Virus record (IMG/VR): IMGVR_UViG_2690316028_000008
Origin: a virus
Lineage: Duplodnaviria; Heunggongvirae; Uroviricota; Caudoviricetes
DNA: 7,242 bases
Reading direction: 5' to 3' (one strand)
In this document: piece by piece, positions 1 through 7,242 of the stretch
Numbering within the stretch: the stretch's first letter is position 1
How the letters are laid out: every line of letters starts with the position of its first letter
Notes under the pieces: generated by a model
The model's input: the letters and a program-made list of their open reading frames with translations, nothing else
What the model was told of the DNA's origin: nothing
Databases searched by the model: none
Made by a program: the position numbers and the translations under genes

Positions 1-157
1 CCTCTGACTGAGAGTTTACTCACTTAGCCGCGTGTCCACTATTGCTGGGTAAGATCACACATAGTAGCCTTTTAATTTGTATAAGTAGCAGCAGAGCCGA
101 AGTGCAAGGAAAACGTTGTGAGACGATGACGATATACAGAGCAATCATATATAATAT

Positions 158-182
158 GAAGAAAGAGCCGTGCTTGCGGCTC
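158..182 (-). terminator. Candidate rho-independent terminator downstream of the OLD-family gene
   Basis: Inverted repeat GAGCCG (165..170) / CGGCTC (177..182) with a 6-nt loop. On the minus strand it starts 7 nt after the TAA stop (192..190) of the OLD-family gene and is followed by TTTCTTC (164..158). The stem is short (6 bp, 7 with a G-U pair) and the T-tract is interrupted, so confidence is only moderate. Confidence 0.5.
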
Positions 183-189
183 CAAAATG

Positions 190-1977
190 TTATAATTTCG
201 CATATATAGCATTAAACCAAGTTAATGTCTCGCCTTTTGCATCACTTGCAGTGAGCATTTGATAACTCATTTTTCCTGTAGCAAATTTATTTATCTTCTT
301 CTTCGCTTTACTTTCATTATAACGTGTTAAAGCAGATACCTCTGTTGATACATCTGTCGTATCATCTATGGTTATGTTTACACCAAACACCGCCTGAATA
401 GCATCAGGATGTAAATAATTTTCCATTTCCCTTTTTTCAGTCATGAATGCTATGGAACCATCATTTCTAGCATTTACTGACTTACATTCTTTTTCATACT
501 GAGGAGGGATGGCAACATCTCTATCATAGATGTGAACCTCAGGTTTATTTAGAATTTTTAAGTCATTATTATTAACCCAATCTTTAAGAGTATGTCCCCC
601 CATTGGAATGAAAACTATACGCGGATCATTTATCATATCAGGAACATTTGGAACACCTTGGTCGAGATAAATTTTACCGATATTCCTTAAAAAGTTTATA
701 TCATTAGGGCCTTCAACGCATACAAGAACAGATGCCCTACTATCAGGGTATACGCCAAGATCATTCGCTATGTTCTTTAGCACATCATCATTACCATTTT
801 TAACCTCTAAACCATCATCGAGTGTTCGGGTTATATGGCGTAGAGATTCTGTAGGTATCTTTTCCACAAGTGCAGGGACGTGGGTGGTAATCAATACTTG
901 GCATTTATCAGCATTTGCTAATTCTTGAAATGCATCAATAAGAAGTCTTTGATTAGATGGGTGTTGAGATGTTTCAGGTTCTTCAATTGCATAAATAACT
1001 CCTTTATCTGGGAATTCTTTTTGCAATCTTTCTGCTTCCGCTTTAAAAAAACTAATCAGGACTAAACGTCTAACACCACTACCACGTTTATTGATAGCTA
1101 TTCCTCTATCATCTTCCAATGTTAGCTTGAAAATATTTTCCCACTTAGGTTCCACTTTAAACTTTGGGATTAACCCGGCAGCAAGATTAGGAGATATATC
1201 ATGTAAATGTTTAATTGTGTTTTCAGCCACTTCAACTGCATGTTCTTTTACGCTTTCTTTAATGGATTCAAGTTGAATGTCAATCTTCTGCAATGCTGTT
1301 TGAACCGCTGACTTCATAGGATCCTGTACTTCTGATTCTTCATCGGTACTCGGCCTGTCTGCGCGGAATAATGCAAAGTGAGGGAGTTTGTCATATATTT
1401 TTTCACAAATAACCTTGCCCTCCTCAGCATTTAATTTAACGAAGATTTCTTTAAGCTTTAAATCTCCAATTTTCCTGTAAATTTCTTGTCTTAAACTAAC
1501 ATTGGACCTTTTATCAGCTCCATCAACACCAATAGATTCGGCAATTACTTTAAGTTCATCATTTTTTTTAGCAAGTAAAGATTTCGCGCCTTTTGCTGAG
1601 GGAGCCATACATTTAGCTTGAACGCTGCTAGATCCCTTACCTTTTGCAAATACTCTATATATTTCTAGCTTTCCATTACTATTTAATAAATATTCTTCTT
1701 TAAGGTTAGTTATAGATGTGGCATCCAAAACTATAGGTATATCAGCTCCTGAAAAGATACATCCAATTGACACGTCTTCATTTTCCACGCTATCGACACA
1801 TTTATCGGTAGCATCATATTTACATAGTTTATGTTCAAAGAAGACACCAAATGCGTCTAAGATAGTTGTTTTACCAACATCATTACGACCAACTAATGCA
1901 GTTAGTGAGTTAATGTCAATGCTATGTTCTCCATGATAGCCACGAAAGTTCTATAAGATTAGTTTTTCAAGTTTCAT
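190..1977 (-). pseudogene. OLD-family ABC-type ATPase + TOPRIM nuclease (class-1-like, stand-alone), frame interrupted by an in-frame TAG at codon 9
   Basis: The uninterrupted ORF 190..1788 (532 aa in the track, GTG-initiated) continues in the same frame upstream to ATG 1977..1975. That ATG has a GGAG Shine-Dalgarno (1987..1984) 6 nt upstream. My hand translation of 1977..1789 is MKLEKLIL*NFRGYHGEHSIDINSLTALVGRNDVGKTTILDAFGVFFEHKLCKYDATDKCVDS. The NFRG strand and Walker A (GRNDVGKT, 1890..1867) typical of OLD/ABC-type ATPases therefore lie upstream of the track ORF, separated from the ATG by TAG at 1953..1951. Downstream motifs are the ABC-signature-like KRGSGVRRL, Walker B VIYAIEEPE and H-loop ITTH. 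A C-terminal TOPRIM follows: VCVEGPND (Glu codon 714..712), IYDRD and EMENYL. No helicase or other partner gene is adjacent. Confidence 0.8.
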
Positions 1978-1983
1978 AAAAAT

Positions 1984-2033
1984 CTCCATTTTTAAAAATT
2001 AAAATTTTATTTTTTAAAACTTACGCATTCGAA
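1984..2033 (-). promoter_or_regulatory. Candidate sigma70-like promoter plus RBS of the OLD-family gene
   Basis: Minus strand reads TTCGAA (2033..2028), 18 nt, TAAAAT (2009..2004), about 20 nt upstream of GGAG (1987..1984) and ATG 1977. The region is so AT-rich that such hexamers arise easily. The 340-bp gap to the upstream gene is the main argument for an independent promoter. Confidence 0.25.
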
Positions 2034-2317
2034 AAAACATTTGATTTTGTTGTATTCGAAGTAACAAGAACAATTTATAAAATTAGTTCAATCGAAGTCT
2101 TGGGTAAGACGCTTTTTCTCTTTAACAAAACGGATAACTACGCATTGGACAATAGATACTTTAGGAAACACGCGGAAAAATTGTAACGTTTTGCTCATTC
2201 TAGACCTGATATTCCTTCAAATTAGCAAGTTCGAGAGATAAGGGGAAATTACGATAGTCTACCAGAATCATTTCACACCTGCTCTAAACAATATGCAGAA
2301 AATAATATATGTATTTA

Positions 2318-2980
2318 TTAGTAAAGTTCTCCAGTTCCCTGATCTACACGTTTATAGAAATCAGAAAAATTACATGGGTCAGATATAACTGAGTTTTTAT
2401 CACTACGAAAATCAAATTCTATTTTTTTTATAAGATCAATGGCTGGTATAGTCGAATTTAAAGGGATTTTTTTATAGTTTCTAATTCTGTGATATTCAAT
2501 TGAGTCTAAGTCTACTTCAATCGCTTTATTACCAAAATAATAAAAATGATCTGAAATCAACACGTTATTAGAGCTAGTATCTCGTTCAAGATTTGTCATG
2601 TTAAATGAACCATCAGCATTGCTATGATGAGAATCTTCTTGTATCCATTCATTGTTTTCATTTTGATGGTAGATATTATCGCCCAGAATTTGTACATGAC
2701 TACCATTTCTAGCAGGCTTTTTGAGAGAGAACCTGGTATCCTCCCAATAACCATTGAAACTAATTTTTTCTGAAACTTTCATTAATAGGATACATTTTTT
2801 TTTAGCTGATTTTAAATTGGCTCCACCAACTCCGAGTATCCAATCACCCACTTTAGCTGACTTTCTAATTCCAGGTTTGCATGTTGCCAAGGTACAACTT
2901 CCATGAAATGGATTAGGTGCAAAACCAAAGTCTCTCGTTATTGCATAAACATAAAGGTGTGAGTTGGGATCAATTAGCAT
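2318..2980 (-). CDS. Nmad2-family protein (nucleotide modification associated domain 2), biochemical function unknown
   Basis: 220-aa ORF. ATG 2980 is preceded by GGTGG and overlaps the upstream gene's stop by 7 nt. The N-terminal block YVYAITRDFGFAPNPFHGSCTLATCKPGIRKSAKVGDWILG matches the signature I recall for the Nmad2 family (GFAPNP...CTLA.CKP.IR...GDW). That family was defined by comparative genomics of DNA-modification gene neighbourhoods (Iyer, Aravind and colleagues, 2013). The assignment rests on motif memory plus context. Confidence 0.6.
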   Translation of the reverse strand: MLIDPNSHLYVYAITRDFGFAPNPFHGSCTLATCKPGIRKSAKVGDWILGVGGANLKSAKKKCILLMKVSEKISFNGYWEDTRFSLKKPARNGSHVQILGDNIYHQNENNEWIQEDSHHSNADGSFNMTNLERDTSSNNVLISDHFYYFGNKAIEVDLDSIEYHRIRNYKKIPLNSTIPAIDLIKKIEFDFRSDKNSVISDPCNFSDFYKRVDQGTGELY

Positions 2981-3465
2981 ACGACATTTCCACCTTGAAC
3001 TTTATCACGATCCGTACCATCAGGTTTTTCAAAGGAAGTTTTACCTTCTAGTGCGTTGATAATGGCATCACTTCTCCAGGCCACTATAGAGGTTGCATAC
3101 TTTTCGAGATTCTCTGGTAGTTTTACATCGCCTTTTAACCCATTTTCATATACACCTATGATTGGTTTTCCAAGTTGATGAGCTACTTGAATTTCCCAGT
3201 TTACCCAAGGTCTAGTATGTGTCTCTTTCCCGATAACAACTATAACTTGACTAGCCCACCTCATTTTCATTCTAAGTAAACGTGCAATCGTTCGGTCACT
3301 AAGTTTTTTTTCCTCAACTCGTCGCTGGTTTTCAGGTTTCATTCTAATAGAACTATTGCGTAAATGATAACCTTTTGCTGCAGCTAAACGAGAAACTCCA
3401 TCAACACTCGCGTCGTCTTTATGATGATGGCTAACAAAAACATTTTTCTTAATTTCTTTAACCAT
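2974..3465 (-). CDS. TIR-like domain protein of the ThsB / DUF1863 (MTH538-like) type
   Basis: 163-aa ORF. ATG 3465 has AGGA 7 nt upstream. KNVFVSHHHKDD and QVIVVIGKETHTRPWVNWEIQVAHQLGKPIIGVYEN align well by eye with Bacillus Thoeris ThsB as I recall it (KRVFFSFHYQD ... VTCVLIGSQTFNRRWVRYEIMKSIEKGNKIIGIHIN). The match includes the conserved Glu of the W..(W/Y)EI motif. Confidence 0.75.
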   Translation of the reverse strand: MVKEIKKNVFVSHHHKDDASVDGVSRLAAAKGYHLRNSSIRMKPENQRRVEEKKLSDRTIARLLRMKMRWASQVIVVIGKETHTRPWVNWEIQVAHQLGKPIIGVYENGLKGDVKLPENLEKYATSIVAWRSDAIINALEGKTSFEKPDGTDRDKVQGGNVVC

Positions 3466-3486
3466 TTTTAAATCCTTTGTAATTTG

Positions 3487-4518
3487 CTAATTATAAAATA
3501 ATTCTATATTATTGCTTTGATAATGGTATTTTTGTTTAGGCCTTTTATTGTTAAATTTAGTTCGGCATCTTTTATCTATCTCGCATGCACCACTATTTTC
3601 CATGTCCATTAAGGTGTAAACTCTTTCTTCTTTAGGCAGGAAATGGAATATTTCATCCATGTTCCAATTTTCTCTATACTTTTCAGCGATGTTATTTTGG
3701 TTTATAGTGAACCAGAATAAACACTCTTCGCTATTCATTCCATCTCTATTAGAAAAAATCCAATTAATTCCTCTTTCACAACCAGGACCTGAAATAACAA
3801 AGTTCAATTCTGTAAACGGAAAGTTGGGTATGTATGTCAGATCTATGAAAATTTGATATGCTAGAAAATCCCCAATCCCTGAGAATGATTTTAAATGTTC
3901 AAAAACTTCGAACTGATTTCCTGATGATTTTACACCATTAACGATTTTATCTTGGTTATAATAAACAAATTTTATCATTCTAATTACCATATCATTTTCC
4001 GGTATTCCTTCTATATTTTTTAAGTATTTTCCGAAGTTAAACTTCGGACCTCCTAAAATATAGGCTGCACTAAAAAATACGTAGCCTGGTTTTTTTAATG
4101 ATATGTTTATTGTCTTTTCTCTGATCTTTTCATTGATGTCGCGAATAGTCATTTTTGTGAAATCAAAGGGCGCATCAAGTTCATTTAATGTATCGCTTTT
4201 ATTTATTACTCTAAACAAAAATGAATTGAGTATTTTATTTTCATAAGTTAATTTATTGTTGTTTGTTATATTTTTCAATAACCATTTGGTTTCTTTGTCC
4301 CATGTTCTTTTAGTATTTACAAATTTATAGTTTCTCAATATTTTGTCGTCTGTCCAATATGGCGGAAGGTTAAGTATCTCTTTCTTGTAATATATGGATG
4401 TCCTCTCTCGTTGATGATAAAACCATTCCTTGATAACAGCTTCATTCAAGGTAGGTTTAGCGGTTTTAATTTTCATTTCTCTGACATTACAAAAAAGTTG
4501 ATCGTTTTTACTGTTCAC
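3487..4518 (-). CDS. aGPT-Pplase-like protein (alpha-glutamyl/putrescinyl thymine pyrophosphorylase family; putative DNA base hypermodification protein)
   Basis: 343-aa ORF. The start is either GTG 4518 (AAGG 9 nt upstream, overlapping the kinase stop by 11 nt) or ATG 4476 (residue 15). The block IYYKKEILNLPPYWTDDKILRNYKFVNTKRTWDKETKWL resembles the conserved N-terminal signature I recall for aGPT-Pplase proteins (PWT.D.IL...KF.N..R..D..T). The assignment rests on one motif block plus gene context. Confidence 0.55.
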   Translation of the reverse strand: MNSKNDQLFCNVREMKIKTAKPTLNEAVIKEWFYHQRERTSIYYKKEILNLPPYWTDDKILRNYKFVNTKRTWDKETKWLLKNITNNNKLTYENKILNSFLFRVINKSDTLNELDAPFDFTKMTIRDINEKIREKTINISLKKPGYVFFSAAYILGGPKFNFGKYLKNIEGIPENDMVIRMIKFVYYNQDKIVNGVKSSGNQFEVFEHLKSFSGIGDFLAYQIFIDLTYIPNFPFTELNFVISGPGCERGINWIFSNRDGMNSEECLFWFTINQNNIAEKYRENWNMDEIFHFLPKEERVYTLMDMENSGACEIDKRCRTKFNNKRPKQKYHYQSNNIELFYN

Positions 4519-5065
4519 TTAATAATACCTTTTCGAAGAAATGTTTAAAACTATCAATTCCGTTCACATTGTTGTCAAAATGATATTCTGATTTTGTTTT
4601 ATTCTCAGTGACATACTTGTCGATTTCGTATTTTTTATAATTATTATTTTCCCGTTCTATATGTACTATAGTGAACTGATTGTTCTTACACCATGCGAAT
4701 TCTTCATTTGATCTTATGTCAGTAATTATTATATTTTTATTCGTCCCTCCATTTTTTTCTAAAATTTTCAACTCTTCTGATAGCATTCTAATAAATATTT
4801 TTTCTTCAATTTTCCTTAGGCTGTCTAAGCTCAGCCATATATCTCTTGGTGAATGGCTGATAAAGTCGCCGGTAGGTAAGGTTATATTGAGTGGTAACAT
4901 TTTATTTTCAGGTGGGTAATCCTTTTCCATCCAAGGATAAATATAATTGGCCAATTTTTTGAGTTGATCGCTAAATGATAATCTAATAAATCCATAGTTG
5001 GATATCAGATAATTGGCAAGAAAGTCTTTTCCACTACCCGATATGCCCATGAATGCAATTTTCAT
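4508..5065 (-). CDS. P-loop kinase, deoxynucleoside-monophosphate-kinase-like (candidate 5-hm-dNMP kinase or 5-hmdU DNA kinase)
   Basis: 185-aa ORF. ATG 5065 sits in an ATGA overlap with the upstream TGA stop (5064..5062). The P-loop GISGSGKD is at residues 7-14. IIITDIRSNEEFAW resembles the D(V/I)R..NE motif of phage T4 gp1-type dNMP kinases. The substrate (free nucleotide or DNA-borne 5-hmdU) cannot be read from the sequence. Confidence 0.7.
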   Translation of the reverse strand: MKIAFMGISGSGKDFLANYLISNYGFIRLSFSDQLKKLANYIYPWMEKDYPPENKMLPLNITLPTGDFISHSPRDIWLSLDSLRKIEEKIFIRMLSEELKILEKNGGTNKNIIITDIRSNEEFAWCKNNQFTIVHIERENNNYKKYEIDKYVTENKTKSEYHFDNNVNGIDSFKHFFEKVLLSEQ

Positions 5066-6147
5066 AGACGGTCCTTATTAGAATTATTAAAATAATTAGA
5101 AGTTACGCTTAGATTGAAATCATTGCTTAACTTAGTTTTTAACACTATTGGTTGATTGAATCTTTCCTGGAAAATATATGATAGAGCTGCTTCTGCATAT
5201 CCCCAAAGTAAATTCCTTTCAGTTTCTACAAAGTGTTTAATAAATATTTTTTTTAGATTTTCGGTTTCCATATCTATTGTGTCTATTTTATGTTCATTTT
5301 CTGTTATTATTCTTTCAAGGAATGAAACTATATCACAGAATAATGATTTTATATTTTGTAACGATGGAGGGAATGATATTTCATCATCGTTTATCAAATC
5401 TGTCATTTGTTCTTCTTTTCTTTCGTATATTTCATTGGCTTGTCCTACTCTATCATCATATATATGAAGATTTGTTACTGATTGATGTAAGTATCCCAGT
5501 TTAATCTCGCTATCAACTTCCCTCTGTAATATTGAAAGTACTATCTCTTGAAGTAAACTAAACTCGAAAAGATTTATATTGCTCACTCCAAATATTAGAT
5601 CGCCGCTTCTTTGAACTATTTTAATGTTTAAATTTTTGTCAGGAGTGATAAAGAAATGAATTAAGTTATTACAAGGAATATCGACACTATGTTCTATGTT
5701 GTATACTTTTATGAGGCTTTCATTCGTATCTCTGTCAGGCATGTATAAGCTAATGACTGCTCTTCTTGTAAATATTCCTTCTTTTTTGAATTGTTGCACG
5801 ACATTCTCAAGTTGCCCGTGAGCGTATAGTCTTTCCCCATAAGCTGCTCGCCAAATGACACCATCATCTGAGTATTTAGGCGCTCTTGGTAAAAAAAAAT
5901 TTAGATATGGTTTAATTCTGTTGTCGCCAGCAAAAACCCATATAGCTTCAGCAAATGTGGAAAATATATTATTTTTTCGACCCGCTAAACTTAAATGCCT
6001 TGATCTAGGGTTTCGTAAGATCATACTAACATCATAAATAGTTATAGCATCCCCATTCCTTGTCGAAATACGAACTCCTTCATTAAGCACTTTTTCTAGG
6101 AGTTTCATTATTACATCGTTAATAGTTTCTCCGTAAATGACGTGCAT
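5062..6147 (-). CDS. Thymidylate synthase-fold enzyme, likely pyrimidine (dUMP or dCMP) hydroxymethylase homolog with C-terminal extension
   Basis: The track ORF starts at TTG 6153. I prefer ATG 6147, which has GAGG 8 nt upstream, giving 361 aa. Motifs are collinear with E. coli ThyA as I recall it: RNGDAI (RTGTGT), AEAIWVFAGD (ELLWFLQGD), AYGERL (VYGKQW), TRRAVISLY (SRRIIVSAW), DIPCNNLIHFFI (APCHAFFQFYV; Cys codon TGT 5673..5671), QRSGDLIFGVSNIN (QRSCDVFLGLPFNI) and LHIYDD (THLYSN). Confidence 0.85.
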   Translation of the reverse strand: MHVIYGETINDVIMKLLEKVLNEGVRISTRNGDAITIYDVSMILRNPRSRHLSLAGRKNNIFSTFAEAIWVFAGDNRIKPYLNFFLPRAPKYSDDGVIWRAAYGERLYAHGQLENVVQQFKKEGIFTRRAVISLYMPDRDTNESLIKVYNIEHSVDIPCNNLIHFFITPDKNLNIKIVQRSGDLIFGVSNINLFEFSLLQEIVLSILQREVDSEIKLGYLHQSVTNLHIYDDRVGQANEIYERKEEQMTDLINDDEISFPPSLQNIKSLFCDIVSFLERIITENEHKIDTIDMETENLKKIFIKHFVETERNLLWGYAEAALSYIFQERFNQPIVLKTKLSNDFNLSVTSNYFNNSNKDRL

Positions 6148-6369
6148 AAACAAAACCTCATGCTATAAAAACATCTTTTTAGTTGATATAGTTTATTGGG
6201 CCTAATCCAGAATTTGGTCCAGCTATGATCTGGACTAACCGGATAGCACGTTTCAATCTCTTGCCTCTAAGAACAGGCTCGAACGTGATAGCCAATTGGC
6301 TTCCCACTTAGCAAGTGAGACCTCGACCCACGCTACCGCCCTCAGTTGCATAGGCACTGCGTTTGTATG

Positions 6370-6408
6370 AACATTTACAAATGTTACTCATGTTATGGGT
6401 TTGGTCAA
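6370..6408 (-). promoter_or_regulatory. Candidate promoter with overlapping palindromic operator upstream of the five-gene operon
   Basis: Minus strand reads TTGACC (6408..6403), 16 nt, TAACAT (6386..6381). The -10 element overlaps an inverted repeat AACATTT-AC-AAATGTT (6370..6385, perfect 7-bp arms). This would give a leader of about 225 nt before ATG 6147. It is the best sigma70-like match I could find by eye in 6154..6450, but it is unverified. Confidence 0.25.
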
Positions 6409-7057
6409 TCTGGCAATAAGATAATTACGAAACTTTAGACTTATTACTTAAGTGGAGGTGGCGCGAGTCGCTAGCGAGTAAGACTGTCTCTTATATGTAC
6501 CAGAAGCACAACTGACGATGCTCCAAAATCATAGTCACCGCTGCGTAGCAAGCTGTGGCCTCTCGCTACTCCCGGGTGCCCCAGTTACAACGTTGTGGGT
6601 TGCATAAGAAATCTGTCCCGCCGGATTAGAGTGGTGGTGGATTACTGACTGTACTCTGCGTTCAATACAGAGACAGCCCGGAACAGGCAGTAATTGATGC
6701 CGGAACGAGACTATTTAAGAACAAACCGCCCCCGGTTAGCAGGATCGTCTCGGCCGGCAGGAAAGCATGCTAACACCTACATGAAGTCCCTGTCAGTGCA
6801 GGCCCCAGACTCAACACCACCAATCTACTTTTCACCACTGCGAAGTAAGGGGCGCTACGCCCGGTTATGCAGGGGCAGTTTTTCTCCTGTGCGCTTTTCG
6901 TTCCTCTATCGGCTTCCTGTTAATCGTTTCCCAACACAACCCGTCCCGCAAGGGTAAATGGCACGCATGCTGCGCCCTTGCAGGACAGAACGATGTCGGG
7001 AAAGCGAACCGTCAGGCGATACGAAGACGAAAATCACACACTGACGGAGAAAAAACG

Positions 7058-7237
7058 ATGACGATTTCCCTGCATACCACCCGGACAAGCGCCCCTAACA
7101 CCGCAGCGGCGACCAGCGTATCCCCGCTGGACCCGTCAGGCTCCTCAAAAACGAAATTTTCTAAAACCAGAACCGACATTTACCGTAAGCGTCGTCTGAG
7201 TACCGTCTGGTCCCGAATCCAGGATCCTGTAACTTAA
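7058..7237 (+). CDS. Hypothetical small protein (59 aa)
   Basis: ATG 7058 is preceded by GGAGA (7046..7050) at 7-nt spacing, followed by 59 codons and TAA 7235..7237. It falls below the 60-aa cut-off of the supplied track. Hand translation: MTISLHTTRTSAPNTAAATSVSPLDPSGSSKTKFSKTRTDIYRKRRLSTVWSRIQDPVT. The N-terminal half is Ser/Thr-rich and the C-terminal half is basic. I recognise no family, and it may not be a real gene. Confidence 0.3.
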   Translation: MTISLHTTRTSAPNTAAATSVSPLDPSGSSKTKFSKTRTDIYRKRRLSTVWSRIQDPVT

Positions 7238-7242
7238 GCACC

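Follow-up and report, generated by a model that had tools for sequence, protein, structure and literature searches.

Results

An amber codon interrupts an OLD-family reading frame at codon 9

The window, that is, the whole 7,242-nucleotide stretch analyzed here, carries on its minus strand an OLD-family frame of 595 codons followed by TAA at 192–190 (positions 190–1977), the sole interruption of which is an amber codon, TAG, at codon 9 (1951–1953). According to the sequence and the ortholog alignment, the native translation start consists of GGAG (1987–1984), six bases, and ATG (1977–1975). The codons following ATG 1977 are AAA CTT GAA AAA CTA ATC TTA, then TAG (1953–1951), then AAC TTT CGT GGC TAT, and the frame stays open over 586 codons downstream of the TAG, as would be expected for a young pseudogene and equally for a gene still in use. 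These observations bear out the initial annotation, which had read GGAG, ATG 1977, and the TAG in one frame running through GRNDVGKT. The GGAG/ATG start was conserved in every aligned ortholog, among them one with 91% identity whose genomic context differs, and all full-length orthologs, among which are 595-aa proteins, begin at the Met of ATG 1977.

A terminator-like hairpin (164–183, minus strand) lies directly 3' of the stop codon, indicating that no gene follows the OLD-family gene in its transcription unit and that the nonsense codon can therefore exert no polarity downstream. Upstream on the same strand lies a five-gene operon (2318–6153) encoding a TS-like protein, a dNMP kinase, a 5-hmdU DNA kinase, a ThsB-type TIR protein, and Nmad2, all of which are intact. 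No Rfam family and no tRNA gene (ARAGORN) was detected in the window, whose 5-hmdU kinase gene itself ends with TAG, replaced by TAA in some alleles.

The gene is predicted to encode a stand-alone OLD-family ATPase with a Toprim-like domain

Judged from sequence and modeling, the gene product belongs to the OLD family as a stand-alone (class 1-like) ABC ATPase; its C-terminal domain is putatively Toprim-like, and the product is a predicted nuclease. Pfam assigned residues 1–371 to AAA_15 (E = 6e-66), with a weaker match to AAA_21 (4e-17). The Walker A P-loop, GRNDVGKT (residues 30–37; 1867–1890, minus strand), follows strand β3 in the AlphaFold2 model, in which β1 spans residues 2–11, β2 residues 14–21, and β3 residues 25–29. 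Among 36 orthologs, Gly-30, Asn-32, Asp-33, Gly-35, and Lys-36 of Walker A were invariant, as were Met-1, Leu-3, Asn-10, and Arg-12; further invariant ATPase elements were G299-S-G301, E332-E333 after IYAI (Walker B), and T365-H366. The N-terminal region thus has the Walker A, Walker B, signature, and H-loop elements of an ABC-type ATPase, and a structure search matched its fold to OLD, GajA, PtuA, Rad50, and SMC heads. Since TAG occupies codon 9, this domain cannot be translated from its own start in the window copy.

With the cutoff relaxed to E ≤ 10, Pfam still found no domain, Toprim or other, in the 224 C-terminal residues, and the OLD-like_TOPRIM model touched only one of the 36 orthologs (E = 0.05); a domain model and a fold search were therefore used instead. 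The model of the C-terminal domain had a pLDDT of 91.6, and its top PDB match was the C-terminal region of Xanthomonas OLD (probability 0.92–0.98, TM 0.41–0.49). Retron Eco2, Ts OLD, RecR, and a topoisomerase were also matched, with weak E-values across the top matches (4e-3 to 0.9). The acidic motifs of the Toprim-like domain, E422-G-P-x-D426 (714–700) and D485-R-D487 (525–517), which together span 517–714 on the minus strand, fall in invariant columns. In a clustering of the ORFs flanking the gene at 80 species loci, the largest common neighbor family occurred in 7 of the 80, indicating that the gene has no conserved adjacent partner, as in class 1 systems. A literature search found no paper on this 595-aa OLD subfamily.

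The amber codon arose from a lysine codon and is shared by a widespread haplotype

The TAG was present in all 15 haplotype copies examined, including this stretch, loci L001, L002, L014–L021, and L102, and metagenome contigs L105 and L107. Its carriers include all 12 complete Escherichia coli genomes with the module, several chromosomes of 5.3 Mb with a protein assigned by name to Klebsiella pneumoniae, and two metagenome contigs. E. coli 3347558 (NZ_CP071073.1) is one strain with the TAG allele, and CP057262.1 carries an intact one; in the protein database, the TAG allele was found on approximately 200 contigs versus approximately 50 for the intact allele. In the DNA alignment, 99.4%-identical alleles in the same gene module read TTA AAG AAC. 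When substitutions were polarized, all TAG-lineage loci had T at position 1953 (11/11), and every intact (6/6) and Erwinia (2/2) locus had A, the Erwinia codon being AGG; other orthologs have K, E, R, or Q at this position. The alignments identify AAG (Lys) as the ancestral codon 9, from which a single A-to-T change would have produced TAG.

The alignment to related loci that the initial annotation had called for therefore supports its proposal that a point mutation in a sense codon inactivated this gene. Its description of that mutation as recent needs qualifying, because the allele predates its spread across E. coli and Klebsiella and already comprises two sub-lineages. The possibility that orthologs simply start downstream and lack the P-loop segment was rejected, since 79 of 80 species-level orthologs align from residue 1, without a stop.

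The TAG lineage has accumulated substitutions at conserved sites

Six derived missense changes accompany the TAG (all coordinates on the minus strand). Y472D (TAC to GAC; 562–564) lies in the Toprim-like domain at a position that is Tyr in 36/36 orthologs and never Asp; L43F (CTT to TTT; 1849–1851) lies in the helix after the P-loop, where 35/36 orthologs have Leu and none has Phe; and G117S (GGC to AGC; 1627–1629) replaces a residue that is Gly in 29/36 orthologs and never Ser. The remaining three, K431R (686), K534N (376), and A568G (275), within 274–687, affect positions that vary among orthologs. The changes on intact branches likewise fall at variable positions.

The long-term dN/dS of the OLD-type gene was 0.09–0.10, and that of the five neighboring genes between the TAG and intact lineages was 0.11–0.13. 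On the TAG branch, the OLD-type gene had seven non-synonymous and no synonymous changes, six missense and no synonymous changes lying downstream of the TAG, versus 4N:8S in the five neighboring genes (Fisher P = 0.013); 7N:0S is a small count that, taken alone, does not depart from neutrality (P = 0.19 for 7/7). The intact alleles also showed only non-synonymous changes (4–5N:0S), and no fixed synonymous differences separated the TAG and intact lineages where approximately 5.5 were expected (P = 0.004), indicating that relaxed constraint after the nonsense mutation is not the whole of the pattern. No intermediates between the two haplotypes were found in the protein database or among metagenome contigs.

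Further lesions were observed in and around this lineage. One TAG-allele contig has a frameshifted C terminus (P0019), a sister allele (L103) has a 1-bp deletion that shortens the A8 homopolymer at codons 135–138 (1562–1569, minus strand) to A7 and shifts the frame, and a Phytobacter copy carries an independent TGA at codon 171 together with an approximately 520-bp insertion. Because the lesions in the sister alleles are unrelated to the TAG, they show that the OLD-type gene has been lost repeatedly in this module. Together, the premature stop relative to full-length orthologs, the lack of an adequate restart (described below), and the signs of relaxed constraint and further decay point to a pseudogene created by a nonsense mutation.

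The gene is cargo of an integrative conjugative element

Within an integrative conjugative element found in E. coli and Klebsiella, the OLD-type gene occupies part of the cargo region. ArdC, MobC, a coupling protein, and the cobUST/ldtA flank suggest that this element is ICEKp/HPI-like; a literature search linking ICEKp with thymidylate synthase returned no paper. A plasmid location was rejected, the module being on no PLSDB plasmid. We also considered whether the OLD gene serves as a restriction-like partner of the Nmad2/5-hmdU-kinase operon and rejected this as a general rule, because the operon neighbors the gene in only 1 of 80 species loci, a near-identical Phytobacter module (L022). The 91%-identical ortholog resides in another element, beside an unrelated methylase and restriction pair.

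In-frame ATT codons are poor substitutes for the native start

The absence of any in-frame ATG, GTG, or TTG between the TAG and GTG 1788, as stated in the initial annotation, was confirmed in the sequence. The first canonical in-frame restart is this GTG at codon 64 (1786–1788, minus strand), which opens the ORF 190–1788 and would yield a 532-aa product without the P-loop. The accompanying claim, that Walker A is missing from the only product, is true of canonical start codons but not of two in-frame ATT codons upstream of the motif, at codon 20 (1920–1918) and codon 22 (1914–1912; together within 1912–1920), which are the only in-frame restarts before GTG 1788 and are used by annotators as starts of 576-aa and 574-aa products. 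Besides these ATT codons, that annotation had overlooked an out-of-frame (+1) ATG at 1934–1932, the first canonical start after the amber codon, which opens a 10-codon ORF ending in TAA (1902–1934, minus strand).

The most serious alternative to a loss-of-function allele, although in our judgment an improbable one, is a shortened functional protein made by initiation or re-initiation at ATT 1920 or ATT 1914 and retaining Walker A, as in the 574- to 576-aa RefSeq entries. The two codons lie in frame 31 and 37 nt after the TAG, and a GGAG (1932–1929) is positioned 8 nt upstream of ATT 1920. Entries of this kind come from PGAP and other annotation pipelines: the PGAP coding sequence WP_077258677.1 corresponds to window positions 190–1914, a 574-aa "ATP-binding protein" starting at ATT 1914, and the annotated proteins P0009 and P0013 start with MDINSL and MNSL. 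Re-initiation after early nonsense codons is known in E. coli, for example in lacI and T4 rIIB. However, AUU initiates at approximately 0.1–3% of the AUG level even with a good ribosome-binding site, and the only confirmed AUU starts in E. coli are those of infC and pcnB (bioRxiv 10.1101/063800). The GGAG at 1932–1929 is ordinary His-Gly-Glu coding sequence, not conserved in L009 or L011, and the out-of-frame ATG 1934, located between the TAG and the ATT codons, would capture scanning ribosomes. The product would also be without strands β1–β2 and the invariant Asn-10 and Arg-12, the N-terminal segment that the family profile matches in Rad50, SMC, GajA, and PtuA. Moreover, no member of the TAG lineage has gained a better start, the allele carries Y472D and L43F at conserved sites, and newer PGAP runs label the gene a pseudogene.

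Conditional expression through amber readthrough is not favored

The initial annotation had also raised suppressor-dependent expression, in which full-length protein would appear only upon UAG readthrough, in an amber-suppressor host, with impaired RF1, or with a phage suppressor tRNA, with the amber codon as the safety catch of a toxic nuclease. We regard this as very unlikely, and somewhat more so than an ATT restart. It is compatible with the 586 open codons after the TAG, with the intact native ribosome-binding site and ATG, and with an allele that is common and has spread between species. P2 Old is toxic in recBC hosts, and OLD-type nucleases more generally can be toxic (PMC11464382). Against it, the window contains no tRNA gene, and TAG serves as a normal stop there, terminating the kinase gene. 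The amber codon is confined to a single haplotype, a sense codon being present in 79 of 80 species loci, so that the supposedly programmed stop shows no conservation. The same haplotype has substitutions at invariant and conserved residues, with one copy secondarily frameshifted, and the unrelated lesions that inactivate sister alleles point to plain loss. Natural amber suppressors are, in addition, rare in Enterobacteriaceae isolates.

Related explanations fared no better. Programmed readthrough or recoding does not fit a stop found in one haplotype, with a sense codon in all near-identical intact alleles, and a downstream 6:0 ratio of missense to synonymous changes that includes an invariant site. 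An alternative genetic code with TAG reassignment was rejected, since the kinase gene is terminated by TAG and the hosts are E. coli and Klebsiella. An even slimmer chance attaches to the amber codon being a recoding-triggered catch or, in a milder version, to loss of the OLD gene being positively selected in this island, as the three independent lesions and the all-non-synonymous changes even in intact alleles might suggest. If the former were true, an infecting phage's amber-suppressor tRNA or a disturbance of RF1 would switch on an OLD defense gene; if the latter, the OLD gene might conflict with the neighboring thymidine-modification defense operon or with element transfer. Finally, a sequencing or assembly error, the other alternative raised initially, is almost certainly not the explanation: although a single base is concerned and the window resembles a short contig bounded by repeats, the same base, always linked to the same six missense changes, recurs in 14 further independent records, among them two metagenome contigs and finished chromosomes of different species from different laboratories, which effectively refutes it.

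Discussion

With high probability, the TAG allele is a pseudogene, the loss-of-function form of a stand-alone defense gene for an OLD-family ATPase-nuclease, as predicted from sequence comparison. Ribosomes starting at the GGAG/ATG would release the 8-residue peptide MKLEKLIL, leaving the remaining 1.76 kb of message essentially untranslated. As the in-frame restarts are poor, the ATT codons removing β1–β2 together with the invariant Asn-10 and Arg-12 and GTG 1788 removing the P-loop as well, no functional enzyme would be expected. Low-level full-length protein may still arise by near-cognate UAG readthrough, or trace protein by ATT initiation. The mutation would have arisen once, linked to the six missense changes, and then traveled with the element through Klebsiella and E. 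coli, with the OLD-type gene free of purifying selection on the TAG branch while the adjoining five-gene operon stayed constrained. Toxicity or cost, for instance, may have favored loss of the gene, or the loss may simply have been tolerated.

A widespread cargo module of a conjugative element in E. coli and Klebsiella would thus carry a dead OLD-type defense gene. RefSeq often lists the gene as an intact, ATT-initiated "ATP-binding protein" of 574 aa, so automated censuses of defense systems will count it as present. The natural AAG/TAG allele pair, at 99.4% identity, is suited to testing the role of the 595-aa OLD subfamily and its cost to the host. The case is a small added example of the recurrent loss of one defense gene beside a conserved one and involves no new mechanism.

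In its annotation history, the gene resembles other early-nonsense pseudogenes "rescued" by a rare start codon, in which a homology-guided caller takes the ORF out to the most distant start that it allows downstream of the stop, here ATT; nothing distinguishes the present case from them, and other PGAP runs call the same sequence a pseudogene.

Among defense systems, the best PADLOC match was the AriA model of PARIS (AriA/AriB, class 4 OLD; residues 1–371, E = 3e-56). PARIS forms are occasionally fused (PMC11464382), and merged AriAB combines ATPase and Toprim in one polypeptide, as is predicted here. Because the length of the AriA model and its match range are nearly those of Pfam AAA_15, this match probably reflects the generic AAA_15 region. 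Assignment to merged PARIS is not supported, given that the AriA match covers this generic region only, that Pfam DUF4435 had no match in the C-terminal domain or in a per-member scan, and that no AriA or AriB chain was among the PDB sequence or fold matches listed. The Gabija protein GajA (class 2 OLD) and the retron Eco8 effector (class 3 OLD) have the overall ATPase and Toprim architecture predicted here and gave strong Foldseek matches (E 1e-11 to 1e-14), along with PADLOC matches to GajA and Old; unlike these systems, the window gene has no adjacent UvrD-like helicase (GajB), reverse transcriptase, or ncRNA.

The closest counterparts are the class 1 OLD proteins, namely phage P2 Old, Thermus scotoductus OLD (6P74), Vibrio cholerae class 1 OLD, and E. 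coli YbjD. Sequence identity to solved OLD proteins is only 12–17%, the C-terminal domain differs in going undetected by the Pfam OLD-like Toprim model, and the window copy is a nonsense allele. Nevertheless, the sequence-profile search (E = 2e-18) and the fold search both ranked 6P74 first among PDB entries, and the gene has in common with class 1 systems the combination of an ABC ATPase (AAA_15/AAA_21) and a putative Toprim-like domain in one polypeptide, encoded without a conserved partner gene in a defense island on a mobile element.

Results

An amber codon lies between the native start and the Walker A motif

The OLD gene, on the minus strand, has an RBS (GGAG, 1987–1984) six bases before its native start codon (ATG, 1977–1975), which is followed by AAA CTT GAA AAA CTA ATC TTA, the in-frame amber codon TAG (1953–1951) and AAC TTT CGT GGC TAT. 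The Walker A motif GRNDVGKT (1890–1867) is in the same frame as ATG 1977, and a terminal TAA (192–190) closes the 595-codon frame. The initial annotation had described the ATG, TAG and Walker A motif as sharing one frame, and both the sequence and its translation agree with this. Translation from the native start would be expected to stop after MKLEKLIL. As to restarts, the window sequence and the ORF listing contained no in-frame ATG, GTG or TTG from the TAG to GTG 1788, as had been claimed, and a start at GTG 1788 would cost the P-loop too; two in-frame ATT codons upstream of the Walker A motif (1920 and 1914) had, however, been overlooked.

These ATT codons are used as starts in public annotation. 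In L001, a TAG-haplotype record, RefSeq lists an "ATP-binding protein" of 574 aa that begins at an ATT (8134–9858; WP_077258677.1, placed by PGAP at ATT 1914), and the start in other records is ATT 1920. The same sequence in two further TAG-haplotype records (L002, 8134–9882; L102, 334–2082) is a RefSeq pseudogene, "incomplete; missing N-terminus", a label that comes from newer PGAP runs. A functional ATT-initiated protein is nevertheless very unlikely. AUU initiation reaches only ~0.1–3% of AUG efficiency even with a good RBS, and infC and pcnB are the only confirmed AUU starts in E. coli (bioRxiv 10.1101/063800). The GGAG found 8 nt upstream of ATT 1920 is plain coding sequence that is unconserved in relatives, and an out-of-frame ATG (1934), likewise overlooked earlier and opening a 10-codon ORF, intervenes between the TAG and the ATT codons. 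Moreover, initiation at codon 20 or 22 would leave out the ATPase-core strands β1 (2–11) and β2 (14–21) and the invariant residues N10 and R12; the first ~50 residues are the segment by which the family profile matches Rad50, SMC, GajA and PtuA. Judged from the sequence, the TAG allele would yield no functional enzyme.

Expression that depends on a suppressor or on readthrough, which the initial annotation had also proposed in the form of an amber-suppressor background, is even less probable. The window carries no tRNA gene, TAG is a working stop elsewhere in it, the codon-9 stop is conserved in no other lineage among 80 species loci, and the haplotype bears damaging substitutions.

The stop arose from a lysine codon

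A protein search identified full-length 595-aa proteins, 98% identical, in both K. pneumoniae and E. coli, together with a 100%-identical set in which every member is missing the N-terminus (lengths of 574, 576 and 578 aa, among others); one member occurs on 169 contig blocks. Both classes of allele, intact and interrupted, lie in the same module, and they differ at only 10 of 1,791 bases. When codon 9 was aligned at the DNA level, the window and one further chromosome read TTA TAG AAC, four intact alleles TTA AAG AAC and Erwinia TTA AGG AAC, with the RBS and ATG conserved in every sequence. TAG was present in 15 of 15 haplotype copies examined, including finished E. coli chromosomes, chromosomes with the protein named K. 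pneumoniae and two metagenome contigs, and was linked every time to F43, S117, R431 and D472; this recurrence and constant linkage exclude, for all practical purposes, the sequencing error suggested earlier and identify the event as AAG (Lys) to TAG.

Comparison of orthologous loci had been named as a check on the stop. In a scan of one genome per species (80 loci, bacteria and archaea), 79 loci encoded an uninterrupted protein, with a sense codon at this position and the N-terminal pattern M-x-L-x(6)-N-[FYL]-R; since they align from residue 1, the orthologs do not start downstream.

In the leader, an A/T run ~30 nt upstream of the ATG and ahead of the RBS (2005–2010) is two bases shorter in the TAG lineage, the missing bases being AA in intact alleles and TT in Erwinia; some intact alleles carry a 4-base deletion there instead.

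The TAG lineage carries further damaging changes

Long-range constraint on the OLD gene is strong (dN/dS 0.09–0.10 against both Erwinia and the 91%-identical ortholog), and neighbouring genes have a dN/dS of 0.11–0.13. With substitutions polarised using Erwinia and Phytobacter, the TAG branch showed seven non-synonymous changes (the nonsense change and six missense changes) and no synonymous change in the OLD gene, compared with four and eight, respectively, in the five neighbouring genes (Fisher P=0.013). Three of the six missense changes fall at conserved positions and introduce residues absent from all 36 orthologs: Y472D (invariant), L43F (conserved in 35) and G117S (conserved in 29). Intact-branch changes, in contrast, are confined to variable positions. 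One TAG-allele contig has an extra C-terminal frameshift. Lesions independent of the TAG were found in near-identical alleles of the same module: in Phytobacter sp. V69 (L022, 7467–9756), codon 171 changed from GGA to TGA, together with an insertion of ~520 bp near codon 590, close to the 3′ end; and in a sister allele from one assembly (L103, 3342–5128), a 1-bp deletion in an A8 run (window equivalent 1562–1569). Together, the branch counts, conserved-site changes, extra frameshift and independent lesions fit a dead gene that would have been lost repeatedly in the island while the adjoining operon was kept. The inactivating point mutation from a sense codon, the main interpretation offered at the outset, is borne out by the AAG-to-TAG change and the decay on its branch, and the locus is very probably an ordinary nonsense pseudogene, a loss-of-function allele of a stand-alone OLD-family gene.

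The scarcity of synonymous changes extends beyond the TAG branch. No synonymous difference was fixed between the TAG lineage and the intact one, against ~5.5 that the synonymous rate of the neighbouring genes would predict (P=0.004), and across the whole clade (alleles at least 99.4% identical; window 190–1977 against the compared alleles L003–L008) the ratio was 13N:1S in the OLD gene versus 13N:22S in its neighbours (P=0.0004). Since the intact alleles also have only non-synonymous changes (4–5N:0S), relaxed constraint after the stop is insufficient alone. The OLD segment may have recombined recently and its protein then changed fast, or the pattern may be due to chance with small numbers.

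The gene is predicted to encode a class 1-like OLD protein

Residues 1–371 matched AAA_15/AAA_21 in Pfam, and PADLOC matched AriA (through the generic AAA_15 region) as well as Old and GajA. Among solved structures, the best match by sequence profile was 6P74, the class 1 OLD nuclease from Thermus scotoductus (E=2e-18); an AlphaFold model (pLDDT 82.7) gave 6P74, GajA and the retron Eco8 OLD effector as best fold matches. The C-terminal 190 residues had no Pfam match, but contain invariant E-G-P-x-D and D-R-D motifs and, modelled alone (pLDDT 91.6), were nearest, with modest scores, to the C-terminal Toprim region of Xanthomonas OLD. The putative Toprim feature is therefore supported by fold and motif, not by sequence profile.

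No neighbour was conserved, the most widespread neighbour family occurring in 7 of 80 loci, and the 91% ortholog adjoins an unrelated methylase and restriction pair. We place the gene among the stand-alone, class 1-like members of the OLD family, with predicted activity only. That intact ortholog (L011–L013, 8001–9788) is carried by a different, small integrative element that also has relaxase, replicase and integrase genes; a Dcm-type methylase and an MvaI/BcnI-type restriction enzyme lie next to it. Over the final ~75 nt ahead of the ATG, its leader can be aligned with the leader of the ICE copies; this match of leader and gene on a different element suggests that the OLD gene is mobile as a self-contained unit.

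The gene resides in the cargo of an integrated conjugative element

Of 5,426 complete E. coli genomes, 12 contain the 2.4 kb surrounding the gene at 99.8–100% identity. In these genomes the gene belongs to the cargo of an integrated conjugative element, which we infer to be ICEKp/HPI-like. ArdC, MobC and a type IV coupling protein lie to one side of the gene; to the other side, one genome has the host genes cobUST and ldtA. Upstream on the minus strand (2318–6153) is an intact five-gene operon for a thymidylate-synthase-like protein, a dNMP kinase, a 5-hmdU DNA kinase (HMUDK_hel), a ThsB-type TIR protein and Nmad2, which is under purifying selection (dN/dS about 0.11) beside the decaying OLD gene. 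The Nmad2 protein WP_023143489.1 is a "Predicted novel defense gene" in the DefensePredictor supplement, and a validated E. coli defence system is reported there with TS, dNMP kinase, 5-hmdU kinase and NMAD domains (PMC13092281).

Downstream of and convergent with the OLD gene, outside the window (L001, 3986–7889), is a five-gene cluster encoding two ThsB-type TIR proteins, one TIR_2, one LD_cluster2 (SLOG-like) and one unannotated 242-aa protein; this cluster adjoins the OLD gene in every module copy, Erwinia included.

Window 1–57 exactly matches the terminus of an IS3-family element (L008, 2314–2371), and 7185–7242 matches a repeat that truncates ardC (5′ end ~7058) at 7184/7185 and occurs in 525 of the 5,426 complete E. 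coli genomes. With repeat termini at both ends, the window looks like a repeat-bounded contig; both terminal insertions are absent from all 12 complete genomes with the module.

Discussion

Annotation of this locus is inconsistent, some records giving a protein with an ATT start and others a pseudogene, and censuses of defence systems that rely on protein calls will count the dead OLD gene as present. Two further points of use are that a natural intact/null allele pair is available and that the OLD gene is lost recurrently. The 595-aa subfamily is uncharacterised, but it belongs to a known gene family: the OLD family and its single-gene class have been described (PMC7049728, PMC12392090, PMC13261556, PMC11464382), and the phenomenon itself is ordinary, a nonsense pseudogene in a gene family of known kind.

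Follow-up and report, generated by a model that had tools for sequence, protein, structure and literature searches.

The five-gene operon and the OLD-family gene that lie side by side in the 7,242-nucleotide stretch of DNA analysed here (the window) are most probably independent anti-phage genes, brought together by accident on an integrative conjugative element (ICE). We put the probability of this account as a whole at roughly 0.85. It further holds that window bases 57-7184 are the cargo end of the ICE and that OLD entered at the point where the operon meets a convergent TIR/SLOG cluster; neither unit would depend on the other. The original prediction had offered two readings, a restriction-modification-like (R-M-like) pairing of a DNA-modifying operon with a nuclease, or two stacked defence systems. 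The second is borne out, because a homolog of the operon, DS-4, was cloned without OLD and OLD behaves as an autonomous class-1-like cassette in unrelated contexts. The first is not, because homologs of the two units are independent and their adjacency is found in one mobile-element lineage only.

A five-gene operon of the DS-4 family

The predicted layout was recovered: genes for a thymidylate-synthase-family (TS-like) protein, a dNMP-kinase-like protein, HMUDK_hel, a TIR protein and Nmad2 are followed, after 340 bp, by OLD, all six co-oriented on the minus strand (Table 1). The TS-like gene probably starts at the ATG at 6147. The nearest solved relative of its product is MilA, a CMP 5-hydroxymethylase (E 2e-14); the catalytic Cys aligns between the two, and the protein is probably a pyrimidine-nucleotide 5-hydroxymethylase. 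Together with the P-loop kinase it would make a 5-hydroxymethyl-pyrimidine nucleotide, and HMUDK_hel may act on the hydroxymethyl group; we infer these activities, like all biochemistry of the operon and OLD, from homology. The TIR protein matches PADLOC ThsB1 (PDLC00418) over its full length (E 4e-73), and its PDB matches are ThsB/TIR structures. Nmad2 has a predicted PUA-like fold (YTH/EVE/ASCH). The end of the TIR gene overlaps the start of the Nmad2 gene, and these two form the conserved core pair of the operon. Neither PADLOC nor NCBIfam holds specific models for the TS-like protein, the kinase, HMUDK_hel or Nmad2, and Pfam detects no 5-hmdU DNA kinase (PF18748), PLP or radical-SAM domain in the operon proteins.

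Table 1. Features of the window (position 1 is its first base)
Feature	Position	Strand	Evidence or remark
End of IS3-type insertion sequence	1..56		from annotation
Terminator-like hairpin followed by a T-run	164..183	-	just past the OLD stop codon; consensus match only
OLD-family (class-1-like) gene, ABC ATPase plus Toprim, putative nuclease, pseudogene, 595 codons	1977..190	-	AAA_15, E 2e-61
Amber TAG at codon 9 (MKLEKLIL*NFRGY)	1953..1951	-	AAG (Lys) in intact alleles
Spacer, exactly 340 bp	1978..2317	-	between Nmad2 and OLD
Nmad2, 220 aa	2980..2318	-	PF18753, E 3e-64
ThsB-type TIR protein, 163 aa	3465..2974	-	PF08937
HMUDK_hel / aGPT-Pplase clade 1 helical protein, 343 aa	4518..3487	-	PF18723, E 4e-53
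P-loop dNMP-kinase-like protein, 185 aa	5065..4508	-	PF21448
TS-like gene	6153/6147..5062	-	PF00303, E 1e-16
ardC 5' stub, 59 codons	7058..7237	+

The operon belongs to the DS-4 family, a defence system already described (working id NTTI; DeWeirdt, Mahoney and Laub, Science 2026, PMC13092281). DS-4 shares all five genes and their order, with 77%, 71% and 77% identity for the TS, kinase and HMUDK_hel proteins, respectively. The window Nmad2 has 81% identity to P0127, its counterpart on an island whose TS and HMUDK_hel genes have DS-4 lengths. The window operon differs in being another allele, in lying on an ICE instead of an AlpA/DUF3987 island, and in having an OLD pseudogene inserted after it. 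When the five DS-4 genes were cloned by themselves in MG1655, without OLD, they gave weak defence, against lambda only (~8.6-fold, -log EOP 0.93, smaller plaques; PMC13092281). The window's own Nmad2, WP_023143489.1, is among the predicted defence genes of the same study (PMC13092281).

Was the operon rightly called a DNA-hypermodification module? The thymidine hypermodification clusters of phages ViI, M6 and phiW-14 (Lee et al. 2021, PMC8989533) likewise combine a TS-family hydroxymethylase, a nucleotide kinase and an aGPT-Pplase-family protein, and HMUDK_hel shares ~31% identity with homologs in ViI-like phages. However, the characterised phage transferase belongs to clade 2 whereas the window HMUDK_hel belongs to clade 1, the phage clusters lack Nmad2 and TIR, and the window element is cellular, not viral. 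The label is doubtful, since Nmad2 has no homolog among 50,697 phage records and the core of the operon is the SLOG-associated pair of TIR and Nmad2. A core of this kind, with SLOG effectors, suggests nucleotide signalling of a Thoeris-like type, not the marking of self DNA. The operon TIR resembles the ThsB of type I Thoeris (ThsB TIR plus ThsA SIR2-SLOG) in its full-length ThsB1 match, but it invariably comes with Nmad2 and in many cases with nucleotide-modifying enzymes, which classical Thoeris lacks. A literature search on Nmad2 found nothing relevant, and none was found that joins Thoeris, thymidylate synthase and ThsB.

An inactivated, self-contained OLD cassette

OLD would be a self-contained class-1-like ATP-dependent Toprim nuclease. 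Its architecture is that of the class 1 proteins (6P74, P2 Old), in which an ABC ATPase at the N-terminus is joined to a Toprim domain at the C-terminus that has a conserved set of acidic residues. Across 37 homologs the Walker A/B and H-loop residues (G30/K36, E332/E333, H366) are invariant, as are the Toprim motifs E422 (CVEGPND), D485xD487 and E517/E519, although Pfam itself returned no match for the Toprim domain. The Thermus scotoductus OLD (6P74) is the best PDB match by sequence and, with the AF2 model, by fold; the full-length fold also matches GajA and Eco8 OLD. The likeness to 6P74 has its limits: the two proteins are just 16% identical, the nuclease role is predicted, and the reading frame of the window copy, intact in class 1 OLD, is interrupted by the amber codon.

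No obligate partner accompanies the ATPase and Toprim domains, and close relatives have no fixed partner gene. The class 2 UvrD-like helicase, the class 3 retron RT/ncRNA and the class 4 split Toprim (PARIS) are all missing as obligate partners, and neighbour clustering of 103 OLD loci yielded no universal partner. PADLOC did report a match to AriA of PARIS (E 7e-52); we rejected this assignment because the match is limited to the generic AAA_15 ATPase, AriB/DUF4435 is absent and PARIS structures are not among the fold matches.

The window copy is a null allele, in which the ancestral AAG (Lys9) has become an amber codon; the broken frame noticed originally is thus real, and RefSeq annotates the gene as a pseudogene. 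It is scarcely credible that this copy still functions by amber readthrough or by restart downstream. The remaining 586 codons are open, and some pipelines do annotate proteins of 574-576 aa from residues 20 or 22. A restart, however, would cost the protein residues 1-21, which in the model cover the leading conserved beta strands of its ATPase head and include M1, L3, N10 and R12, all invariant in the family, and there is no ATG, GTG or TTG between the stop and Walker A. Along with the RefSeq call, unrelated disabling lesions in two sister copies speak against retained function.

Three independent inactivating lesions of OLD were observed in the ICE lineage, and the operon is intact in all copies. 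Three lesions among five distinct ICE alleles compare with ~2 internal stops in ~100 copies elsewhere (Fisher p = 5e-4, or p = 0.014 counting all incomplete copies), although the ICE alleles are few and are not independent samples. This excess would fit a special relation confined to the ICE, in which OLD was recruited as an extra effector or is incompatible with the operon product and hence repeatedly inactivated. We regard such recruitment or conflict as unlikely: apart from the small and non-independent sample, intact OLD alleles persist beside an intact operon in Klebsiella and Erwinia. Stand-alone OLD nucleases are, moreover, costly to some hosts anyway, so that loss of OLD needs no special partner; P2 Old kills recBC mutants.

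Independent distribution and the insertion junction

The window is homologous to the conjugative element from base 57 to 7184, the latter inside the ardC stub. Relatives of the element are located near tRNA-Asn and encode ArdC, MobC and a VirB-type secretion system. In E. coli, Klebsiella, Erwinia, Atlantibacter and Phytobacter the arrangement of operon and OLD is conserved at 95-99% identity; this could speak for a link between the two units but is most simply explained by one recently spread element. The AT-rich compositional island said to unite the operon and OLD is present, with 30-38% GC in every gene of the set versus ~50% to the right of 6200. GC3 fails to distinguish OLD from the operon, with ~0.24 in OLD and in three operon genes and 0.29-0.32 in the remaining two. 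An Rfam scan of the window returned zero RNA families.

Surveys from both sides showed that OLD and operon homologs occur independently, with adjacency confined to one mobile-element lineage. At least 576 species carry an Nmad2 relative; among the best 80 species-level loci, just two have an OLD homolog at a distance of 7 kb or less. Operon genes were present at 2 of 100 viral and metagenomic OLD-centred loci, both with an OLD at least 98% identical to that of the window, and all four co-occurring loci represent the same conjugative-element module (at least 98% identity). Naive genome counts tell another story, and this is a caution: in E. coli, OLD stands beside the operon in 12 of 16 operon-bearing genomes (p ~1e-31), which looks overwhelmingly significant. 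All 12 genomes, however, carry one 99.9% identical mobile segment, and the link vanishes once lineages are counted.

Neighbours are unrelated across OLD homologs of 83-98% identity. A relative with 91% identity adjoins a type II R-M pair made up of a Dcm-like methylase and an MvaI/BcnI endonuclease, one with 87% protein identity lies beside the integrase of an E. coli prophage, and one with 83% identity is found among Serratia housekeeping genes. The operon, for its part, is present at 93.8% identity in four E. coli genomes where an Mrr_cat endonuclease and IS remnants fill the OLD slot; this Mrr-type gene in a variant ICE could be read as evidence of a "nuclease slot".

The boundaries of the insertion are visible in the spacer. 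Its length is exact and a GGAG precedes the OLD ATG, in agreement with the original description. The candidate promoter ascribed to OLD did not hold up, as a scan covering both the spacer and the full window found 28 promoter-like sites in the window versus 27.5 expected from shuffled sequence; an argument from an own promoter thus carries no weight in either direction. The part at ~1978-2268 travels with the OLD cassette, and only ~2284-2317 is common to operon copies without OLD, with homology to those copies stopping at ~2284-2311. No repeats, direct or inverted, were found on either side of the cassette that would show how it had been inserted. Other defence loci, such as BREX operons with extra genes, likewise show an autonomous nuclease gene lodged in a foreign system, either inside one of its modules or between two of them. 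Unlike those embedded genes, the window OLD occupies the intergenic space where two convergent units meet, has its own 5' region and shows no translational coupling.

These data largely refute an R-M-like pairing, in which the operon would write a modified base as a self mark and OLD would cut unmarked (or marked) DNA, as in Dnd, Ssp and Dpd systems, and we now consider it highly improbable. In its favour, the two units are adjacent and co-oriented, and a consensus scan found no terminator-like site between them, so read-through transcription from the operon into OLD is possible. HMUDK_hel has relatives in thymidine-hypermodifying phages (PMC8989533), and distant OLD homologs (44-49%) sit between the methylase and helicase of BREX-type-3-like operons, indicating that OLD can live within modification systems. 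A writer and its nuclease, however, should co-occur in independent lineages; here neither survey found co-occurrence beyond one ICE lineage, and each unit is also found in the absence of its neighbour. In addition, a five-gene DS-4 homolog defends without OLD, OLD relatives of 83-91% identity stand alone in unrelated contexts, and sister operon copies have an Mrr-type gene in place of OLD, or none. The triple loss of OLD beside a retained operon and the absence of Nmad2 from phage genomes weigh in the same direction.

A TIR/SLOG cluster as the conserved partner

The conserved partner of the operon is a convergent TIR/SLOG (Thoeris-like) cluster, not OLD. In six Enterobacterales species without OLD, the operon ends 200-550 bp from such a cluster, and the same holds for the P0127 island. 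A SLOG-domain gene lies within 7 kb at 51 of the best 80 Nmad2 loci. In sister ICE copies a TIR_2 plus SLOG2 cluster is located just beyond OLD, and a Photobacterium species (L020) has a canonical ThsA directly after the five-gene operon; inside the window there is no ThsA or SLOG gene. The first gene of the neighbouring TIR/SLOG cluster (WP_023143484.1) is a predicted, not validated, defence gene in DeWeirdt et al. (PMC13092281).

Going beyond accidental adjacency, we tentatively hypothesize that the DS-4 operon is not a DNA-marking module but half of a larger Thoeris-like system that is widespread, a possibility to which we give less than even confidence. The hydroxymethyl-pyrimidine nucleotide pathway (TS-like protein, kinase and HMUDK_hel) might supply or gate the signal of the ThsB-type TIR; at other loci the pathway would include MazG/MazG_C, UDG or dCTP-deaminase-like proteins. 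Nmad2 could then serve as a PUA-like reader of a modified base or nucleotide, with effectors encoded by the adjacent SLOG-TIR, SLOG-patatin or SIR2-SLOG genes. The OLD and Mrr-type genes would be interchangeable cargo, inserted where the two halves join.

Taken together, OLD-family cassettes tend to insert inside or between other defence modules, such as a DS-4-type operon, an R-M pair or BREX-like operons. Adjacency alone therefore gives no ground for a new OLD class. The conserved TIR/SLOG partner and the predicted modified-base-reader fold of Nmad2 could matter more, as they offer a route to the mechanism of DS-4.

Gene layout and source element

Our re-analysis confirmed the gene description in the original prediction to the base, including the layout of the five operon genes, the 340-bp gap and the in-frame TAG at codon 9 of the OLD-family ATPase-Toprim gene; intact alleles of other genomes carry AAG at this codon. 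The candidate OLD promoter is the sole detail not upheld, as promoter-like sites are no commoner than in shuffled sequence. A homolog of the PF18723 protein is labelled aGPT-Pplase clade 1 in one phage record. The region between the operon start and ardC, which presumably houses the promoter and regulatory region of the operon, is about 900 bp long and of higher GC (~50%), with no long ORF and no Rfam match.

Features of the window and their positions
Feature	Position	Strand	Remark
End of IS3-type element	1-56		
OLD gene	1977..190	-	595 codons; ABC-ATPase head and Toprim tail
Amber codon of OLD	1953..1951	-	TAG, codon 9
Gap, Nmad2 to OLD	1978..2317		340 bp
Nmad2 protein	2980..2318	-	220 aa
ThsB-type TIR protein	3465..2974	-	163 aa
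Helical protein	4518..3487	-	343 aa; PF18723, HMUDK_hel in the current Pfam copy
P-loop protein	5065..4508	-	185 aa; phage dNMP-kinase family
Thymidylate-synthase-family (TS-like) protein	6153/6147..5062	-	
Region between operon start and ardC	6154-7057		
ardC stub	7058-7237		59 codons

Positions 57-7184 match a chromosomal segment at 99.9% identity in 12 of 5,426 complete E. coli genomes, in which OLD is already a pseudogene in the RefSeq annotation. This segment is the cargo end of an integrative conjugative element (ICE) carrying ArdC, MobC and type IV secretion genes; sister copies have a full VirB set and are located near tRNA-Asn. Because the window begins with an IS3-type end and homology to the ICE is lost at 7184 within ardC, rearrangements in the source genome must border the segment on both sides.

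Distribution of OLD and the operon

In the operon-side survey, an Nmad2 relative turned up in 576 species when one genome per species was scanned, and OLD was sought in the best 80 loci by tblastn and with a profile derived from 102 of its homologs. OLD was found within 7 kb of Nmad2 in only 2 of these best 80 (of 576), in Atlantibacter sp. RC6 and Phytobacter sp. V69, each being a 98-99% identical copy of the one ICE module. The OLD-side survey covered 100 loci that carry OLD homologs of 33-99% identity, 20 of them viral and 80 metagenomic; in 52, the sequence extended 4 kb or more upstream of OLD. Any operon gene was present in only 2 of the 100 loci, with OLD at least 98% identical in both.

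OLD at 95-98% identity lies in the same ICE. At 91% identity its neighbours, on a small mobilisable island, are a Dcm-like methylase and an MvaI/BcnI endonuclease; at 87% protein identity it adjoins the integrase of an E. coli prophage, and at 83% it lies amid Serratia housekeeping genes. The operon occurs without OLD at 93.8% identity in four E. coli genomes. The OLD slot of this ICE variant is occupied by an Mrr_cat (modification-dependent type) restriction endonuclease (comparison loci L002, 10544-11428, and L003, 7327-8211), accompanied by IS30 and IS3 remnants.

A naive E. coli count places OLD in 12 of 16 operon-bearing genomes (p ~1e-31), but these 12 represent a single 99.9%-identical segment. 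The restriction-modification-like pairing proposed in the original prediction is not sustained and fails the refutation test set there: in the loci surveyed, homologs of the two units occur apart and meet only in one ICE module. The second option of that prediction, stacking of two independent defence systems, is the best-supported explanation for their adjacency, given that the operon family acts without OLD and that OLD relatives are found in unrelated contexts. In this reading, an autonomous class 1-like OLD nuclease, now dead in the window, was inserted beside a DS-4-type operon on a conjugative element.

The OLD cassette and its lesions

The Walker A, Walker B and H-loop motifs are invariant in 37 OLD homologs down to 49% identity, as are the Toprim Glu (CVEGPND), the DxD (YDRD) and a further acidic pair. 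The best match of the AlphaFold model (mean pLDDT 83.6) is the Thermus scotoductus class 1 OLD, followed by Gabija GajA and the retron Eco8 OLD. Intact full-length alleles at 98-99% identity are present in Klebsiella pneumoniae and E. coli. OLD is a stand-alone cassette. Separately, in L135, L158, L160, L182 and some 14 further metagenomic loci (14-18 of the 103 centred on OLD), BREX-type-3-like operons contain OLD homologs of 44-49% identity. The gene order there is DUF6079, an N6/N4 methylase of ~1000 aa with its stop codon overlapping the start of OLD, OLD, SNF2 helicase and PglZ.

OLD carries three unrelated disabling lesions within the ICE lineage (window 1951-1953; L017 4932-6696; L018 7467-9234). 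The Lys9 codon is an amber in the window and in many copies from E. coli and Klebsiella, the Atlantibacter copy lacks 23 bp at nt 105-127, and in Phytobacter an opal stands in place of Gly171 and the 3' end has been replaced. All these copies keep the five operon genes at full length. Outside the lineage, 100 of 116 OLD copies align over the full length as one unbroken match. The excess of lesions (p = 5e-4 to 0.014) is suggestive, and we treat it as a lead rather than a result because the alleles are few and related.

The operon and its TIR/SLOG neighbour

The operon is a known system, and there are experimental data on its family in the absence of OLD. A plasmid-borne E. coli unit of five genes was cloned in MG1655 by DeWeirdt, Mahoney and Laub (Science 2026, PMC13092281), who list it as DS-4 among their validated defence systems; against the three DS-4 protein sequences compared, the window proteins show 77%, 71% and 77% identity. 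The accession of the window's own Nmad2 is in their table of predicted defence genes. Lambda is the sole phenotype row for DS-4 (Table S7, PMC13092281), with plating ~8.6-fold lower and smaller plaques; therefore, the five genes act without OLD, though weakly. Each component of the locus falls in an already described family, and the finding as posed is known and ordinary.

The closest solved relative of the TS-like enzyme is the CMP 5-hydroxymethylase MilA (E 2e-14, versus 1e-6 for true thymidylate synthases), with the catalytic Cys aligned. The operon kinase belongs to the phage dNMP-kinase family, and HMUDK_hel shows ~31% identity to proteins from ViI-like phages, a group that hypermodifies thymidine (PMC8989533). 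No Nmad2 relative was found in 50,697 phage records. The Nmad2 model (pLDDT 74, pTM 0.76) resembles modified-base readers, namely YTH, EVE, ASCH and McrB-N domains.

In six Enterobacterales species with the five-gene operon and without OLD, 200-550 bp separate the operon end from a convergent cluster of SLOG3, TIR_2, ThsB-type TIRs and sometimes a patatin-SLOG2 fusion. The operon ends equally close to such a convergent cluster in an AlpA/DUF3987 island with DS-4-length genes (P0127; Nmad2 81% identical), and an equivalent (two ThsB TIRs, TIR_2, SLOG2) lies just past OLD in the ICE. Homology between the window and OLD-less operon copies ends at ~2284-2311, and homology of the OLD cassette to the copy in the restriction-modification island spans 131 to 2268. 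Therefore, OLD and most of the 340-bp spacer are an insertion at the junction of two modules that normally face each other. A convergent TIR/SLOG cluster, with SLOG2 or SLOG3, TIR_2, patatin-SLOG2 and ThsB TIRs among its genes, is near-constant 3' of the operon (L001 7986-11889, L005, a K. pneumoniae allele, 10033-13935, L197 9951-14993, L019/L021-L024/L026).

Among the 79 of the best 80 loci with a recovered Nmad2 ORF, the TIR-Nmad2 pair is near-universal (77-79), and 51 have a gene with a SLOG domain no more than 7 kb from Nmad2; MazG/MazG_C is present in 40, HMUDK_hel in 41, TS in 26 and UDG in 23. In Photobacterium chitinilyticum, a canonical ThsA (SIR2-STALD, PADLOC E 7e-204; L020 10764-12203) is directly 3' of the five genes on the same strand. 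The TIR/SLOG cluster thus looks like the operon's real conserved partner. Taken together, the enzyme relatives, the Nmad2 fold, its absence from phages and the TIR/SLOG association suggest a modified-nucleotide pathway, whose chemistry we infer, coupled to Thoeris-like signaling rather than a self-marking writer. Several of these points exceed the published description of the operon, and its TIR/SLOG partnership, together with the predicted reader fold of Nmad2, offers a modest side lead.

Follow-up and report, generated by a model that had tools for sequence, protein, structure and literature searches.

Introduction

Operons that combine genes for phage-type nucleotide modification with genes of cellular immunity raise the question of what such a combination does and to whom it belongs. 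The locus considered here lies on the minus strand of a 7,242-nucleotide stretch of DNA (the window), in which a TS-like enzyme, a kinase and an HMUDK_hel protein are encoded together with a ThsB-type TIR protein and an Nmad2 protein. The initial annotation, made from the sequence alone, described the first three genes as a phage-type thymidine-hypermodification core in a non-phage setting, suggested a role in defence and knew of no described system of this composition.

Operon architecture

The ORF listing of the window contains five minus-strand open reading frames, all of whose products pass the Pfam cut-offs of the families proposed for them. In gene order they encode a TS-fold enzyme (5062..6147), a P-loop dNMP kinase of the T4 gp1/DNMK type (4508..5065), an HMUDK_hel protein (PF18723, gene 3; 3487..4518), a stand-alone ThsB-type TIR protein (2974..3465) and an Nmad2 protein with a predicted PUA-like fold (2318..2980), with lengths of 363, 185, 343, 163 and 220 aa. 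Their junctions were read directly from the sequence and agree with the array first described: the TS and kinase genes overlap by 4 nt (ATGA, 5062-5065), the kinase gene and gene 3 by 11 nt (GTGAACAGTAA, 4508-4518) and the TIR and Nmad2 genes by 7 nt (ATGCTAA, 2974-2980), and a 21-nt gap (3466-3486) separates gene 3 from the TIR gene. The most likely start of the TS gene is the ATG at 6147 (MHVIYG...) and not the alternative TTG at 6153, given that the RefSeq protein and its ortholog DS-4A (MHTIYG...; see below) begin likewise.

The GC content is 0.28-0.39 across the operon versus 0.50-0.55 upstream. A non-coding stretch of approximately 910 nt (6148-7057), bounded by a divergent ardC gene, precedes the operon, and its proximal part (6148..6420, minus strand, which carries no ORF) is the presumed promoter region. 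Promoter and terminator scans of the window gave matches at chance level, including one sigma-70-like match (6408-6381) from the same scan, and the single-operon reading therefore rests on the gene overlaps and on conserved synteny. Ten species-representative genomes, from Enterobacterales and Aeromonas, keep the identical five-gene order, which indicates that the arrangement is not due to chance.

Genomic context

The operon is cargo of a yersiniabactin-type ICE and not of a phage, as its non-phage setting had suggested. The surrounding ICE genes include a virB T4SS, mobC, ardC and fyuA, the operon itself adjoining ardC, mobC and the coupling-protein gene, and at least 16 of 5,426 complete E. 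coli genomes carry the locus as cargo of this kind. Phage DNA matches the window over its first 57 nt only, outside the operon.

An OLD/AriA-like gene next to the operon had been read as defence-island company. This reading did not survive, since codon 9 of the gene is an in-frame stop, a restriction endonuclease takes its place in a 92%-identical variant and it lies outside the clone in which the orthologous system was tested (PMC13092281). As a component of the system, the OLD/PARIS (AriA) neighbour was rejected, not being an intact, conserved ATPase-Toprim gene.

Identity with DS-4

The operon is orthologous to DS-4 (working ID NTTI; DefensePredictor, Science 2026; PMC13092281), an E. coli anti-phage system that is already in the literature but weakly validated. 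The two share the species, the co-directional arrangement and the gene order TS, dNMP kinase, HMUDK_hel, ThsB-TIR and Nmad2, and the DS-4 proteins measure 361/185/340/163/220 aa (PMC13092281). Global identities are 77.8% to DS-4A (TS protein), 71.2% to DS-4B (kinase), 77.6% to DS-4C (gene 3), 93.3% to DS-4D (TIR) and 80.9% to DS-4E (Nmad2), and with the same order and proteins 71-93% identical, DS-4 supersedes the claim that no such system had been described. The DefensePredictor prediction tables list the TS and Nmad2 accessions of the window itself and give DS-4A with the window's TS accession WP_032193687.1, apparently as cluster representative (PMC13092281). The window nevertheless holds another allele on another contig, and the allele that was cloned is DS-4 only.

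DS-4 was cloned with its native upstream region and scored as defensive, with smaller lambda plaques and approximately 8.5-fold lower plating (-log EOP 0.93); lambda is the only phage with a recorded effect, and the paper gives no mechanism (PMC13092281). This phenotype favours the defence role first suggested for the operon and says nothing on the production of modified nucleotides. It is a weak phenotype, recorded on one phage and for the ortholog rather than the window allele.

The nucleotide-modifying genes

That the first three genes have phage affinities was borne out, with phage homologues found for the TS protein, the kinase and HMUDK_hel. The TS protein matches Pfam Thymidylat_synt (1e-16) and phrog_3676 (7e-78) and is 30% identical to ViI thyA over its full length (E 1e-43), and among solved relatives the CMP hydroxymethylase MilA is the best match (2e-14), true TS following at 1e-6. 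Residues Cys159, Arg180, Ser181, Asp183, Asn192, His228 and Tyr230 are conserved in 25/25 homologs, and at the position of Asn192, TS has its uracil-specifying Asn and MilA has Asp. The enzyme is probably a dUMP 5-hydroxymethylase, which sequence alone cannot tell from a methyl-transferring TS.

The kinase belongs to Pfam DNMK (3e-10) and phrog_139 (3e-30). Its phage homologs are ViI-type dnk genes adjoining thyA and dUTPase genes, and the 4-nt overlap of the TS and kinase genes is that of thyA-dnk in ViI. Ties to gene 3 are also found, as the kinase is 49% identical to a 185-aa ORF overlapping an HMUDK_hel gene in a phage contig, and the two proteins are fused in three other loci from other taxa. 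The kinase has no match among the P-loop 5-HMUDK families, its likeness to Ab18 ORF12 being confined to the P-loop; the P-loop 5-hmdU DNA kinases of the ViI gp67/Ab18 ORF12 type are a separate protein, and no window protein matches PF18748 (HMUDK_HMUD1) or PF18747 (HMUD2) at E up to 1. The TS, kinase and HMUDK_hel assignments hold, but as a hydroxymethyl-substituting core the set is incomplete, given that the window lacks a PF18748/PF18747 kinase.

Gene 3 matches Pfam HMUDK_hel (PF18723, 4e-53), which we take to be the old clade-1 aGPT-Pplase. The earlier aGPT-Pplase-like call holds to that extent and not for the proven clade-2 amino-acid:DNA transferase (ADDT, PF18724), which was not detected in the window and to which gene 3 is related at the fold level only. 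The predicted model has a fold of the helix-hairpin-helix glycosylase superfamily, related to the amino-acid:DNA transferases; its closest structure is the 5-PmdU glycinyltransferase of PaMx11, the second-best neighbour is DUF2419, annotated as a queuine salvage enzyme in the PDB, and HhH-GPD DNA glycosylases are clear structural neighbours. In the homolog alignment a Cys-Glu is invariant. Statistical support for aligning this Cys with the catalytic Cys of ADDT is low (E 0.038, probability 1.4%), and a Glu further upstream is Gln in most relatives. M6 gp55, a probable phage counterpart of gene 3 by synteny alone, is dispensable in vitro (PMC8989533).

The TIR-Nmad2 core

The TIR protein matches Pfam ThsB_TIR (PF08937, 4e-20) and, over its full length, the PADLOC ThsB model PDLC00418 (4e-73), in keeping with its original assignment to the ThsB type. 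Its motif WVNWEI aligns with WVRYEI of BcThsB (6lhy), and Glu91, which aligns with the BcThsB Glu, is conserved in 80/80 loci; mean identity across phyla is 62%. To judge from these alignments, the protein is a canonical ThsB that is catalytically intact. Nmad2 (Pfam Nmad2, 3e-64) is modelled with moderate confidence (pLDDT 76) as a YTH/EVE/ASCH (PUA-like) reader fold, in which Trp47, Trp79 and Tyr104 never vary and Trp112 hardly does. Its invariant polar residues are numerous (Cys29, Cys34, His118 and His119) and suggest an enzyme or a metal site rather than a passive reader, and the model is that of a probable modified-base binder or enzyme.

What is new here is the constancy of this pair: a ThsB-type TIR gene lies directly upstream of Nmad2 in all 80 loci compared, and relatives of the core occur in at least 562 species, represented by assemblies from many phyla. 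The pairing is not listed in the accessible parts of the text and supplements of the Sorek-lab TIR survey, and viral contigs hardly ever carry the core. Its partners are swappable, comprising TS, a Tmk or dNMP kinase and a dCTP deaminase with HMUDK_hel, or MazG_C and UDG with TIR-SLOG. HMUDK_hel is found in 35/80 loci and a UDG-superfamily protein in 19/80, none of which are shared, and in one core locus their place is taken by an upstream Fpg/Nei glycosylase. Relatives outside the enterobacteria also encode a dCTP-deaminase-like protein and a kinase of the Tmk type, and approximately 10 of the 80 loci have no recognised nucleotide module.

Just outside the window lies a convergent cluster containing a TIR_2 and SLOG-cluster2 pair, homologs of which are present in 45/80 core loci. 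It matches a TIR-SLOG gene that is co-operonic with the core elsewhere, this fused form being found in other phyla, and ThsA, the effector of Thoeris I, carries a SLOG domain of the same cluster2 type. At other DS-4-type loci, no TIR/SLOG cluster was found within the approximately 3-9 kb of available DNA on the downstream side, the side on which the ICE has it. DS-4 was scored as defensive without such a cluster.

Comparison with known systems

Thoeris shares with the locus a ThsB-family TIR with the catalytic Glu and, in many relatives and adjoining the window, additional ThsB-TIRs with a putative TIR_2/SLOG-cluster2 effector. However, Pfam and PADLOC found no ThsA-type effector (SIR2-SLOG or Macro) in the operon or the window, the obligate partner of the TIR is Nmad2, which is no described Thoeris component, and the nucleotide-modifying genes have no Thoeris counterpart. 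The thymidine hypermodification clusters of phage (ViI, M6, PaMx11; PMC8989533) have in common with the operon a TS-fold enzyme, in the window a putative dUMP hydroxymethylase, and a dNMP kinase, and Maynard_81 and Ab18 ORF13 a PF18723 protein in the gene order kinase then PF18723. These clusters differ in that the window lacks a PF18748/PF18747 kinase, a PF18724 transferase and any PLP, radical-SAM or FAD tailoring enzyme, as well as a polymerase and, by profile search, dUTPase and MazG, and in that its context is cellular. TIR and Nmad2 genes were not found next to hypermodification genes in the phage regions examined.

Modification-dependent readers (YTH-type McrB-N, EVE-HNH proteins such as VcaM4I, and PD-T4-3) carry a PUA-like module, predicted also for Nmad2, which flips out and reads modified bases. 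In contrast to these, Nmad2 has no attached nuclease and is partnered by a TIR, and whereas such readers target a base made by the phage, the window system apparently makes the modified base itself. Profile searches detected no nuclease family in any of the five operon proteins; of the hallmarks of type IV restriction, the locus has the PUA-like reader domain and not the coupled nuclease or GTPase-nuclease. Nucleotide-pool defence (dCTP deaminase, dGTPase) is approached by relatives that encode a dCTP-deaminase-like protein beside the TS-like gene, and diversion of dUMP would reduce the dTTP supply, but the window has no deaminase and depletion alone would leave HMUDK_hel, TIR and Nmad2 unexplained. 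The MilA/MilB nucleoside-antibiotic pathways offer the nearest TS relative, MilA, and a companion protein with an N-glycosidase-related fold. They differ in the cytosine-specifying Asp of MilA, which is Asn in the window TS, and in the TIR, which by its sequence is a canonical ThsB and not a MilB-type hydrolase.

Mechanistic interpretation

The reading we prefer is that of a DS-4 ortholog on an ICE, made up of a phage-type nucleotide part and a TIR/Nmad2 core, which probably links host-made 5-hydroxymethyl-dU nucleotides to a pair of TIR and modified-base reader; to this working model as a whole we give an even chance. The nucleotide part would divert pyrimidine deoxynucleotides, the TS-fold enzyme converting dUMP to 5-hmdUMP and the dNMP kinase converting this to the diphosphate, after which host NDP kinase and polymerases would place 5-hmdU in replicating DNA. 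Such steps would follow the canonical route of dUMP hydroxymethylase, dNMP kinase, host kinase and polymerase (PMC8989533). HMUDK_hel and the kinase may act as one unit, in which HMUDK_hel probably works on 5-substituted uracil through its invariant Cys-Glu. The second part, the invariant cellular core of ThsB-type TIR and Nmad2, a predicted modified-base reader, would respond when infection leads to a modified pyrimidine in DNA or the nucleotide pool and Nmad2 binds it; the TIR would then use up NAD+, yielding a signal or starving the cell. The adjacent TIR_2/SLOG cluster on the ICE probably acts downstream of the TIR, much as in Thoeris. It counts against the working model that it gives no account of how host DNA is spared or how infection is sensed. 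Further points against it are the weak phenotype of the ortholog on a single phage, the moderate confidence of the Nmad2 model and its invariant polar residues, the weak Cys alignment of gene 3, the lack of a TIR/SLOG cluster in the DNA compared at other DS-4-type loci and the core loci with no recognised nucleotide module.

The nucleotide module could instead be the effector, draining dUMP (and dCTP in relatives with a dCTP deaminase) and loading 5-hmdU into replicating phage DNA, where the glycosylase-fold protein would excise or derivatise the base and break the DNA, as in uracil incorporation followed by UNG excision, with the TIR-Nmad2 pair only regulating or triggering. The mutual exclusion of HMUDK_hel and UDG-superfamily proteins is as expected for alternative glycosylase-fold partners, and the upstream Fpg/Nei gene, the dCTP-deaminase-like genes beside TS and HMUDK_hel in several phyla and the structural proximity of HhH-GPD DNA glycosylases to gene 3 point the same way. 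We consider this mechanism unlikely, given that the closest structure to gene 3 is a transferase and not a glycosylase, that its invariant residues are Cys-Glu and not the glycosylase Asp/Lys, and that what stays constant across the family is the TIR-Nmad2 pair, even where no nucleotide module is recognised. A partial conversion of ICE or cell thymidine to 5-hmdU or a derivative, policed by Nmad2 and TIR, would protect transferred DNA from restriction or mark self DNA, in line with the first option of the initial annotation. The adjoining ardC, mobC and coupling-protein genes fit this proposal, as does the homology of the first three genes to phage genes that modify DNA against host nucleases, and a phage dUMP hydroxymethylase and its kinase are reportedly sufficient to load 5-hmU into E. 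coli DNA. It is rendered rather improbable by the lack of a P-loop 5-HMUDK, clade-2 transferase, tailoring enzyme and dTTP-clearing enzyme in the operon, by the breadth of the core, with its swappable modules, across species and phyla, and by the cloned ortholog, which cut phage plating in a strain that lacks this element.

The enzymes might also act on free nucleotides, giving 5-hmU or a 5-hmU-ribosyl/ADPR conjugate as signal or antimetabolite, with the TIR as an N-glycosidase or base-exchange enzyme by analogy to MilA/MilB and Nmad2 binding the product. Among solved structures the TS-like protein is closest to MilA, of mildiomycin biosynthesis, the second structural neighbour of gene 3 (DUF2419) presumably acts on a free nucleotide and not on DNA, and the kinases, DNMK or Tmk, belong to the nucleotide-monophosphate type. 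A faint TIR match to nucleoside 2-deoxyribosyltransferase (E 0.15) would agree with this but is non-significant, the TIR has the make-up of a canonical ThsB, NADase Glu included, the core is associated with three unrelated DNA-glycosylase folds, and the usual targets of PUA-like domains in defence systems are bases in nucleic acid, all of which leaves the proposal quite improbable. A further reading, in which the operon is an inert, functionless relic of a phage nucleotide-metabolism module, would fit its rarity in E. coli, the weak phenotype of the ortholog and the damaged neighbouring ATPase gene. This last explanation is very hard to credit, as the core is almost confined to non-viral contigs and the five ORFs are intact, with overlaps and catalytic residues kept across genera at 45-100% identity.

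Identity with DS-4

The five minus-strand genes at 2318-6153 are very probably an allele of DS-4 (working ID NTTI), an E. coli anti-phage system reported by the DefensePredictor study (Science 2026, PMC13092281; bioRxiv January 2025). In that study, 94 predicted E. coli transcription units were cloned with their native promoters on a low-copy plasmid and assayed in MG1655 with 24 phages, and DS-4 is one of the validated units, from NZ_QOYB01000018.1:32107-36002 (PMC13092281). Its genes are annotated as thymidylate synthase, as 'adenylate kinase', as 'putative DNA base hypermodification protein' (HMUDK_hel), as TIR (DefenseFinder ThsB_Global) and as Nmad2, and the Fig. 3C legend names the domains TS, dNMPk, 5hmdUk and NMAD (PMC13092281). 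Gene order is the same in the window, whose proteins are 77.8, 71.2, 77.6, 93.3 and 80.9% identical to DS-4A-E, respectively. The window's own TS (WP_032193687.1) and Nmad2 (WP_023143489.1) proteins are also tabulated as predicted defence genes (PMC13092281).

The initial annotation was partly supported: the composition it proposed and the placing of the locus outside phage genomes stood, and its statement that no such system had been described is superseded, as DS-4 has been cloned and scored defensive. The composition is thus already in the literature, and experiments on an ortholog lend a defence role weak support. This comes from the single DS-4 row of Table S7, which records smaller lambda plaques and a -log EOP of 0.93, or about 8.5-fold (PMC13092281). 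The main text of that paper does not name DS-4 and says nothing on its mechanism (PMC13092281), and no published follow-up was found in the literature searched. The operon is not new for cataloguing; what remains of interest is its mechanism.

Operon architecture

The five minus-strand ORFs first annotated are present: a TS-like gene (gene 1; 5062..6147), a dNMP kinase gene (gene 2; 4508..5065), the HMUDK_hel gene (gene 3; 3487..4518), a ThsB-type TIR gene (2974..3465) and an Nmad2 gene (2318..2980). Their family assignments hold, with matches to Thymidylat_synt, DNMK, HMUDK_hel, ThsB_TIR and Nmad2 above curated Pfam cut-offs. Read from the sequence, the TS-like stop and kinase start share ATGA (5062-5065), the kinase gene and gene 3 overlap by GTGAACAGTAA (4508-4518), and the TIR and Nmad2 genes overlap by ATGCTAA (2974-2980); a 21-nt spacer (3466-3486) separates gene 3 from the TIR gene. 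ATG 6147 (MHVIYG...), and not TTG 6153, is the most likely start codon of the TS gene, because RefSeq and DS-4A begin likewise. GC content is low across the operon (0.28-0.39), as had been noted, and climbs to 0.50-0.55 upstream.

Promoter and terminator pattern scans performed no better than chance, and an Rfam search gave no match. The single-operon reading therefore rests on the gene overlaps and on synteny kept in other genomes, both of which back it. Searches of the PADLOC, NCBIfam and PHROG libraries returned no named system and ThsB-type matches for the TIR only; PHROG held no family for Nmad2.

An invariant TIR-Nmad2 core with interchangeable partners

Nmad2 belongs to a large, strongly conserved family, with 7,082 matches in one search. 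The E. coli protein is ~65% identical to those of Thiocapsa, Rhizobium and Nitrospirales, and relatives occur in at least 562 species-representative genomes and in 5 of 2.9 million viral contigs. In the neighbourhood comparison proposed at the outset, all 80 loci retrieved have a small ThsB-type TIR gene immediately upstream of Nmad2 and on its strand, with a mean TIR identity of 62% and the catalytic Glu91 kept throughout (80/80). Among the loci checked, the 7-nt TIR/Nmad2 overlap of the window recurs in Thiocapsa, Nitrospirales and Cellvibrio. The TIR-Nmad2 pair is an invariant core across many phyla. Nmad2 has a predicted reader fold, in a structure model of moderate confidence only. Thymidylate, Nmad2 and HMUDK are mentioned neither in the main text of the E. 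coli TIR survey (PMC11350192) nor in the main text and supplements of the Sorek-lab TIR preprint.

Pairs with 52-58% identity to the E. coli Nmad2 were also seen in a Promethearchaeota MAG (L047), a Bifidobacteriaceae MAG (L068) and Nostoc (L070), which implies very wide horizontal spread or, for the archaeal MAG, binning contamination.

Around this core, the nucleotide modules are interchangeable. The DS-4 architecture (TS, DNMK kinase and HMUDK_hel) occurs in 10 of the 80 loci, all from Enterobacterales or Aeromonas. TS with HMUDK_hel accounts for 12 loci, HMUDK_hel with MazG_C for nine and MazG_C with UDG for 19, each with or without TIR-SLOG; a recognised partner is absent from 10, some of them on truncated contigs. 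MazG_C is fused to a MazG domain in L065, the only case annotated. The MazG_C/NMAD/UDG type matches a predicted, unvalidated system in Fig. 6F of the DefensePredictor study (PMC13092281). TS is always accompanied by HMUDK_hel, save on one truncated contig, and no locus carries both a UDG-superfamily protein (19 loci) and HMUDK_hel (35 loci; n = 80). In their stead, an Fpg/Nei glycosylase gene lies upstream of the core in one locus (L083, 6685-7479); thus three unrelated DNA-glycosylase folds, including UDG and HMUDK_hel, are tied to the same core.

In several TS and HMUDK_hel loci, Pfam annotation also identified a dCTP-deaminase-like protein and a kinase of the Tmk type, the kinase being either separate or joined to HMUDK_hel. 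The dCTP-deaminase-like genes (PF22769) stand with TS-like and HMUDK_hel genes in four non-enterobacterial loci (L037, 5723-6493; L057, 1216-2037; L068, 4086-4814; L079, 8567-9286) and would close the path that leads from dCTP, by way of dU nucleotides, to 5-hmdU nucleotides. A gene of this kind is missing from the E. coli operon. A conserved protein of ~172 aa with the motif ...D.E.A/CW.LY.E..TRV... and no Pfam match (L068, 8653-9168; L079, 4750-5271) flanks the TIR-Nmad2 and TS/HMUDK_hel genes in two unrelated genomes and may be a further system component.

The predicted pyrimidine module

Among relatives of solved structure, the CMP 5-hydroxymethylase MilA matches the TS-like protein best (2e-14), compared with 1e-6 for true thymidylate synthases and 1e-4 for T4 dCMP hydroxymethylase. 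The TS-like protein also matches phrog_3676 (7e-78), and its alignment with phage ViI thyA spans the whole protein, C-terminal extension included (30% identity, E 1e-43). The catalytic Cys159, the RS-D phosphate/base motif, His228 and Tyr230 are kept in all 25 TS homologs that lie beside Nmad2, as is Asn192 (25/25), which aligns with the uracil-specifying Asn of thymidylate synthases and is Asp in MilA. These residues argue for a competent, uracil-directed C5 one-carbon transferase, and the relatives of the protein suggest that it hydroxymethylates rather than methylates.

The kinase encoded by gene 2 is of the DNMK type (T4 gp1-like). It is homologous to the products of the dnk genes in ViI-like phages, located between thyA and the dUTPase gene, where the thyA-dnk overlap is 4 nt, as in the operon. 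In the established phage route, a dUMP hydroxymethylase is followed by a dNMP kinase, the host NDP kinase and the polymerase (PMC8989533).

Gene 3 matches PF18723 (HMUDK_hel) alone, which Pfam separates from PF18724 (ADDT, a proven amino-acid:DNA transferase formerly named aGPT-Pplase2) and from the P-loop 5-hmdU DNA kinases PF18748 and PF18747; a Pfam search of the window found no member of these three families. We take PF18723 to be 'aGPT-Pplase clade 1', judging from the adjacent Pfam accession numbers and the older RefSeq name for HMUDK_hel, 'putative DNA base hypermodification protein'. Membership of gene 3 in the ADDT (clade-2) family is unsupported by sequence, a common fold being all that is shared. 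Genes 2 and 3 as a split P-loop 5-hmdU DNA kinase were likewise rejected, given that gene 2 is DNMK-type and has only the P-loop in common with Ab18 ORF12. The biochemically proven kinase of ViI, gp67, is a separate 220-aa protein of the PF18748 type.

Homologs of gene 3 are present in ViI-like and M6/Ab18-like phages. M6 gp55 was dispensable in the reconstituted reaction (PMC8989533); this protein, whose gene follows that of the kinase gp54, is equated with Ab18 ORF13 by synteny alone. One phage contig that bears a complete hypermodification cluster has overlapping counterparts of both genes, a 185-aa ORF with 49% identity to gene 2 and a second gene with 49% identity to gene 3. HMUDK_hel carries a fused N-terminal thymidylate-kinase (Tmk-type) domain in three Nmad2 loci (L053, 12609-14321; L068, 4592-6487; L077, 5704-7452), and other loci have a separate Tmk-type gene. 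The kinase and HMUDK_hel thus appear to behave as one unit. A metagenomic HMUDK_hel homolog of 593 aa (P0169) is fused to an N6/N4 DNA methylase domain (PF01555).

A neighbouring TIR/SLOG cluster

Beyond the ATPase gene and outside the window, both ICE variants carry a five-gene cluster convergent with the operon (L001, 15986-19889; L002, 14489-18392). It encodes a hypothetical protein, whose gene is a DefensePredictor hit, two ThsB-TIR proteins of 203 and 170 aa, a TIR_2 protein of 397 aa and a SLOG-cluster2 protein of 272 aa, and resembles so-called type III Thoeris. In many phyla, Nmad2 is followed within its operon by a ~670-aa TIR-SLOG fusion, whose N-terminal half is homologous to the TIR_2 protein and whose C-terminal half is homologous to the SLOG protein; the 170-aa ThsB-TIR matches the extra 181-aa TIR of TIR-SLOG-bearing loci. 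TIR_2/SLOG2 homologs occur in 45 of the 80 Nmad2 loci, and the SLOG family found in ThsA, the effector of Thoeris I, is likewise SLOG cluster2. The fusion homology, the co-operonic TIR-SLOG elsewhere and the ThsA-type SLOG suggest a Thoeris-like arrangement of signal and effector, in which the ICE would carry both halves of one system and the cluster is a candidate for the missing half. However, DS-4 was scored defensive without it, and other DS-4-type loci have no TIR/SLOG cluster within about 3-9 kb downstream of Nmad2, the side on which it lies in the ICE. The lack of this cluster in the cloned DS-4 might account for how weak its phenotype was.

Possible mechanisms

Three of the operon genes come from a pathway that hides phage DNA from host nucleases; here they are host-side and joined to a TIR and a predicted modified-base reader. 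In the working model, the module would produce 5-hmdUMP and 5-hmdUDP, so that 5-hmdU would appear either in the pool or in replicating DNA. HMUDK_hel and the kinase might act on the 5-substituted uracil via the HMUDK_hel Cys, Nmad2 would bind the modified pyrimidine, and the TIR would convert this binding into NAD+-based signalling or depletion. As a whole the model is tentative and somewhat doubtful. If the cell truly makes 5-hmdU nucleotides for immunity, defence via a host-made non-canonical base would be an unusual principle.

There are four rival readings. Damage from incorporation and excision could itself be the effector, with the TIR-Nmad2 pair only regulating or triggering it; that this pair is the invariant part counts against the reading. 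Self-marking or anti-restriction on behalf of the ICE would suit the cargo position of the operon, and has the lambda phenotype of the plasmid-borne ortholog against it. The similarity of gene 1 to MilA would fit a pathway like that of MilA/MilB, acting on free nucleotides or small molecules, and the weak effect on lambda would fit an inert remnant, with the kept catalytic residues speaking against the latter. The sparing of host DNA and the sensing of infection are accounted for by none of these readings.

A wider reading, which we regard as unlikely at present, is that ThsB-TIR and Nmad2 form the core of a large, unnamed Thoeris-like immune family (at least 562 species), in which a PUA-like protein reads or processes an unusual, cell-made pyrimidine in DNA or as a nucleotide and drives TIR chemistry. 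The pyrimidine would be 5-hmdU here and of the uracil type in the MazG_C/UDG variants, and the TIR might make an ADPR signal linked to a pyrimidine, ADP-ribosylate the modified base or deplete NAD+ via a TIR-SLOG effector. If true, defence would operate with host-made modified nucleotides borrowed from phage hypermodification pathways. The main leads are the TIR-Nmad2 core, the kinase-HMUDK_hel unit, the predicted Nmad2 reader fold and the adjacent TIR/SLOG cluster.

Genomic context

The initial placing of the locus outside any phage context was correct, as the operon is ICE cargo. Twelve complete E. coli genomes contain a chromosomal segment with 99.9% identity to the window, and four further complete E. 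coli genomes carry the five genes at about 92.6-93.2% identity. Phage and plasmid sequence searches gave no match to the operon; a phage origin was rejected on the ICE surroundings and on a phage DNA match confined to 57 nt at the window edge. In both ICE variants (L001 and L002), the operon occupies the cargo region near tRNA-Asn genes, in the order fyuA, virB type IV secretion system, coupling protein, mobC, ardC and operon, an arrangement that we take to be that of the yersiniabactin HPI/ICEKp family. The nearest Nmad2 cluster (95% identity, 258 members) bears the name of Klebsiella pneumoniae. The locus would add defence cargo to yersiniabactin-type ICEs circulating in E. coli and Klebsiella.

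An OLD/AriA-like ATPase-Toprim gene (190-1977, minus strand) adjoins the operon. It reads MKLEKLIL*NFRGY..., with an in-frame stop at codon 9 (1951-1953), and the RefSeq CDS of 574 aa uses a non-standard start codon at 1914, just before Walker A; the gene probably either has been disabled or has lost its N-terminal part. The region is 99.9% identical between the window and the 12 matching genomes, a value for the region as a whole and not for the stop codon genome by genome. Membership of this gene in the system was rejected, given the codon-9 stop, its replacement by a restriction endonuclease in the 92%-identical ICE variant and its position outside the DS-4 clone.

The GC-rich right end of the window (6577-7182) comprises the ardC upstream region and 5' end and is 80-92% identical to the ardC regions that many plasmids of Klebsiella, Citrobacter, Yersinia and Serratia carry. 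This places the operon next to the ICE's conserved module for transfer and anti-restriction. At the left edge, positions 1-57 match a short Salmonella phage record at 93%. One E. coli genome has an IS3 element where the left end of its match falls, so these positions may be the end of a repeated element. Some part of the window is matched by thousands of E. coli records.

Follow-up and report, generated by a model that had tools for sequence, protein, structure and literature searches.

Signalling by TIR proteins is common to bacterial, plant and animal immunity, and to our knowledge every new Thoeris type so far has led to a new signal molecule. In type I Thoeris, known from B. cereus MSX-D12, the TIR protein ThsB is paired with ThsA, whose SLOG domain reads cADPR isomers. 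The E85Q mutation in B. cereus ThsB abolishes defence, and the TIR proteins characterised to date have NAD+ as their substrate. Type III Thoeris consists of a SLOG protein, ThcA, and several TIR proteins (van den Berg et al. 2024; NCBIfam NF058525/NF058526), and its signalling chemistry is reported as uncharacterised. Two further systems come close through their nucleotide enzymes: phage thymidine hypermodification, with a dUMP hydroxymethylase, 5-HMUDK and aGPT-Pplase (Lee et al. 2018, PMC5889632), and the MilA/MilB and BcmA/BcmB pairs, each made of a CMP hydroxymethylase and an hmCMP N-glycosidase. To which of these is a ThsB-like gene nearest, if it is found in an operon of nucleotide-modifying enzymes?

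The window, that is, the whole stretch of 7,242 nucleotides that was analysed, comes from an E. coli conjugative element (ICE), and both a nucleotide module and a signalling module are present in this locus (L001). On its minus strand, genes for a thymidylate-synthase-like (TS-like) protein, a dNMP kinase, an HMUDK-like protein, a TIR protein and Nmad2 follow each other in this order in a tightly packed operon (Table 1). The original prediction took the TIR gene for one of ThsB type, and this is borne out by profile searches. The protein falls inside the TIR/ThsB_TIR family with 72.6 bits and E 3.8e-20 for Pfam PF08937 (cut-off 21.2 bits), and it matches the PADLOC ThsB model PDLC00418 over its full length with 242 bits; none of the NCBIfam models was matched. 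The reading frame is a gene under strong selection and no chance ORF, because it has more than 650 homologues, each of about 162 aa, which are 70-75% identical across phyla. Rfam and tRNA scans of the window gave no matches, and the promoter scan was not above shuffled expectation. The one relevant terminator-like site lies downstream of an OLD-like ATPase gene.

Table 1. Features of the operon, with positions in the window.
Feature	Position	Strand	Basis
TS-fold enzyme, 363 aa	5062..6153	minus	Pfam PF00303 E 1e-16; PHROG thymidylate synthase 263 bits
P-loop dNMP kinase-like protein, 185 aa	4508..5065	minus	Pfam DNMK E 3e-10; PHROG deoxynucleoside monophosphate kinase E 3e-30
HMUDK_hel protein, 343 aa, homologue of phage 5-hmdU DNA kinase	3487..4518	minus	Pfam PF18723 E 4e-53
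Ribosome-binding site AGGA of the TIR gene	3473..3476	minus	sequence; 7 nt upstream of ATG 3465-3463
TIR gene, ThsB-family enzyme, 163 aa	2974..3465	minus	ORF, Pfam and PADLOC matches
Key residues of the TIR protein	F10 codon 3438-3436; E91 codon 3195-3193; terminal Cys163 codon 2979-2977	minus	
Stop/start overlap of TIR and Nmad2 genes, ATGCTAA, 7 nt	2974..2980	minus	sequence
Nmad2, 220 aa, predicted PUA-like (YTH/EVE/ASCH) fold	2318..2980	minus	

Is the TIR protein likely to be an active enzyme? The motif WVNWEI occupies residues 87-92, and E91 is the Glu of WxxxE. This residue is invariant in 30 homologues, and the further ThsB TIRs that the loci encode have it as well. In the alignment with B. 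cereus ThsB (6LHY) it corresponds to the Glu of WVRYEI (chain residue 87, the native E85). In a PDB profile search the closest solved sequence relatives are ThsB 6LHY and 9B7D (E 2e-9, 25-29% identity). Opposite the catalytic Glu the protein has a Phe, F10, and not a Tyr, as do NADase/cyclase TIRs such as SaThsB2 (F6/E81); F10 is aligned with F6 of BcThsB, an equivalence taken from sequence alignment and not from superposition. According to the published rule, Phe or Ala at this place marks the NADase type, and Tyr the deoxy-specific NDT/DNPH1 enzymes (Shi 2024, Roberts 2024). Judged by its residues, the active site is intact, with F10 opposite E91, and the enzyme is predicted to be catalytically competent. 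Family, active site and context together suggest that its product is most likely an NAD+-derived signal.

The other enzymes of the operon point to pyrimidine nucleotides. The TS-like protein has its best PDB match in MilA (5B6D, E 2e-14) and retains the catalytic Cys. The positions of K133, A176 and D186 in MilA are occupied by Arg, Ser and Asn in the TS-like protein, and dUMP is therefore predicted as its substrate; the protein is a predicted dUMP 5-(hydroxy)methylase. Its gene overlaps the dNMP kinase gene by 4 nt, and the latter overlaps the HMUDK-like gene by 11 nt. Full-length homologues of the HMUDK-like protein, at about 31% identity, are found in 399 phage records. Two genes lie between the TS gene and the TIR gene.

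On its other side the TIR gene is joined to Nmad2. The 7-nt overlap, by its sequence, couples the translation of the two genes, and an overlap of the form NTG-YTR-A is kept in nearly all loci. Nmad2 is the invariant partner of the TIR protein, since among the 42 loci surveyed it is found in every one that is not truncated by a contig end. The PDB holds no sequence relative of the Nmad2 profile; the predicted fold resembles that of PUA-like readers of modified bases. A Cys at or near the C-terminus of the TIR protein is also conserved, and in Sinorhizobium it is at position -3. Could the terminal Cys be a mere by-product of the overlapping Nmad2 start? As the sole cause this was rejected, because the Cys is retained in L037 and L050, two loci that lack the overlap.

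What, then, would receive a signal made by the TIR protein? The original prediction noted that there was no ThsA-like effector. This is true within the window, where the Pfam scan found no encoded SIR2, SLOG or Macro protein, but it does not hold beyond the edge. About 1.3 kb past the left end of the window, the element has genes for a SLOG cluster-2 protein and an x-TIR_2 protein, together with those for a TM protein and two additional ThsB TIRs, and relatives of the locus have a canonical ThsA. The missing receptor is an artefact of the window edge. No SIR2_2/STALD protein was found in the window or among the scanned unnamed proteins of the L001 cargo region. In a diverged E. coli ICE variant both modules are retained and the gene between them is exchanged. 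The OLD-like ATPase was considered as a component of the system and rejected, because three genomes carry it disrupted, each in a different way, and another gene takes its place in the variant ICE.

The neighbourhood survey covered 42 loci with the TIR family, from about 40 species of many phyla. Of these, 18 have a TS homologue and 24 lack one. The pairing of TS and TIR genes emphasised in the original prediction is therefore real as far as they share an operon here, but it is not a conserved unit, as the pairing with Nmad2 is. At least one nucleotide-handling gene is found in every locus with usable flanks. A SLOG protein is encoded in 31 of the 42 loci and a TM protein family in 8, including 5 without SLOG; one or the other is found in 39. 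The genes form a co-directional string, TIR-Nmad2-[ThsB TIR]-TIR_2-SLOG2-MazG_C-UDG-like, in Halomonas and Nitrosomonas and in 17 further loci. The nucleotide genes in most other phyla are likewise those for MazG_C and UDG-like proteins, sometimes a dCTP-deaminase-like protein or an O-methyltransferase, and the output proteins elsewhere are a TIR_2-SLOG2 fusion, ThsA (SIR2-SLOG), ThcA/ThcB4, SLOG2-patatin, or the TM protein alone. The gene order TS-dNMPK-HMUDK-TIR-Nmad2-ThsA is found in L010 and L048 (TIR identity 89% and 86%), with ThsA starting 24-100 nt after Nmad2 and no second TIR detected in either locus. In L047 (TIR identity 91%) ThsA is encoded in an adjacent cluster. The ThsA proteins of these three relatives score 665-680 bits with the PADLOC ThsA1 model. 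More generally, ThcA/ThcB4, ThsA or SLOG2-patatin adjoins the module in L047, L043, L044, L046 and L004-L011, and an MTase-HNH protein or a restriction endonuclease is beside it in some loci. The carriers of the TIR family include an ICE, plasmids and integrase islands. A search of 50,697 phage records gave no match to Nmad2, and no orthologue of the TIR family was found in phage records or IMG/VR.

We propose, with a probability of roughly 0.6, that TIR and Nmad2 are the two-gene constant core of a modular and mobile anti-phage signalling system of Thoeris type. The proposal is supported directly by family membership, by the residues of the active site, by the coupling of TIR and Nmad2, which is invariant, and by the neighbourhood statistics; from these we infer the substrate, the signal and what Nmad2 and the nucleotide enzymes do. 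The scenario would be as follows. The core is flanked by variable nucleotide-handling enzymes on one side and by variable output proteins on the other. Upon a cue, a ribose-containing substrate, most likely NAD+, would be cleaved at its N-glycosidic bond by the TIR protein by means of E91, and the ADP-ribosyl part would become a diffusible signal. This signal would be read by the SLOG (or TM) proteins, which would then deplete NAD+ or damage membranes or lipids. The ligand of Nmad2 is probably a modified base or nucleotide that the accessory enzymes make or expose, and Nmad2 may gate the TIR protein or provide it with a co-substrate.

A more specific scenario can be drawn by analogy, although we regard it as quite unlikely in this detailed form. 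The nucleotide module (TS-like protein, kinase and HMUDK) might make an activated 5-substituted pyrimidine, for example 5-phosphomethyl-dUMP. Either TIR-Nmad2 would join this pyrimidine to ADP-ribose, giving a new class of TIR signal comparable to His-ADPR, or the pyrimidine would alkylate the conserved C-terminal Cys of the TIR protein, a priming step comparable to deazaguanylation in type IV CBASS. If either pyrimidine route is true, a Thoeris-type signal or activation step would be built from a modified DNA base.

Could the TIR protein be a glycosidase of the MilB/BcmB kind instead? It would then act as N-glycosidase or transglycosylase on a modified pyrimidine nucleotide supplied by the TS-like protein and the kinases, and its product, a free modified base or a sugar phosphate, would serve as signal, toxin or building block. 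The MilA/MilB logic of the original prediction keeps some ground here, for among solved structures it is MilA that matches the TS-like protein best, and NDT, MilB and BcmB match the TIR model at the level of fold. It loses ground on specificity residues, sequence likeness and conserved pairing. The residues of the TS-like protein predict a deoxy substrate, dUMP, whereas the TIR protein lacks the Tyr typical of deoxy-specific NDT/DNPH1 and has the Phe of ribose-substrate enzymes; because of this mismatch, MilA/MilB pairing is unlikely as a conserved logic. The Pfam matches of the TIR protein at E <= 0.1 were all to TIR families, and the profile search of the PDB gave no chain of NDT, MilB or DNPH1 at E <= 1. 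Comparison of the TIR family by hhalign with approximate NDT and Rcl sequences gave no alignment, and the argument from Phe and Tyr is therefore based on the alignment with ThsB and on the rule from the literature. Further, the TS gene is missing from the 24 loci mentioned above although they hold the TIR-Nmad2 pair, no antibiotic-biosynthesis genes are nearby, and the reader of cADPR isomers, ThsA, lies directly downstream in L010 and L048. Considering also the NAD+ substrate of characterised TIRs, a MilB-like role seems rather unlikely.

The nucleotide enzymes would also suit a hypermodification or restriction-like system, in which 5-hmdU-type nucleotides are made by the operon and the DNA of the element itself is modified (cf. 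dU-hmt/5-HMUDK and Dpd). The TIR, SLOG and UDG-like proteins would then be base-exchange enzymes or glycosylases on DNA, and Nmad2 the reader of the mark. Indeed, a TS-like protein, a dNMP kinase and an HMUDK homologue make up the initial steps of phage thymidine hypermodification, type IV restriction enzymes read modified DNA by PUA-like domains, and some loci do have the MTase-HNH protein or restriction endonuclease next to the module. We also count for this explanation the Pfam names Nmad2, MazG_C and HMUDK_hel, which we take to come from a survey of DNA-modification systems. However, the Pfam scan found no aGPT-Pplase or other finishing transferase in the operon, TS is lacking in more than half of the loci, and TIR and Nmad2 were not found in phage and viral sequence collections. 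The effectors, namely ThsA, patatin, TIR_2 and the TM protein, are those typical of abortive-infection signalling, and hypermodification of the element's DNA appears improbable. Then are the neighbours needed at all? The pair might be a self-contained sensor and NADase, Nmad2 sensing modified phage nucleic acid and TIR depleting NAD+, which only shares defence islands with Thoeris and nucleotide-metabolism genes. Such a pair would be constant while all its surroundings vary, as observed, and defence genes do cluster in islands; modified-nucleotide PUA-like sensors are reported from other defence systems (bioRxiv 10.64898/2026.01.15.699771). Yet the flanking genes interleave with the pair in many orders, in tight co-directional strings whose ORFs overlap or nearly abut. 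A nucleotide-handling gene accompanies it wherever the flanks are usable, and SLOG or TM proteins do so almost everywhere. Both modules also travel together in diverged E. coli ICE variants, and the chance that the neighbours are coincidental seems small.

If TIR and Nmad2 do form the core of a Thoeris-type system, what would this add? The pair is widespread, and it is linked with canonical Thoeris effectors as well as with enzymes for making or trimming modified pyrimidine nucleotides. What the nucleotide module contributes to TIR immunity might be a signal or a trigger of a new kind, or a modification by which the system primes itself, and the six-gene operons ending in ThsA (L048 and L010) offer a compact system for its role. 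No paper connecting Thoeris with thymidylate-synthase-like, HMUDK, MazG_C or Nmad2 genes was found in the literature searched, and searches on Nmad2, on ThcA/ThcB and on Thoeris with thymidylate synthase gave no relevant paper. PF18753, PF18723 and PF18163 are not mentioned in those supplements to the systematic TIR survey that were searched.

It remains to compare the locus with the known systems. Type IV CBASS deazaguanylation (Wassarman 2025) has base-modifying enzymes within abortive-infection signalling, and m6-dAMP sensing by PUA-Cal-HAD has a PUA-like reader in such signalling; both are analogies only, and their enzyme families differ from those here. The MilA/MilB and BcmA/BcmB systems also have a TS-fold enzyme and a protein of the TIR/NDT/SLOG clade in one operon, but here the predicted substrate is dUMP rather than CMP, and the setting is a mobile defence island and no antibiotic cluster. 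Phage thymidine hypermodification has a TS-family enzyme in common with the locus, and likewise a dNMP kinase and an HMUDK homologue, which is here about 31% identical to proteins of ViI-like phages. Unlike that pathway, the locus is not found in phages, has no aGPT-Pplase, PLP or radical-SAM enzyme, and has TIR, Nmad2 and SLOG proteins in addition.

As in type III Thoeris, several TIR proteins and a small SLOG protein are encoded together in the E. coli locus. In Buttiauxella (L007), ThcA (249 bits) and ThcB4 (465 bits) are encoded beside the TS-kinase-HMUDK-TIR-Nmad2 module, and in Erwinia, Brenneria, Citrobacter, Serratia, Salmonella, Vibrio and Photobacterium this module is accompanied by SLOG cluster-3 and TIR_2 proteins, matched to those of L007 by equal size or by clustering. 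The E. coli proteins themselves differ, however, with 20.3 bits for the SLOG2 protein against the ThcA cut-off of 110, and 42.1 bits for xTIR397 against the ThcB4 cut-off of 220. With type I Thoeris the TIR protein has the Pfam family, the Phe/Glu pair and WxxxE in common, and canonical ThsA stands in the same gene string in the close relatives L010 and L048. In place of ThsA, the E. coli locus has x-TIR_2 and SLOG cluster-2 as split proteins, with a TM protein in addition. What sets the family apart from type I is that its TIR protein has a conserved terminal or near-terminal Cys and keeps its high identity across phyla, is always coupled to Nmad2, and is always accompanied by nucleotide-handling enzymes.

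The protein encoded at the TIR gene is indeed of the ThsB type, as the original prediction held. It matches the ThsB_TIR family PF08937, the PADLOC ThsB model PDLC00418 covers it end to end with 242 bits, and a family profile search gives B. cereus ThsB (6LHY/9B7D, E 2e-9) as its best solved relative. With over 650 members, each about 162 aa long, the family is large and unusually well conserved: sequences from E. coli, Nitrospira, Nitrosomonas, Thiocapsa, Cellvibrio and a Firmicute MAG share 70-75% identity. Residues invariant in 30 aligned homologues include SHHHKDD (12-18), RNSS (36-39), WVNWE (87-91) and the final Cys163. F10 and E91 of the TIR align with F6 and E85 of ThsB, where the E85Q substitution abolishes Thoeris defence. 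NADase and cyclase TIRs have a Phe opposite the catalytic Glu; deoxy-specific NDT and DNPH1 enzymes and type II ThsB proteins have a Tyr there.

Is the protein then closer to TIRs or to NDT-like glycosidases? The AF2 model has a TIR/flavodoxin-like fold (pLDDT 79.8), and Foldseek matches it to ThsB proteins (E 1e-5 to 4e-4) as well as to MilB and BcmB (E 3e-4 to 1e-3), which bears out the premise that the TIR fold is akin to that of these glycosidases. Fold alone cannot separate the two enzyme types, but sequence can: the protein shares 20-26% identity with TIRs against 7-13% with NDTs, and neither Pfam, the PDB profile search nor hhalign with NDT/Rcl sequences gave a profile-level match to NDT, MilB or DNPH1. 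Aravind's group places TIR, DrHyd/NDT and SLOG in a single clade of enzymes acting on N-glycosidic bonds, in which the TIRs so far are NAD+ specialists.

The C-terminal tail of the TIR has low model confidence. Its terminal Cys (codon 2979-2977), kept in nearly all examined loci, overlaps the start of Nmad2 (ATGCTAA, 2974-2980), and is also present in two loci (L037, L050) whose TIR and Nmad2 genes do not overlap; the Sinorhizobium TIR ends in GCAA. NDT subunits insert their C-terminal carboxylate into the active site of a neighbour, so the TIR tail may be functional.

Features of the window and of related loci
Feature	Location	Strand	Remarks
TS-fold protein	6153-5062	minus	Pfam PF00303
P-loop dNMP kinase-like protein	5065-4508	minus	Pfam DNMK
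HMUDK_hel protein	4518-3487	minus	Pfam PF18723
TIR, 163-aa ORF	3465-2974	minus	Pfam PF08937 ThsB_TIR, 72.6 bits, E 4e-20
Nmad2	2980-2318	minus	Pfam PF18753
OLD/AriA-like AAA_15 ATPase	190-1977	minus	between two TIR modules
TM protein, 242 aa	L001 10986-11714	opposite to TIR operon	two N-terminal transmembrane helices
ThsB_TIR protein, 203 aa	in L001 10986-14889	opposite to TIR operon	
ThsB_TIR protein, 170 aa	in L001 10986-14889	opposite to TIR operon	
x-TIR_2 protein, 397 aa	in L001 10986-14889	opposite to TIR operon	TIR_2 domain
SLOG cluster-2 protein, 272 aa	in L001 10986-14889	opposite to TIR operon	PF18163, E 1e-76
TM protein family member	L030 11763-12416		
TM protein family member	L045 10229-10897		
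TM protein family members	L028, L034, L036, L037		
TIR-Nmad2, 533-aa TS, TylF/MycF/NovP-type O-methyltransferase, HMUDK	L051 9744-13395		Sinorhizobium plasmid
Patatin, HMUDK, MazG upstream of TIR-Nmad2	L050 114-4660		Gloeothece plasmid

The genes of the window operon are densely packed: at three junctions they overlap, by 4, 11 and 7 nt, and at one there is a gap of 21 nt; an AGGA ribosome-binding site precedes the TIR gene, and Rfam and tRNA scans found no RNA genes in the window. GC is 29-37% in the operon and about 50% toward the right end of the window. The step, from about 30-36%, lies at about 6250-7242, where the ICE-backbone ArdC gene begins at 7058; this marks the operon as foreign cargo of low GC. 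Twelve complete E. coli chromosomes match the window at 99.9% identity. Of 5426 complete E. coli genomes 16 carry the TIR-Nmad2 pair, in every case chromosomally. In strain 3347558 an integrative conjugative element carries the pair as cargo, and its neighbours there are ArdC, MobC, a coupling protein and a VirB type IV secretion system. A 92.6% identical E. coli variant of the element keeps both modules and has a restriction endonuclease in place of the window's ATPase. Neither Nmad2 nor any TIR orthologue turned up in 50,697 phage records or in IMG/VR, though phages do encode relatives of the HMUDK-like and TS-like proteins. The ATPase gene has been disrupted independently three times: by an in-frame TAG at codon 9 in E. 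coli (1951-1953, MKLEKLIL*NFRGY; AAG in Phytobacter), by a frameshift within the P-loop in Atlantibacter, and, in Phytobacter, by a break that leaves pieces of 174 and 371 aa.

Where is the receptor? Its supposed lack is an artefact of the window edge. In the source locus (L001) five further genes, encoding TM, TIR, TIR_2 and SLOG proteins, lie about 1.3 kb past the left end. x-TIR_2 and SLOG2 are fused in other phyla and share an operon with the TIR-Nmad2 pair, so the split E. coli genes belong to the same system. The TM family has one or two N-terminal transmembrane helices and a helical domain with the motif GLRPHLTKWQAKYRxWY, and matches nothing in Pfam or PADLOC. It occurs in all five SLOG-less loci with usable flanks (L030, L034, L036, L037, L045) and in three SLOG-bearing ones, and is thus a candidate effector or receptor.

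Comparison loci were taken from one-genome-per-species contigs (37), from exact-protein look-ups and from two plasmids. The order TIR then Nmad2 is invariant, and the 7-nt overlap (NTG-YTR-A) is kept in nearly all of them. In most phyla the co-directional, abutting genes run TIR-Nmad2-[ThsB TIR]-[x-TIR_2-SLOG2 fusion, about 672 aa]-MazG_C-UDG-like; in Enterobacterales, Vibrionaceae and Aeromonas the pair comes last in a TS-dNMPK-HMUDK-TIR-Nmad2 module whose neighbours vary (in Aeromonas L045, the TM protein only). Other orders include xTIR-SLOG-HMUDK-MazG_C-TIR-Nmad2 and HMUDK-TS-TIR-Nmad2-xTIR-SLOG, and so much interleaving argues for a single system rather than chance neighbours. Among 42 loci, SLOG is present in 31, HMUDK in 23, TS and MazG_C in 18 each, dNMP kinase in 16, UDG-like in 13, the TM family in 8 (5 SLOG-less) and a dCTP-deaminase-like protein in 4. 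Loci with neither SLOG nor TM are short fragments, loci cut by contig ends, or L020 (lipase and a TIR_2 protein). TIR and Nmad2 are 48-75% identical where TS, HMUDK, the other TIRs and SLOG reach only 25-37%; divergence is very uneven inside one system. When the E. coli proteins are compared with those of other phyla (L012-L032), the values are 66-75% for TIR, 55-68% for Nmad2, 32-37% for other ThsB TIRs, 24-32% for x-TIR_2/SLOG2 and 24-29% for TS and HMUDK. The two plasmid loci (L050, L051) are diverged relatives that retain the pair with altered surrounding chemistry.

Could the TIR and the TS-like protein instead follow the glycosidase logic of MilA/MilB, as originally proposed? Several points speak for it: the closest solved structure to the TS-like protein is MilA, a CMP hydroxymethylase (E 2e-14, versus 1e-6 for canonical TS), the TIR fold matches NDT and MilB, the operons hold three glycosidase-type folds, and tailoring enzymes vary, including the Sinorhizobium O-methyltransferase. 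The pairing fares worse, with 24/42 loci lacking TS. MilA preference is set by Lys133, Ala176 and Asp186; the TS-like protein has Arg/Ser/Asn there, matching the deoxy- and uracil-specific enzymes TS and dUMP hydroxymethylase, and is therefore predicted to use dUMP. Its product would be a deoxynucleotide, yet the TIR carries the Phe associated with 2'-OH substrates and falls outside the NDT/MilB family at sequence level. In addition, two close relatives (L010, L048) have canonical ThsA (PADLOC ThsA1, about 680 bits) immediately after Nmad2 in a six-gene operon, with no TIR detected other than the Nmad2-paired one. The MilA/MilB reading is thus unlikely.

The TS-like protein also has a C-terminal extension of about 100 aa beyond canonical TS. 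Annotations of HMUDK_hel homologues in ViI-like phages disagree: in one record the homologue is labelled aGPT-Pplase clade 1, whereas the Pfam label for the domain is helical domain of 5-hmdU DNA kinase. The missing catalytic half of the window's HMUDK_hel protein might be encoded by the separate P-loop kinase gene immediately upstream.

The best explanation, held with a confidence of about 0.6, is that the protein serves a modular Thoeris-like system as its ThsB-type enzyme. Its family membership, active site and genomic context are shown directly; its substrate, its signal and what the nucleotide module does are inferred. The TIR would most likely turn NAD+ into an ADPR-derived signal read by SLOG or TM proteins, while Nmad2 probably binds a modified nucleotide or base, by which it would either gate the TIR or feed it. 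A plain ThsB model accounts neither for how extremely TIR and Nmad2 are conserved nor for the obligatory nucleotide-handling enzymes. A novel type of signal or a priming modification is thus conceivable, improbable as either is.

How does this system compare with those already known? TIR-SLOG systems are reportedly treated in Burroughs 2015. The searchable literature yielded no link between Thoeris and TS, HMUDK, MazG_C or Nmad2. The names given to these domains in Pfam show that Aravind's group had catalogued them in contexts of nucleotide modification and conflict. Type III Thoeris is reported as protective and its signalling as uncharacterised. Beside the TS-dNMPK-HMUDK-TIR-Nmad2 module, Salmonella L047 has ThsA plus SLOG cluster-3/TIR_2 genes, and L007 has genuine type III Thoeris genes (ThcA 249 bits, ThcB4 465 bits) with SLOG2-patatin and more TIRs; homologous genes occur in L004-L008 and L011.
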